Shown here: positions 1-64,000 of the stretch, one piece after another
Layout: every line of letters begins with the position of its first letter
Position numbering within the stretch: the first letter of the stretch is position 1
Assembly (NCBI GenBank): GCA_965227875.1
Contig: OZ245783.1
Location: 983,750-1,047,749 of the forward strand
DNA: 64,000 nucleotides
Reading direction: 5' to 3'
Origin: Hyphomicrobiales bacterium
GTDB lineage: Bacteria > Pseudomonadota > Alphaproteobacteria > Rhizobiales > JAJFHC01
The notes under the pieces: generated by a model
What the model saw: only the letters and a program-made list of their open reading frames with translations
Told to the model about the DNA's origin: nothing
Databases searched by the model: none
Position numbers and translations under genes: made by a program

Positions 1-778
1 CGAAGTTAAACTCGTAGCCGAGAACAACATCAGCCTGATAAGTGCTTAGGTCAGTGCGCTCGTTGGAAGTCACACTAAACTCAGCAGGTCGTATTTTGGC
101 GAGTTTAGCTTTTTCACCTGGCGATTGAGGACTAAGGCTCGAGGGGCGTGGCAGGCTCAGGTCTTCGACCTTGCTAGTAACGCGGATTGCATATCCCTCA
201 CGGTCTGCCGGGTCTGGCAAATCCCCAACTGCTAAGCGATCGACACTGCGCGGTTTGGGTTTAAGGCAAGCAATTTGAACACCGTTGCGACCGTCATTGA
301 CAATGTCGCTTACAACTATCGATGAAACATCTGAACTTGCACCAGACGAGGTCGCGCGAACAATCTGATAATCAGTCCCTTTGATGGGCGTCGCTGAAAT
401 AGAAAACCGCATAATTGAAAGCGACTCTCGGTCATTTTTCGAGCACTGGTCCCGATTCTTTGGAATTTGATCGCAATGCCTTGGGTTTGTCAGAACTGCA
501 AGCTTTTCTGAGAGCTCCTCGGTCCCATCGTCATTGGTATCGATGACAATTGCCCAGTCGAGGTTATGGCCGGACAACCACTGCGTCTCTAGAATGCGAT
601 TTATCAGCTTTTTCTTATTGACGGTTTGATACTTAACTCCATTAATAGCCACCTTTTTTGAGGCGGTGCAAATTCCCTTCAAAGGAACGACGAAAGGCGA
701 AGCGATTGCTGCGTTTAATCCGAATATGGCGAACAACGCGCACAATCCAGCTAGTCTCAATTTCTCACTTCTATACAC
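1..778 (-). CDS. hypothetical exported protein, N-terminal ~259 codons only (runs off the left edge)
   Basis: Absent from the ORF track because it has no stop in the window. My translation of the minus strand from GTG at 778 reads MYRSEKLRLAGLCALFAIFGLNAAIASPFVVPLKG..., i.e. a basic N-region, a hydrophobic core and an AIA-S cleavage-like site. The frame stays open to position 1. The start lies 3 nt after the stop of the upstream ORF, suggesting translational coupling. Confidence 0.55.
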   Translation of the reverse strand, partial: MYRSEKLRLAGLCALFAIFGLNAAIASPFVVPLKGICTASKKVAINGVKYQTVNKKKLINRILETQWLSGHNLDWAIVIDTNDDGTEELSEKLAVLTNPRHCDQIPKNRDQCSKNDRESLSIMRFSISATPIKGTDYQIVRATSSGASSDVSSIVVSDIVNDGRNGVQIACLKPKPRSVDRLAVGDLPDPADREGYAIRVTSKVEDLSLPRPSSLSPQSPGEKAKLAKIRPAEFSVTSNERTDLSTYQADVVLGYEFNF

Positions 779-781
779 GTT

Positions 782-1129
782 TCAGCCCTCGAAATAGCCG
801 GCTTCTTGGTTAATCCTGTAAACGAAATACAGGACAGTTCTTCCAAGCACTACAACGACCGTTTTTCGAGCATCCGTCAGGTTGACAGTTAATTTGTAAC
901 CCTTGTCGTTTAGGTCGTTTTGCATCACCTTTAACGTTACTAGCCATCTGTTTGCGCTGATTCCCCAGTCATTTTCAGGAACTAGCGACCGCCAGTCAGA
1001 AGGTCTAACAATAATGCCTAGGTCTTCGTAAATTGCTTTTTTCAAGGAATCCCGAACGTCATCCTCTATACTTGAGGGCATTCGTCGTCTTGCCAAGCTG
1101 TGCTCTGCCAATATTCGTTTCCTAGGCAT
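782..1129 (-). CDS. hypothetical protein (island cargo)
   Basis: Track ORF 782..1213. I prefer the internal ATG at 1129 (MPRKRILAEH...). No family recognised. AT-rich codon usage matches the island. Confidence 0.4.
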   Translation of the reverse strand: MPRKRILAEHSLARRRMPSSIEDDVRDSLKKAIYEDLGIIVRPSDWRSLVPENDWGISANRWLVTLKVMQNDLNDKGYKLTVNLTDARKTVVVVLGRTVLYFVYRINQEAGYFEG

Positions 1130-1425
1130 GCTTATGACCCCCCGGTTCTTGACACATGTCGAATGTTGAGTTTCGTCCCGTGATTCTATCGTGAATGCAC
1201 GAAAACGATACAAGCTATCCCACTATGGCTTTGCATAAATTGGCGGGAATAAGAGTTGCGACGGAACACCAATAGCCACAGGAAACTTGGCATTCGTAAT
1301 AAGCGGTCGGCTCATGTGTTAAACCAACAAAAGAACAGTTTGTCGGCAAAAGTCGTGCTGGAAGAATTGAGAGTTCAGCACTAAGCCCTATCGCACTCCC
1401 TCAAGACAATCCGCCGCCCCATTGA

Positions 1426-1923
1426 GGATACCCTTTAGTTGTTTCCTCTAAGCCGTCGTCGCCAGGCCCGGGTTCACCATCGTCCTGCGGCAGAGTGGCC
1501 CACACTTGCCTGACCGCCTTCATGGACGTGAACGTGCTCGACTGTGACTTTCTGTTGGCCTTTTCCCCTATGTTTGTCGAGGGCGGCTGAAAGGTCAGGA
1601 AACGAGTGAACGAGCTTGGCGCCACGCGAGAAGATCCTGATGGCTGGTTTTTCCCGTCACCCAGGCCACATGCAAGTGACACCGACCACCGACACCGCAT
1701 GAATGCTCCGTTTGCGAGAGTAGTGAGGAGTGCCGGTTTAGATACGTCAGTTGTTACTCCCCATTTTCTACGACACACTGCAATAACGAACCTTGTGTAA
1801 GCTGGCGTAGACTTGCCGACAATCCAGCAAATTTTAGGGCACAAAACGCTGGCAATGGTGCTTCGGTATAGGCACGTCCATGCCACACATATAAGCGACG
1901 CGATGGACACGCTAAACACCTGA
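1426..1923 (+). pseudogene. tyrosine recombinase/phage integrase, C-terminal catalytic fragment with in-frame stops
   Basis: Frame 1 reads ...FFPSPRP...FARVVRSAGLDTSVVTPHFLRHTAITNLV*AGVDLPTIQQILGHKTLAMVLRYRHVHATHISDAMDTLNT. These are the HxLRHT and LGH...Y catalytic motifs. The frame is interrupted by TGA at 1588 and TAA at 1798, and the N-terminal core-binding domain is missing. Confidence 0.8.
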
Positions 1924-2024
1924 TCTCTGGCGCAGTTACACAGAAGTTACACTCAACGGCCACGGCGCGTCAGCGGCAGGATTGCGCTACGCTAATTAAA
2001 GCATTGATAAATCTGAGAGAATTT

Positions 2025-2101
2025 TGGTAGCGGAGGAGGGACTTGAACCCCCGACACGCGGATTATGATTCCGCTGCTCTAACCGACTGAGCTACTCCGC
2101 C
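2025..2101 (-). tRNA. tRNA-Met (anticodon CAU; could alternatively be the lysidine-modified tRNA-Ile2)
   Basis: The reverse complement folds by hand into a 77-nt cloverleaf: GGCGGAG-TA-GCTC-AGTCGGTTA-GAGC-A-GCGGA-ATCATAA-TCCGC-GTGTC-GGGGG-TTCAAGT-CCCTC-CTCCGCT-ACCA. The CCA end is encoded. Confidence 0.9.
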
Positions 2102-2174
2102 ACAGGTGCCGGCGGGCGCGTGGGTGATGCGCCCGCGAAGTGCGACGCGATATAAGGGCCGGGGGGCGGTCCTG

Positions 2175-3419
2175 TCAAGCCGTCGTTGGCTCCGGCGCCC
2201 GCACCCCGGCAACCGTTGCCCCGGCTGCCGACACGCCGTCGCTTTCCGGGCGGGCCTCGTCGATCCAGCCGCCGCCCAGCACCCGGGCGCCCGGCGCATC
2301 GCTTTCGTAGAAGACGCAGGCCTGGCCCGGCGAAATGCCGAACTCACCCTCGCCCAGGCGCACGCCGACCGCGCCGCCGTCGAGCAGCTTCAACCGCGCC
2401 GCCTGTGGCGGCCGCGTGGAGCGGACCTTGACGAAGAAGTCGAGCCCGTCTGCCGCGGCCTCCTCGACCGTCGCGTCGCCCAGCCAGTTGATGTCGCGCA
2501 GGCGCATGTCGCGGGTATAGAGCGCCTCGCGCGGGCCGACGACGACCGTGGCCGCCTCCTTGTCGAGCCGCACCACGAAGAGCGGCTCTCCCGTCGCCAC
2601 GCCGAGACCGCGGCGCTGGCCGACGGTGAAATTGACGATCCCGTCGTGCCGCCCCAGTTCGCGTCCGTCGAGATGCACGATCGGGCCCGGATCGCCGGCC
2701 TGCGGACGCAGGCGTTCGATCACCGAGGTGTAGCGCCCGGTGGGCACGAAGCAGATGTCCTGGCTGTCCGGCTTGGCCGCCACGCCGAGGCCGAGTTCGG
2801 TGGCCATGCGACGCGTTTCCTCCTTGGGGATCTCGCCCAGCGGGAAACGCAGGAAGTCGAGTTGCTCCTGCGTGGTCGCGAACAGGAAGTAGCTCTGGTC
2901 GCGGGTCTCGTCGAGCGCCCGGTAGAGCCGCCGCCGGCCCGGCATGTCCGGGTCGGGCCGGGTGGTGATGTAGTGGCCGGTGGCGAGGCACGCCGCCCCC
3001 AGATCACGCGCGGTGCCGAGCAGGTCACGGAACTTGACCGTCTGGTTGCACAGCACGCAGGGGATCGGCGTCTCGCCCGCAATGTAGCTGTTGGCGAAGG
3101 CGTCGATGACCGAGCTGCGGAAGCGGTCCTCGTAGTCGAGCACGTAATGCGCGATGCCGAGCGTTTCGGCGACCCGGCGCGCATCGTGGATATCCTGGCC
3201 CGCGCAGCATGCGCCCTTCTTCTGGATCGCCGCCCCATGGTCGTAGAGCTGCAACGTCATGCCCACGACCTCGTAGCCCTGGCGCGCGAGCAGTCCCGCG
3301 GTCACCGAGGAATCGACGCCGCCGGACATGGCGACCACGACGCGCGTGTCCTCCGGCCGGCCGGACAGGCCGAGGCTGTTGAGGCCCGTTGCGGGATCGT
3401 ATGCTGTCCGGTCGTCCAT
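2175..3419 (-). CDS. mnmA: tRNA 2-thiouridine(34) synthase MnmA
   Basis: 414-aa ORF with the PP-loop [10 protein letters not shown] near the N-terminus, plus CNQTVKF and GQACVFY motifs typical of MnmA/TrmU. Confidence 0.93.
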
Positions 3420-3522
3420 CGTCTCTGCTTTCGAGGCGCGCGCCGCGTGCCTGTTACCGGGGTTCCGCCGTCATATGGCGCAAGCGGCCCGCGGGCGCAA
3501 GATGCCCGTGACCCTGCACATT

Positions 3523-3540
3523 TTGCCGGGTGCCCGGCAA
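3523..3540. promoter_or_regulatory. perfect palindrome TTGCCGGG-TG-CCCGGCAA, candidate enhancer (FlbD/ftr-like) site for the fliK promoter
   Basis: 8-bp inverted repeat read directly from the sequence. It is centred roughly 90-100 bp upstream of the sigma-54 -24/-12 element at 3623-3638. An AT-rich patch (gattataaag) lies between them. Confidence 0.35.
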
Positions 3541-3622
3541 GCCTGTCCCGGCCAGCTTGACCCGCTTATCCGGCTTACGGGTCAACCTCCTGATTATAAA
3601 GCACGTTTCCGCGGCCCGTTTA

Positions 3623-3638
3623 TGGCCCGGCGCTTGCT
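3623..3638 (+). promoter_or_regulatory. sigma-54 (-24/-12) promoter upstream of fliK-flgD
   Basis: TGGCCC-GGCGC-TTGCT. GG and GC are separated by exactly 10 nt, matching TGGCAC-N5-TTGCW. It lies 48 nt upstream of the TTG at 3686. A sigma-54 activator (flbD) is encoded in the same cluster. Confidence 0.65.
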
Positions 3639-3685
3639 TGGAAACGTCCGACTGGAAAATCAGCCGATCACCGGAGCACAGTGCC

Positions 3686-5398
3686 TTGAGCAACATTCTC
3701 GCCCTCGCCCTTCGCGCCGACGCCACACCGGACCGTCCGCACGAGCCGGCCCCGCGCCAGCGGCCCGAGCGCGGATTCGACTCCCATCTCGAGGGGTACG
3801 GCCGCGACCGTGCCGACGACCGTCGGGCGGACGGGCGCAGGCCGGATGGAGACAGGGCCGAACCCCGGCGCGACCGCCCGTCGCCCCCCGATCACGCCCC
3901 GGCCCATGGCCGCCGCCGCGAGACCCGCGACGAGGCCCCGCCGGCCGCGACGCGCGAAGGGTCCGCGGACGAAGCGGCCACGGTCGCCGGCGGCGACACC
4001 GAAGCCACGCAGGACACCGGCGTCGAGAATAGCCAAACCGCATCGGACGCGGCCCAGGCCAATGAATCGGATGGAACCGCACCCGATGATGCGGACCTGG
4101 CCACGTCGGCCGGCGACGAAGGCAACCCGGCCCCCGCCGCAACGGTCGCATCCGTCGCCACCGCCGATGCATTGGGCGAGCCCGGCCTGACCGGGGACGC
4201 CGCCGCGCCCGCACCGGTCGTGACCTCGCAAACGCAGGACACGGGCGCCGCGGATACCGCCGGCGACACGGCCACCGGAGTCACGGATCAGACGGAAGCC
4301 TCATCGCGGCAAGCCACCACGGCGGAGACAATCGCCGGCACGGAAAGCACCCACGCACTCACGGAAACCGGAAACGCCGGCGACGCCTCCGACACTGCGG
4401 GAGACGCGGAGGCCACCGCCGACACCACCGGAGATGCGGCTGAGACGGCCGAAGGCGACAGCGTCGCGGAGGTCACGCCCGATCCCGCGCTCGCCGCGGC
4501 GGGGCCGGCCACGGCTGTGGCGTCCTCCCTGCCCGGCTCGGCCGTCCAGACCGGTTCCGAACGTCCCGGTGCCCGCGGTCTTCTGTCCGCACGCGGTCCC
4601 GCGACCCCGTTCGGACCGCAGGCAGCCGACCCGTCCGCCCTGTCCGGCGCCAGACCGGGCCTTGAAACCGGCGAGGCTGCCACCCGCACCGCCAACGCGG
4701 ACCAGCCCGCCAGGTCGGAGAATTTCGAACGCCTGCTTCCAGGCCAGCGCGCAGATGATGCGACAGCGAAGCCACGTCCGGCGGACGGCGCACAAAACCC
4801 CGCCACGACCACCACGGCCGCGCCTCCGCCTCCGGTCACCGCCGCGGGGGCGACCGGCGAGGGCCTGCTGCTGCAGCCGCTCGACGGAACCGAACAGGCC
4901 ACCGCACGCGGCGCCGTCCAGGACAGCGCGCCCACCATACGTCTCGTCTCGGCCGCACGGGGCGCGGGGGCGACCGTCACCGCGACACCGGTCAACACGC
5001 TCGCCTTCCACATCGCCCGGCACGCCGGCGAGGGTGTCAACCGGTTCCAGATCAGGATCGACCCGCCGGAAATGGGCCGCATCGACGTCTCCATGGAGGT
5101 CGACCGCGACGGTGGCGTCAAGGTCCACCTCACGGTGGAACGGTCGGAGGCGCTCGACTTCCTGCAGCGTGACGCCCGGGCGCTCGAACGGGCGCTCAAC
5201 GACGCCGGCCTCGATGCGGACGACGGCGCCCTCTCCTTCTCTCTCTCCGACGGTGACGGCGACGTGCCCGAGGATGCCGACGGCAGCAATTCGCGCGGAC
5301 CGGGCGCGGGCGAAACCGCGGCCGACGCCGGCGAGACCGGCGAATCCGAAACCATCGCCGGCCTCGCCGTTGCCGGCGGCCTCGACATCAAGGTCTAG
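3686..5398 (+). CDS. fliK: flagellar hook-length control protein FliK
   Basis: The C-terminal segment RIDPPEMGRIDVSMEVDRDGGVKVHLTVERSEALDFLQRDARALERALNDAGL matches the FliK/Flg_hook domain. A long Ala/Thr/Asp/Pro low-complexity region precedes it, and flgD follows directly. The track ORF begins at GTG 3530, but the sigma-54 promoter lies inside that extension. I therefore prefer TTG 3686, which has GGAG 10 nt upstream. The start remains uncertain. Confidence 0.8.
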   Translation: MSNILALALRADATPDRPHEPAPRQRPERGFDSHLEGYGRDRADDRRADGRRPDGDRAEPRRDRPSPPDHAPAHGRRRETRDEAPPAATREGSADEAATVAGGDTEATQDTGVENSQTASDAAQANESDGTAPDDADLATSAGDEGNPAPAATVASVATADALGEPGLTGDAAAPAPVVTSQTQDTGAADTAGDTATGVTDQTEASSRQATTAETIAGTESTHALTETGNAGDASDTAGDAEATADTTGDAAETAEGDSVAEVTPDPALAAAGPATAVASSLPGSAVQTGSERPGARGLLSARGPATPFGPQAADPSALSGARPGLETGEAATRTANADQPARSENFERLLPGQRADDATAKPRPADGAQNPATTTTAAPPPPVTAAGATGEGLLLQPLDGTEQATARGAVQDSAPTIRLVSAARGAGATVTATPVNTLAFHIARHAGEGVNRFQIRIDPPEMGRIDVSMEVDRDGGVKVHLTVERSEALDFLQRDARALERALNDAGLDADDGALSFSLSDGDGDVPEDADGSNSRGPGAGETAADAGETGESETIAGLAVAGGLDIKV

Positions 5399-5413
5399 AA
5401 AGGACAGCGAACC

Positions 5414-6079
5414 ATGGATCTCGGCGCCCTCTCGGCCATCTCCTCGTCTTCGTCCTCCGCTGCGAGTTCGGGCAACACCATTGCAGGCAATTTCCAGACC
5501 TTCCTGACCCTGCTCACCACCCAGTTGCAGAACCAGAACCCGCTGGAGCCGCTCGACACCAACCAGTTCACCCAGCAGCTCGTCCAGTTCGCCGGCGTCG
5601 AGCAGACGATCCAGACCAACGAAAATCTCGAGAACCTGCTGTCCCTCACGACCGCCAGCACGCTCACCAACGCCGTCGGCTTCATCGGCAAGACGATCAC
5701 GGCCGAGGGCGTTTCCTCGCAGCTCGCCAACGGATCGGCCTCCTGGAGCTACACCGTGGCCGAGGAAAGCCCGGAAGCGAGTGTGACCATCCGCGACGAG
5801 AACGGAACCATCGTCTACACCGAGGAAATGGAGCTCAAGGCCGGCACACATGCGCTCTACTGGGACGGCCGCAGGAACGACGGCACCCTCGCCGCCAACG
5901 GCACATACCGCATTGCCATCGAGGCCAAGGATGCCGACGGATCGGCACTCGACGTCGACACCAGCGTCTCCGGCGTCGTGGACGGGGTTGATATGACCGA
6001 CAGCGAACCCTATCTCACGGTCAACGGAAACCGCATCAAGTTTGCCGCCGTGCAGACCGTCCAGGACACGCCGCTATGA
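5414..6079 (+). CDS. flgD: flagellar hook assembly (capping) protein FlgD
   Basis: NFQTFLTLLTTQLQNQNPLEPLDTNQFTQQLVQFAGVEQ is the conserved FlgD N-terminal motif. The C-terminal part (YTVAEESPEASVTIRDENG...YWDGRRNDG) looks like the FlgD Ig-like domain. Confidence 0.92.
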   Translation: MDLGALSAISSSSSSAASSGNTIAGNFQTFLTLLTTQLQNQNPLEPLDTNQFTQQLVQFAGVEQTIQTNENLENLLSLTTASTLTNAVGFIGKTITAEGVSSQLANGSASWSYTVAEESPEASVTIRDENGTIVYTEEMELKAGTHALYWDGRRNDGTLAANGTYRIAIEAKDADGSALDVDTSVSGVVDGVDMTDSEPYLTVNGNRIKFAAVQTVQDTPL

Positions 6080-6248
6080 CGCGATCCTGAAAGAAAAATG
6101 CGCTAAATGATTGAAAATGCCCCGGATTGTTCGGATCTGGGACATCTTTCGTGTGCTTTTCAGGTTTCCTTTACCCTGGGTTTTAGGTCTTTCTTAAACG
6201 GCATCGCGTAATCTCGGCGACTGAGTTGGTCAGTTGGATACGAGTATT

Positions 6249-6524
6249 ATGTCCGAACAGTACAGGCCCCGCGTCAATTATGTTATCGGGCCGGATGGCA
6301 GTCCCCTGACGATTGCCGACCTTCCGCCAGCCAATACCAAGCGGTGGGTCATTCGCAGGAAAGCCGAAGTCGTCGCCGCTGTACGCGGCGGTCTGCTCAG
6401 CATCGAGGAGGCCTGCCAGCGCTACACGCTCACAGTCGAGGAGTTCCTCAGCTGGCAGCGTTCGATCGACCGCCACGGCCTCGCCGGCCTGCGCGCCACG
6501 CGAATCCAGCACTACCGCCACTGA
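6249..6524 (+). CDS. sciP: DUF1153-type HTH protein, SciP-like CtrA inhibitor
   Basis: ~91 aa: MSEQYRPRVNYVIGPDGSPLTIADLPPANTKRWVIRRKAEVVAAVRGGLLSIEEACQRYTLTVEEFLSWQRSIDRHGLAGLRATR. It matches my memory of Caulobacter SciP and sits in the same position, between the hook operon and fliF. The track starts at TTG 6234; ATG 6249 is preferred. Confidence 0.8.
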   Translation: MSEQYRPRVNYVIGPDGSPLTIADLPPANTKRWVIRRKAEVVAAVRGGLLSIEEACQRYTLTVEEFLSWQRSIDRHGLAGLRATRIQHYRH

Positions 6525-6587
6525 CGAGACATCCTGACGGAAGTCGTTCCATAAGATCCCGACACGATCTCATCGATCGCTTCCGAC

Positions 6588-6617
6588 GAGGCCGGCCACC
6601 TGAGCCGGCCTTTTTTG
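6588..6617 (+). terminator. Rho-independent terminator after sciP
   Basis: GAGGCCGGCcacctgaGCCGGCC followed by TTTTTTGTT. Confidence 0.75.
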
Positions 6618-6719
6618 TTGTGCGGCCACGCCGTCAACCGCCCCTCCGCACCCCGACCACCCGCTTCACCTCACCCACCCGACACCTCTTCACGCTTCTC
6701 CGCTCCCGGGACAGTTGCC

Positions 6720-7176
6720 GAATTTCCGGCAAACGGCGGCATCCAGGCTCGACGGACGGTCTGGGTCCTGACTTTCGTCAGGAATACGGCGGCGGTGGCG
6801 TCGCCGCCCCCGAACCCAACGCGCTCCTCGAATTGCCGGCGAAAGCCGGCATCTAGGCCGGCGGACTGGATCCTGACTTTCGCCAGGAATGCGGCGGCGG
6901 TGGCGGCGCCGTCGCCCCCGAACCCAACACGCTTCCCGAATTGCCGGCGAAAGCCGGCATCCACACCGGCCAGCGGTCTGGGTCCTGACGTTCGTCAGGA
7001 ATGCGGCGATGGCGCCGTCGCCTCCCGACCCCAAGCGTTGCCCGAATTGCCGGCGAAGGCCGGCATCCATACCAGCCGGCTGTCTGGATCCTGACTTTCG
7101 TCAGGAATGCGGGGGTGGTGGCGGCGGCCGCGACCCGGAGCGCCCCCCGAATTGCCGGCGGAAGCCGGCATCCAGC
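6720..7176. repeat. tandem array of a ~105-110-bp unit (4 full units plus a fifth head), two hairpins per unit
   Basis: The unit head GAATTGCCGGCGAAAGCCGGCATCC recurs at 6830, 6938, 7044 and 7149, with a degenerate copy at 6720. The periods are 110, 108, 106 and 105. Each unit has hairpin 1, TGCCGGC-GAAA-GCCGGCA, and hairpin 2, TCCTGAC-TTTC-GTCAGGA. Track ORFs here (6344..7381, both strands) are just translations of the repeat. Confidence 0.9.
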
Positions 7177-7449
7177 CGGGTGCTCCGGGCGAACGGTTAA
7201 CGCGGCCCGGCAGGAATTGCCCGGCGGCGGGGCGGCCCGGGCGGGAAAACTGCACTGTGCGGTGACTTTCCGGACACCAACGTCGCCCCCGTTAAGAACT
7301 TGTTTAGGCAAACATAGGAAATTTTTTCCTACCGGCCCGCCACGGCGACGATTCGTCCGCCAGGGATTAGCGGCCGGTTAAAGGCAGGGGCGAAATCTTC
7401 CGGTCGAAGTCCGACAGACGCACTAGCGGGAAGTTGAAGGGTTGAAGTC

Positions 7450-9123
7450 TTGAATGGCGCGATAGAGTTCATCAAAACGATCGGAAGCGCACGCCTCGCC
7501 GCCATGGCCGCGGTGACGGTCGCGCTCATCGCGTTTTTCATCTTCATCATCATGCGCATGTCCCAGCCGCAGATGACGACGCTCTTCACGGACATGCCGC
7601 TGGAGGACTCCAGCGAGGTCGTCGGCAAGCTCGAAAGCCTCAACGTACCCTTCGAACTGCGCAATGACGGCGCGACCATCCTGGTCCCCAAGGAACAGGT
7701 GCTGCGCCTGCGCATGTCGCTGGCCGAGGAAGGCCTGCCGGCCGGCGGCTCCGTCGGCTACGAGATTTTCGACAAGGGCGACGCGCTCGGCGCCACAAGC
7801 TTCGTCCAGAACATCAACCATCTTCGCGCGCTCGAGGGCGAGCTCGCCCGCACGATCCGTGCGCTCGACCGGGTCAAGATGGCCCGCGTCCACCTCGTGA
7901 TCCCCAAGCGCCAGCTCTTCGCCCAGGACCGATCCGAACCCACGGCGTCGATCGTGCTGCGGATCCGCGGTGACCTCGGACGCGGCCAGATCCGCGCCAT
8001 CCAGCACCTCGTCGCCTCTGCGGTCAAGGACCTCAAGCCGGCGAACGTGTCCATCGTCGACGAGCACGGGACCCTGCTGGCGAGCGGTCTCGGCGCTGGC
8101 GACCAGTCGGCGGCGATCGGCGCGCTGGAGGAACGCAACCAGACCTTCGAACGCCGGATGCAGAGCCAGATCGAACAGATCGTCACCAGCGTCGTCGGGC
8201 CCAAGAACGCCCGGGTCCAGGTCAATGCCGAGATCGACTACAACCGGGTGACCCAGACCGAGGAAACCTTCGATCCCGACGGCCAGGTCGTGCGCTCGAC
8301 CCAGACCCGCGAGGAAACCGCCAACGCACGTGACGGCGGCGCGGGCGGCGGCGTCACCGTTGGCAACGAACTCCCCGGCGCCGGCGCCAACAATGGCGGT
8401 GGCCGCGCCACCTCCGAGGCGTCCAACAAGACCGAGGAGATCGTCAACTACGAGATCTCCAAGACCACCAAGCAGGAGGTCATGGAAGCCGGCCGGGTGA
8501 AGCGCCTGTCCGTCGCGGTTCTCGTCGACGGCACCTACGAGAAGGACGCGGCAGGCACCGTCGCCTACGTGCCGCGGCCCAAGGAACAGCTCGACCAGAT
8601 CGCCACGCTCGTCCGCTCCGCCATCGGCTTCGACCAGGCCCGCGGCGACGTCGTCGAGGTCGTCAATCTGCAGTTCGCCCCGCTCGCCGCTCCCGAGGAC
8701 CTCGCCGATGCGGAGGCGTCGCTCTTCGACTTCACCCAGGAAGACTATTTCTACATGGCCGAATTGGCCGTGCTGCTGATCATCTCCATCCTCGTCCTGC
8801 TCCTGGTCGTGCGTCCGCTCGTGCGCCGCATCGTCACGCCGGAGGACAACAACGCCCTCGACGTGGCCCAGATCGCGACCAGCGTGACAGAGGGCAACGA
8901 ATCCGGCGAACCGATGACAGAGGAAGAGCGCGCGGCCAAGGACAGGGCCGATGCGGCCGCCCTCCCCAAACCGGAGAGTGAAGCCTCCACCCTTATCGAA
9001 TACGCACAGATGGTCGGTGAAGCCCAGGGCCACACCATCCGCAAGGTCGCGGACCTGGTGAGACAGAATCCTGACGAGGCGGTCTCGATCATCCGTCAGT
9101 GGATCAATGACGAGGCGGCATGA
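7450..9123 (+). CDS. fliF: flagellar M-ring protein FliF
   Basis: 557 aa. An N-terminal TM segment is followed by [53 protein letters not shown] (the YscJ/FliF motif) and a second TM near the C-terminus. TTG start. Its stop overlaps the fliG ATG. Confidence 0.93.
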
Positions 9124-10178
9124 ACGCGATCGAAAAAGCCTTGTCTGAATCCCTTTCCGTGAACGAGAAGGTCACGGACATCTCGCAGGTTTCCGGCGCG
9201 CAGCGCGCTGCGATCCTGCTGATGACGCTCGGGTCAGACAACGGGGCGCTCATCTGGGAGGTTCTCGACGAGGAAGAGGTCAAGCAGATCTCGGTCGCCA
9301 TGGCGCGCCTGGGCGAGGTCGACCCCGGCGTCGTGGAGAAGCTTCTCGTCGATTTCGCCACCCAGCTGTCGGCCAGCGGCGCGCTGCTCGGCAACCTGAG
9401 TTCCACGGAACGCCTGCTCGCCCAGTTCCTGCCGCCGGACAAGGTCAACGCGGTGATGGAGGAGATTCGCGGGCCGGCCGGGCGCAACATGTGGGAGAAG
9501 CTCTCCAACGTGCAGGAGTCGATCCTCGCCACCTACCTCAAGAACGAATACCCCCAGACGGTCGCCGTGGTCCTGTCCAAGATCAAGCCGGACCACGCGG
9601 CGGCCGTTCTCGGCATTTTCCCCGAGGATTTCGCGCTCGAGGTCGTGGACCGCATGCTCTCCATGGAGTCGATCCAGAAGGAGGTGCTCGACAAGGTCGA
9701 ACAGACCCTGCGCACCGAGTTCATGTCGAACCTCGCCAAGACGCGTCGTCGCGACTCCCACGAGATGATGGCCGAGATATTCAACAATTTCGACCGCCAC
9801 ACCGAGGGCCGTTTCATGACGGCGCTCGAAGAGGGCAACCGGGACGCGGCCGAACGCATCAAGGCGCTGATGTTCACGTTCGAGGATCTCAGCAAGCTCG
9901 ACGCGCCGGCGATCCAGACCCTCCTGCGGCACGTGGAGAAAGACAAGCTCGCCCTGTCGATGAAGGGCGCGACCGATGCCTTGCGGGACCTGTTCTTTTC
10001 CAACATGTCCGAGCGCGCCGGCAAGCTGCTGCGCCAGGACATGGAGGTTCTCGGTCCCGTCCGCCTCAAGGACGTGGACGAGGCCCAGATGGCGATGGTG
10101 AACACCGCCAAGGATCTCGCCGCGCGCGGCGAGATCGTGATCAACAAGTCCCGTGGCGAAGACGAACTGATTTACTGA
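9120..10178 (+). CDS. fliG: flagellar motor switch protein FliG
   Basis: 352 aa with [41 protein letters not shown] and a C-terminal torque-helix region ([10 protein letters not shown]...LLRHV). ATGA overlap with fliF. Confidence 0.93.
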
Positions 10179-10190
10179 CGGCGATAGAGC

Positions 10191-10862
10191 ATGGAGACCC
10201 GGCAGATGGCCGAACCGGCCAAATTCAATTTCGAACTCGATTTCCAGCCCGACGGAAACGGTCTGGCCTCCATGCCGCGCGCCTATCGCGAGGAGGATCT
10301 CGACGCGGCCCGGTCCGAGGGCCACGCGGCGGGCTACACCGCCGGTCAGGGCGACGCCGCGGTTCGCACGGAGCAGGAAATCAAGGCGGTGCTGGAAAAC
10401 GTCGCGACGAGCTGCCGGACCATCCTCGACACCCTCGACGCCGAAACCGACCGTCTCCGCCGCGAAGCGGCCGACCTCGCGCTGACGGTGGCCGGCAAGC
10501 TGACCCATGCCCTCATGGCGCGCGAGCCGCTCGTCGAGATCGAGGCGCTGCTGGACGAAGCGCTGTCCCATCTGTCGGGCGCGCCGCGGGTCACCATTCT
10601 GGTGAACGACCTGTGGATCGACCGCATCGAACCCCGGCTGGCCGAGATCGCCGCCGCAAAGGGCTTCGAAGGCCGCATGGTGGTTCTCGGGTCTCCCGAG
10701 GTTTCCCTCGTCGACTGCCGGATCGAATGGCAGGGCGGCGGCCTCGCCCGCGACTCCCGCGCGATGCATCGCGAGATCAAGGAAATCGTGGAACGTCACT
10801 TCCCCATCGAAAGGGACGGCGACGACGTTCCCGAGTTCGAAACGGAAGGTGAAGTGCAATGA
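10191..10862 (+). CDS. fliH: flagellar assembly protein FliH
   Basis: 223 aa in the position between fliG and fliN. It has an Ala/Glu-rich central coiled region typical of FliH/FlbE. The call rests mainly on context. Confidence 0.7.
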   Translation: METRQMAEPAKFNFELDFQPDGNGLASMPRAYREEDLDAARSEGHAAGYTAGQGDAAVRTEQEIKAVLENVATSCRTILDTLDAETDRLRREAADLALTVAGKLTHALMAREPLVEIEALLDEALSHLSGAPRVTILVNDLWIDRIEPRLAEIAAAKGFEGRMVVLGSPEVSLVDCRIEWQGGGLARDSRAMHREIKEIVERHFPIERDGDDVPEFETEGEVQ

Positions 10863-10916
10863 CGCAGACGGAACCGCTTGCGTCGGATTTTGGATCAGGT
10901 CCGGAAAGACAGCCTC

Positions 10917-11279
10917 ATGAGTAGCGACGACATCGATCTCACGGAATTCGACAGGAACGGCAACGACGCGCCGGCGCCCGCGGAATCCGCACCCGATGAC
11001 GGGGCGGACGACGGCCAGGATAGCCCCACGACGGCGGCCGATCTCGAAGCGGTTTTCGACGTCCCCGTCAATATTTCCGCCGTTCTCGGCCGTACGCACA
11101 TGGAAGTGTCGGACCTGCTCAAGCTCAAGAGCGGCAACGTGGTGGAACTGGACCGCAAGGTCGGCGAGGCCATCGACATCTTCGTCAACAACCGCCTCGT
11201 CGCGCGCGGCGAGGTCGTGATGGTCGAGAACCGGCTGGGCGTGACCATGACTGAAATCATCAAGGGCGACGCCGGTTAG
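10917..11279 (+). CDS. fliN: flagellar motor switch protein FliN
   Basis: C-terminal SpoA domain: VPVNISAVLGRTHMEVSDLLKLKSGNVVELDRKVGEAIDIFVNNRLVARGEVVMVENRLGVTMTEII. The track starts at TTG 10878; ATG 10917 (GGAAAG 10 nt upstream) is preferred. Confidence 0.9.
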   Translation: MSSDDIDLTEFDRNGNDAPAPAESAPDDGADDGQDSPTTAADLEAVFDVPVNISAVLGRTHMEVSDLLKLKSGNVVELDRKVGEAIDIFVNNRLVARGEVVMVENRLGVTMTEIIKGDAG

Positions 11280-11339
11280 GCGTCCCCGCCCCCGGACAGG
11301 CTCCGGCGGGCGCAACAACGGGACCTGGAGTAAGACGAC

Positions 11340-12713
<1,374 letters not shown>

Positions 12714-12757
12714 CCGACACTCCAACGTGCGAAACGGCAAAACGGTGAGTTCAGGAC

Positions 12758-14896
12758 ATGAGTGACACGGCAGGTGCCGAAGCCTCTCCGGCGATGGCCG
12801 CTCCGGGCGCCCAGGCGCAGGCCTCCGGCGTCGTCACGTCGGTGTTTGCCGCACTGAGACGCCCCGACCTCGGTCTCGCCTTCGGCGTGATGGTCATCCT
12901 CGTGGTGCTCATCATCCCGATGCCCGCCATGCTGCTCGACCTGCTGCTGGCGATCTCCATCACCTTTTCCGTGCTGATCCTGATGACCGGCCTGTTCATC
13001 CACAAGCCGCTCGAATTCAGCGCCTTCCCGACGATCCTGCTGATCACCACCATGCTGCGCCTGTCGCTCAACATGGCCTCGACGCGCCTCATCCTCACCG
13101 ACGGGCACGAGGGTACGGCCGCCGCGGGGCGCGTGATCGAGGCCTTCGGCAATTTCGTGATGCAGGGAAACTTCGTGATCGGGATCATCGTCTTCGCGAT
13201 CCTGGTCATCGTCAATTTCGTCGTCATCACCAAGGGTTCGGGGCGTATCGCGGAGGTCGCCGCACGGTTCACCCTGGACGCCATGCCCGGCAAGCAGATG
13301 GCCATCGACGCGGACCTTTCCGCCGGCCTCATCGACGAGAACGAGGCGCGCAGGCGCCGCAGCGAACTGGAGGACGAGTCCTCCTTCTTCGGCGCCATGG
13401 ACGGTGCGTCCAAGTTCGTGCGCGGCGACGCGGTCGCCGGCCTGCTGATCACCTTCATCAACATCATCGGCGGCGTGATCATCGGCATGGCCCAGAAGGA
13501 CATGTCGCTGGTCGAGGCCGGGCAGACCTACACGCTCCTGACCATCGGCGACGGCCTGGTCAGCCAGATCCCCGCGCTCATCGTCTCCACCGCCGCCGGC
13601 CTGCTCGTCTCCAAGGCCGGTGTCGACGGCGCTGCGGAAAAGGCACTGTTCGGCCAGCTCTCCGAATACCCGAAGGCGCTCGGCATGTCGTCCTTCGTCA
13701 TGGCCGCCATGTCCGTCCTGCCGGGCATTCCGATGCTGCCCTTCCTCGCTCTTGCCGGGGCGGCGGGCGCCATCGCCTGGAAAGCCGGCAAGGCGCGCGA
13801 CAAGCGCGTCGTGGAGGAAGCCGTGCAGCAGGCCGCCTCCCAGGCGGAAGAGGCGCCCAAGGAGGAACCGATCTCGACCGCGCTTCGCATGGACGACCTG
13901 CGCATCGAGGTCGGCTACGGCCTCCTGCCCATGATCAACAACAATGACGAGGACCGCCTGACCGACCAGATCAAGGCCCTGCGCCGGCAGTTCGCCAGCG
14001 ACATGGGCTTCGTCATGCCGTCCGTGCGCATTCTCGACAACGTCCAGATCCCGCCCAACCAGTACATCATCAAGGTCAAGGAGGTGGACGCCGGCGAGGG
14101 AGAACTGCACGCCGATCAGTTCATGGTCATGAACCCGTCCGGCGAGAAGATCGACCTGCCCGGCACCCATACGATCGAGCCCACATTCGGCCTGCCCGCC
14201 ACGTGGGTCGACGCCTCGCTGCGCGACGAGGCCCAGTTCAAGGGCTACACGGTCGTCGATCCCGCCACAGTCCTCTCGACCCACCTCACCGAGATCCTGA
14301 AGTCCAACATGGCCGAGCTCCTGTCCTATGCCGAGGTCCAGAAGCTTCTCGACGAACTGCCCGACCGCAACCGCAAGCTCATCGACGACATCGTGCCCGC
14401 ACAGATCAACACCAGCGGCATCCAGCGCGTGCTGCAGACCCTGCTTGGCGAGCGCATCTCGATCCGCGACCTGCCCACCATCCTCGAAGGCATCGCCGAG
14501 GCGACGGGCTTCACCCAGAATGTCAGCGCCATCACCGAACATGTGCGCACCCGGCTCGCGCGCCAGATCTGCGCGGCCAATCGCGGACCCGCCGGATATG
14601 TCGCCATGCTGCCGCTCTCGCCGAAGTGGGAGCAGGCCTTCGCCGACGCCATTGTCGGTCAGGGCGACGACCGTCAGCTCGCCATGGCGCCGAGCGAACT
14701 GCAGGAGTTCATCAAGGCCGTCCGCGAGGGTTTCGAGGCCGCGGCCCGCGAGGGCGAGCTTCCCGTCCTCCTGACGAGCCCTGGCATCCGTCCCTTCGTG
14801 CGCTCCATCGTGGAACGCTTCCGCAGCCAGACCGTGGTGCTGTCCCAGAACGAGATTCACCCGCAGGCCAAGCTCAAGACCGTCGGCCAGATCTGA
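12758..14896 (+). CDS. flhA: flagellar type III export protein FlhA
   Basis: 712 aa with FPTILLITTMLRLSLNMASTRLIL, the FHIPEP region KGSGRIAEVAARFTLDAMPGKQMAIDADL, and a large cytoplasmic C-domain. Confidence 0.95.
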   Translation: MSDTAGAEASPAMAAPGAQAQASGVVTSVFAALRRPDLGLAFGVMVILVVLIIPMPAMLLDLLLAISITFSVLILMTGLFIHKPLEFSAFPTILLITTMLRLSLNMASTRLILTDGHEGTAAAGRVIEAFGNFVMQGNFVIGIIVFAILVIVNFVVITKGSGRIAEVAARFTLDAMPGKQMAIDADLSAGLIDENEARRRRSELEDESSFFGAMDGASKFVRGDAVAGLLITFINIIGGVIIGMAQKDMSLVEAGQTYTLLTIGDGLVSQIPALIVSTAAGLLVSKAGVDGAAEKALFGQLSEYPKALGMSSFVMAAMSVLPGIPMLPFLALAGAAGAIAWKAGKARDKRVVEEAVQQAASQAEEAPKEEPISTALRMDDLRIEVGYGLLPMINNNDEDRLTDQIKALRRQFASDMGFVMPSVRILDNVQIPPNQYIIKVKEVDAGEGELHADQFMVMNPSGEKIDLPGTHTIEPTFGLPATWVDASLRDEAQFKGYTVVDPATVLSTHLTEILKSNMAELLSYAEVQKLLDELPDRNRKLIDDIVPAQINTSGIQRVLQTLLGERISIRDLPTILEGIAEATGFTQNVSAITEHVRTRLARQICAANRGPAGYVAMLPLSPKWEQAFADAIVGQGDDRQLAMAPSELQEFIKAVREGFEAAAREGELPVLLTSPGIRPFVRSIVERFRSQTVVLSQNEIHPQAKLKTVGQI

Positions 14897-14955
14897 CGAC
14901 GTTCCGGTCGTGGAAGCCCGGTTTCCCGCCTGCTAACGGGAAATTGAGGAATTTC

Positions 14956-14971
14956 TGGCACTCCTCTTGCA
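14956..14971 (+). promoter_or_regulatory. consensus sigma-54 (-24/-12) promoter upstream of the cupin/JmjC-like gene
   Basis: TGGCAC-TCCTC-TTGCA is an exact match to TGGCAC-N5-TTGCA. It lies 67 nt upstream of ATG 15038, with GGAGG at 15022-15026. It is preceded by the inverted repeats TTTCCCG-N8-CGGGAAA (14922-14943) and GAAATT-gagg-AATTTC (14940-14955). Confidence 0.7.
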
Positions 14972-15037
14972 CGCGCAGAAAAACAGAAGACAAAGCGCGA
15001 AAAGCGGATGCGTCAGACACCGGAGGTACATTGAGTC

Positions 15038-15994
15038 ATGGACATGAAGAAGTGGCTGGAACTCGACGATCGCCAGGCCGAACGGTTCGGTGATCACGAA
15101 ATCTCATGCAAGCACAACTTCGCTGACAGCGGACTGTTTACCGACGAGAAGATCGCCAGGCTGATCGAGTCCTATCCCCGCGAGCACTACAACATCAACA
15201 CCATGAACCGTGAGGGCGAACAGCGTTTCTGGCGCGACGGCGAGATCGGGAACGTGCCCGGAGAGCAGGTGCTCGATGCGATTCGCAACGGCCAGATCTG
15301 GCTGAGTCTCCATCACATCGAGAAGAACGTTCCCGAAATGGGAGCCATGGTGCGCGAAGCGTTCGAGCAGATCGCCGCGATGAAGCCGGGATACCGGACC
15401 TGGAAGCACAATACGAGCCTGCTGGTCTCCTCCCCGGGCGCCAAGGTGCACTGCCATGCCGACGTTCCCATGATCGCCCTGTGGCACGTCCGCGGCCGCA
15501 AGCGGGTCTATCTCTGGGATCCCAAGGACACCCGCTTCCTTCCGGAACGCAAGATGGAAGGAATCGTGCTGCGCGAAACCGAGGAAGACGGACTCGACTA
15601 CGAGGCCTCGTGGGACGAGCATGCCAATGTCTACGATCTGGAACCCGGCGATCTGGTGGCGTGGCCGCTCAATGCGCCGCACAGGGTCGACAACCTCGAC
15701 AGCCTGAACATGTCCCTGACGACGGAGTACCAGACCACGGAATCGCAGCGCAGCTACGGCGTGCACTACGCAAACGGTGTCCTCCGCCGCCGTTTCGGCA
15801 TTGTCCCGAAATCCCGTGCGCTGACCGGGCCGGTCGCGCTGGCCAAGTGTGCCGGAGCCCTGGCCTACAAGAAGCTGAAGCTGCACAGGGCCCAGGAGTT
15901 CAAGTTCATTTCCACCTTCAGGGTAGATCCGACGGCCCCCGACGGCGTGCGTTTCCTGCCGCCGGAGGAACACAAGGAAATCAACCTCGCCTGA
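15038..15994 (+). CDS. cupin/JmjC-like putative Fe(II)/2-oxoglutarate oxygenase
   Basis: 318 aa. SLLVSSPGAKVHCHADVPMIALWHVRGRKRVYLWDP ... GDLVAWPLNAPHRV gives an HxD...H facial-triad candidate in a double-stranded beta-helix context. No specific orthologue recognised. Confidence 0.6.
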   Translation: MDMKKWLELDDRQAERFGDHEISCKHNFADSGLFTDEKIARLIESYPREHYNINTMNREGEQRFWRDGEIGNVPGEQVLDAIRNGQIWLSLHHIEKNVPEMGAMVREAFEQIAAMKPGYRTWKHNTSLLVSSPGAKVHCHADVPMIALWHVRGRKRVYLWDPKDTRFLPERKMEGIVLRETEEDGLDYEASWDEHANVYDLEPGDLVAWPLNAPHRVDNLDSLNMSLTTEYQTTESQRSYGVHYANGVLRRRFGIVPKSRALTGPVALAKCAGALAYKKLKLHRAQEFKFISTFRVDPTAPDGVRFLPPEEHKEINLA

Positions 15995-16006
15995 GGCCGC
16001 AAGACC

Positions 16007-16492
16007 TCAGTCGCGGAAATTGATGAACTGGAGGGGCTGGTCGATATCCAGCCCCTTCACCGCTTGGATGGCGGCCTGGAGGTCGTCGCGCTTTTTCCCC
16101 GTCACCCGCAATTCATCGCCCTGGATGGCCACCTGCACCTTGAGCTTGGTTGCCTTGACGTCCTTGACGATGCGTTTCGCGAGTTCCTTGTCGATCCCCT
16201 CACGAATGAAGATCTGCTGGCGCACCGACTGGCCGGCCGCCTTTTCCGGGGTCTTGTAGTCCAGGACGCCCACCTCGATCTTCCGGCGGGCCAGATGCCC
16301 CTGCAGGAGTTCGTGCATCTGCTTCAGCTTCAGATCATCGTCCGCATGCACGGTCAGCACGCTTTCCGCACGTTCGATCGTGCAGTTGGATCCCTTGAAA
16401 TCGTAACGCTGCCCGAGTTCGCGCTGCATGTTGTTGAGCGCATTGTCGACCTCGGCGAGGTCGGTCTGCGAAACGATGTCGAATGAGGGCAT
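16007..16492 (-). CDS. yajQ: YajQ-family nucleotide/cyclic-di-GMP-binding protein (UPF0234)
   Basis: 161 aa: MPSFDIVSQTDLAEVDNALNNMQRELGQRYDFKGS...LQFINFRD, the classic YajQ N- and C-termini. The track ORF (to 16579) was trimmed to this ATG. Confidence 0.9.
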   Translation of the reverse strand: MPSFDIVSQTDLAEVDNALNNMQRELGQRYDFKGSNCTIERAESVLTVHADDDLKLKQMHELLQGHLARRKIEVGVLDYKTPEKAAGQSVRQQIFIREGIDKELAKRIVKDVKATKLKVQVAIQGDELRVTGKKRDDLQAAIQAVKGLDIDQPLQFINFRD

Positions 16493-16607
16493 GGGCGAGG
16501 GTTCCGGTCGTTGTCGTCGGGGCGGTACGCCTGTGTGCACTCTCGCGGCGTACCGGCGAACCGTTGCAAATGTGCACAATCATACCACCCGATCAAGAGC
16601 GGTTGTC

Positions 16608-16640
16608 CCAAAATGAAACGCCCCCGCTTTCGCGGAGGCG
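16608..16640 (-). terminator. Rho-independent terminator after fliJ
   Basis: The minus strand reads CGCCTCCGC-GAAA-GCGGGGGCG followed by TTTCATTTT. Confidence 0.65.
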
Positions 16641-16681
16641 CATGGTGTCCGGACGGGACGCTCGGGCGTGTCTTGGAAGGT

Positions 16682-17104
16682 CTAGCTGACGGCCGCCGTA
16701 CGGCGATGCATCTCGAGCGCGATGCCGTCGATTTCCGATCGTTCCTGTTCGTCGAGTTCGACGCGGCGGCGATCCTCTTCCTTTTCCTGCAGAAGCTCGA
16801 ACTTCTTGAGCTCGGCGAAGGCCAGTTCAAGTTCTTCCTTGGCCTGCGACAGCTGGGTATCCAGTTCCTCTATGGATTTCAACAGGTTGTCGCGCCGCCC
16901 CTTGGCCGCCTTGGCGAAGGTCGGGTAGGCGAAATGGGTTACGTCCGTGATGCCGGAGCGCTCCTGCTCGCTCATGATCTGCTGTTCGAGTTCGGCTTCC
17001 TTGCGGCGGAAGTCGGCAATCATGGTTTCTATGTCGGCCACCTGGCGACGCTTTTCGTCGACCTGGAACTTGTGGAGGCGAATCAGGGAATCGCGTGATT
17101 TCAT
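16682..17104 (-). CDS. fliJ: flagellar export chaperone FliJ
   Basis: 140-aa all-helical coiled-coil protein ([43 protein letters not shown]...). 4-nt overlap with the fliI stop. Confidence 0.8.
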
Positions 17105-18450
17105 TGAACTTGCCCTTGCTGCTCGAGTGTGTTGTCCGTTTCACCGTTCAAAATCCGGGCCAACTTGTCGTAAGTGTCGCTCAGAGTGGTTGACTCTTTC
17201 TTTCCCTGAGAAAGAAAATCCTCGATCATCGGCTGAAAGTGGATCGCTTCGTCTATTTTCGGGTCGGAACCTGGTCTGTAGGCCCCGATGCGGATCAGTT
17301 CTTCCATGTCATTGTAGGTCGCCAGTAACCGCCGCGCTTCCCGGACCACAGGCAAGGCCGCGTCGGGCACGCAGTCCGGCATGGTGCGCGAAACCGATCG
17401 CAGCACGTCGATCGCCGGATACCTGCCGCGTTCGGCGATCCGGCGGTCCATGACGATATGTCCGTCGAGAATGGACCTGACGGAGTCCGCCACCGGTTCG
17501 TTGTGGTCGTCCCCTTCGACGAGAACGGTGAAGAGACCGGTGATCGACCCGGCCCCGGAGCCCGGCCCGGCACGCTCCAGCAGCCGCGGCAATTCGGAAA
17601 AGACCGTGGGGGTGTATCCCTTCGAAGTCGGCGGCTCGCCCCCGGACAGGCCGATATCGCGCTGGGCCATGGCGAAACGGGTGACACTGTCCATCAGGCA
17701 CAGGACATCCTTTCCCTGGTCGCGGAAGAACTCGGAAAGCGTCAGGGTGAGATAGGCCGCCTGGCGGCGCATGAGGGCGGGTTCGTCCGACGTCGCCACC
17801 ACGACGATGCTGCGGGCGAGACCTTCCGGGCCCAGGTCGTCTTCGATGAATTCCTGCACCTCCCGGCCGCGCTCCCCGATCAGGCCGATGATCGACACGT
17901 CGCAGGCCGTGTTGCGCGCCAGCATCGACAGGAGCACCGACTTGCCCACGCCGGAACCGGCGAAAATCCCCATGCGCTGGCCCTTGCAGCACGTGGCGAA
18001 GCCGTTGAGCGCCCGCACGCCGAGATCCACCGGCTGCCCGACGCGATTGCGGTCATGGGCTGGGATGGGGCGCGACTTCAGACCATAGGCGGCGATGCCG
18101 CTGGGCAGCGGGCCCTTGCCGTCGAGCGGTTCGGCTTCGGCGTTGATGACACGGCCGAGCCATCCGTTGTCCGGCCTGATCGACGGCTGGTCGTCCCCGA
18201 CGACGACCCGCGATCCCATGCCGACGCCTTCCAGCGTGCCGAAGGGCATGCAAAGGGCCCTGTCGTTGCGCACGCCGACGACTTCACATTGCACCGGGGT
18301 GCGTTGCCGGCCTTCGATCATGACGCGCGACCCGACGCTCATGGCATGGATGGGCCCCGCCACTTCCAGCAGAAGGCCCTGTACAGCCTCCACCCGACCG
18401 TATCGCCGGGCGTCCGGCAACGCGCCGATTTCGTTGATGAGTGCCCTCAA
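17101..18450 (-). CDS. fliI: flagellum-specific ATPase FliI
   Basis: Walker [11 protein letters not shown], Walker [13 protein letters not shown], and RGYPPSVF-like [19 protein letters not shown]. The track ORF starts at 18513. I prefer TTG 18450 ([25 protein letters not shown]), which has GGGGGA 8 nt upstream. Confidence 0.92.
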
Positions 18451-18696
18451 GGCATGCGTCCCCCGCCTTCGCCGCACGCAAAAATTCGCCGTTACAGCGT
18501 TGTTCGTGCACACGAATCAAATTTGCTGATCTATAGTGCGGGAAAGGCTTTAAGGGTTCGTAAACCTTGTTCGCGTGAGATCGCTCCCGGCCGGACGGCG
18601 CTCCGGCTGACTGGAACCGCCTTAGTTTCTGCGTTTTATAGTTTACGTCCGGTTTCTGACCGAACCGCTTAGTTCGTTTGGAAAAATTATATTTTG

Positions 18697-18732
18697 TTAA
18701 CCATTTGCGGCATATCTTAACGAATAGATTAA
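18697..18732. promoter_or_regulatory. CtrA-box-like motifs in the AT-rich fliI/ctrA divergent intergenic region
   Basis: TTAACCAT at 18697-18704 is identical to the Caulobacter CtrA half-site 8-mer. TTAA-N8-TTAA lies at 18717-18732, one nt longer than the canonical N7 spacing. Both sit within an unusually AT-rich ~300-bp spacer. Confidence 0.3.
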
Positions 18733-18811
18733 TTCGGTTTGCGTACCGGTTGACCGATATTGTGTTTAGTAGCTGCAGGACCCCGAGAGGGTGACGCGAG
18801 AGGGGATTGGA

Positions 18812-19519
18812 ATGAGAGTACTTCTGATCGAAGATGACAGTGCGACAGCACAGAGCATCGAGTTGATGCTCAAGTCGGATGGGTTCAACGTGTACACCAC
18901 CGATCTTGGTGAAGAAGGCGTCGACCTCGGAAAACTTTACGACTACGACATTATCCTTCTGGATCTGAATCTTCCCGACATGAGCGGTTACGAAGTCCTC
19001 AAGACGCTTCGTGTCGCCAAGGTCAACACACCGATACTTATCCTGTCCGGCCTGGCCGGCATCGAGAACAAGGTTCGGGGCCTGGGCTTCGGGGCCGACG
19101 ACTACATGACCAAGCCGTTCCACAAGGACGAACTGGTCGCGCGCATCCACGCGGTGGTCCGCCGTTCGAAGGGACACTCCCAGTCGATCATCCAGACCGG
19201 CGACCTGAAGGTGAACCTCGACACCAAGACCGTCGAAGTCAACGGCCAGCGTGTGCATCTGACCGGCAAGGAATACCAGATGCTCGAGCTTCTGAGCCTG
19301 CGCAAGGGCACCACGCTCACAAAGGAAATGTTCCTGAACCACCTTTATGGCGGCATGGACGAGCCGGAGTTGAAGATCATCGACGTGTTCATCTGCAAGC
19401 TGCGCAAGAAGCTCGCCGCTGCGACAGATGGCGATCACTATATCGAAACGGTCTGGGGCCGCGGCTACGTTTTGCGCGATCCGTCGGAGAGTTCCGAACC
19501 GCTTCGCGAGTCGGCCTGA
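18812..19519 (+). CDS. ctrA: cell-cycle response regulator CtrA (OmpR family)
   Basis: [67 protein letters not shown]...[14 protein letters not shown] is near-identical to the CtrA proteins I remember. The track ORF (18791) was trimmed to the ATG at 18812. Confidence 0.95.
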
Positions 19520-19541
19520 CGGTCGTCCCGATCCGATAGAC

Positions 19542-19572
19542 AAAAAACCCCGGCCCAGGCCGGGGTTTTTTA
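19542..19572. terminator. bidirectional Rho-independent terminator between ctrA and cheR
   Basis: AAAAAA-CCCCGGCC-ca-GGCCGGGG-TTTTTTATT. The stem is flanked by an A-run and a T-run. Confidence 0.8.
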
Positions 19573-19673
19573 TTGCCTGAAGAACGTCAAGAAGCCGCGA
19601 GCTCCCACGAACCGGCTAGCGGCCGAGAATTCGGGATCCGGAGAAAAATGGCTGATAACCGTAAAGGTCCGGA

Positions 19674-20546
19674 CTATCCGGCCCTGGCGGACAGCCGCGG
19701 CAGGGGGCGGCTGGGCGCCATCTCCACACCGTCAGGATCCGGCAGGGTGATCAGGCTGCGCTGTCCGGGAACAGGCTTCAGCCGGTCCGACAGGCCCATG
19801 ATCGTCTCCGCGGCGCCGAGCACCATGTAGGCGCCGGGGTTCATCTGCGCGGCGACCCGCGCCAGCACGTCGCGTTTCGTCGCCTCATCGAAGTAGATCA
19901 GGACGTTGCGGCAGAACACGATGTCGAACTTGCCCATGCGTGACAGGCTTTCGAGCAGGTTGCTGTATTCGAATTTCACCGCCGAGCGCACCGCCTCGTT
20001 GACCTGCCACTGGTCACCCGTCTGTTTGAAATACTTCATCAGCAGCGTTATCGGCAGGCCGCGCTGCACCTCGAACTGGCTGTAGATGCCGCTGCGGGCG
20101 CGCTCGATCACCTTGGTGGATATGTCCGTCGCCACGATCTCAAAGCGCACGTTCCCGAGCTTCGCGCGCATCTCGTTCAGCAGGATTGCGATCGAGTAGG
20201 GTTCCTGGCCGGTCGACGCGGCACAGCACCATATCCTCAGGTGCGACGGCGCCGGGGATCGGGAGAGAAGCTGCGGCAGCATGTAGTCCCGCATCGTGTC
20301 GAAGGGGAGCTTGTCGCGGAAGAAGAAGGACTCGTTGGTGGTCATGGCCTCGACCACCTCGGCCTCGAGCTTGCGGTCGGCGCCGCGCCGGAGCAAGCCG
20401 ACCAGTTCGGTCATGCCGTCCAGTTCGCGGTCGCGGATGATCGGACCCAGCCGGCTCTGGACGAGATATTCCTTGTTGTCGGGAAGGGCGAGGCCGGATC
20501 TTTCCTTCAGGTACCCCGAAATGAATGCATATTCGCTCGGCGTCAT
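19674..20546 (-). CDS. cheR: chemotaxis protein methyltransferase CheR
   Basis: 290 aa with TTNESFFFRD and IWCCAASTGQEPYSIAILL (SAM-binding) motifs. 4-nt overlap with cheB. Confidence 0.93.
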   Translation of the reverse strand: MTPSEYAFISGYLKERSGLALPDNKEYLVQSRLGPIIRDRELDGMTELVGLLRRGADRKLEAEVVEAMTTNESFFFRDKLPFDTMRDYMLPQLLSRSPAPSHLRIWCCAASTGQEPYSIAILLNEMRAKLGNVRFEIVATDISTKVIERARSGIYSQFEVQRGLPITLLMKYFKQTGDQWQVNEAVRSAVKFEYSNLLESLSRMGKFDIVFCRNVLIYFDEATKRDVLARVAAQMNPGAYMVLGAAETIMGLSDRLKPVPGQRSLITLPDPDGVEMAPSRPLPRLSARAG

Positions 20547-21790
20547 CGTCCCCTATCCCCCGATATGAGTTTGACGATTGTTGATGCTATGTCGGGGACA
20601 GGCTGGACCGCGGCACAGAGTCCCGCCCGCGCCACGGCGCCCGGCATTCCCCAGACCACGCTGCTGGCCTCGTCCTGGGCGAGAACCGCACCGCCGCGGT
20701 CGACGATCGCCCGTGTTCCGTCGAGACCGTCCTGGCCCATCCCCGTCAGGATCACACCAAGCGTCGACGCTCCGAAAATTTCAGCCGCACTTTCGAACAT
20801 GGGATCGACCGCCGGCTTGCAGAAGTTGACCGGTGGTCCGTCATTGAGCTTGAAGACCACCTTGTCGCCCTGCTTGACCATCGTGAGGTGGCAGCCTCCG
20901 CGCGCGACGTAGACCCGACCGGCCACCGCGACATCGCCGTCCTCGGGACGGTCGCAATGCCGACCGGACTTCCGGGCGATGTGTTCTGCGAGCAGCGCGG
21001 TGAACGAATCCGGCATGTGCTGGACGATGACCACCGGCACGTGGTTCAGGACGGGGTTGGAAAGCGAGACCAGGTCCAGAAGGGCCGGAGGACCGCCCGT
21101 GGAACTGCCCACGACCAGTATAGACGGCTTGTATCGCGAGAACGGTTTGAGTTCGAGTTCCGCGCCGGCGGCAGGTTTTGGAGCCGCGGTTGCGCGGCGG
21201 GTCATCGCTGGGGCGGGGGCAGGTGCACGCACTGCGCGCGCCGTTGCGGGTGCATGCGCTGCGGGCGGACGTGCCGGGCGCGCGGCGGCGGGCGACGGAG
21301 ACGCGGCGGGGCCGGTCCCGCGGCCGGACTTGATCCTTCGCTGCGCAAGCGTCTGCACGCAATCGGTCAGGGAGGCCCTGAACACCCGCGAAGACTCGAC
21401 GTTGGAGACCGTTTCCGGGCGTGTCACGATGCCCTTGGCTCCCATCTGGCGGGCCTTCATGGCCAGGCTTTCAGCGTCCGCCACACGCGGTGCGACCACC
21501 AGGACGTCGACGTCGGGATGGGCCGACCGCATGGACTGCAGCACCGAGAATCCGTCGGTGTCGGTGGTGGCCAGATCGAGAATGACGATACCGGGGTTCT
21601 GCGTACTCATCGCACGCATTGCCGACTCGGCCCGTGAGTGCGTCGTCACGTCACCGATTTCGGGCAGTTCCGAGAGCCAGCGCGATGCAAGGCCCCTCAG
21701 CACGAGGGAATGGTCGACGACCATGATCCGGACGCTGTCCGCATTTCCCCCGCTTGCCGGAGGCGCAAATGTACGCGCGGCTGATGACAC
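20543..21790 (-). CDS. cheB: protein-glutamate methylesterase/glutaminase CheB
   Basis: Receiver (IMVVDHSLVLRG...VILDLATTDTDGF), then an Ala/Pro-rich linker, then the esterase domain (VVGSSTGGPPAL...GMGQDG). The track ORF (to 22069) overlaps cheY. I prefer GTG 21790 (AAGGGGA 5 nt upstream), and ATG 21724 is an alternative. Confidence 0.88.
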   Translation of the reverse strand: MSSAARTFAPPASGGNADSVRIMVVDHSLVLRGLASRWLSELPEIGDVTTHSRAESAMRAMSTQNPGIVILDLATTDTDGFSVLQSMRSAHPDVDVLVVAPRVADAESLAMKARQMGAKGIVTRPETVSNVESSRVFRASLTDCVQTLAQRRIKSGRGTGPAASPSPAAARPARPPAAHAPATARAVRAPAPAPAMTRRATAAPKPAAGAELELKPFSRYKPSILVVGSSTGGPPALLDLVSLSNPVLNHVPVVIVQHMPDSFTALLAEHIARKSGRHCDRPEDGDVAVAGRVYVARGGCHLTMVKQGDKVVFKLNDGPPVNFCKPAVDPMFESAAEIFGASTLGVILTGMGQDGLDGTRAIVDRGGAVLAQDEASSVVWGMPGAVARAGLCAAVQPVPDIASTIVKLISGDRGR

Positions 21791-21807
21791 TCGGTTCCCC
21801 TTCGGCC

Positions 21808-22173
21808 TCAGAGGAGGCCGACTTCCTGAAACTTGGCTTCGATGATGTCCCTGTCGAAAGGCTTCATCACGTATTCGTCTGCACCCGCGTTGATCGCGCG
21901 GGATATGTGGTCGATGTCGTTCTCCGTCGTGCAGAACACGACCACGGGGCGGTCGCCGCCCTGCTCTTCGCGAAGCGCCGAAAGGAAATCGAGACCGTTC
22001 ATGACCGGCATGTTCCAGTCCAGAAGGATCGCGTCCGGCATGCTCGAACGGCACCGTTCCAGAGCGCACTTGCCGTCCTCGGCCTCGCTTATCTCGAAAC
22101 TCAGTTGTTCGAGAATCTGCCTCGCCACCTTACGGATCACACGGCTATCGTCGACAACCAGACAACTCTTCAT
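21808..22173 (-). CDS. cheY: chemotaxis response regulator CheY
   Basis: 121 aa: MKSCLVVDDSRVIRKVARQILE...ILLDWNMPVMNGLDFL...ADEYVMKPF. The track ORF was trimmed to ATG 22173. Confidence 0.9.
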   Translation of the reverse strand: MKSCLVVDDSRVIRKVARQILEQLSFEISEAEDGKCALERCRSSMPDAILLDWNMPVMNGLDFLSALREEQGGDRPVVVFCTTENDIDHISRAINAGADEYVMKPFDRDIIEAKFQEVGLL

Positions 22174-22208
22174 GATCGGCCTTTCCGCATGTTTTTTTCC
22201 CGCAATCG

Positions 22209-22694
22209 TCAGGCGGCACGACTTTCCGTCTCGGAGTAGAAGATGCTCTCCGGATCGAGGATCATCATCAGCCGGTCTTCCAGCTGCACCACACCGACGC
22301 AAACCTGCTTCCACGTCTGGTCGAGATGGGACGGGACGGTTTCCACCTTGGACCCTTCCGGCAGGATCACGTCGCCGACGGCGTCGACCATCAGCGCGTA
22401 GGTGCCTGCCTCCCGGCGAAGGCCGATCGCCATCGGCTTCTCGACCGCCTTGTGGGGTATGCCGAGCCTTGCGCAGATATCGATCAGGGTCACCAGCCGA
22501 CCGCGCAGGTTGAGCACGCCGACGACCTCACGCGGCGCCATCGGAACCTGCGTGACCATTTCCGGTTCGAAAACATCCTCGACGTCGCCGATCGGCAGTC
22601 CGAAGAGCTGGTCCTGAATGGACACCGTCACGTATTCGCCGTCATAGGCCGTGAGGTCCACAGACGTGGTGTTGGAGGTGTTGTCCGCGCTCAT
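22209..22694 (-). CDS. cheW: chemotaxis coupling protein CheW
   Basis: 161 aa with YVTVSIQDQLFGLPIGDVEDVF...VVGVLNLRGRLVTLIDI. 4-nt overlap with the cheA stop. Confidence 0.92.
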   Translation of the reverse strand: MSADNTSNTTSVDLTAYDGEYVTVSIQDQLFGLPIGDVEDVFEPEMVTQVPMAPREVVGVLNLRGRLVTLIDICARLGIPHKAVEKPMAIGLRREAGTYALMVDAVGDVILPEGSKVETVPSHLDQTWKQVCVGVVQLEDRLMMILDPESIFYSETESRAA

Positions 22695-25522
22695 GCCGCC
22701 ATCCCCATGTAACCGACGTGATTTTCAAGCACGTCCAGAAGTTTCATCCGGTCGAATTTCGCCACGTGGTCGCAGAAGCCGGCCCGGATGGAACGCTCCA
22801 CGACGTCCTGGCCGGAATGGCCCGAAAGTGCGATGCACTTGGACTCGGGCCAGAGCTTGCCTTCCTGGATCGCCGCGATGAAGGCGAAGCCGTCCATGTC
22901 CGGCATCTCGAGGTCACTGGCGACGAAATCGAACGTCTGGCCCCGGCGCGCGAGTTCGATCGCCTCCTTGCCGGACCCGACCGCGGTGACGTGGAAGCCG
23001 TGCGCTGACAGGAACGGCGTCAGCATGTTCCGGAAGAACGCACTGTCGTCGACGAGAAGCACCGTCGTCTCCACCTCGAAGATGCTGCTGTCCTCGGCCG
23101 GCTGAAGCGTCTCTGGCATGTAGTGCGCGAGGTCGAGAATCTCGGTCACCTTGCCCGAGATCACGGCGGAGCCAATAACACCGGTGCTCGACGAATGCGG
23201 ATCGATATGCAGCGGTTCCTCCACCACGTCGACGATTTCGTCCACGACGAGACCGGTATGACGGCCGCCATGTTCTATGACGATCACGGGACGGGCGCCT
23301 TCCGCACCCGGGACATCCAGGTGGATCAGCGGCATGAGCGAGTCGCGGTACTGCACCACGTCACGGTCGGCCGAGTGCTCGACCACGGACATGTCGAGTT
23401 CCTCGAGACGGTTGATGAGCGCCAGAGGCAATGCCTTGGGATCGTCGGAGCCTGCCCTGAACAGCAGCATGGCGACCGAATCCTCGCTCGATTCGAACTG
23501 CTCAGACGCACCGGTCATCGCCGCGTCCAGCCCCACGGTCGCGCGCATGTCGCCCAGTTCGGCGACACCGGTCGGATCGATGATCATCACGACGCTGCCG
23601 TCACCGAGAATCGTGTTTCCGGAGAAGGCCTTGACGTTCTTCAGGAGGCCCGACAGCGGTTTCACGACGATTTCCTCTGTGTCGTAGACCGCATCGGCGA
23701 CCATGCCGAACTCGAACCCGCCGATACGCAACACCGCCACGAATTCATTGGCTTCGAGCGTCTCCTCGGACTCTTCTTCACCCTCGCCGGCGGGTTTCGC
23801 CGGAGCGTCGGACGCGGTTCCGAACATTTCCGCCAGCCGGACGAGCGGCAGCAGACGGCCCCGCAGCCGCAGGATGGGAGAGCCGTTGACCATCTCAACC
23901 TTGTGTTCGTCGCCGGAACGGACCCGCACGAGTTCGATGATGTTGAGCTGGGGCAATGCGAATTTCTGTCCGCCCGCGCCGATGATGAGCGCCGGAACGA
24001 TGGCCAGGGTGAGCGGAATCTGGATCGTGAATTTCGAACCCTCGCCGGGCACGGAAATCACGTCGACGGCCCCGCCGATCACCTCGATGTTGGACCGCAC
24101 CACATCCATCCCGACGCCTCGGCCGGAAACGTTCGTGACCTTGTCCGCGGTCGAAAGGCCGGCTTCGAAGATCAGGCGATGCACCTGTGCATCGTTCATG
24201 GCCTCCACATCGGCCGCCGTCGCGAACCCGTTTTCGATCGCTTTCTGGCGGATCCGCTCGGCGTCGAGCCCCTTGCCGTCGTCGGAGATCTCGATGACGA
24301 TGTGGCCGCCTTCGTGGCGCGCGGATAGAAGCACCCTGCCCGTCGCCGGCTTGCCGGCGGCAAGACGCTCGTCGGTCGTCTCGAGGCCGTGGTCGGCGGC
24401 ATTCCGGACCATGTGGGTGAGCGGATCCTGGATCATTTCCAGCACCTGCCGGTCCAGTTCCGTATCCTCGCCGATCATCTCCAGCTCGATCTGCTTGTCC
24501 AGATCGTTGGCCAGCGTACGAATGATCCGGGGCAGCTTCTGCCATGCATTGCCGATCGGCTGCATGCGCGTCTGCATGACCCTTTCCTGAAGTTCCGCCG
24601 TTACGCTCGACAGGCGCTGCAGGGGTGCCTGCAGGGCGCCGTCCTGCACGTGGCGGCCGATCTCCAGAAGCTGGTTGCGGGCGAGCACAAGCTCGCTCAC
24701 GGTGGTCATCAGCTTCTCGAGGGTGTCGACATTGACCCTGATGGATTTCGACCGCACGTCGCGCTGCTGCTGCGGCTGGTCGCCGCCCCGGGCGGCTTCC
24801 GCCGCCGGTTTCGGATCGGCTGCCTTCGCCTCGGTTTCCCTGGGGACAGGCCGGTCATTGGCCGGCGCTTCAGCGGTCTGCGCGCCGTCGTCCGAACTCT
24901 CGTCCGCCTGGGCCTTGCTGGCGGCAATCGCATCGCGCAACGCCTCGTTGGCGTCGGGAATGAACACGTCCGACTCCGCTGCCGCGAAAATCGCATCGAG
25001 TTCATCGAGGCTCGGTTCCTCGATCAGGGCGGGCGCGCCGTCGCCACCGCCGGTTTCGGGCTCCACGGCCGCTTGTGGCTCGGGCTCGGGTTCCGGTTCG
25101 GGCTCAGGCTCTGGTTCCGGCTCGGCAACGCTTTGCCCTGTCGCCGATTCACCGGCGGAAAGCCGTGCGAGCTGGCTGATCAGATCCTCGTCGGATCCTT
25201 CCGGCTCGTGCTGATTGACCTCGAGATCGGCAAGGATCTGCTTGATCCGGTCGATCGAGGCCAGGATGACCGTCACGGCTTCCTTCGTGACGGGCGCCCC
25301 TTCCCGGAACCGGCCCATCAGGTTCTCCGCCGCGTGGGCAACCGACTCCAGCCGCGTCAGACCGAGAAAACCGCAGGTCCCCTTGATCGTGTGTACAAGC
25401 CTGAAGATATTGTCCAGAATCTCGTCATTGTTCGGATCCTGCTCGAATTTCACGAGCTGGACATCGACGACATCGAGACTTTCCTCGGTCTCCGCAAGAA
25501 AATCACCGAGAAGATCGTCCAT
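22691..25522 (-). CDS. cheA: hybrid chemotaxis histidine kinase CheA with C-terminal receiver domain
   Basis: Hpt/P1 LFRLVHTIKGTCGFLG, an (EP)8 linker, the dimerisation and HATPase regions (HMVRNAADHG...SGRGVGMDVV), a CheW-like P5, then a receiver VLLVDDSAFFRN...FVASDLEMPDMDG...IALSG...HVAKF with all conserved receiver residues. Start trimmed to MDDLLGDF (25522). Confidence 0.93.
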   Translation of the reverse strand: MDDLLGDFLAETEESLDVVDVQLVKFEQDPNNDEILDNIFRLVHTIKGTCGFLGLTRLESVAHAAENLMGRFREGAPVTKEAVTVILASIDRIKQILADLEVNQHEPEGSDEDLISQLARLSAGESATGQSVAEPEPEPEPEPEPEPEPQAAVEPETGGGDGAPALIEEPSLDELDAIFAAAESDVFIPDANEALRDAIAASKAQADESSDDGAQTAEAPANDRPVPRETEAKAADPKPAAEAARGGDQPQQQRDVRSKSIRVNVDTLEKLMTTVSELVLARNQLLEIGRHVQDGALQAPLQRLSSVTAELQERVMQTRMQPIGNAWQKLPRIIRTLANDLDKQIELEMIGEDTELDRQVLEMIQDPLTHMVRNAADHGLETTDERLAAGKPATGRVLLSARHEGGHIVIEISDDGKGLDAERIRQKAIENGFATAADVEAMNDAQVHRLIFEAGLSTADKVTNVSGRGVGMDVVRSNIEVIGGAVDVISVPGEGSKFTIQIPLTLAIVPALIIGAGGQKFALPQLNIIELVRVRSGDEHKVEMVNGSPILRLRGRLLPLVRLAEMFGTASDAPAKPAGEGEEESEETLEANEFVAVLRIGGFEFGMVADAVYDTEEIVVKPLSGLLKNVKAFSGNTILGDGSVVMIIDPTGVAELGDMRATVGLDAAMTGASEQFESSEDSVAMLLFRAGSDDPKALPLALINRLEELDMSVVEHSADRDVVQYRDSLMPLIHLDVPGAEGARPVIVIEHGGRHTGLVVDEIVDVVEEPLHIDPHSSSTGVIGSAVISGKVTEILDLAHYMPETLQPAEDSSIFEVETTVLLVDDSAFFRNMLTPFLSAHGFHVTAVGSGKEAIELARRGQTFDFVASDLEMPDMDGFAFIAAIQEGKLWPESKCIALSGHSGQDVVERSIRAGFCDHVAKFDRMKLLDVLENHVGYMGMAA

Positions 25523-25681
25523 GCTTTCGCCCCTCCTAACCACTTTTGAGCAGTCATCCTGCATCGAGTGGAGAGAATTGCCCGGAAAGAGTTAAAATTC
25601 CTTTTCGGGCCGGAGCGATTCCGGGACGTCAACGATTAAGGATTGTCGAAAAACTGCACTGGAGGGCGGTAAACGGCAGGA

Positions 25682-26311
25682 TCAGCCCGGCTTGGCGGCA
25701 ACGACGGTCTCGCCTTCCGAGGCACTAACCGTAAGTTGCAGGCCGGCCTGCTGGGCAACCTGACCCGTGTAGTAGATCTGGACCGAACGTGGATCTATGT
25801 CCTCGCCGGCGCTGCCACCGTCGAGGAGTTCGTGCGTACCGGCCGGGATGTTGGCCGCATCGCCGCGACAGGAGACCGACAGTTGAGGGCCGTCGATCTC
25901 CACGGCAAGTGTGCCGCCGCGAGGTATGGTCGTCAGTCCGACCAGCACCATGTTGAGCAGCAGCTTGACCTCGTTCTTGGGACGGGTTTCGCGCGGCCCC
26001 GTCCAGCTCAGCGTCACTTTCTCGTTGCCGATGAAGCCCTCCGTCACGTCCTGCGCATCGCCAAGGTCGATCGACGCGCCGGCCGATCCGGCCGCACCGA
26101 ACGCAAGCCGGGCGAACTGCAGCTTCGCCGAGGCCTGTTTCGCGCTCTTCTTGATGAGATCGAGGGCGAAACCGCGCATCTGCTCGTCGGTCTCGTCTTC
26201 CAGGACCTCCAGACCGTTGGTGATCGCGCCCACCGGGCTGATCACGTCGTGACACACGCGGCTGCACATCAGCGCGGAAAGGTCTAGGGCGTCGAGCGGC
26301 GATCCGGACAT
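25682..26311 (-). CDS. chpT: histidine phosphotransferase ChpT
   Basis: 210 aa: LSALMCSRVCHDVISPVGAITNGLEVLEDETDEQMRGFALDLIKKSAKQASAKLQFARLAFGAAGS, matching the ChpT LxxRxCHDxxSPxxAxxxGLELL signature. GGGAA RBS before ATG 26311. Confidence 0.85.
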   Translation of the reverse strand: MSGSPLDALDLSALMCSRVCHDVISPVGAITNGLEVLEDETDEQMRGFALDLIKKSAKQASAKLQFARLAFGAAGSAGASIDLGDAQDVTEGFIGNEKVTLSWTGPRETRPKNEVKLLLNMVLVGLTTIPRGGTLAVEIDGPQLSVSCRGDAANIPAGTHELLDGGSAGEDIDPRSVQIYYTGQVAQQAGLQLTVSASEGETVVAAKPG

Positions 26312-26471
26312 GGCATGTTCCCTGAATTCTTCGATCCATCGCTGATACAATGGACCGGCAGGAAAACCAAGCCACACCGCCGAATACCGATAAGTTATTG
26401 ATTCAGAAGGTTTTACCACCTCACCATTCATACGCCGATACCAGCCCGGACATGAAAAGCGGTCGCGCGAA

Positions 26472-28136
26472 TCAGGTGTCGGAAGGTCGTTGGTGCGTGG
26501 CGGGAAGATCAGGCATGGCGGTGGCGGCCGAGGTGACTTTCGAAGCCCGGTCGGTCAGGAACCCGGTGATGCGGGTGACGAACTCCCGTGTCGTCGCTGC
26601 CAGCCTGTCGGTAAAACTGTCCTCGTGCAGGTCCTCGGCTGCCAGTTCGTTGGCCAGTTTGCGTTCAGCCATTATCTGGGCGAGTTGTTCGGCAAGGGCC
26701 GGACGGACCGACAGGACCTGAACCATCGCCGACTTGGGGATCTCGAGCACACGGGTCCGGGTGTGCGCGGCAACGCTCGCCGACCGCCGCTCCCCGGTCA
26801 GCAGCGACATCTCGCCGAAGAAGCTGCCTGCAAGCAGGCGCGCGTACTCGACTTCCGGCTGTCCGTCATGGGCTGGCTGGAAAACACGGACCATTCCGTT
26901 GAGGATGACGAAAAAGGAGTCTCCCTCCTCCCCCGCATTCACGATGAGGCCTCTTTCCGGGTAGTCGTCGATGCTGCCCGAATCGAAGAGAAGTCTGCGC
27001 TCGTCATTGGTCAGGGGTGCCAGCAGGGGCACGTTCTCGATCGCCTTGACGCTGGCCGCGGCTTTGAATTCACGTTTCGGCGCCCACCGGAAATCGATCT
27101 GTTGCGTATCTGCGGCGATCTCGGCCCCCGCCGCGCCGAGCCGGCGCCAGGCCTCGAACAGAAAGGATTCCCGAACCGCCGGATGAGCGCCGTAGTCCGA
27201 GCAGTGGATAAGAGCCACATAACGAACCGGGCGGCGTTCGCCATCCGCCAGACGCACGATCGGCGCCGGCGTGTTCTCCACACCGGTGGCAGCGAGAGCG
27301 GCGTCGACGAGCAGCCCTCTCACTTCCCAAGGCGGAAGATCTGCCGAGATGGAAACGAACACCTTCAGGCAATAGGTCGGCCCCGGTTTGCTGAGATTGT
27401 GGATCGGGGTGTTCGCGATCTTGTTGTTCGGAATGACGTGTGTGGTGTCCGACAGGGTTCTCAGCATGGTGGCACGCCAGTCGATCGACACGACCTTGCC
27501 GCAGACATCGTCATCCGTCTCTATCCAGTCGCCAACTCCGAACGGCCTTTCGATGGCGATCGCGATACCCGAGATGATGTCCGTAAGCGTCGACTGGAAC
27601 GCAAGGCCAAGGATACCGAACGCAATGCCGGACGAGACCAGAAGGCCGGTGACCGGCTGCTCGAACACGAATGCGAGAATGCCGTAGAAACCGGTCAGGT
27701 AGATGAAGAACGACGCGAGGTTCCGGACAATCCCGGGCACCGTCGCCGCATAGCCGTGCAGGATGCCTTCCCAGACGAAAAGCGTAAGAGCGCGGTTGAC
27801 GAGATAGGCGATGACAAGCGTCAGGACGACGCCTTTCACTTCCTGCAGGCGACTGAACCAGACATCGGGTGGCTGCAAACCGAAAACCGCGCCCACCACG
27901 ACAGAGACATACAGGATGGCAAACGGAAGAACACAAGCCTCCGCCACCCAGAAGAGCCGCGTCTCGCGAACGGCCGCCGGGAAACTCTTGAGCGCGACAA
28001 CAAGAACGACAAAGACCATCAGGCCGACGAAAAAAGCCAGCACCCACTGCGACAGCAGTGTCACCAGCGTTTCGTTGAAACTCGCCGAGACAGACTCCAG
28101 CATGCGATCCCCCCAGCCCCCGCTGCCATGGACCAC
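26472..28136 (-). CDS. MscS-family mechanosensitive channel fused to a cyclic-nucleotide-binding domain
   Basis: Multiple N-terminal TM segments, an MscS core (ISGIAIAIERPFGVGDWIE...VVSIDWRATMLRT) and a C-terminal cNMP-binding fold (GEEGDSFFVILNGMVRV...FFGEMSLLTGERRSASV). The exact start is uncertain; MLESV at ~28103 is possible. Confidence 0.85.
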   Translation of the reverse strand: MVHGSGGWGDRMLESVSASFNETLVTLLSQWVLAFFVGLMVFVVLVVALKSFPAAVRETRLFWVAEACVLPFAILYVSVVVGAVFGLQPPDVWFSRLQEVKGVVLTLVIAYLVNRALTLFVWEGILHGYAATVPGIVRNLASFFIYLTGFYGILAFVFEQPVTGLLVSSGIAFGILGLAFQSTLTDIISGIAIAIERPFGVGDWIETDDDVCGKVVSIDWRATMLRTLSDTTHVIPNNKIANTPIHNLSKPGPTYCLKVFVSISADLPPWEVRGLLVDAALAATGVENTPAPIVRLADGERRPVRYVALIHCSDYGAHPAVRESFLFEAWRRLGAAGAEIAADTQQIDFRWAPKREFKAAASVKAIENVPLLAPLTNDERRLLFDSGSIDDYPERGLIVNAGEEGDSFFVILNGMVRVFQPAHDGQPEVEYARLLAGSFFGEMSLLTGERRSASVAAHTRTRVLEIPKSAMVQVLSVRPALAEQLAQIMAERKLANELAAEDLHEDSFTDRLAATTREFVTRITGFLTDRASKVTSAATAMPDLPATHQRPSDT

Positions 28137-28220
28137 AGTATCAGGACAAGTTCAACAAAAGGGGAAAGTTTGGCTTAATCGGGAAACGCGCGATTGTGCG
28201 CAACCACCTCGGAGCCGCCG

Positions 28221-28745
28221 CTACCGGCTGAGCTGTTTCTGAACCTGGGGCCAGCGCGAGGCGGCCTGTCTGGTCCAGCGCTTGCGGTCCGCCTTCCATG
28301 TCTCGAGTGCTTCGAGCGAGTGAAAGAAATAGAGCTTGCCGTCGAAAAGCGACCACAGTTCGGGATTGCCGCTCGCCGGCCATCCCTTGGCGATGGACAC
28401 CACGCCATGCCCGCCGAACTGTGGCGCGTAGACGTCCGCGTCGCGGCGGAACACCACGGCATTGCCCTCGTTGGTGAATCTCCAGGTAACGCCGCCCCAG
28501 GTCACCTCGTGTTCCGCCCTGCCCAGGCGCGGCTTTCCGTCGACGAAATAGGAAAGCGGGTCGTATCCCGAAAGGGCGATCCCGGATACCGGGTCGGTCC
28601 AGATCCGCTCCATTGTCGAGGCCTGGGCCCGGCCCCAGGGTGACGAGACGAATGCCAGGACGCAGAGCAGCATGGCCAGCCCCGTCAGGAGCACAACTGC
28701 CGAATTTGGCTGCGAATCGACGGTCAGGGGCCTATTCTTCGACAT
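28221..28745 (-). CDS. YHS-domain-like exported protein
   Basis: A signal/TM segment is followed by DPVSGIALSGYDPLSYFVDGKPRLG...WRFTNEGN...FF, which resembles YHS-domain proteins. Confidence 0.6.
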   Translation of the reverse strand: MSKNRPLTVDSQPNSAVVLLTGLAMLLCVLAFVSSPWGRAQASTMERIWTDPVSGIALSGYDPLSYFVDGKPRLGRAEHEVTWGGVTWRFTNEGNAVVFRRDADVYAPQFGGHGVVSIAKGWPASGNPELWSLFDGKLYFFHSLEALETWKADRKRWTRQAASRWPQVQKQLSR

Positions 28746-28893
28746 AATTCGTTCTCATTTCGGTGCGCATGGTGGGCCGACGCGCAGTGGAACCTTCCAG
28801 TTGGCGCGACGGTACCCCAAAGACGTAAACATCCAGCAAACCCGACGACGGGACCGATCCGTACGGCACCCGTCACGAGCGGAGACATCGACC

Positions 28894-29502
28894 GTGAAGA
28901 CACTCGTTAAGTTCGCAGCCTGTTTCGGGCTTGCCGCCGGCCTGACGTTCGCCGCGACCGGCGCCTATTCGCAGACCGCCCAGCCGCAGCCGCAGCCCGG
29001 CCAGCAGGATCCGGCAAACTCGACCTACACCGCACAGGAAATCATCGACGCCGGCCATCGCTTTTTCGGCAAGACCACGGGCGGCCTCGCCGAGATGGTC
29101 GAGTACGTCTTCCAGCAGAAGGGCCGGCCCAACGCCTACATCGTCGGCGAGGAGGCCGCCGCCTCGTTCGTAGGCGGTGTCCGTTACGGGGAAGGCTGGA
29201 TTCATCCCAAGACCGGCGGACGCCAGAAGATCTTCTGGCAGGGGCCGTCGATCGGCTTCGATTTCGGCGGCAACGGGTCGCGCACCCTGGTGCTCGTCTA
29301 CAACATGTACTCCATTCCGCAGCTCTACCAGCGCATACCCGGCGTGGAGGGTTCGGCCTATGTGGTGGGCGGCCTCGGGGTCAATTTCCAGCAAAGCGGA
29401 GAACTGCTGCTCGCGCCGATCAGGACCGGGGTCGGCGCACGTCTGGGAATCAATATCGGCTACCTGAAATACACCGCTCAACCGACCTGGAATCCCTTCT
29501 GA
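28894..29502 (+). CDS. DUF1134-like exported protein
   Basis: GTG 28894 (GGAGA 8 nt upstream) gives VKTLVKFAACFGLAAGLTFAATGAYSQ, a signal peptide. The remainder (GRPNAYIVGEEAAASFVGGVRYGEG...GFDFGGNGSR) resembles the alphaproteobacterial DUF1134 family. The track ORF from 28672 was trimmed. Confidence 0.65.
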   Translation: MKTLVKFAACFGLAAGLTFAATGAYSQTAQPQPQPGQQDPANSTYTAQEIIDAGHRFFGKTTGGLAEMVEYVFQQKGRPNAYIVGEEAAASFVGGVRYGEGWIHPKTGGRQKIFWQGPSIGFDFGGNGSRTLVLVYNMYSIPQLYQRIPGVEGSAYVVGGLGVNFQQSGELLLAPIRTGVGARLGINIGYLKYTAQPTWNPF

Positions 29503-29661
29503 CCGGCGTCACCCCGCCCGCGTCGTTTTGTTGAGTATCCGGCAATTCCGTGTTTTAACCCTAAGACATGACGAAAATGGACGTATTGCGCAGAAACTGG
29601 CAGGTTCGCACCGTCTTTTTCGTTAACGGATCTGTGTGAGTAGGGGAAGGCGACCGACCCG

Positions 29662-30834
29662 ATGTTCCAGACGGTCATGTTCATCGCGCTGGGGTTTCTG
29701 TGCGCCAGCCTCATAGGCTTGTTCATCGCCCCGCCCCTGTGGCGCCACGCGGTCCGGCTGACGACCAAGCGTATCCAGAGCCAGTCGCCGCTGACCATGG
29801 CGGAAATCCAGGCTGACCGGGACCAGCTCAAGGCCGAGTTTGCCCTGTCCACCCGCAAGCTCGAGCTCACGGTCGAGGAACTGAAGGAGCGCAACGGCCG
29901 TCACGTCGTCGAGAACTCGCGTCTGGCCAACCGGATCGAGGAACTCACCGAGAAGGCCAAGGACCACGCCGCCCAGCTCGTCGAGCGCGACGCCAAGATC
30001 ATGAAACTGACGTCGCGGTCGAGCCCGCTCGAGGACGACGTGCGCTCCAAGACGGAGATGATCCAACAGCAGGCCGAGAAGATCCGCCAGCAGGGCGAGG
30101 TCATCGAGCGTCAGCGGCGCATGCTCAAGGAACAGACGGAACTGGCGGCCGGGCGCGAAGCGGAAGTCAATGCGCTGCGGCGCAAGGCCCGCGAGGACAA
30201 TGCCGAGGAGCGCACGCTCGGGCTCGCCCACCAGGCGATCGCGGACCGCGTGAACGAACTTGGCCGGCTGGCGGCCAACATTGAAAGCAGGCGGGCGGAA
30301 CTCTACGAGACCCGGCGCGACATCTCCTCGCTCCGCGAAACCATCGCGGAAGAGGCTTCGTCGGACTCGCGACGCGTGCGCGCCTACCGCCGCACCGTGA
30401 CCAAGCTGCTCGACGACCGTGACACCCTCATGGACGAACTGCGCAAGGCCGAGGACGAGTCAGGCCGCCTGCGCGAGGAGATCCAGGCGCTCGAGACGAC
30501 CTGGAAGTCCCGTTCCAACCCCTATGACGACCTCAAGCGCGAAGTCGATGCCGTCGCCCGCGACGTGGGCCGCGTGCTCAAGCGACTGCCTGAGGAAGTC
30601 GACGCCGACGAGCTTGATGTCGACCTGGCCGCCCGCGCGCCGGAACAGAAGAACAACGTCACGCCGATCAACGCCAACTCGTCGCGCCGCAACAGCGCCC
30701 GGGCAGACGGAGATGCTGACGTCGACGGGCAAACGGACCGGGACGACACCGACGACGAGGCCGGTGAGTCCGGAACGCCCCCTTCCCTCGCCGACCGCAT
30801 CCGCGCCCTTCAGAACGAACTGTCAAAGGGCTGA
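29662..30834 (+). CDS. membrane-anchored coiled-coil protein, hypothetical
   Basis: 390 aa. An N-terminal TM (MFQTVMFIALGFLCASLIGLFIAPPLW) is followed by ~300 aa of heptad-like Glu/Arg/Leu-rich sequence and an acidic C-terminal tail. Confidence 0.6.
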   Translation: MFQTVMFIALGFLCASLIGLFIAPPLWRHAVRLTTKRIQSQSPLTMAEIQADRDQLKAEFALSTRKLELTVEELKERNGRHVVENSRLANRIEELTEKAKDHAAQLVERDAKIMKLTSRSSPLEDDVRSKTEMIQQQAEKIRQQGEVIERQRRMLKEQTELAAGREAEVNALRRKAREDNAEERTLGLAHQAIADRVNELGRLAANIESRRAELYETRRDISSLRETIAEEASSDSRRVRAYRRTVTKLLDDRDTLMDELRKAEDESGRLREEIQALETTWKSRSNPYDDLKREVDAVARDVGRVLKRLPEEVDADELDVDLAARAPEQKNNVTPINANSSRRNSARADGDADVDGQTDRDDTDDEAGESGTPPSLADRIRALQNELSKG

Positions 30835-30849
30835 GCAAGCCCCGCGCCG

Positions 30850-31236
30850 TCAGGGTGTTCCGGCCTGGAGCACGACCCGACCGACAAGTGCGCCCGAACG
30901 CGTGTCGATGACGAGGATCTGTTCGCCTTCCGACCCGCTCACGCGCACATGCAGCCGCGATCCGTCGGCGATCATCTCCGCGACCCTGTAGCCTGCGGGC
31001 ACCGTGACCGGCAGATCCCCGAACCCCGATGCCGCGGCTCGCGCACTTGGGGACGACGGCAGGTTGACCGCCCGGTAGATGATCGTGGCGAAGACCACGA
31101 TGAATCCGACGACCAGCAGCACGCCCATGACGATGACGAGCCCCTTGAGGAAGCGCGGATTGGACGGAGGCGGACCGGCCTCGCCCGATTCCGGTTCGAC
31201 AGAACCCGTGTCTTGTGACATATGCGCTTGTGTCAT
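30850..31236 (-). CDS. small single-pass membrane protein, hypothetical
   Basis: 128 aa with a central TM (LKGLVIVMGVLLVVGFIVVFATIIY). The alternative ATG at 31221 would remove the overlap with rluD. Confidence 0.5.
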   Translation of the reverse strand: MTQAHMSQDTGSVEPESGEAGPPPSNPRFLKGLVIVMGVLLVVGFIVVFATIIYRAVNLPSSPSARAAASGFGDLPVTVPAGYRVAEMIADGSRLHVRVSGSEGEQILVIDTRSGALVGRVVLQAGTP

Positions 31237-32242
31237 GAACGCTTCCCCGTATCAGTCCGAACTCACCCGTTGCGTCGACGCCGACCATGCCGGCGAACGA
31301 CTGGACCGCTACTTACACCGGATCGAGCCGGAAATCAGCCGTTCTCGCTTCAAAAGCCTCATCAAGGAAGGCCATGTGCGCGTTTCCGGCATGCAGGTGC
31401 TCGAACCCAACCGGAAAATGACGGAAGGTGAGCGTGTCGACGTCCGCATGCCCGAACCCGAGGACCCGGTTCCCAGGGGCGAGGATATCCCGCTCGAAGT
31501 GGTCTACGAGGACGATCATGTCATCGTGGTCGACAAGCCCGCCGGTCTCGTCGTCCATCCCGCAGCGGGCAACTGGACGGGAACGCTCGTCAACGCACTC
31601 ATTCATCATTGCGGCGATACGCTGTCCGGCATCGGCGGCGTGCGTCGCCCGGGCATCGTGCACCGGATCGACAAGGACACGTCCGGGCTCATCGTCGTGG
31701 CCAAGACCGACACCGCGCATCGCGGTCTGGCGGAACAGTTCGCCGCCCACGGGCGCGACGGCCGGCTGGAACGCGCCTACCTGGCGCTCGTCTGGGGCTC
31801 GCCGGACCCCCGGAAAGGCAAGGTTGACGCCGCACTGGCGCGCAGTTCCTCCAACCGTCTCAAGATGGCCGTGGTACGCGAAGGCGGCAAACACGCCATA
31901 ACCAGGTATGCCGTCGAGCGAACCCTGCCGAAAGGCGCCGAGCGGCCAACGACGAGTCTCGTGAGGTGCGTCCTCGAAACCGGCAGAACGCACCAGATCC
32001 GCGTACACATGGCCCATATCGGACATCCGCTGCTGGGAGATGCCGTATACGGGGCCGGTTTCGCGGCCAGCAGCAACCGTCTCCCCCGGGCTGCCGCGGA
32101 GGCCTTGCAGGACCTGGACCGCCAGGCGCTCCATGCCGCGCGACTGGGATTCGTCCATCCCGCGACCGGCGAAACGCTCTCCTTCGACAGTCCCCTGCCG
32201 GCAGAACTGGAGAGCCTCCTGAAGCTTTGCGAAGCCGCGTAA
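31235..32242 (+). CDS. rluD: 23S rRNA pseudouridine synthase, RluD family
   Basis: An S4 domain (GERLDRYLHRIEPEISRSRFKSLIKEGHVRVSG) plus the catalytic HRIDKDTSGLIVVAK. The track ORF from 31079 was trimmed to MNASPYQ. Confidence 0.9.
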   Translation: MNASPYQSELTRCVDADHAGERLDRYLHRIEPEISRSRFKSLIKEGHVRVSGMQVLEPNRKMTEGERVDVRMPEPEDPVPRGEDIPLEVVYEDDHVIVVDKPAGLVVHPAAGNWTGTLVNALIHHCGDTLSGIGGVRRPGIVHRIDKDTSGLIVVAKTDTAHRGLAEQFAAHGRDGRLERAYLALVWGSPDPRKGKVDAALARSSSNRLKMAVVREGGKHAITRYAVERTLPKGAERPTTSLVRCVLETGRTHQIRVHMAHIGHPLLGDAVYGAGFAASSNRLPRAAAEALQDLDRQALHAARLGFVHPATGETLSFDSPLPAELESLLKLCEAA

Positions 32243-32271
32243 AGCTCTCGTCATAAACGGGTGATTAGGCT

Positions 32272-32311
32272 CTTAAAATTGCCACAGTGACTTCCTATAT
32301 ATACGTCACTG
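32272..32311 (+). promoter_or_regulatory. candidate sigma-32-type promoter of rpoH with a 7-bp inverted repeat bracketing the -10
   Basis: CTTAAA-N16-CCTATATAT resembles the alphaproteobacterial sigma-32 consensus CTTG-N17-CYTATNT. CAGTGAC (32285-32291) and GTCACTG (32305-32311) flank the -10 element. Confidence 0.4.
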
Positions 32312-32368
32312 TGCTGCGGGGCGCAGACGAACGCATGCGGCCACGCGCCATCAATTGGGAAAATCGAA

Positions 32369-33247
32369 ATGTCCAACCGGTCCGTCCCGGCCGTAACGAG
32401 TGAAGGCCTCAGCAGGTATCTCCAGGAAATCCGGAAATTCCCGATGCTGGAACCGGACCAGGAATACATGCTGGCCAAGCGCTGGCGTGAACACGAGGAC
32501 CCCGAAGCCGCCCACGAACTCGTGACGAGCCATCTTCGCCTCGTGGCCAAGATCGCCATGGGATACCGCGGTTACGGTCTGCCGATTTCCGAAGTGATCT
32601 CCGAGGGCAATGTCGGCCTTATGCAGGCGGTGAAACGTTTCGAACCGGAAAAGGGATTCCGGCTGGCGACCTACGCGATGTGGTGGATCCGCGCCGCGAT
32701 CCAGGAGTACATCCTGAGGTCGTGGAGCCTGGTGAAGATGGGCACCACGGCAAGCCAGAAGAAACTCTTCTTCAACCTGCGCAAAATGAAAAGCCAGATC
32801 CAGGCGCTCGACGATGGTGATCTGCATCCCGACCAGGTCGAACTTATCTCCAAGCGCCTCGGTGTGTCGGAGGAAGACGTGGTTTCGATGAACCGCCGCC
32901 TCGGCGGCGACACGTCGCTCAATGCCCCTCTGCGCGCCGATGCGGAAGGCGAATGGCAGGACTGGCTGGTGGACGACGAACCCGACCAGGAAAGCCTGCT
33001 CGTCGAATCCGAGGAAATGAGCCAGCGCCGCGCATTCCTGGCCAAGGCCATGGAGTCGCTGAACGAACGCGAGCAGCGCATTTTCGAGGCCCGGCGACTG
33101 GCCGAGGATCCGGTCACGCTGGAAGACCTCTCGCAGGAGTTCGACGTCAGCCGGGAACGGATCCGCCAGATCGAGGTCCGCGCCTTCGAAAAGGTCCAGA
33201 AGGCGGTGCAGAAGGCGGCGCGCGAAGCCGCCATGGCGCCGGCCTGA
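32369..33247 (+). CDS. rpoH: RNA polymerase sigma-32 factor RpoH
   Basis: 292 aa with the RpoH box QKKLFFNLRKMK. Regions 2 (MWWIRAAIQEYILRS) and 4 (VSRERIRQIEVRA) are present. Confidence 0.93.
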   Translation: MSNRSVPAVTSEGLSRYLQEIRKFPMLEPDQEYMLAKRWREHEDPEAAHELVTSHLRLVAKIAMGYRGYGLPISEVISEGNVGLMQAVKRFEPEKGFRLATYAMWWIRAAIQEYILRSWSLVKMGTTASQKKLFFNLRKMKSQIQALDDGDLHPDQVELISKRLGVSEEDVVSMNRRLGGDTSLNAPLRADAEGEWQDWLVDDEPDQESLLVESEEMSQRRAFLAKAMESLNEREQRIFEARRLAEDPVTLEDLSQEFDVSRERIRQIEVRAFEKVQKAVQKAAREAAMAPA

Positions 33248-33266
33248 CCGAAGCCTGTATTCCCCG

Positions 33267-34751
33267 TCAGTCGAGCGGAACGGCGATCCGGGCGTGCCCG
33301 GAGACCGCCTCGTAGTCGTCCTCGCCGATCCCGTCATAGGCGATTCCCACCTGGGCATGGGCGCCATTTCCGAAATTGACGGTGACACCGCCGCCGACCC
33401 TGGCCCGCAGCGTCCCCTGTTTCGTCGAGACGGTTTGTGACACCGCGACCCTGCCCTCGGTCTGGAAGTCGTAGAGACCGTGGAGAGAGACGTAGGGGTC
33501 GACGATGACCCCGTTGTCCAGCTCCATCCGGTAGCCCACCTCGCCGCCGACCTCGAGACGGCCGAGCTCGACCGTCTGGCTGTCGATCCGGGTTCCCGCG
33601 GAATCGGTGAACGCCTCATGATCCTCTACCACGTACTGCACCATGACGTTCGGTGTCAGGCGTACGGGATGAAGATCCCAGTACGTGCCCTTGAGATTCG
33701 CCATGAACAACAGGCGCTCGCTGTCGAACTCGCCCGTCGTGGTCCCGACCCGGATGTCGTGATCGGCGAGCCCGACCGCCGCGCGGGCATAGAAGGTGAG
33801 TTCCTCCGTCAGCCGGACGCTCGCATATGGCCCAATGACAAAACCTTCTGTGTCGAATTCCGAATCGAGCGCGCTGATCTTCTGGTCGGACGTGTCATAG
33901 CCGACCAGCACGCCAACGAGGAGATTGTCCCGCAGGAGGTAATCCACGCCGGCAAGCAAAACGAAAGCGTCGCCCTTGCGCGCGGCGTTGGCGTCGTCGG
34001 CGTCAAAGTCGGTGACCACACCCTTGATCCACAGGTCCCAGCGCTGCGGTTTCTTGCCGCCCACGCCCGCTGCCGCCGCAGCGACCCGCAGGTCCTTCTC
34101 CAGGATGGCGTTGAAGCCCTGGACCGAGCCGCCGAAGGCGATTCGGCTGTTGTCGCCACTGACGCTCGGCGTGACCCCGGTTCCGTCCTGGAAGACGTCG
34201 TCCCGGTCACGGCTCTGGAAGGGCAGCGGCGTGCGGTGCTCGCTGAAGACGCTGAGAAGCGGATTCCAGTGCCCCGAGATGTAGTTCTTGATGAGGCCCG
34301 GCGTAATGTCTGCGGTGGAAACAGGGAGGCATCGCACCTGGAAATTGACGTTGCCCGCCGTGCCCGCGGAGAAGTCACGGGTGATCGTTCGATTGCCGGT
34401 CGCCGGAACGACATAGTTTGCGTTGATGGGGAAGGTTGCCGACGAAACGATCGTCACTGTGGCTGTCGTATCCGCAATCGTATATGTGCCGGTCGCTCCG
34501 CCCGCGTCGGTTACCGTGAAGACGAGTGTTTCACCGGCGTTAAAGTCCCCGATGAAGCTTGCAAACGCCGTTCCCTGGTTGGAAAGGTCATAAGTACCCG
34601 CATTGGCGTTCGCACATCCCGGTCCCGGAGGTGCAGCATTGGCAACCGCTTCCTGTGCGAAAATCGTTGCGCACACCGCGGCCAAAGAGAAGAAACCGAC
34701 AAAGACCCGGGCAGATCCCGCCCGGAAAAACGCGCCACCCATGACACCCAA
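33267..34751 (-). CDS. autotransporter outer-membrane protein with short passenger
   Basis: A signal peptide is followed by a ~170-aa Thr/Ala/Gly-rich passenger. The C-terminal beta-domain has WDLWIKGVV...GDAFVLLAGVDYLL...alternating aromatic strands. Confidence 0.75.
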   Translation of the reverse strand: MGVMGGAFFRAGSARVFVGFFSLAAVCATIFAQEAVANAAPPGPGCANANAGTYDLSNQGTAFASFIGDFNAGETLVFTVTDAGGATGTYTIADTTATVTIVSSATFPINANYVVPATGNRTITRDFSAGTAGNVNFQVRCLPVSTADITPGLIKNYISGHWNPLLSVFSEHRTPLPFQSRDRDDVFQDGTGVTPSVSGDNSRIAFGGSVQGFNAILEKDLRVAAAAAGVGGKKPQRWDLWIKGVVTDFDADDANAARKGDAFVLLAGVDYLLRDNLLVGVLVGYDTSDQKISALDSEFDTEGFVIGPYASVRLTEELTFYARAAVGLADHDIRVGTTTGEFDSERLLFMANLKGTYWDLHPVRLTPNVMVQYVVEDHEAFTDSAGTRIDSQTVELGRLEVGGEVGYRMELDNGVIVDPYVSLHGLYDFQTEGRVAVSQTVSTKQGTLRARVGGGVTVNFGNGAHAQVGIAYDGIGEDDYEAVSGHARIAVPLD

Positions 34752-35032
34752 CCCCTGTGCGTCCGGCCGTTTACCGGCCGTGTTTCGTACGGGATCGCAG
34801 AGCCTCGCCCGGCAACCGTCTACGCCGCATCTTTTTCGGTGAAGTCCCGCCCGGCTTGCCTCTGGCCGGTCAGGTCCCCCGGAAAACCGGGATCAGAAAA
34901 ATGATCATCGAAAAACAGACGATTGCACGGTGTTGGCTCAACTCCCGCCTTCTGCAATAGAGGTCCGCACGCGGAGAGGGAAATTCAAACTTCTGAACAG
35001 AGTCATTCACGCTGTGAACAAGCGCGCCTGAG

Positions 35033-36325
35033 TCAGTCCTCGAAGGGGTCGCGCATCAGGATGGTGTCGTCGCGCTCCGGGCTCGTCGAAAGCAGGGTCA
35101 CCGGCGCCTCGATCAACTCCTCCACCCGGCGGATGTACTTGATCGCCTGGGCCGGCAGATCGCCCCATGACCGGGCGCCGGCCGTGCTTTCCGACCAGCC
35201 TTCGAGCGTCTCGTAGACGGCCTTGACCCGCGACTGGGCGCCCTGCGACCCGGGCAGGTAGTTGATCCGTTCGCCGTCGAGCTCATAGCCCACGCAGACC
35301 TTGAGTTCCTCGAAGCCGTCTAGAATGTCGAGCTTGGTGAGGGCAATGCCGTCGATCCCGCTCGTCTTGATCGCCTGGCGCACGAGCGTGGCGTCGAACC
35401 ATCCGCAGCGGCGCGAACGGCCCGTCACCGTGCCGAACTCGTGACCGCGTTCGCCCAGTTTCTGTCCGATCTCGTCGTCGAGCTCCGTCGGGAAAGGCCC
35501 CGATCCGACACGGGTCGTGTAGGCCTTGGTAATCCCCAGGACGTAATGCAGCGCGCCCGGGCCGATGCCGCTTCCCGATGCCGCCTGGGCGGCGACCGTG
35601 TTGGAAGACGTCACGAAGGGATATGTTCCGTGGTCCACGTCGAGCAGCGTGCCCTGTGCACCCTCGAACAGAATACGCTTGCCGGCGCGACGGGCCTCGT
35701 CGAGCAGGGCCCAGACCTTGTCCATGAAGGGCAGGATGCGCGGCGCGATTTCGGAAAGCTGGTCGTGCAGTTCTCCGCCGTCGATCTCGGGCTCGCCGAG
35801 ACCGCGCCGTATGGCGTTGTGATGGACGAGCGCACGGTCGATCTTGGCCTTCAGGGACTGGAGGTTCTGCAGGTCCATCACGCGGATCGCACGCCGGCCA
35901 ACCTTGTCTTCATAGGCCGGACCGATTCCCCGCTTCGTCGTGCCGATCTTGCCTTCCCCGGCCGCGGCCTCGCGGATCGCGTCGAGTTCACGGTGCAGCG
36001 GCAGAATCAATGTCGCGTTCTCGGCTATCCGGAGATTTTCACGCGAGATGGCGACACCCTGCGCGGTCAGCCGGTCGATCTCGTCGGACAGCGCCCACGG
36101 ATCGACGACCACGCCGTTGCCGATCACGGACAGCTTGCCGCCCCGGACGACGCCCGACGGCAGGAGGCTCAGCTTGTAGGTGACACCGTCGATAACGAGC
36201 GTATGGCCGGCATTGTGCCCGCCCTGGAAACGCACGACGATGTCCGCACGCTCCGAGAGCCAGTCGACGATCTTCCCCTTGCCTTCGTCGCCCCATTGTG
36301 AGCCGACCACGACTACATTCGCCAT
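35033..36325 (-). CDS. purA: adenylosuccinate synthase
   Basis: [44 protein letters not shown] is the canonical PurA N-terminus. Confidence 0.96.
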
Positions 36326-36529
36326 GACGAACCTTTCCTGAATGTCTTGCGGATCCGTGCCCCTGGACCACGGAGTGAGGAAAAGCGATGGCGCAGGCCA
36401 GTCTCTTTTCGGCGGGACTATACAGAACCTTCGCCGCCTGCGCGAGGCATGCGACGAAATTACCCGCCGCTAACCGTCGCGTGGCCGGCGGGGCCTGCCC
36501 GGCCCCGCCGCACGGTCTCGCAAATGGTC

Positions 36530-38119
36530 TCAGGCGACCGGAAAGCTGAGCGGCTTGGCCTGGCGCACATGCGGCAGGCTCTCCACCCGGGCCAGAACCT
36601 CGCCGGAAACCTCCTCGTCGACCTCGACCAGTGCGATCGCATCGGTCCCCCGGCTCTCGCGGCCGAGATGGAAGGTGGCGATGTTGACGCCCGCATCGCC
36701 AAGTGTCGTTCCCAGCGCCCCGATGAAGCCGGGCTTGTCCTCGTTGGTGATGTAGAGCATGTGGGAGCCCAGTTCGGCCTCCATGTTGATGCCCTTGACC
36801 TGGATGATGCGTGGCTTGCCGTCGGAGAACACCGTACCGGCGACCGACCGCTGCTGGCGCTCCGTGCCCACGGTGAGCCGGATATAGGTGTCGTAGGCGC
36901 CATCCTTGCCGCGCATCACCTCCTCGACCGCGATGCCGCGGTCGCGGGCGAGCACCGGCGCGCTGACCATGTTGACGTCGGACAGGACGGGCCGCAGAAC
37001 GCCGGCGAGCGCCGCCGACGTCAGCGCCTTGGTGTTCAGTTCCGCCACGTCGCCCGCATACTCGATCTTGATCGATTCGATCCCGGTCTCCGTGAGCTGG
37101 CCGGCGAACGAGCCGAGCTGTTCCGCGAGCGTCACGAAGGGTCTCAGGCGAGGCGCCTCCTCGGCCGTGATCGACGGCATGTTGATGGCGTTGCTCACGG
37201 CGCCGTTGACGAGGAAGTCCGACATCTGCTCGGCGACCTGGAGCGCCACGTTCTCCTGGGCTTCCGTCGTGGCCGCCCCCAGGTGCGGGGTGCAGATGAC
37301 GTTTTCCATGCCGAACAGGGGATTGTTTTCCGCCGGCTCCTGCTCGAAGACATCGAGTGCGGCCCCTGCCACATGCCCGGCTTCCAGTGCGGCCTTCAGA
37401 GCCTCCTCGACGACCAGGCCGCCGCGGGCGCAATTGATGAGCCGCACACCCGGCTTCATCAAGTCGAGCGCCCTGGCGTCGATGATGTCGCGGGTCTTGT
37501 CCGTGAGCGGAACGTGCAGGGAGACGAAGTCGGAGCGCTTCAGCAGGTCGTCCAGTTCGACCTTCTCGACGCCCAGGTCCACGGCGCGCTCCGGAGACAG
37601 GAACGGGTCGAAGGCCAGCACTCTCATGCGCAGGCCGAGGGCGCGGTCCGCGACGATGGAGCCGATATTGCCGCAACCGATGAGCCCGAGCGTCTTGGAG
37701 GTTATCTCCACGCCCATGAAGCGGCTTTTCTCCCATTTCCCCGCCTGGGTCGAAACGTCCGCGGAGGGGATCTGCCGGGCGAGCGCCAGCATCAGGGATA
37801 TGGCATGCTCCGCCGTCGTGATCGAGTTGCCGAAGGGCGTGTTCATCACGATGATGCCGCGGGCGGTGGCCGCCTTCAGGTCGATATTGTCGACGCCGAT
37901 GCCGGCCCGGCCGATGACCTTCAGACGGTCGGCGGCGGCGATCACCTTTTCCGTCGCTTTTGTCTTCGAACGAACGGCAAGGCCGTCATAGTCGCCGATG
38001 ATGTCAATGAGCTGGTCCCGGTCGAGACCGGTCTGGACGTCGACTTCGCAACCACGGGCTTCGAAGATCTCCTTCGCGCGCGGGCTGAGCTGATCGGAAA
38101 TGAGTACACGGGGTGCCAT
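36530..38119 (-). CDS. serA: D-3-phosphoglycerate dehydrogenase (long form with ACT domain)
   Basis: 529 aa with NAD-binding GLIGCGNIGSIVA, catalytic CARGGLV...TPHLGA, and a C-terminal ASB/ACT region. Confidence 0.93.
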   Translation of the reverse strand: MAPRVLISDQLSPRAKEIFEARGCEVDVQTGLDRDQLIDIIGDYDGLAVRSKTKATEKVIAAADRLKVIGRAGIGVDNIDLKAATARGIIVMNTPFGNSITTAEHAISLMLALARQIPSADVSTQAGKWEKSRFMGVEITSKTLGLIGCGNIGSIVADRALGLRMRVLAFDPFLSPERAVDLGVEKVELDDLLKRSDFVSLHVPLTDKTRDIIDARALDLMKPGVRLINCARGGLVVEEALKAALEAGHVAGAALDVFEQEPAENNPLFGMENVICTPHLGAATTEAQENVALQVAEQMSDFLVNGAVSNAINMPSITAEEAPRLRPFVTLAEQLGSFAGQLTETGIESIKIEYAGDVAELNTKALTSAALAGVLRPVLSDVNMVSAPVLARDRGIAVEEVMRGKDGAYDTYIRLTVGTERQQRSVAGTVFSDGKPRIIQVKGINMEAELGSHMLYITNEDKPGFIGALGTTLGDAGVNIATFHLGRESRGTDAIALVEVDEEVSGEVLARVESLPHVRQAKPLSFPVA

Positions 38120-38188
38120 CTGAAAGGCCTCCTGGTCTGGAACTTCAGTCGGAATGGAAAGTCTGCAAGATACGGAAACGGAAAGCGC

Positions 38189-39355
38189 TCAGCCGTCGGA
38201 TGACCGGACGGACACATAGGCCCAGTCCAGCCATGCGGTAAGCGCTTCGAGATCCCCGGCTTCGACCGTGGCGCCGGCCCAGATACGCAATCCGGGCGGT
38301 GCATCGCGATAGGCGCCGATGTCGTGGGCCACGCCCTCTTCATCGAGCAGGGCCGCGATCTTCTTGGGCAGCGCGGCACGCGCGTCCTCCGACAGGCCCT
38401 CGAGGGCCTTGTCCGACAGTTTCAGACACACGGACGTGTTCGAACGCAAGCGCGGGTCTTCGGTGAGAAACGAAATCCACTCCGTCCGGTCGACCCAGTC
38501 CCCGAGGATACTTGCGTTGGCGTCGGCACGCGCGAACAAGGCCTCGAGTCCTCCGATCCGGCGTGCCCATTCCAGGGCATCGATATAGTCCTCGACACAC
38601 AACATGGAGGGCGTATTGATGGTCTCGCCCCGGAAAATCCCCTCGTTGATCTTGCCGCCCTTGGTCATGCGGAAGACTTTCGGAAGCGGCCATGCAGGCG
38701 TGTGGGATTCGAGCCGCTCGACCGCACGCGGCGACAGCACCAGCATTCCGTGCGCAGCCTCGCCACCGAGCACTTTCTGCCAGGAGAAGGTCACAACGTC
38801 GAGCTTCGGCCAGTCCAGCGGCTGCGCGAAGGCGGCCGACGTCGCATCGCAGATTGTCAGGCCTTCCCGGTCGGCGGCGATCCAGTCGCCGTCCGGCACC
38901 CGTGCGCCGGAGGTGGTTCCGTTCCAGGTGAAGACGACGTCACGGGTGAAGTCGACCTGTGCCAGGTCCGGGAGTTCGCCATAGGGCGCATCCAGCACCC
39001 GCACGTCGTCGAGTTTCAGATGTGAGGTGACGTCGGTCACCCAGGTCTTGCCGAAACTTTCCCAGGCGAGCATGTCGACGCCGCGCGCGCCGAGCAGGCT
39101 CCAGAGCGCCATTTCGACCGCCCCCGTATCGGAGGCCGGCACGATGCCGATGCGGTAGTCCGCGGGAATCCGGAGAACCTCGCGGGTGAGGTCGATCGCA
39201 AGCGCAAGACGGGCCTTGCCCTCTTTCGCGCGGTGCGAACGTCCGAGAAATGCGTTGGAAAGTGTGTCCGGCGTCCAGCCGGGGCGCTTCGTGCAGGGAC
39301 CTGACGAAAAACGCGGATTTACCGGACGCAAGTCCGGCGTTGGCTTGCTCAGCAT
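38189..39355 (-). CDS. serC: phosphoserine aminotransferase
   Basis: 388 aa with [24 protein letters not shown] and the PLP-lysine motif SWQKVLGGE. Adjacent to serA. Confidence 0.9.
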
Positions 39356-39572
39356 ATGTCTATCCTTCCAGATAGTTGCCTCTCGGTGGGGAGAGGTGGC
39401 CCGCAGCCTCGATAGGACCGGCCGCCGGACAAGTCAACCGAAAACCGGTTTCACGCGCAGCCATGCGACAAGACGCGCGCGTGGCCGGTGCGGGGTTCCA
39501 CGGAAGTCTTGAACGCCGGCATGCAAAGGTGCAAATACAGCCACGGGATCAAACGGGGAGAGTGTCCTGGAC

Positions 39573-40520
39573 ATGAACACGCCTTTGCCGCCGGCCGGCT
39601 ATCTCGCGCCGCCGACGCCGGATCACTGCCGGTCCATGCTCGATGACTGGGTCGTCGACTCCATGCCCCTCTCGTCAGCCGCCGCACAAAAGGTGCTGAC
39701 CAGTCATGAGCGGCGCATGCGCGTCAAGCATGTCGAACGGACACTGAAATCCCTGGTCGGGCTGGACAAGCCGGTCACGTCGTTTCGCTCGCCGGGTTTC
39801 GTCAAGAACGAATACGAACGCATCTGGACGTCATACGACTGGCCGCGGTCGGACGCACCGTCCGACGGCCGCAAACCGACGCTCGCGCGATGGTCGGACG
39901 AGTTTCTTGTGCTCCGGAACGGTGCGCTGGACCGCATGGAACTCGATCGCATATGCGCCGCCATCGAACATCTGCGCCCCCGTTCGATCCTCGAGGTCGG
40001 CTGCGGTGTCGGCCGCAACCTGTTCGTTCTGAGCGCAATGTATCCGGACATCGAGTTCTCTGGACTGGAACTCTCCGACGCCGGCATCGCCACCGCACAT
40101 TCCGTTCAGGCGGAAGACCGGTTGCCGGACGTCCTCGCCGCCTTCTGCCCGCGTGAGGTAAAGGATCTCACCGCGCACAAACGCATTGCCTTCACCCAGG
40201 GCAATGCGCGCGACCTGCCTTTCGGGGACGGCTCCTTCGACGTGGTGTTTTCACGCCTGGCGCTCGAACAGATGGACCCGATCAAGGACGATGTTCTGGC
40301 CGGGATGCGCCGCGTGGTATCCGGGGCCGCGGTGTTTGCCGAACCGTTCGTCGACTGCAACGCATCCGGCCTCCAGGATCTGATGCGCCGGGCCAAGAAT
40401 TATTTCTCTCTTTCGGTGGCCGGCCTTGCGGACTACGGGTTTGCGCCCGAAGCCTGTTTTTTCGACTGGCCGCACAAGATCAAGCAGTGCACCGGCCTCG
40501 TGGTCGCCCGGCCGGTCTGA
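39573..40520 (+). CDS. class I SAM-dependent methyltransferase
   Basis: Motif I ILEVGCGVGRN, then the post-I acidic residue (GLELSD) and VVFSRLALEQM. Confidence 0.7.
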   Translation: MNTPLPPAGYLAPPTPDHCRSMLDDWVVDSMPLSSAAAQKVLTSHERRMRVKHVERTLKSLVGLDKPVTSFRSPGFVKNEYERIWTSYDWPRSDAPSDGRKPTLARWSDEFLVLRNGALDRMELDRICAAIEHLRPRSILEVGCGVGRNLFVLSAMYPDIEFSGLELSDAGIATAHSVQAEDRLPDVLAAFCPREVKDLTAHKRIAFTQGNARDLPFGDGSFDVVFSRLALEQMDPIKDDVLAGMRRVVSGAAVFAEPFVDCNASGLQDLMRRAKNYFSLSVAGLADYGFAPEACFFDWPHKIKQCTGLVVARPV

Positions 40521-40548
40521 TCGGCCCCGGCAAGCCGGGACCACGGTG

Positions 40549-43110
40549 TCAGGCAACCGCCCGCGTGAGAACCTCGTTGAACTTCAGGCCGGCGGCGCCT
40601 TCGGCAACCCAGATGCAGGCGGCCGTGCGCCGTGACCCGTCCCTGAAGACGACGCTGATGGTCTCTCCCGGAGCGAGGTTGTGCACGGCGAGGATCCTCA
40701 GACCGTAGTCGCTCCGATTGACGATCCTGCTGCTTTCAGAGACACCGTCGGCTTCGATGGTCACTTCCTCGTCGGCGAACTCCCGCAGGCTCGACCGGCG
40801 GTCCTCCACATCCTTCGACACGTCGGCCAGGAAAGTCTCGACTTCGCTGGAAAGCCTGTTCGATATGGCGGCAAGCTCCGTCGCCACCGAGCGGACGTTT
40901 TCGGCTTCCGAGTTCGTCTCGCCGATCGCCTGGGAAACCTCCTCGACGCTGCTGGCGGACTGTGCGCTGCCGTCCGATGCCAGGCCGATGCTGCGCATGA
41001 TCTCTTCCGTCGCCGCTTCCTGCTCGTGCACGGCGGCGGCGACCGCGGAAGCAAGTTCCGTGACGTCGACCACGGACTTCGAGATCGACCGGATGGACGT
41101 CACCGCGTTGCCGGTGGACGCCTGCACGCTCGCGACCTGTTCGGCGATTTCCTCCGTCGCGTTCGCGGTCTGCTGCGAAAGCTGCTTAACCTCCTGCGCA
41201 ACCACCGCGAAGCCCTTGCCTGCATCGCCGGCGCGCGCCGCCTCGATCGTCGCGTTCAGCGCAAGGAGATTCGTCTGTTCGGCGATGTTCCGGATAATCT
41301 CTACCACATTGCCGATTTTCTGGGCTGTCTCGGCCAGGCTCTCCACGTCCTTGTCGGTCGCGTTGGCGGTGTTCGACACATCCGTCGCGAGTTGGCTGAC
41401 CTGGTTCGTCTGGGAAGAGATCTCCCGTATCGAGGAGGAGAGTTCCTCGGCCGCCGAAGCGACGGTCTGCACGTTCGCCGACGTATCCGAGGCACCGTCG
41501 CGCGCCTTTGCGGCATCGCCGGTCGCCCGTTCCGAGACGCTGTAGAGCGTCTCGGCGGTCGCGTTCATCTTGGTCGTGCCGCCGCCGACGGCCCCCAGGT
41601 TCTGTTCGATCTGCCCGCGGAATTTCTCGATGACGTTCTTCATGTATTCCTGGCGCAGACGTTCGTTTTCACGCTCCTGGCGGGCCGCGATTTCAAGCCG
41701 GCCACGCTCGATCGCGTTGTCCTTGAACACCTCGACGGCCTTGGCCATCTCCCCGATCTCGTCCTTGCGGTCGAGAGCGGGCACCTCGAGGTCCGTATCG
41801 CCGGCTGCGAGGCGTCGCATGGCCGACGTCATGGACACAATGGGATTTGCGAACCCGCGCGCGATCAGGAGCCCGATGACGACGATCCCGGCGATGCCGA
41901 TCGCGCCGATCACCAGCATGACTTTCGTCAGCAGGTACTCGGCCGCAAACGCCTCGCTGACGTCGATTTCCGCGACGAGCGCCCAGGTGACGCCGAGAAT
42001 GTCGACGGGCGTGAACGACGAAACGACTTCCGTGCCTGCATAGTTGTCGAGCACCCGCGAGCCCGTTTCACCCTTGAAAACGCTGGCCACGGCGACCGAC
42101 CTGACGGAACCGGCGTCGGGATTGCGGAACGAGGCGTCCACCGAGCGGCCCGCACTGTCATGCAGCGCGTTGGACCGCATCAGGTAGTCCGGGCCGACGA
42201 GATAGGTTTCGCCGGTTTCGCCAAGCCCTGTGCGTTCGTCCATCACGGCCGCGATGCGGTCCACCGGCATCTGGAAGATCAGGACCCCGGTCACCGTTTC
42301 GCCATCGAAGATCGGCGCCGCGATGAAACTCGCAGGCGCATTGTAGGACGGCAGGTACTGTGCGAAGTCGACGAAGACGAACTCGCCCTTGGTCTTGATT
42401 TCACGGGCCTTCCGGAACGCCTCGCCGAAATTTGTCTCGGCATAGGGCCCGTCCACGAGCGACGTGGCGAAGTCCAGTTCCTTGTAGACCGAGTAGACGA
42501 TCTTCCCGTCTTTCGCATCGACGAGGAAGATGTCGTAGTAGCCGAACTTCTCGAGAAAGTTCCTGAAGGCCGAATGGTACTTCTTGTGTGAGAGCGTATA
42601 GGCGGAATTGTCCGAGGCGGCTTCGAGGTCCACCTTCTTTCCGATCGGGTGTTCGTTGCCGGAGATGTAGGTGTACTGGAGGCCCACGGAGTTCGGATCG
42701 AGCGCATCGACAAGGGCGTCGATATCGAGAGAAGCGTCCGGATTGCTTTGGGCGAACTTTTCGGCGAACGGGCCGTTGTAGAACTTCTTGAGATGAGCCT
42801 TCATCTCGGCAAGCTTGTCGTCGCCATACATGTTCGACTGGTTGAAGATGCTGCCGCGTGCCGAAAACTCGCCCATGGCATCGACGACCATCCGGTTTTC
42901 CGCAAGCGTCAGCAACTGGTCGCGCACGGTGTCGAAGTATTTCTCGATGCTCGACTTCTTGATCTCGCGCACGGCGATCAGTTTCTGTTCGGCCTGATCT
43001 TCGATCGCACTGCCACTGACGTAGAGCGCGGCGAGACCCACTACCGAAAACGGCACAAGACCCATGATCAGAAAGGCCGCAACCAGTCGTGATTTCATGC
43101 TGATCGACAT
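40549..43110 (-). CDS. methyl-accepting chemotaxis protein with periplasmic Cache-like domain, HAMP and C-terminal PilZ domain
   Basis: Two TM segments flank a ~270-aa periplasmic region, followed by HAMP. The signalling hairpin reads [35 protein letters not shown]. The C-terminal ~100 aa carry RRSSLR (RxxxR) and, 21 aa later, NRSDYG ((D/N)xSxxG), the PilZ c-di-GMP-binding signature. Confidence 0.88.
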
Positions 43111-43324
43111 TTTGTTTCCCCAGCCCGGTATTCATCCACCTTATGGATTTGTTGGTCGGATTTACTTAAGAAACGATGAAGCCATTCCATCCGATTCTAT
43201 TCATTGGGATATTCGAACAGGCATGAAACCGCCGATTGCACGGATCGGACATGCATCGCTTGAACACGTTCTTTGACCGGGCCGACCGGACACCTATAGT
43301 GCGGGTTGAATAAACGGAAGGAAT

Positions 43325-44383
43325 GTGACCGTGAGCAGCAGTTCGACAGTCCGGAATCAGGCAGAACGCGAAACGTTCTATGCGAAGCTGGCCCCGCACA
43401 GCATGGCCCCGCTCTGGGAGGTTCTCAAGGACGTCATTCCGCCCGAACCCCGTGCAAGGGCGGCTGCCCATATCTGGCGCTACGAGGATGTCCGCCCCCT
43501 CCTGCTGGAATCCGGCGGGCTGCTGACCGCGGAAGAAGCCGAGAGACGCGTTCTCGTTCTGGAGAACCCCAGCTACCGGGGCCAGACCCGCACCACCGCA
43601 TCGCTGTATGCCGGGATCCAGCTCATCCTTCCCGGCGAGACCGCGCCGGCCCACCGTCACACCCCCTCCGCCCTACGTTTCATGATCGAGGGCGAACAGG
43701 GTTTCACGGCCGTCGGTGGCGAACGCACCACGATGCGCGAGGGCGACTTCGTCATCACGCCGGCCTGGGCTTGGCACGACCATGGCAACGAAGGCGACGC
43801 GCCGGTCGCGTGGCTCGACGGTCTCGACATCCCGATGCTGGGCTATTTCGAGGCCGTGTTCATGGAGGGATACAATGACCAGCGGCACGAAACCACGCGC
43901 CCCGAGGGCGATTCCATGGCCCGTTTCGGCGAGGGTCTCCTGCCTGTCGACGCGACATCGCGTTACGGCCAGACCACGCCCATCTTCAACTACCCCTACG
44001 AGCGCACCCGGGAAGCGCTTGTCCACGCCGCCCGGGGCGAGGATCCCGATCCCCATTTCGGCACGACCCTGAGATATGCGAACCCCCTGGACGGCGGCTG
44101 GGCCATGCCCACCATGGCGACCTGGATGACGCACCTGCAGTCGGGCGCGGAGACCGTGCCCGTGCGCTCCACCGACAGCATGGTCATGCACGTGGCCGAA
44201 GGCGACGGCACGGTGGAGGTCGGCGGGACCCGTTTTTCCTTCGGCCCCAAGGACACCATCTGCATCCCCGGCTGGCAGTGGCGGTCGATCCGGGCCTCCT
44301 CGGACTGTTTCCTGTTCTTCTTTTCGGACCGGGTCGTGCACGAAAAGCTGGGCTTCTTCAGGGAGGAACGCCGCACCGCCTGA
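43325..44383 (+). CDS. gentisate 1,2-dioxygenase (bicupin)
   Basis: 352 aa with APLWEVL, LPGETAPAHRHTPSALRFMIEGEQGFTAV and ITPAWAWHDH motifs. GTG start. Confidence 0.85.
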   Translation: MTVSSSSTVRNQAERETFYAKLAPHSMAPLWEVLKDVIPPEPRARAAAHIWRYEDVRPLLLESGGLLTAEEAERRVLVLENPSYRGQTRTTASLYAGIQLILPGETAPAHRHTPSALRFMIEGEQGFTAVGGERTTMREGDFVITPAWAWHDHGNEGDAPVAWLDGLDIPMLGYFEAVFMEGYNDQRHETTRPEGDSMARFGEGLLPVDATSRYGQTTPIFNYPYERTREALVHAARGEDPDPHFGTTLRYANPLDGGWAMPTMATWMTHLQSGAETVPVRSTDSMVMHVAEGDGTVEVGGTRFSFGPKDTICIPGWQWRSIRASSDCFLFFFSDRVVHEKLGFFREERRTA

Positions 44384-44403
44384 CGCCGTTCACCGGCGCA
44401 AGC

Positions 44404-44435
44404 AAAAACGGCGGCGCCGAGGCGCCGCCGTTTTC
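44404..44435. terminator. bidirectional Rho-independent terminator
   Basis: AAAAA-CGGCGGCGCC-ga-GGCGCCGCCG-TTTT lies between the convergent dioxygenase and porin genes. Confidence 0.8.
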
Positions 44436-44454
44436 GGAAAATATCGTAGCGGGA

Positions 44455-45024
44455 TCAGAAGTTGAACCTGAAACCGGCCCTGATCGAATGGTCCTCGAAA
44501 TCCGGTCCGGATACCGAGATGTTCCTGTAGCGATAACCGACGTCGAGCTGCGTCTCGCGCGTCACGTCGAAGGTCAGGCCGGTATAGGCCGCCAGCGCGA
44601 GGCCGTCGTCGTCATTGCCGCCGTCGACCTGGACATCGCCATAACCCACGCCGAGACCGACATAGGGCTTGAGCCATTCGTTGATCGGCAGATCCACGTA
44701 ACCGTTGGCCAGCACGGACCACGCCTCGGCGTCACGGCCGTTGTTGAGGTCGTACTCGCCCGTGTAGTCGAGCGTCAGGTCGGTACGGAAGTTCTCGGAC
44801 CAGCGGTAGCCGAGACCACCGCCGAGCGTCCAGGCTTCGTCGCCGCCCTGGCCGTCGAAAAACCCGATGCCGGCATCACCGCGCACGTACCAGCGATAGA
44901 CATTCACGACCGGAGCGGAGTCGTAGACGACCGGCTGGGTCGGCATGTCGGCCGCCATGGACGGGCCGGAAACGGCGAGGAGTGCGGCTGCTGCGGTAGC
45001 TGTGAGGAGCGTAAACTTCTTCAT
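44455..45024 (-). CDS. Omp25/Omp31-family outer-membrane beta-barrel protein
   Basis: MKKFTLLTATAAAALLAVSGPSMAAD signal peptide. The body has YVRGDAGIGF... strands and ends in the terminal RAGFRFNF. The track ORF was trimmed to ATG 45024 (GAAAGGAAAG RBS). Confidence 0.85.
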   Translation of the reverse strand: MKKFTLLTATAAAALLAVSGPSMAADMPTQPVVYDSAPVVNVYRWYVRGDAGIGFFDGQGGDEAWTLGGGLGYRWSENFRTDLTLDYTGEYDLNNGRDAEAWSVLANGYVDLPINEWLKPYVGLGVGYGDVQVDGGNDDDGLALAAYTGLTFDVTRETQLDVGYRYRNISVSGPDFEDHSIRAGFRFNF

Positions 45025-45240
45025 GTCTTTCCTTTCGATCGCCGGGGAGCGATCAGTCTTGGTGCCTGACGCTGATCTAGTGATCAATAATGACAAAAAC
45101 GCGGCATGAGACGGCCGGTTCCGAGATCTACGAAAATTTGATCCTCTGTTGCCGCAGTGCAACACCACGGCCTGTCCGGGCACGGTCGCGCGCACCGAAC
45201 CTGCAGTTGCCCGATCAAAGGCAAGCCATTGTGCCAAAAA

Positions 45241-45268
45241 CAAAAAACCCCGCCGCGAGGCGGGGTTT
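45241..45268 (-). terminator. Rho-independent terminator after the second porin gene
   Basis: The minus strand reads CCCCGCC-tcgc-GGCGGGG followed by TTTTTTG. Confidence 0.75.
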
Positions 45269-45291
45269 CCTGTAAAGGATGTGTGTTCCGG

Positions 45292-45981
45292 TCAGTCGTT
45301 GAAATTGTACCGGATACCGACACGCACGTCGTGAGACACGAGATCCTTGACGACGATCGGGTCGTTGCCTTTCGCCTTGGCCTTGCCGAGGTCGATATAG
45401 CGGTAACCCGCATCGAGCGAGACGTTGTCGGACAGTTCGACCTGTACGCCGGCCATGACCGCCCAGGCGAAGTCGGCGCGCGTATTGTTGCGCTGGCCCG
45501 CCGGCAGGTTGATGTCATGAAGGTTGTTGAGCGTCAGGCCCGCGCCGACACCGACATAAGGTGTCACGCCGCCGATATTGGCGATGTCCCAGTAGGCGTT
45601 GACCATACCGGTATAGGCGGTGAATTCCGCATCGAGATCGTTGAACGGCGTATCCATCGTGGCGCCGTCGCGCACGCCGACCGTGATGTCCGCGCGGAAG
45701 TACGGCGTCACCTGGCAACCGACACCTGCATCGGCAAACCAAGAATCGTCCATGTCCTCACCGAAGGCCGCGCTGTGGTTCTTGCTGACCTTGGGCTTGT
45801 CGTTGAACGAATAACCGCCATCGACACGCACATAGATGCAGGACGGTTCAGCCACGTCCACCACCGGCGGCGGAACGAGAATAGGCGGCTCCGGCGGCAT
45901 ATCCGCGGCAAATGCCTGACCTGCTCCGAGGAAGAGGGCAGCGGCCACGCAAGCTTGTTTCATTGTGGTACGCATACGCAT
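45292..45981 (-). CDS. Omp25/Omp31-family outer-membrane beta-barrel protein (paralogue)
   Basis: MRMRTTMKQACVAAALFLGAGQAFAAD signal peptide, then YVRVDGGYSF... and the terminal VGIRYNFND. GGAG lies 8 nt before ATG 45981. Confidence 0.85.
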   Translation of the reverse strand: MRMRTTMKQACVAAALFLGAGQAFAADMPPEPPILVPPPVVDVAEPSCIYVRVDGGYSFNDKPKVSKNHSAAFGEDMDDSWFADAGVGCQVTPYFRADITVGVRDGATMDTPFNDLDAEFTAYTGMVNAYWDIANIGGVTPYVGVGAGLTLNNLHDINLPAGQRNNTRADFAWAVMAGVQVELSDNVSLDAGYRYIDLGKAKAKGNDPIVVKDLVSHDVRVGIRYNFND

Positions 45982-46300
45982 AAAATCTACTCCATCAATC
46001 GCCCGGCACCGGCAAGCCGGCCAGAGGGCAAACAAATACTCTTCACCTCGTCTCCGGACCGGATCACCGGTTCGGAACCGCAGTTTCCCAATCCCCATCA
46101 GGTCACTGCCGAAACGAAACCCCGGGAAACGGAGATCTCGCTTGTTCGGTTAACCTTAGTAATTAACCAAACAGATTAAGAAGGATTTAATCGCGATTAT
46201 TTTCGAAAAATTTATCGTGTTTGGTGATTTTGCGAGTGAATACTTTGTTAACCTGAGTAAAACATGCGTTTACATATGACCCAGAACGGAACAGGCCGAC

Positions 46301-46912
46301 ATGAGCATTGAGTTTCTGATCACCTCGATCATCGTCGTGCTGCTGCCCGGCACAGGCGTACTCTATACGCTCGCCGTCGGCCTCGGACAGGGCCTGAAAG
46401 CCAGCATCTATGCGGCTTTCGGCTGCACGCTCGGCATCGTGCCCCACGTCATGGCCAGCATCGTGGGCCTAGCGGCCCTGCTCCATGCCAGTGCGACGGC
46501 GTTCCAGATCGTGAAGTTTCTCGGGGTGATCTACCTTTTCTACATGGCCTGGAAGATCCTTCGGGACGGCGGCGCGCTGAGCGTCTCGGAAAAAAAGGCC
46601 GGCATGGCCGCACGACGTATCGTGTTCAACGGCGTCGCCCTGAACGTCCTCAATCCGAAACTGTCGCTCTTTTTCCTGGCATTCCTGCCCCAGTTCATAC
46701 CGTCGGGCACGGCAGACCCGACCATGATCCTGCTCGGGCTGGCCCTGACCTTCATGGGCCTGACCTTCGTCGTCTTCGTTGGATATGGCGCCTGCGCGTC
46801 CCTGGCGCGGACCTATGTCATCTCGCGGCCCGTGGTCCTGACCTGGCTGCGACGTTCCTTCGCGGGCGCTTTCGGCCTGCTTGGTCTGCGCCTGGCCCTC
46901 GCCGAGCGCTGA
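46301..46912 (+). CDS. LysE/RhtB-family amino-acid exporter
   Basis: 203 aa and six predicted TM segments. The N-terminal LPGTGVLYTLAVGLGQG is typical of the family. Confidence 0.85.
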   Translation: MSIEFLITSIIVVLLPGTGVLYTLAVGLGQGLKASIYAAFGCTLGIVPHVMASIVGLAALLHASATAFQIVKFLGVIYLFYMAWKILRDGGALSVSEKKAGMAARRIVFNGVALNVLNPKLSLFFLAFLPQFIPSGTADPTMILLGLALTFMGLTFVVFVGYGACASLARTYVISRPVVLTWLRRSFAGAFGLLGLRLALAER

Positions 46913-47002
46913 CGACGCGGCAAGAGCGCACTGCTGACAGGATGCTGTCAGTTCGGCTGAGATAGGGTCGTCCGGATTTCGCCCGGCAACACGGACCATT
47001 GC

Positions 47003-48154
47003 GTGATGGAACCCTTCAAGAACGTTTTTTCGCCCGCCCTTGTAGACACGGTCGCCGGCCATCTCGCCAGGCGGCTGCCGGAGTTCGACCGCAAGGCGTT
47101 CGAAGACAGCGTCGTGCCCCGTCTCGACGCTCTGGAACTCAAGGACCGTGCCCAGCTCATCGCCGATGCCGTGCATGCCGCCCTTCCGCTCGATGGCGGG
47201 GCGCGCGCCGCGATCCTGGCCGACATGCTCCATCCCGACGCGAGCAACGAGACGGGCGCGAGGAGCGACGAACGCGGCCTGCGCGGCTGGGCCGTCCTGC
47301 CGCTTTCGCTTGTGGTGGGCCAGAACGGCCTGAAGGATTTCGACCGGTCGCTCGGGCTGCTTCGCGAAATGACCTGCCGCTTTACCGCGGAGTTCGCCAT
47401 CCGGTACTTCATGCTCGCCGACCAGGCGCGTACGCTGCGGACGCTGACGGACTGGGTGCACGACCCCAGCGTCAATGTGCGCCGGCTCGTCTCCGAAGGC
47501 ACCCGCCCGCGTCTGCCCTGGGCCATGCAGCTGCCCGCCCTGATCGCGGACCCCTCGCCCACCCTCCCCCTGCTGGAGGCCCTGCGCGACGACGAGGAGG
47601 AGTATGTGCGGCGGTCGGTGGCCAACCACCTGAACGATATCGCGAAGGACCACCCCGACCTCGTGGCCAACCTCGCCGGCAAGTGGATCGGGGATGCCGG
47701 CGAAGACCGGCGGCGACTGCTGCGCCATGCGTGCCGCAGCCTGATCAAGCAGGGACATGAACGGACCCTGGACGTATTCGGACTGGGACAGCCGCTGATC
47801 GCCCCCGTCGAGATCGGCACCGGGACGCCGGTTGTCCGTTTCGGCGCAGTCCTGGAGTTCACCGCGGAAATACGTTCGGTTTCGGGCCAGCCCCAGTCAC
47901 TCCTCGTCGACTACGTGCTGCACTTCCTGAAAGCAAACGGCACCCGTGCCGCCAAGGTGTTCAAGTGGACGCGGTTCGACCTCGCGCCGGGCGAGAGCCG
48001 TGTGATCGCACGCCGCCACCCCATCCGCCCGATCACCACCCGCCGCTACTATCCGGGCGCCCAGGCCATCTCCCTGCGCATCAACGGCCGCGACCACGGC
48101 ATGTGCGAGTTCGACCTGACCATGGACAGCGAGGATGCCTGTGCCGGCAATTAG
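47003..48154 (+). CDS. HEAT-repeat DNA-alkylation-repair-like protein
   Basis: DPSVNVRRLVSEGTRPRLPWA ... DDEEEYVRRSVANHLNDIAKDHPD resembles the DNA_alkylation (AlkC/AlkD-like) repeat family. Confidence 0.6.
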   Translation: MMEPFKNVFSPALVDTVAGHLARRLPEFDRKAFEDSVVPRLDALELKDRAQLIADAVHAALPLDGGARAAILADMLHPDASNETGARSDERGLRGWAVLPLSLVVGQNGLKDFDRSLGLLREMTCRFTAEFAIRYFMLADQARTLRTLTDWVHDPSVNVRRLVSEGTRPRLPWAMQLPALIADPSPTLPLLEALRDDEEEYVRRSVANHLNDIAKDHPDLVANLAGKWIGDAGEDRRRLLRHACRSLIKQGHERTLDVFGLGQPLIAPVEIGTGTPVVRFGAVLEFTAEIRSVSGQPQSLLVDYVLHFLKANGTRAAKVFKWTRFDLAPGESRVIARRHPIRPITTRRYYPGAQAISLRINGRDHGMCEFDLTMDSEDACAGN

Positions 48155-48275
48155 CCGGCCGAAACGGCGCAACCGTGCAGCGCGATGACGCTTATGTAAC
48201 GTTCCCGGCCCTTGCCCCGCCCTATAGATACCGGTCGAAGGACAATTCCCGCCCGCGGGACAGGCACGGAGACCG

Positions 48276-51248
48276 GTGATGGCGACGATCGAGGAACTGA
48301 GGGCTTGGCGCGAGACGTCCGTCGAGGCGACGAAAGACGGTCCGCCAGCGCGGACGGTCAATCCGTTCTTCGGCGTCGGACCGATCACCGACATGACCGG
48401 CGACGAGGTGGAGAGCCGCCGCCTGCGCTTCGAGTTCGAGGCCTGGCTGGAGGCCAATTACCGCAAGCTTGACGACCGGGGACATCCGGCGGGCGCCTTC
48501 ACGGCCGCCGAGATCGGCCGCAGCATGCATCGCGGCTATCCCGCGGACGCGATCCTCCTCGACATGATGCGCGAGATCCACCGCTATTTCGGCTTTCCGA
48601 AGAAGAACCGCATGGCCGTCGGCCTTGGCGGCGGTCACAGCGGGTTCACCGTCTGCATCATGCACATGATGAACGCCAACGACGCATCCCAGCATGTCTT
48701 CGTCGATACCCCGCGGCCGGAATCCGAAGCCGCCATGGCCGGCGGTTTCTTCCGCCAGTCCTGGGGCGCCCAGATGATCGAGATGCATCGCCACTCCCGC
48801 AACGGCGACGAGAACCGGATTCACTTCGCCGCGCGAGAAGGCGAGATTCCGTCCGCGGACGAGCTCGAGGAACTCGGGATCCGCCTGTTCGTCGGGGTCG
48901 GCCACGAGACGACCGGCGCCACGACCTATACCGACGGCGACATCGCCAACCTGCTGGACTGGATCGACCGGGACCCGGGGAACCATCATGCCGTCATCGA
49001 CGCGACGTCCATGCTGGGCGCCATGCCGTGGCCGCGGGACATGGTGACGGCATTCATGTCCAAGTGCTGCATGTTCATGCCCTTCCAGAAGGCCATCGGC
49101 GGCATATCGGGCTATCTCGTCGCCTCCCTCACCCCCGAGGCCATGGCGCTTGTCGAGGCCAATCAGAAGGACCCGGCCTGGGCCATACCGCGCCAGCTCA
49201 AGATCGTCGTGCCGGCCGACCCGAAGCGCCCTCTCACCGGCGAGAAATCGACCGCGCTCGGCCCGATCTACGATCCCGAGGCCGACCGCATGCAGGGCGG
49301 TATCATCAACACCTACAGCACGCTGGCCTTCGCCGAGACGACGTTCGGCCTGCGCCGGTCCGAACGCCTCGTCGGCGACGTCCATGAGCTGAACCGCCGG
49401 TCGGTCGAAAACCGCCGCACCATCGACGAGTGGGTGGCGCACCACTCGTTGATCGAGGCCGGTGTGGCCGAGCCGGCGCGCCGCGGCGCGGCCGTCACCC
49501 TTCTCAAGGTCAGCGATCCCGACATCACCGACGCCGATCTCCACGCCCGGATCATCGCCCGCTCGAAGCAGATCCTCGCCTATGAGGGCCTGACCCATCC
49601 CAATGGCGACCGCGAACCGGGGCTCGACGTCGCCAGATACGTCAACGCCTTTCCCGGCACGCCGGGCGACTATCGCGCCTGGATCGGCGGCATCCGTCCG
49701 CAATCCGACATCACGAACCTGCTCGACAATCTCGAATATGCCTACCACCGCGCGAAGATCGTCGTCCTCGAGGAGCTTCTCGCCGAGCAGGGGGTGGACT
49801 TCGAACCGGCGCCCGACGCGGACGTGCCGAAGCGCAGGGACGACCCGAACCGCGCCTACACCGTGCTCGTGGCCGATCTTGTCGGCCTGAAATTCGATGG
49901 CGACGGCAATCCGGACCACAGCGAGGTGAAAGCCCATATCGAGGCGAAGGGCGGCGTCTTCCACGAAGGCCCGCAAACCGGCGAACCTCTGGAGACGGGC
50001 CGCATTCACTTCTTCTACCAGCCCGATCTCAGCCGCGAGGAGGAAATCCTTCCCCAGACCGACCAGGGCCAATACGACGCCCTGATCGCAGCGGCCACCT
50101 TCATCCCCGCGGCATCCCGCTTCGACGAGGGCGGCGTGCGCATCGGTGCCGGTACGGGAAATATGGGTTCGGCCTCCTGGGGCGGCGGCAACGGTGAAGG
50201 CGGCACCGCACCGCTGATGAACACCCCCGGCTTCAACAGCCGCGCGACGGCACAGATGGCCATGAAGGCGCTTCTCAAGGTCGCCCCCGATCTTCCGGTG
50301 GACCGCATGCACGAGCTTGTGACGGCGGGCGACTTCGACACCGGAAAACAGCTCCGCGACTTCCCGACCGAGAAACTCGAGGGCAAGCGCCTCGCCGTCA
50401 TCGGGTTCGGCAATATTGGCCGCGAGCTTGCCCGGCTCGGCCGGGCCTTCGGCATGGATGTCGTCGTCCACGCCCGGCCCACCCATCGCGACTGGATCGA
50501 ATCGGAAGGTTTCACCTTCGCGGCCACCCTCGAGGAGGCGGCCGACGGCGCGGACGTCATCAGCCCGCATACGGGCCTTGGCGCCGCCTGCCCGGAGACC
50601 GGTCGTTTCGCCAACGCCGGCATCGTCGATTCGGCGATCCTCGAAAGACTCAACCCCGGCGCTATCGTGCTCAACTACGACCGGGGCGAGGTGGTCTGCG
50701 CGGAAGGCCTCGACAAGGCGCTGGAAACCGGCCGGGTTCGCCATGCCGCGATCGACGCCGACCTTTTCAAATGCGGCGAGACCGGTGCCCTGTCCGGGCC
50801 GATGGTGCCCTATCTCGATCTCGAGCGCCGCCACAGCGGCAAGCTCGAACTGCTGCCGCACGCGGCCGCGGACACCGAGCACATGTCCCGGGTGGATGGT
50901 GCGAAACAGGCCGTGGACCAGATCTTCGACGCCATCCTCTACCACCGGGTGACGAACCTGAAGGGCGACCTGCCGGAAGGATATGTCGATGCCGGCCTGC
51001 AGTCGGTTCCCGGCGTCGGCAAGGTCAGCCGCAAGCGTCTCGCGGAGGCGGCGGACAGCCCGGAAACATCGGCCGAACTGCGCCGCCTCTCCGAAGAACT
51101 CGCAGCCGTGTGGGGCGCGCTGGACGCCATCGACGACCCGGCGCGCCGCACCGAACTTCTCGAACGCCACGGCGCGGACCTCGTCAGGGCCTCCAACCGC
51201 TATGCCACCATGATGGAGAACCTCGGTCTCAAGGGCCCGCTCGCCTGA
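48276..51248 (+). CDS. 990-aa fusion: SerC-like PLP aminotransferase domain + D-isomer-specific 2-hydroxyacid dehydrogenase domain + C-terminal helical tail
   Basis: The N-terminal half aligns by eye to the in-window SerC: GHETTGA vs NGTTSGA, IDATSML vs CDATSAA, PFQKAIGGISG vs [11 protein letters not shown]. The C-terminal half aligns to the in-window SerA: LAVIGFGNIGRELA vs LGLIGCGNIGSIVA, NYDRGEVV...AAIDADLF vs NCARGGLV...AALDVF, LLPHAAADT vs CTPHLGAAT. Confidence 0.75.
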   Translation: MMATIEELRAWRETSVEATKDGPPARTVNPFFGVGPITDMTGDEVESRRLRFEFEAWLEANYRKLDDRGHPAGAFTAAEIGRSMHRGYPADAILLDMMREIHRYFGFPKKNRMAVGLGGGHSGFTVCIMHMMNANDASQHVFVDTPRPESEAAMAGGFFRQSWGAQMIEMHRHSRNGDENRIHFAAREGEIPSADELEELGIRLFVGVGHETTGATTYTDGDIANLLDWIDRDPGNHHAVIDATSMLGAMPWPRDMVTAFMSKCCMFMPFQKAIGGISGYLVASLTPEAMALVEANQKDPAWAIPRQLKIVVPADPKRPLTGEKSTALGPIYDPEADRMQGGIINTYSTLAFAETTFGLRRSERLVGDVHELNRRSVENRRTIDEWVAHHSLIEAGVAEPARRGAAVTLLKVSDPDITDADLHARIIARSKQILAYEGLTHPNGDREPGLDVARYVNAFPGTPGDYRAWIGGIRPQSDITNLLDNLEYAYHRAKIVVLEELLAEQGVDFEPAPDADVPKRRDDPNRAYTVLVADLVGLKFDGDGNPDHSEVKAHIEAKGGVFHEGPQTGEPLETGRIHFFYQPDLSREEEILPQTDQGQYDALIAAATFIPAASRFDEGGVRIGAGTGNMGSASWGGGNGEGGTAPLMNTPGFNSRATAQMAMKALLKVAPDLPVDRMHELVTAGDFDTGKQLRDFPTEKLEGKRLAVIGFGNIGRELARLGRAFGMDVVVHARPTHRDWIESEGFTFAATLEEAADGADVISPHTGLGAACPETGRFANAGIVDSAILERLNPGAIVLNYDRGEVVCAEGLDKALETGRVRHAAIDADLFKCGETGALSGPMVPYLDLERRHSGKLELLPHAAADTEHMSRVDGAKQAVDQIFDAILYHRVTNLKGDLPEGYVDAGLQSVPGVGKVSRKRLAEAADSPETSAELRRLSEELAAVWGALDAIDDPARRTELLERHGADLVRASNRYATMMENLGLKGPLA

Positions 51249-51326
51249 CGGCAGTCCACGCGGGCAGCGCCTGCGCCTGAACTCGACGCTGGACAAAAGA
51301 CGGGGAATTCGAACAGCATAGCGGCC

Positions 51327-53174
51327 ATGAGCGATCCCACGAACGATCAGGGCCGGAAGGACGGCAATCCCCCGCCCGAAACGGACGAGGCGGAACCGAC
51401 CACCGACGTGGCGGACGATGCGTCCTTGTCCGAAGACGGCGACGTGGACGACGCCGAGGGCGACGCCGGGGACGCGGCGTCCAGCGACCGGGAAGACCAC
51501 GCAGAGGAGACGGAGACCGCCGAGGCCCTGGACAACGAGGACGACCTGGTCGAGGAAGCCGGCGACCTGCCCGGGTCCATCGGGATATTCGACTATGTCA
51601 TCGTCGGCGCCGGGTCGGCCGGCGCCGTCCTCGCCAACAGGCTCACCGAGGACGGCCGCCACTCGGTTCTCCTGCTCGAAGCGGGCGGGCGCGACGTCAA
51701 TCCCTGGATACACATCCCCATCGGCTACGGCCGGCTGTTCAAGAACCGCAAGGTCAACTGGATGTACGAAACCGAGCCCGAACCGGGACTCGACGGACGG
51801 CGCGTGTTCCAGCCACGCGGCAAGGTTCTGGGCGGGTCTAGCTCCATCAACGGCCTTGTCTACATCCGCGGCCAGCATCAGGATTTCGACCTGTGGGCGC
51901 AGCTCGGCAACACCGGGTGGTCGTTCGACGACGTATTGCCCTATTTCCGCCGCGCCGAAGACCAGCAGCGCGGCGAGGACGAATGGCACGGCGCCGGCGG
52001 CCCGCTCACCGTCTCCGACCCGACCCAGTCGCATCCGCTCTGCGACGCCTTCATCGAGGCCGCCGTCGCCAATGGCGTGCCGGCGAACCCTGATTTCAAC
52101 GGAGAACGCCAGGAAGGGGCCGGCTACTTCCAGAACACCATGCGCAATGGCAGGCGCTGCAGCACGGCGGTCGCCTACATCAACCCGGCCCGGAAACGCA
52201 GGAACCTGCGCATCGAAACCCATGCCCACGCGACAGCGATCGTCTTTGATGGCAAGCAGGCGACCGGCGTGGTCTTCCGGCAGAAGCGCGGCGAGAAATA
52301 CGCCGAGGCCGGGCGCGAGGTGATCCTGTGCGGCGGGGCGATCAATTCGCCGCAGCTCCTGGAACTGTCCGGTGTCGGCAATCCGGAACTGCTGCGATCA
52401 CTGGACATTCCCGTGGTCCACGAAGCGCCGACGGTCGGCGAGAACCTCCAGGATCACTTCCAGGTCCGCATGGTACTCAAGGCGAACAAGCCGATCACGC
52501 TCAACGACGCCTATCACGACTTCAAGTCGAAGCTGCAGATGGGTGCCGATTACCTGTTCCGCCGAAAGGGATATCTCAGCATCGGTGCCGGCTATGCGGG
52601 TCTCTTCTTCCGGACCCGGGAGGAACTGGAAACCCCCGACATCCAGTCGCATTTTCTCGTCTTCAGCACCGACAAGATGGGCGAGGCCCTGCACGATTTC
52701 TCGGGGTTCACCGCATCGATCTGCCAGCTCCGGCCCGAGAGCCGGGGTTCGGTGCATGCCCGCACGCCGAACCCGTTCGACCCGCCGTCCATACGCGTCA
52801 ACTACCTGTCCACGGAAACCGACCGGCGGACCAATGTGGAGGGCCTGCGCAAGCTGCGCCGGATCATCCATACCGATCCGCTCGCGTCCTTCATCGAGGA
52901 AGAGGTCGAGCCCGGCCCCGAAATCGAGAGCGACGAGGACCTGCTGCAGTACTGCCGGGACCACGGCAGCACGATTTACCACCCGTCCTGCACCTGCACC
53001 ATGGGACCTGGCGAGACGACGGTCGTCACGCCGGAACTGAAGGTGCGCGGCGTCGAGGGACTGCGCGTCGTCGACGCCTCGATCATGCCGAGACTGGTGT
53101 CGGGCAACTCCAACGCCGCGGTCATCATGATCGCGGAAAAGGCGTCCGACCTGATTCTCTCGGACGCCCTCTGA
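51327..53174 (+). CDS. GMC-family (choline-dehydrogenase-like) FAD oxidoreductase with ~85-aa acidic N-terminal extension
   Basis: FDYVIVGAGSAGAVLANRLTED FAD-binding motif, then GGSSSINGLVYIRG, and the C-terminal active-site region STIYHPSCTCTMG. No ATG, GTG or TTG lies between 51327 and the FAD motif. Confidence 0.88.
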   Translation: MSDPTNDQGRKDGNPPPETDEAEPTTDVADDASLSEDGDVDDAEGDAGDAASSDREDHAEETETAEALDNEDDLVEEAGDLPGSIGIFDYVIVGAGSAGAVLANRLTEDGRHSVLLLEAGGRDVNPWIHIPIGYGRLFKNRKVNWMYETEPEPGLDGRRVFQPRGKVLGGSSSINGLVYIRGQHQDFDLWAQLGNTGWSFDDVLPYFRRAEDQQRGEDEWHGAGGPLTVSDPTQSHPLCDAFIEAAVANGVPANPDFNGERQEGAGYFQNTMRNGRRCSTAVAYINPARKRRNLRIETHAHATAIVFDGKQATGVVFRQKRGEKYAEAGREVILCGGAINSPQLLELSGVGNPELLRSLDIPVVHEAPTVGENLQDHFQVRMVLKANKPITLNDAYHDFKSKLQMGADYLFRRKGYLSIGAGYAGLFFRTREELETPDIQSHFLVFSTDKMGEALHDFSGFTASICQLRPESRGSVHARTPNPFDPPSIRVNYLSTETDRRTNVEGLRKLRRIIHTDPLASFIEEEVEPGPEIESDEDLLQYCRDHGSTIYHPSCTCTMGPGETTVVTPELKVRGVEGLRVVDASIMPRLVSGNSNAAVIMIAEKASDLILSDAL

Positions 53175-53190
53175 AGACCGGGAGACCCCC

Positions 53191-53739
53191 ATGCACCGTG
53201 TTGCCAAGACCCTCGCTGTCCATCTCCTGGCGCTCGCCGTTCTCGCCCTCGCGCCCGCCGCGGCCGAAAGCCCGTCCGGTCCGACGGACGCCATGTTCGA
53301 CAAACTGCGAAATGCCTCCAGCGAACCCGCTGCGCGCGCCGCGGAAGACGTCATCTGGCGCGCCTGGATGATGGGCCCGAGCCAGGAAGCGACCCTGCTT
53401 GTCGAAAAGGCCATGGAACGGCGGCGCTGGTACGACTTCGCCGGCGCACTTGCCTATCTGGACGAAGCCGTGGCGCTGGCCCCCGGATGGGCGGAGCCGT
53501 GGAACCAGCGCGCGTTCATCCGGTTCCTGCGAGAGGAGTATGACGAATCCCTGGAGGATCTCGACCGCGCCCTCGAACTCGAACCCAGGCATTTCGCGGC
53601 CCTGTCCGGCAAGGCCCGCATCCTCATGCGCCAGGGCCGCATGGAATTGGGACAGCAGGCGTTGCGCAAGGCGGTGGAGATCAATCCCTATCTACGCGAG
53701 CGCGACATGCTGATCGTGCTTCCCGGCGAGAAACTCTGA
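53191..53739 (+). CDS. exported TPR-repeat protein
   Basis: A signal peptide (LLALAVLALAPAAAE) is followed by TPR-like repeats (YDFAGALAYLDEAVALAP..., YDESLEDLDRALELEP...). Confidence 0.7.
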   Translation: MHRVAKTLAVHLLALAVLALAPAAAESPSGPTDAMFDKLRNASSEPAARAAEDVIWRAWMMGPSQEATLLVEKAMERRRWYDFAGALAYLDEAVALAPGWAEPWNQRAFIRFLREEYDESLEDLDRALELEPRHFAALSGKARILMRQGRMELGQQALRKAVEINPYLRERDMLIVLPGEKL

Positions 53740-53786
53740 CGCCTGACCGGCGATCCTCCCGGCGTGTACAGCGCGCCGGAGACGTG

Positions 53787-55136
53787 TCAGGCCGCGGTAT
53801 TCTCCAGCGCCTCGACGATGTCGTCGACCACGTCCTTGACCAGGGTCTCGTCGTCTCCCTCGGCCATGACGCGGATGAGCGGTTCGGTGCCCGACGGCCG
53901 GATCACCAGCCGCCCTTTGCTGCCCAGCCGCGATTCGCCGGCGCTGATGGCGCCTTTCACGGTGTCCTCGGCCAGAGGCTTGCCGCCTTTCTTGTAGCGC
54001 ACGTTCTTCAGGATCTGAGGCAGCGGTTCGAACAACCGGCAGGCCTCGCTCACCTTACGGCCGCTTGCGGCCACGACGCTCAGCACTTGCAGCGCGGCGA
54101 TGAGACCATCGCCGGTGGTCGTGAAGTCGCTGAGCACGATATGGCCGGACTGTTCACCCCCGACATTGAACCCGTGCTTGCGCATGTGCTCGACGACATA
54201 CCGGTCGCCGACCTTGGTGCGTGCGAGATTGAGGCCGATCCCGTCGAGATAGCGCTCGAGCCCCAGGTTCGACATCACGGTCGCCACCACGCCGCCGGCC
54301 GCCAGCCTGTCTTCCTCTCGCCAGGCCGTGGCGATGAGCGCCATGAGCTGGTCGCCGTCGACGATCGAGCTCTTTTCGTCGCAGATGATCACCCGGTCGG
54401 CGTCGCCGTCGAGCGCAATGCCGATGTCCGCGCGCAGCTCCCGCACCTTGCGCCGGACCATTTCCGGCGACGTCGATCCGCATTCGTCGTTGATGTTGAA
54501 CCCGTTGGGATCGACGCCCACGGGAACGACTTCCGCCCCCAGTTCCCATAGGACCGCCGGCGCGACCTTGTAGGCGGCGCCGTTGGCGCAGTCGACGACG
54601 ACACGAAGACCGTCGAGCCTGAGATGCCGCGGAAGCGTGCGCTTGGCGAACTCGATGTAGCGCGCCTGAGCGTCGTCGATCCGCTTGGCCCGCCCGAGCG
54701 CGTCGGGTTTGGCCAGCGCCCGACCAAGATCCCCCTGAAGCAGGGCCTCGATTTCGAGCTCCTGCTCGTCGGAAAGCTTGTACCCATCCGGTCCGAACAG
54801 CTTGATCCCGTTGTCATGGTAGGCGTTGTGCGACGCCGAGATCATGACGCCCAGATCGGCCCGCAGCGACCGCGTCAGCATGGCCACGGCCGGCGTCGGC
54901 AACGGACCGAACTGGAAGACGTCCATGCCGACGGAGGTGAATCCCGACACCAGGGCCGACTCGATCATGTAGCCGGACAGCCGGGTATCCTTGCCGATCA
55001 CCACCCGGTGGCGATGATTGCCACGCGTGAATATGCTGCCGGCCGCCATACCGACGCGCAAAGCGGTTTCCGCCGTCATCGGCCAGTCGTTGGCCCGCCC
55101 GCGGATCCCGTCCGTCCCGAAATACTGCCGCGACAT
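53787..55136 (-). CDS. glmM: phosphoglucosamine mutase
   Basis: [16 protein letters not shown], the active-site [17 protein letters not shown], and the metal loop DGDADR. Confidence 0.95.
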
Positions 55137-55241
55137 TTATCCCGTCCGTTTCGTCATCTGAGGTTTCCGGACGCGAGACATGCCCGGGTGGCGCATTATA
55201 GTCAATCGGGCTGAAATTGCCGCACGGGATTGCGTCCGTGG

Positions 55242-56306
55242 TTACCGCCCGGGGCGGGCATCGTCCTGCACCGCCGACCAGACGGAAAGCGCCTGGACGG
55301 TCTCGGGGCCGTCATGCACACGCAGGATCTGCACCCCCCGCGCGACCGCGGCCAGTCCCGCGGCGATCGAGCCCGGCGCCCGCCGGCCGGCATCCGCCTC
55401 TCCGGAAAGCGTACCGATGAAACGCTTGCGCGAGACGCCGAAGAGGACCTGGGTGCCCAGCCCCTGGAATACAGCAGCTCCACGCAGAAGCTGAAGATTG
55501 TGCTCGAGTGTCTTGCCGAAACCGATGCCCGGGTCGACGGCGATCCGTGACCGGTCGATGCCGGCCGCGACACAGGCCTCGACCCGTTCGTCCAGGTAGT
55601 CGTAGACCTCCACCAGGACATCGTCGTAACGCGGATCCTTTTGCATCGTCTTGGGGTCGCCCAGAGCATGCATCAGGATCACGGGAACACCGAGACCGGC
55701 GACCGTTTCGAGCGACGCCGCATCGTAGGACAGCGCGCTGACATCGTTGACGACGGCAGCCCCCGCGCCGGCGGCCTCCGTCATGACCTGGGCCCGGCGG
55801 GTGTCAACCGAGATCGGAATGCGCGTTTCTTTCAGGCCGTCGAGCACCGGCATGATGCGGCCCAGTTCTGTGTCCACGTCGATGGGGTCCGAACCCGGCC
55901 GTGTCGATTCGCCGCCAATGTCGAGAATGTCCACGCCCCCGTCGATCAGCGCATTGGCCTGGGCGAGTGCATCCTGCGTATCCGCGAACCGGCCGCCATC
56001 CGAGAAACTGTCCGGTGTCACGTTGACCACGCCCATGACGCTGACCCCGCTGAAGCCTGCGAAAGGCGGCCGCGGAGCCTCGAGGCGGTCGAGCCACGCC
56101 CGCACGAGCGGGTCGGTGCTGGCGGCCAGATCCGCGTAGTCCACGATCTTGCGGATGTTGGCGTCCGGCACGCCTTCGATCAGTTCGCAGGCGCCGAAGG
56201 CGATGCCACTGCCGGCCAGTGGTCCGGCGCGGCCTTCGCTGACCGCGAAAGACGCGTCGGTGTCGTAGAGAAGGGCCGTGGGCCTGACAAGAAGCTCTGA
56301 CGCCAT
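55242..56306 (-). CDS. folP: dihydropteroate synthase (with ~95-aa N-terminal extension, start uncertain)
   Basis: VMGVVNVTPDSFSDGG, DILDIGGESTRPG and RILRVHD-like QILRVHD motifs. No internal ATG lies before the catalytic domain. Confidence 0.88.
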   Translation of the reverse strand: MASELLVRPTALLYDTDASFAVSEGRAGPLAGSGIAFGACELIEGVPDANIRKIVDYADLAASTDPLVRAWLDRLEAPRPPFAGFSGVSVMGVVNVTPDSFSDGGRFADTQDALAQANALIDGGVDILDIGGESTRPGSDPIDVDTELGRIMPVLDGLKETRIPISVDTRRAQVMTEAAGAGAAVVNDVSALSYDAASLETVAGLGVPVILMHALGDPKTMQKDPRYDDVLVEVYDYLDERVEACVAAGIDRSRIAVDPGIGFGKTLEHNLQLLRGAAVFQGLGTQVLFGVSRKRFIGTLSGEADAGRRAPGSIAAGLAAVARGVQILRVHDGPETVQALSVWSAVQDDARPGR

Positions 56307-56381
56307 GGGAATATCCGTCCAAAACGAAGCGGGCGGTTGCCCGTCAAGGCACCGCCCGCACTTCAGTATCGCCGTTTTCTA

Positions 56382-58301
<1,920 letters not shown>

Positions 58302-58512
58302 GCAATTCCCTTTCGCGGACAGGCTGGGCCATCCTTTAGGCCGACTTTTCGCGCCACCAGCCGGCGCGACGTCGGGAGGCCGGTCGCATTTTCCTACAAG
58401 ATAGGTCTCGTTCCGCGCTTTGCCAAGTCGCGAAGCCCACGGAAACCTTCGAAAATGGTCGCATATTTGCGATTGACCGTCCGAAAATACACGCCGACAG
58501 GTAAATTCGTCG

Positions 58513-59835
58513 TTACGCCATTCGTAGGTCCCCGTCGGCAGCACCCGCCAGCAGCGCCCGGTCATCGTAATGTACCCTCACGCCCCCGTTCAGCACGGGG
58601 TCGCGGGCATGCGGCAGGAACAGCCGCCCGTCGTCTCCCCTGATGCATGGAAGGGCGTCCCGCACCCGCGCCGGCAGGCATTCGAGTTCAGCCGCGTCCG
58701 CCCGCAACGCCGACCAGCCGTCCCGCTCAAGCGCTCCGACGCTCGTCTGCCCGATCCCGGCCGGAAGCTCCAGAACGAACCTGTTGTCCCAGCGCACCGT
58801 TTCCCCGCCGCTCACGGCCATGGCGTGTGCCGAACGCGGTCCCGATTCCCGGATCACCCGCACGGAACCGGCGTCCGCATCGATGAAACACAGGGCGAAC
58901 GTGCGCCGCAGGTCTTGGTCTGCGTACAACCCCTCGTACAGCGCCTCGAGACCGTCGCGCGCCGGCGGGTAGATCTGGCCGGACACCGCCATGAGCGCCC
59001 GAGCGAGGACACGTCTGGCGATCTCGGCATCCGCCCGGCGAAACACCTCCCTGTCGATCACGCAATAGCCGTAGCGGCTGACGGCGACCGCGTCCGCGAC
59101 GAACGCAGTCGTCTGCCGGTCGAGCAGCCCGCGCACGTCAGCCATCCGCGACGCCGTCCGGCAGATGCCGGCAATTCCGTCGCCCTCGTCCTTCATCTGG
59201 CTGAGCAGCCGCCGGATGCGGATACGTTCGAAACGCTCGTCACGGTTGCTCGGATCCTCGATCCAGTCCTGGCCCATCGCCCGAAGGGCGGCCTCGAGCC
59301 GGTCGCGTCCGACGCGCAACAGGGGACGCAGGACCGGCAGTCCCCTGCGATACGACAATTCGGCCATGCCCGAGAGCCCGTCGACGCCGCTTCCCCGCAG
59401 CAGGCGCATGAGCACGGTTTCCGCCTGGTCGTTCGCCGTATGCGCCAGCGCCAGGGCCTCCGCATCGTGGGTGCGGCACCAAGTGCACAGGAGCTCAAGC
59501 CGCGCGTCCCGCGCCGCCGCCTGGACACCGGACCGGGGCTTGGGCCCGGTCCAGCGCAGTGTCTCATGGGGAAGGCCGAGACCGCCGGAGATGGCGGCCA
59601 CTGTCGCGGCTTCATCTTCCGCCTCCGGGCGCAGGCCGTGATCCACGGTGAGCACGCTCAGACGGGTATGCCCGCCGGTACGCCGGGCCCAGTCATGTGC
59701 AAAACGCAAAAGAGCGACGCTGTCCGCGCCGCCCGAGACACCCAGCGCGACATGGTCGAAGTCGCCGAAGGGCCGGAAATACTGGTCGAGTTCGTTCTCG
59801 TCGAATGGCCGCGGGGCTGCCTCAGCACCCTGCAC
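58513..59835 (-). CDS. tilS: tRNA(Ile)-lysidine synthetase TilS
   Basis: PP-loop [16 protein letters not shown] 59835 overlaps the cpoB stop by 14 nt. The track start at 59943 would lie inside cpoB. Confidence 0.85.
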
Positions 59836-60784
59836 GGGACTGTTCCCTTGCCGCGATCTTGAGCACAGACCGGGCCTTTGGGAACTGTTTCTTCGCCTGC
59901 CTGAACGTCGCGCAGGCCTTGTTCTTCTCACCCATGCGGCCAAGCGTCATGCCGAGCTTGACGAGGCTGTCAGGCGCCTTGGCGCTGCGGCTGTATTTCT
60001 TGTAGCCGGTCAGGAAGGCTTTCGCCGCCGACGTCCAGCGCTGGCGGGCATAATAGGTCTCGCCGAGCCAGTACTGGGCGTTTCCGGCAAGCTTGTGCTT
60101 TGGATACTTCTTGAGGAACTGCCTGAACCCGACTTCGGCCGACTCGAACTGCCGCCTCAGCAGCTTGGAATGGCTCTCCTCGTAGAGACCGGACGGACCC
60201 GCGCCCTGGACCGGCACGCTGGTGACGGACTCGGGCACAAGGGAAGACCCTTCCGGAGCCGAGGCCACCGACATGGACCCCAGCGGCTTGACGGTCGCCG
60301 CCAGGTTGGGATCGAGGGAACTCGGTGCGAGCGAAGAGCCGGAGTTTCCGATCGACGCCGTCTGGTTCCCCGAGGCCGGCGGCAGGACGGAACCCTGCTT
60401 GCCGGACCCCATCTGCTGGAACCGGAACTCGACATCGTTGGAGAACCTGTTGAGTTGCTCCTGCAGCTGCTGCATCTGGAAGCCGATCTGTTCGATCTGG
60501 CCCGTCAGGATCCGCATCTGCTGTTCGAGATCGTTCATCCGCAATGAAAGACTCGCTTCCGTCGCCGGGTCGCCAGAGGTCACCGCGCCGCCGGGAAGCT
60601 GGGTCGCCCCGGCCGCCTGGGCATCGCGAAGGTCGTAGATCTGCTCCTGCAGTCGGTTGACCCGGTTGAGCATGCCCTGCCAGTCGCCCGGAGCCTGGGC
60701 CATGGCGCCCAGGTCGGGACCGATCAGCAGCAGCCCGAGCATGCCCAGAGCGGGCACACCCAGCATTTCACGCAAAAGACGCAT
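59822..60784 (-). CDS. cpoB: Tol-Pal system protein CpoB/YbgF
   Basis: A signal peptide, then a coiled-coil (LNRVNRLQEQIYDLRD...) and C-terminal TPR (YWLGETYYARQRW...). Located downstream of pal. GGGAG RBS before ATG 60784. Confidence 0.85.
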   Translation of the reverse strand: MRLLREMLGVPALGMLGLLLIGPDLGAMAQAPGDWQGMLNRVNRLQEQIYDLRDAQAAGATQLPGGAVTSGDPATEASLSLRMNDLEQQMRILTGQIEQIGFQMQQLQEQLNRFSNDVEFRFQQMGSGKQGSVLPPASGNQTASIGNSGSSLAPSSLDPNLAATVKPLGSMSVASAPEGSSLVPESVTSVPVQGAGPSGLYEESHSKLLRRQFESAEVGFRQFLKKYPKHKLAGNAQYWLGETYYARQRWTSAAKAFLTGYKKYSRSAKAPDSLVKLGMTLGRMGEKNKACATFRQAKKQFPKARSVLKIAAREQSRAGC

Positions 60785-60884
60785 CGTCTGTTCTCCCGAT
60801 GGCAGTTGCCGCATTCAAGAAATGAATTGCGCCACAGGCTGCCCGATCACGAAACGGCCCGCAAGGCCGTTCGCACGGACCGTG

Positions 60885-61367
60885 TCAGGACGCCGCTCCG
60901 CCGGTCACCACCGTGACGGCGCGTCGGTTCTGCGACCAGCACGATTCCGCGTCGCAAAGCGCCACCGGCCGTTCCTTGCCGTAGGATATCGTGCGGATCC
61001 GCGCGGCATCGACACCCTGGCTGACCAGGTAGGCCTTGGTGGTCGCCGACCGCCGTGCGCTCAGGCCGAGGTTGTACTCGCGCGTGCCACGCTCGTCGGC
61101 ATGGCCTTCGACCAGGATCGTCACCTGCGGATACTGTTTGAGCCAGGCGGCCTGACGGCTGAGCGTCTGGCGGGCGGTATCGGTCAGCGTGGTGATGTCG
61201 GTCGGGAAGAACACCCTGTCACCCACATTGACGATGAAATCCTGCTCGGAGCCAGGCGTCGCAGCGGTCCGGCTGTTGAGCGTATTGTTCGAGGACGAAC
61301 AGGCCGCCAGAGCCAAGAGAAGACCGCCAAGCAATAGGTTTCTGACATGAATCGCATGTCGCGCCAT
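60885..61367 (-). CDS. pal: peptidoglycan-associated lipoprotein Pal
   Basis: Lipobox LALAAC and an OmpA-like domain (VEGHADERGTREYNLGLSARRS). AGGAG RBS before ATG 61367. Confidence 0.93.
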   Translation of the reverse strand: MARHAIHVRNLLLGGLLLALAACSSSNNTLNSRTAATPGSEQDFIVNVGDRVFFPTDITTLTDTARQTLSRQAAWLKQYPQVTILVEGHADERGTREYNLGLSARRSATTKAYLVSQGVDAARIRTISYGKERPVALCDAESCWSQNRRAVTVVTGGAAS

Positions 61368-61536
61368 TCGAAAATACTCCTGAATTACCGACACGTCTGG
61401 CACCTGTGAAATAAAGCTCTGTTTCCGCCGCGCGGTTCTGGACCGCCACCGCCCCCTGCCGGAACGGTCACCTGATCGGTTGTTTATCTGATTTTGGCCT
61501 CTGGCATAAATGCCGTTTCACACTACTTCGACGCGG

Positions 61537-62892
61537 TTAATTGATCAAGGGCGACCAAGCGGGGTCGGACGCCCAGTTCTGGGTTTCGATCTTGCGTTCA
61601 TTGTGGCCGGTGAGGTCCACCATCCACAGTTTCGGCCCGCCCGTGGGCCCTCCCGTCTCCCGGAAGAACATCAGCACACGGCCGTTCGGCGCCCATGTCG
61701 GGCCCTCGTTGTGACGGCCTTCCGTCAGCACCCTCTCGCGGCTGCCGTCCGGGCGCATGACTCCGATGAGGAACTTGCCGCCGGTGATCTTCGTGAAGGC
61801 GATGAGGTCGCCGCGCGGCGACCATACCGGCGTCGAGTAGCGGCCCTTGCCGAACGTGATGCGGCGCTGGTTGGACCCGTCGGCGTTCATGACGTAGATC
61901 TGCGTGCCGCCGGCCCGGTCGGACGAAAACGTGATCTGACGGCCGTCGGGCGAATAGGACGGGGACGTGTCGATCGCCGCGGTGTTGGTGAGCCGGGTCA
62001 TCTTCCGGGTCCGCAGGTCCATCGAATAGATGTTGGAATGCACCCCGCGCGAAAGGCTCATGACGACGCGCTGGCCATCTGGGGAAAACCGCGGCGCGAA
62101 GGTCATGCCCGGGAACTTGCCCACGGCCTCCTGCTGGCCGGTCTCGATGTTGAACAGGAAGACGCTGGGGTTGTCCCCGCGGTAGGACATGTAAGTGATT
62201 TCCTGCTGGTTCGGGCTGAACCTGGGCGTCAGGACGAGATCGTTGCCGTTCGTCAGGCGCCGGAAGTTGTGGCCGTCCTGGTCCATGATGGCGAGCCGCT
62301 TGACCCGGTTCTCCTTCGGGCCAGACTCCTCGATGAACACGATCCGCGTGTCGAAATATCCCTTCTCGCCCGTGAGACGCTTGTAGATCTCGTCGGAAAT
62401 CAGGTGCCCGACCCGCCGCCAGTTGCCCGGCGTGGTCAGGAAACCGTGCTCCAGCAACTTCTTCTGCCCGAAGACGTCCCACAGGCGGAATTCGGCCTTG
62501 AGCCGCCCGTCGCCCTGGATCGTGATCTGGCCGGTGACCAGCGCCTGGGCGTTGATGATGCGCCAGTCGCCGAATCGCGGCGCGTTGGTGAAGGTGTTGA
62601 TCTTCTCGATGTAGGAAGCCTGGTCGAGCGGCTGGAAGAGCCCGGAACTGCGCAGGTTGTTCATGACCACGCCGACGATGTCCTGCCCCAGTTGCGCGTC
62701 CTTGCCGGACTTGCCGACGAAATTCGGCAAGGCGATCGGCATCGGCTGGATGCGGCCCTGGGTCAGGTCGAGTTCGAGTTCGGCCCTGGCTTCGCCGGCC
62801 GGCATCGCGAAGATCGTCAGCGCGATCGCGACCAGACCCGCCATGCGGGCAATGGTCCCGTGAGCCCGCCGCTTGCACGTCATTGATGACAT
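61537..62892 (-). CDS. tolB: Tol-Pal system beta-propeller protein TolB
   Basis: A signal peptide and repeated WD-like blades ([38 protein letters not shown]). Start taken at ATG 62892 (GAGG 5 nt upstream). Confidence 0.93.
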
Positions 62893-62977
62893 TCGAACCT
62901 CTTCTCTTTTTGTTCCGGCCGCTGCAATCATCGTCATTGAACGCCTTTTGTCACTGTGCGGTTCCGTCCGCACTCCG

Positions 62978-63886
62978 TCATCCGCCCAACATCTGCCGCG
63001 GGTCGAAATTCAGGATGACACGTTTCCATGCATCGTATTTCTCCGCCGGCATCTCGTAGGGCTGGCAAATATGTACCGCCCGGATCGCGCTGTCCGCGGC
63101 CGCCCGAAAATAGGCGCCGGAGCCCGAGTTGAGAAGCTGCGGCGGGCCCTGGAGCGTACCGTCCGGCTTCAGCGCGATCCGCAACCGCACCACGAGATCC
63201 TCCGCACCTGCCGCACCGACCGGCGGAGACCAGCACGCCTCGATCTGCTCGCGCAATGCGTCCCGTTCGTCCCGCGTGACCACGATATCGGTCCCCTGCA
63301 GGAACTGGTCGCCCAGTTCCGGAATCCCGTCCTCCTCGGAGCTCGACTTGATCTCGCGTTTCTTCTTTTCGGGCGTCTTGTCGAGAAGCGCCGCGATCTC
63401 GTCGAGCTGGAATTCCGGTTCCTTCTTCTTCGGCTTGGGTTTCGGTTTCTTCTTTTCCGGCTTCTTGGCCTGCTGCTTGGGTTTCTCGGGCTTTTTCTTA
63501 GGTTTCGGGTCGGGCTTCTTTTCCGCCTTGACCGGTTTCTTCTCCTGCGGCGGCTTGGGCGTCACGGCCTCCGGCGCGGGTTCGGGTTTCTTGGGTTTCG
63601 GCGCCGGTTCCGAAGGTTTCACCGGGGCCTTCTGCTCGACCTCCGCGGTCTTGGGTTTCTCCGGAGCTTTTTCCACCTTCTTGGGCGCCGGCTTTTTGTT
63701 CGGTTCGGGTTTCTGCTTGTTCTTCGACTGCGCCTTGAGCTTCGTCAGTTCCGAGAAGTCGACGATCTCCACCGGTACGGATTCGGTCAGCTTCACGTCG
63801 AATTCCTTTGTCTTCGGCAAGCCGAAGAAGGCCACGGCGAGAATGACCCCGTGCACCAGAACGGAAATGACGACGCTGACCGGCAT
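62978..63886 (-). CDS. tolA: cell-envelope integrity protein TolA
   Basis: An N-terminal TM, a long Lys/Pro/Glu/Ala-rich region ([21 protein letters not shown]...) and a C-terminal TolA/TonB-like domain. Located between tolR and tolB. Confidence 0.88.
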
Positions 63887-63894
63887 GGCGTGCC

Positions 63895-64000
63895 CTACTG
63901 CTGCTCCTCGAGTTCGGTAACCAGTCCGATGCGCTTGAAGCCGGCCGCGCTGACACGGCCCATGACCTGCATCACGGTGCCGTAATCCACGGTGCGGTCG
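63895..64000 (-). CDS. tolR: TolR/ExbD-family protein, C-terminal 35 codons only (runs off the right edge)
   Basis: My translation of the minus strand gives ...DRTVDYGTVMQVMGRVSAAGFKRIGLVTELEEQQ*. This matches the ExbD/TolR C-terminus, in the position upstream of tolA. Confidence 0.7.
   Translation of the reverse strand, partial: DRTVDYGTVMQVMGRVSAAGFKRIGLVTELEEQQ

Follow-up and report, generated by a model that had tools for sequence, protein, structure and literature searches.

The spacer between the sciP-like gene and fliF in the window (the whole 64-kb stretch of DNA that was analysed) carries a tandem array of hairpin-forming modules. The array is probably a tandemly amplified cluster of REP-type heterodimers, a lineage-specific insertion without a dedicated role in flagellar regulation. 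REP-type elements are short palindromic repeats that are widespread in bacterial intergenic DNA and form an ordinary class there. The initial annotation of this DNA had proposed either a REP/BIME-like element that was amplified here or a locus-specific regulatory array. The former draws support from module anatomy, from the literature on such elements, and from homologous dimers dispersed through other genomes. The latter fares poorly since four syntenic relatives have the conserved block upstream of fliF but no array, and since the array lies outside that block and its first module is decaying.

Architecture of the array

The sciP-like gene (6249-6524, plus strand) belongs to the DUF1153, SciP family (Pfam PF06627, E = 6e-43), and its orthologues in relatives carry the DUF1153 annotation. 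It is followed by an intrinsic terminator (6588-6622, plus strand) that consists of a 9-bp GC stem (6588-6612) and a T-run. The gene for the MS-ring protein, fliF, is located at 7450-9123 on the plus strand (Pfam YscJ_FliF in homologues). The array begins about 100 nt after the sciP terminator, and 275 nt separate its end from the fliF start, in agreement with the distances given initially (about 100 and about 270 nt).

Tandem Repeats Finder placed the array at 6718-7174 with a period of 105/106, 4.3 copies, 78-79% matches, and a score of about 500, making it by far the top-scoring tandem repeat within the 64-kb window and confirming the annotated array of a double-hairpin unit of about 106 bp. 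The units are 105-110 bp long and the repetition is far above chance level. Each unit contains two hairpins, here called H1 and H2. The 25-nt H1 head GAATTGCCGGCGAAAGCCGGCATCC starts at 6830, 6938, 7044, and 7149 with at most one mismatch (shuffles expect 0), and a degenerate head at 6720 is recognisable in the sequence and reaches 14 bits with the module model R1, so that all five annotated heads were recovered. H2 (TCCTGAC-TTTC-GTCAGGA) starts at 6766, 6871, 6983, and 7089 (shuffles expect 0) and is thus present, as annotated, in each full unit. Neither the H1 head nor the H2 hairpin occurs outside the array within the 64-kb window, and a generic hairpin scan, a repeat-family search, and an unfiltered covariance-model search of the window found no module outside the array. 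Scores are 39-45 bits for the eight intact modules and 14 bits for the decayed first head, while the rest of the window yields noise of at most 14 bits. By a crude estimate, the window holds roughly 10-20 other intergenic regions; the restriction of the modules to the array despite these regions indicates that the family is not dense in this part of the genome.

The modules share a 28-nt plan that consists of a CCGM tag, AT, a 7-bp stem, a GAAA-type 4-nt loop, the return stem, and a CCA tail. The H1 module reads CCG-A-AT-TGCCGGC-GAAA-GCCGGCA-TCCA, and the reverse complement of the H2 module reads CCG-C-AT-TCCTGAC-GAAA-GTCAGGA-TCCA. An inverted-repeat search found the H1 region to be about 75% complementary to the H2 region. 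When H2 is read on the minus strand it is in register with H1: the flanks and loop are alike and there are three stem differences, each of which is compensated. Hairpin 2 is thus an inverted paralogue of an H1-like module, and each unit is an inverted heterodimer of two REP-type modules. The position-by-position match with compensated stems argues for the REP-cluster reading. The relationship between the two hairpins, which is key to classifying the element, had been overlooked in the initial annotation.

The array is composed of four heterodimers followed by one terminal solo H1 module. Each heterodimer is 67-72 nt long and has its tags directed outward and its CCA tails inward, with 11-16 nt between the modules; the dimers are separated by GC-rich linkers of 34-41 nt. 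The tags found in the window are CCGA, CCGC, and CCGT, and the CCA tail is present in seven of the eight intact modules of the array. The left arm of a module is ATT followed by 6 nt and the right arm is 6 nt followed by AT, which gives seven contiguous pairs and then a bulged T and one A-T pair. On the plus strand, the H1 loops of the four heads from 6830 on are GAAA, GAAA, GAAG, and GGAA. The H2 loops read on the minus strand are GAAA, GAAA, GAAC, and GAAA, which bears out the statement that three of four carry GAAA there.

Unit 1 opens with an H1-type module (6718-6745, plus strand) that is decayed, with two uncompensated stem changes, the loop AAAC, and a score of 14.3 bits with R1. Its H2-type partner (6762-6789, minus strand, 42.5 bits) reads CCGTAT-TCCTGAC-GAAA-GTCAGGA-CCCA on the minus strand and is followed by linker 1 (6790-6827; GCGGCGGTGGCG...CCCCCGAACCCAACGCGCTC). 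In unit 2, the H1-type module (6828-6855, plus strand, 38.7 bits) is TCGAAT-TGCCGGC-GAAA-GCCGGCA-TCTA. The H2-type module of this unit (6867-6894, minus strand, 42.0 bits) has a variant stem: read on the strand of the module it contains a G-T wobble, which on the opposite strand becomes an A-C mismatch. Linker 2 lies at 6895-6935. Unit 3 consists of an H1-type module (6936-6963, plus strand, 44.9 bits) with the sequence CCGAAT-TGCCGGC-GAAA-GCCGGCA-TCCA, an H2-type module with the loop GAAC (6979-7006, minus strand, 39.3 bits), and linker 3 (7007-7041). Unit 4 consists of an H1-type module with the loop GAAG (7042-7069, plus strand, 42.7 bits), an H2-type module (7085-7112, minus strand, 43.6 bits), and linker 4 (7113-7146). 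The last element of the array is the terminal solo H1-type module (7147-7174, plus strand, 42.6 bits), which has the loop GGAA. A linker remnant to the left of the first head was considered and rejected, as its alignment scores equal those of shuffles.

Folding and conservation of the modules

As single-stranded DNA, either strand of a dimer folds into a row of three hairpins (H1, a small central stem, and H2) that are closed by a short terminal helix of the CCG/CGG ends, with z = -2.8 to -4.0 relative to shuffles. The linkers have structure at the level of shuffles (z near 0). That the dimers fold beyond shuffles and the linkers do not is consistent with a REP cluster. When the entire array is folded as RNA, z is -7.5 and -5.8 on the two strands relative to shuffles. 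The foldability of both strands is the main positive support for a role at the RNA level, in which the array would be transcribed as a structured 3' extension of sciP produced by read-through (an exonuclease barrier or attenuator), as a far-upstream fliF leader, or as a small RNA. The loops are mostly of the GNRA type, one stem variant forms a G-U wobble solely when the strand of its module is read, and Di Nocera et al. (2013, PMC3733652) argued that many REPs located between same-direction genes are transcribed. However, a strong intrinsic terminator precedes the array by about 100 nt, no promoter-like site was found, any given transcript would carry half of the modules in the wrong sense because the two types are inverted, and the array is missing in relatives. 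A transcribed structured RNA is thus unlikely.

The same idea draws on a weak similarity to the Caulobacter sRNA CC3552 (Rfam RF01529), whose consensus has the CUGGCGAAAGCCAG hairpin beside a GC-rich stretch, as does one unit on the minus strand. Membership in this family was rejected because the best score of 23.2 bits (E = 0.14-0.68) is far under the gathering threshold of 50 bits; CC3552 probably overlaps a related REP. Other Rfam matches, including radC and CRISPR-DR, were all far below threshold and were rejected. A CRISPR array was likewise rejected since the linkers, which would be the spacers, recur from unit to unit and the repeats are of two types in alternating, inverted orientation, and the CRISPR-DR match is noise at 17 bits. 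The array is not composed of integron attC sites, as there are no ORF cassettes and no integrase, and it is not an array of terminators, as the hairpins are not followed by U-tracts.

The modules and the remainder of the unit differ sharply in conservation. Identity between units reaches 88-93% in the modules as against 56-62% in the central spacers and linkers, and variable columns make up 6-10 of 56 positions in the modules compared with 32-37 of 57 elsewhere (Fisher p ~3e-7). This gap indicates that the hairpins are maintained, and it favors the REP-cluster reading. Maintenance could reflect selection on the single-stranded structure, or it could result from homogenisation, whether by a cognate enzyme or through further copies in the genome. 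Strong conservation of the modules relative to the linkers could also mean a local function, which counts against a REP cluster.

Related elements and known repeat classes

A degenerate pattern covering both module types was run over one genome per GTDB species and gave at least 96 matching stretches. Some matches are chance hits inside genes, most are clear members of the family, and the source locus is not among the matches listed. Although the pattern left the partner unconstrained, an inverted partner module is located 27-35 nt away in 49 cases among the matches listed. The stems of these partners pair perfectly over 7 bp, the loops are mostly of the GNRA type, the tail reads (T/C)CCA, and the tag reads nCGCAT. 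Among the matches listed, dozens of homodimers with the stem TCCCGGC are found in Stellaceae MAGs, and Caulobacter and Sphingopyxis have stem types of their own.

Heterodimers occur in Hyphomonas, Henriciella, and the unclassified bin L037, at several separate loci per genome, and these contain TCCTGAC, the H2 stem of the window. The partner stem is TGCCAAC or TGCCAGC (TGCCRRC), one or two compensated pairs off the H1 stem of the window. In L037, the partner CCGAAT-TGCCAGC-GGAA-GCTGGCA-CCCA is one compensated pair from it. Full-length dimers from these three taxa can be aligned with those of the window, and the sole large difference is the central spacer, which is about 18 nt shorter in the window dimers. 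The consensus fold of the aligned dimers recovers both module hairpins and has compensatory changes in the H1-type stem. In an alignment of 24 distinct modules, five of the seven stem pairs have changed on both sides and the covariation is 0.58 compared with 0.25 in shuffles; the 100% pairing in this alignment arises partly by construction, as partners were chosen for perfect stems. The cytosine directly after the palindrome (C26) is invariant in the module alignment. The dispersal of the same heterodimer type in these three taxa argues for the REP-cluster reading.

The ORFs beside module copies are unrelated housekeeping genes, including those for the ribosomal proteins L19, L20, and S16, transaldolase, aconitase, SufE, RbfA, and GreA. 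This distribution is scattered and extragenic, as is typical of REPs, and lends the REP-cluster reading further support. The same modules are found nowhere in an array of three or more units among about 100 other loci, so amplification into an array is unusual for the family; this counts against a REP cluster. The source genome may also hold very few copies, given that there is no other module in the 64-kb window and that an H1-specific scan of the JGI metagenomes returned two isolated palindromes alone. Those two were judged to be chance matches because they have other loops, no tail, and no partner. A protein-space search with an ORF that reads through the array gave no match, and a BLAST search of one unit against plasmids gave weak chance hits alone, the best of which lies inside the Neisseria mtrF coding sequence.

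These sparse counts bear on whether the array is a plain minisatellite that arose by local slippage duplication of a hairpin-bearing sequence unrelated to any mobile or dispersed family. Such an origin would account for a single locus in 64 kb, for the lack of copies of the exact H1 head in metagenomes, and for the fact that no transposase was found in the window and the loci that were searched. However, the modules and the dimer architecture are homologous to dispersed alphaproteobacterial elements in tag, loop class, tail, and stem type, and uniform drift would not yield modules that are 90% identical beside linkers that are 60% identical. A minisatellite is therefore highly improbable.

The array has the generic traits of REP, REPIN, and BIME elements. 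Each module is an imperfect palindrome with an oriented, unpaired, conserved end, its 28 nt lie within the 20-40 nt usual for such elements, and modules are paired as inverted units with a short spacer (four H1/H2 pairs in the window). The closest resemblance is to the CGTC-tagged REPs described by Di Nocera et al. (2013, PMC3733652), which are found predominantly in Alphaproteobacteria and lie between same-direction genes. These REPs have stems of 8-9 bp that start with A-T and T-A, loops of 4-5 nt, and an unpaired CCA tail, and the tag variants TGTC and CCTC are known (PMC3733652). They are mostly dimers with the tags outward, heterodimers are frequent, and clusters, which consist of dimers reiterated with flanking DNA, are rare in tandem form (PMC3733652). 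No dedicated transposase is known for the class, whose Neisseria member is dRS3; family CGTC-1 includes the Neisseria dRS3/NTS elements (ATTCCC-N8-GGGAAT; CGTCATTCCCGCGMAVGCGGGAATCYRG) (PMC3733652). Like these REPs, the window module has a 4-nt unpaired tag, a left arm that starts with ATT, a 4-nt loop, and a CCA tail, all four dimers have outward tags and different stems, and the form of the cluster matches. The tag, which defines the class, differs: in the window it is CCGA, CCGC, or CCGT, not CGTC, TGTC, or CCTC, which counts against the REP-cluster reading. In addition, the start of the stem matches by half, because the right arm ends in AT rather than AAT, and the stem has 7 bp, a bulged T, and an A-T pair rather than a clean 8 bp. 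True CGTC tags were found in 2 of the 49 partner modules among the matches listed; the sister copies with such a tag include L047 and L002.

The array also resembles repeat clusters of Gammaproteobacteria. E. coli BIME-2 elements contain two REP types in tandem copies of variable number with inner and outer linkers (PMC3333891). In E. coli, REPs bear GTAG as their tag, an internal mismatch interrupts their stem, and the RAYT protein TnpA-REP mobilises or cleaves them (Ton-Hoang et al. 2012, PMC3333891). Like BIME-2 (Bachellier/Gilson), the array has two REP types that alternate in orientation, a short inner and a longer outer linker, and linkers that are more variable than the modules; its copy number would likewise be expected to differ from strain to strain. 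Unlike BIME-2 and other GTAG-tagged REPs, its modules lack the GTAG (GYRG) tetranucleotide, and no RAYT was found in the window and loci. In Pseudomonas fluorescens SBW25, REPINs are homodimers that form a single long hairpin and have associated RAYT genes, and ordered clusters consist of tandem doublets with flanking sequence, the largest having four REPINs and one extra REP (Bertels and Rainey 2011, PMC3116915). The window array shares the inverted doublet as a unit and has the same count of four dimers and one extra module, whereas its dimer arms differ in stem and fold as three separate hairpins.

A further comparison concerns the Ssn nucleases. Chenal et al. (2025, PMC11893778) showed that SsnA, a GIY-YIG nuclease of 94 aa, binds and cuts hairpins of the dRS3/NTS type as single-stranded DNA only. 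For SsnA, the cytosine immediately following the palindrome matters most for binding and three upstream bases govern cleavage, and the taxa rich in Ssn-related motifs (SRM) are mostly Alphaproteobacteria (PMC11893778). Like an SRM, the module is a hairpin with oriented flanks, but its upstream triplet is CGC or CGA rather than GTC. The SRM pattern HGTCWYN(0-2)YYVSBRHN(0-5)WNVSBRGN(0-2)RNCYNB has 0 matches in the window; the H1 modules fit the pattern once the HGTC tag is removed. The module fits best among REP/REPIN/BIME elements in the general sense, as a relative with a variant tag, and is not filed as a strict CGTC or SRM member, because the tag that defines those classes was tested and is absent.

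The search for the partner enzyme combined tblastn and a regex with phmmer runs on 8,332 ORF segments and with a bulk Pfam scan of 150 ORFs that adjoin modules. There was no RAYT hit in about 0.76 Mb (the window and loci) with a validated TnpA-REP probe (PDB 4ER8), and no hit to a small GIY-YIG protein (cd10448-like ssnA) in the window and about 0.7 Mb of loci with probes validated on Pfam PF01541; both are weak negatives that count against the REP-cluster reading. It is doubtful, though conceivable, that the nCGC/CCGA-tagged hairpin (ATT-stem-GAAA-stem-AT-CCA) represents an undescribed and widespread dRS3/NTS-like branch served by a divergent Ssn-type ssDNA nuclease or another protein. Among the matches listed, this hairpin is abundant in Stellaceae and also occurs in Hyphomonadaceae, Caulobacter, Sphingomonadaceae, and some Gammaproteobacteria. 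If so, the cognate enzyme would have a different specificity for the upstream triplet, such arrays would be multi-site hot spots of ssDNA cleavage or recombination beside class II flagellar genes, and homogeneity driven by the enzyme would explain modules that are about 90% and linkers that are about 60% identical. A REP with a variant tag, related to the CGTC/dRS3 class and recurrent across Alphaproteobacteria, is documented by this array in the form of a clean heterodimer with compensated stems. Since Ssn nucleases have recently been tied to this class, the module family offers a defined set of substrates for tests of enzyme specificity.

The sciP-fliF locus with and without the array

Alignment with relatives and near-identical strains defined a conserved block upstream of fliF (7194-7340, plus strand). 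It contains GGTTAAC (7195-7201), a GGCA-N5-TGCC palindrome (7206-7224), and TTAA-N7-TTTA (7292-7306), the last of which lies inside CCGTTAAGAACTTGTTTAGGCAAACATAGGAAATTTTTTCCTAC and inside a nearly invariant 45-nt stretch. The array occupies the non-conserved stretch of the spacer between the sciP terminator and this block, and about 20 nt separate its end from the block.

By its FliF, the source belongs among Hyphomicrobiales-like Alphaproteobacteria. Four relatives, whose FliF proteins are 73%, 73%, 65%, and 65% identical, share the same gene order, which consists of fliK, flgD, DUF1153, fliF, and fliG onward through the flbD-like gene and flhA. The DUF1153-fliF spacer is 492, 431, 456, and 516 nt in these relatives compared with 925 nt here. 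A hairpin scan, BLAST, and an unfiltered covariance-model search of 85 kb from the four relatives found no module and no trace of an array. The four nevertheless retain the fliF promoter block and GGCAAT-N3-TTGCC palindromes, which argues for the REP-cluster reading. The initial annotation had assigned the array to the fliF upstream regulatory region and suggested a comparison with relatives; none of the four carries it, which speaks against such a role.

The proximity of the array to the block nonetheless invites the idea that it is a locus-specific cis-regulatory array whose palindromes serve as binding sites for a protein such as FlbD, CtrA, IHF, or another flagellar regulator and adjust the transcription of fliF or sciP. 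Its end lies just 20 nt from the conserved block, the modules are conserved much better than the remainder of the unit, and the H1 arms have TTGCCGG/CCGGCA in common with the palindromes at 7206-7224 and 3523-3540. However, the array is missing in relatives that keep both the promoter block and the palindromes, the same modules adjoin unrelated housekeeping genes in other taxa, and the first module is decaying in the window strain. Moreover, the order of the half-sites in H1 (TTGCC...GGCA) is opposite to that of the conserved palindromes (GGCA...TGCC). The likeness of H1 to a palindrome upstream of fliK, which had been pointed out initially, holds insofar as the palindrome TTGCCGGG/CCCGGCAA does exist at 3523-3540. 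The resemblance itself is superficial: the GC-rich arm alone is in common, the half-sites are reversed, and the tag, loop, and tail of the module are missing. A cis-regulatory array is thus very improbable.

As a REP cluster, the array at this locus is most likely a passenger that is dispensable for the regulation of fliF. Any effect would be of the generic REP/BIME kind, such as a barrier to read-through, a site of supercoiling or recombination, or a target for IS elements. One dimer may have arrived in the non-conserved sciP-fliF spacer in a recent ancestor of the species. This dimer together with about 40 nt of adjacent GC-rich DNA would then have been duplicated in tandem, through unequal recombination or by the element's own putative enzyme, to give four dimers and one module. 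The modules may subsequently have been kept nearly identical by selection on the hairpins or by homogenisation while the spacers and linkers drifted. For annotation, the array should most probably be treated as a lineage-specific REP cluster and not as a flagellar regulatory element or an sRNA gene.

Near-identical strains are represented by short contigs from three samples (Logan DRR378781 and SRR14511799, and ENA ERZ23499065). The edges of the array are present in all three samples, which indicates that the array is present across the species-level group and is a further point in favor of the REP-cluster reading. All of these contigs end inside the array, the left ones within the first dimer and the right ones within the last head, so that the array breaks short-read assemblies at the sciP-fliF locus in every sample examined. 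If the copy number varies, the array could serve as a marker for strain typing. Strain L105 has an intact copy of the first H1 module (TGCCGGC-AAAC-GCCGGCA), while the stem of this copy contains a single mismatch in L106 and two uncompensated mismatches in the window. This gradation is ordinary decay with no sign of selection keeping that copy. The terminal solo H1 module is present in strains L097 and L098, and in L098 its loop is GCAG.

The fliF upstream region

A short distance 3' of the array in the sciP-fliF spacer lies the palindrome CCCGGCAGGAATTGCCCGG (GGCA-N5-TGCC; window 7206-7224). The corresponding part of the fliF upstream region contains a GGCAAT-N3-TTGCC palindrome, or two of them, in all four syntenic relatives (FliF 65-73% identical). 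The palindrome at 7206-7224 is a candidate site for an FlbD-like enhancer-binding protein. The block CCGTTAAGAACTTGTTTAGGCAAACATAGGAAATTTTTTCCTAC (window 7288-7335), which is almost unchanged in the same four relatives and in two strains, is probably the core of the fliF promoter. It contains TTAA-N7-TTTA (7292-7306), a motif similar to the CtrA box.

The solo H1 module that ends the array is nested, in this strain, in a longer palindrome, CCCGGAGC...GCTCCGGG (window 7134-7189), with arms of 26 nt and a complementarity of 73%. The outer arms are not kept in L098, a contig from a strain with 97% FliF identity.

Relatives carry mobile cargo 5' of the conserved mnmA-fliK-flgD-sciP-fliF block (L099, 1-4741; L100, 1049-4281; L103, 1-4343), and it is different in each: a phage integrase and repressor, an IS3-type transposase, or a phage capsid gene together with a serine recombinase. 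The differing cargo is the mark of a variable flagellar cluster boundary.

The REP module in other genomes

Among the other genomes with stretches that match the degenerate module pattern (at least 96 stretches), the Stellaceae MAGs DATCQF01, DASYUS01, and DASUKH01 are dense in homodimers of CCGCAT-TCCCGGC-GAAA-GCCGGGA-(T/C)CCA with a tail-to-tail distance of approximately 30 nt. Many short contigs of these MAGs start or end at a copy, which suggests that the repeat has fragmented the assemblies. Larger tandem units, each with one REP module, are present in L044 (OZ244951.1, approximately 3750-4250; units of ~153 nt) and L093 (1-519; a 226-nt unit repeated 2.3 times), and thus there are further kinds of array with the module in other Alphaproteobacteria.

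The consensus of the Caulobacter sRNA CC3552 (RF01529) and one array unit (window 6716-6811, minus strand) have in common the CUGGCGAAAGCCAG hairpin and an adjoining GC-rich stretch. The Rfam family may have been built on REP-derived sequence.

Other repeats in the window

The start of the fliK-like open reading frame (ORF) contains a perfect palindrome, TTGCCGGG-TG-CCCGGCAA (window 3523-3540), that has no tag, loop, or tail of the REP module and overlaps a 14-nt tandem repeat, CCCGGCAAGCCTGA, of 2.3 copies (3533-3564; joint span 3523-3564). Eight copies of the hexamer GGCTCG (25077-25125), which also fit periods of 18 and 24 nt, lie inside a long ORF on the minus strand (22691-25564) and probably encode a low-complexity protein segment. 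A near-identical pair of terminator-like hairpins, ACAAAAAACCCCGSC...GSCGGGGTTT, is found at 19540-19568 and 45240-45268, spaced 25.7 kb apart.
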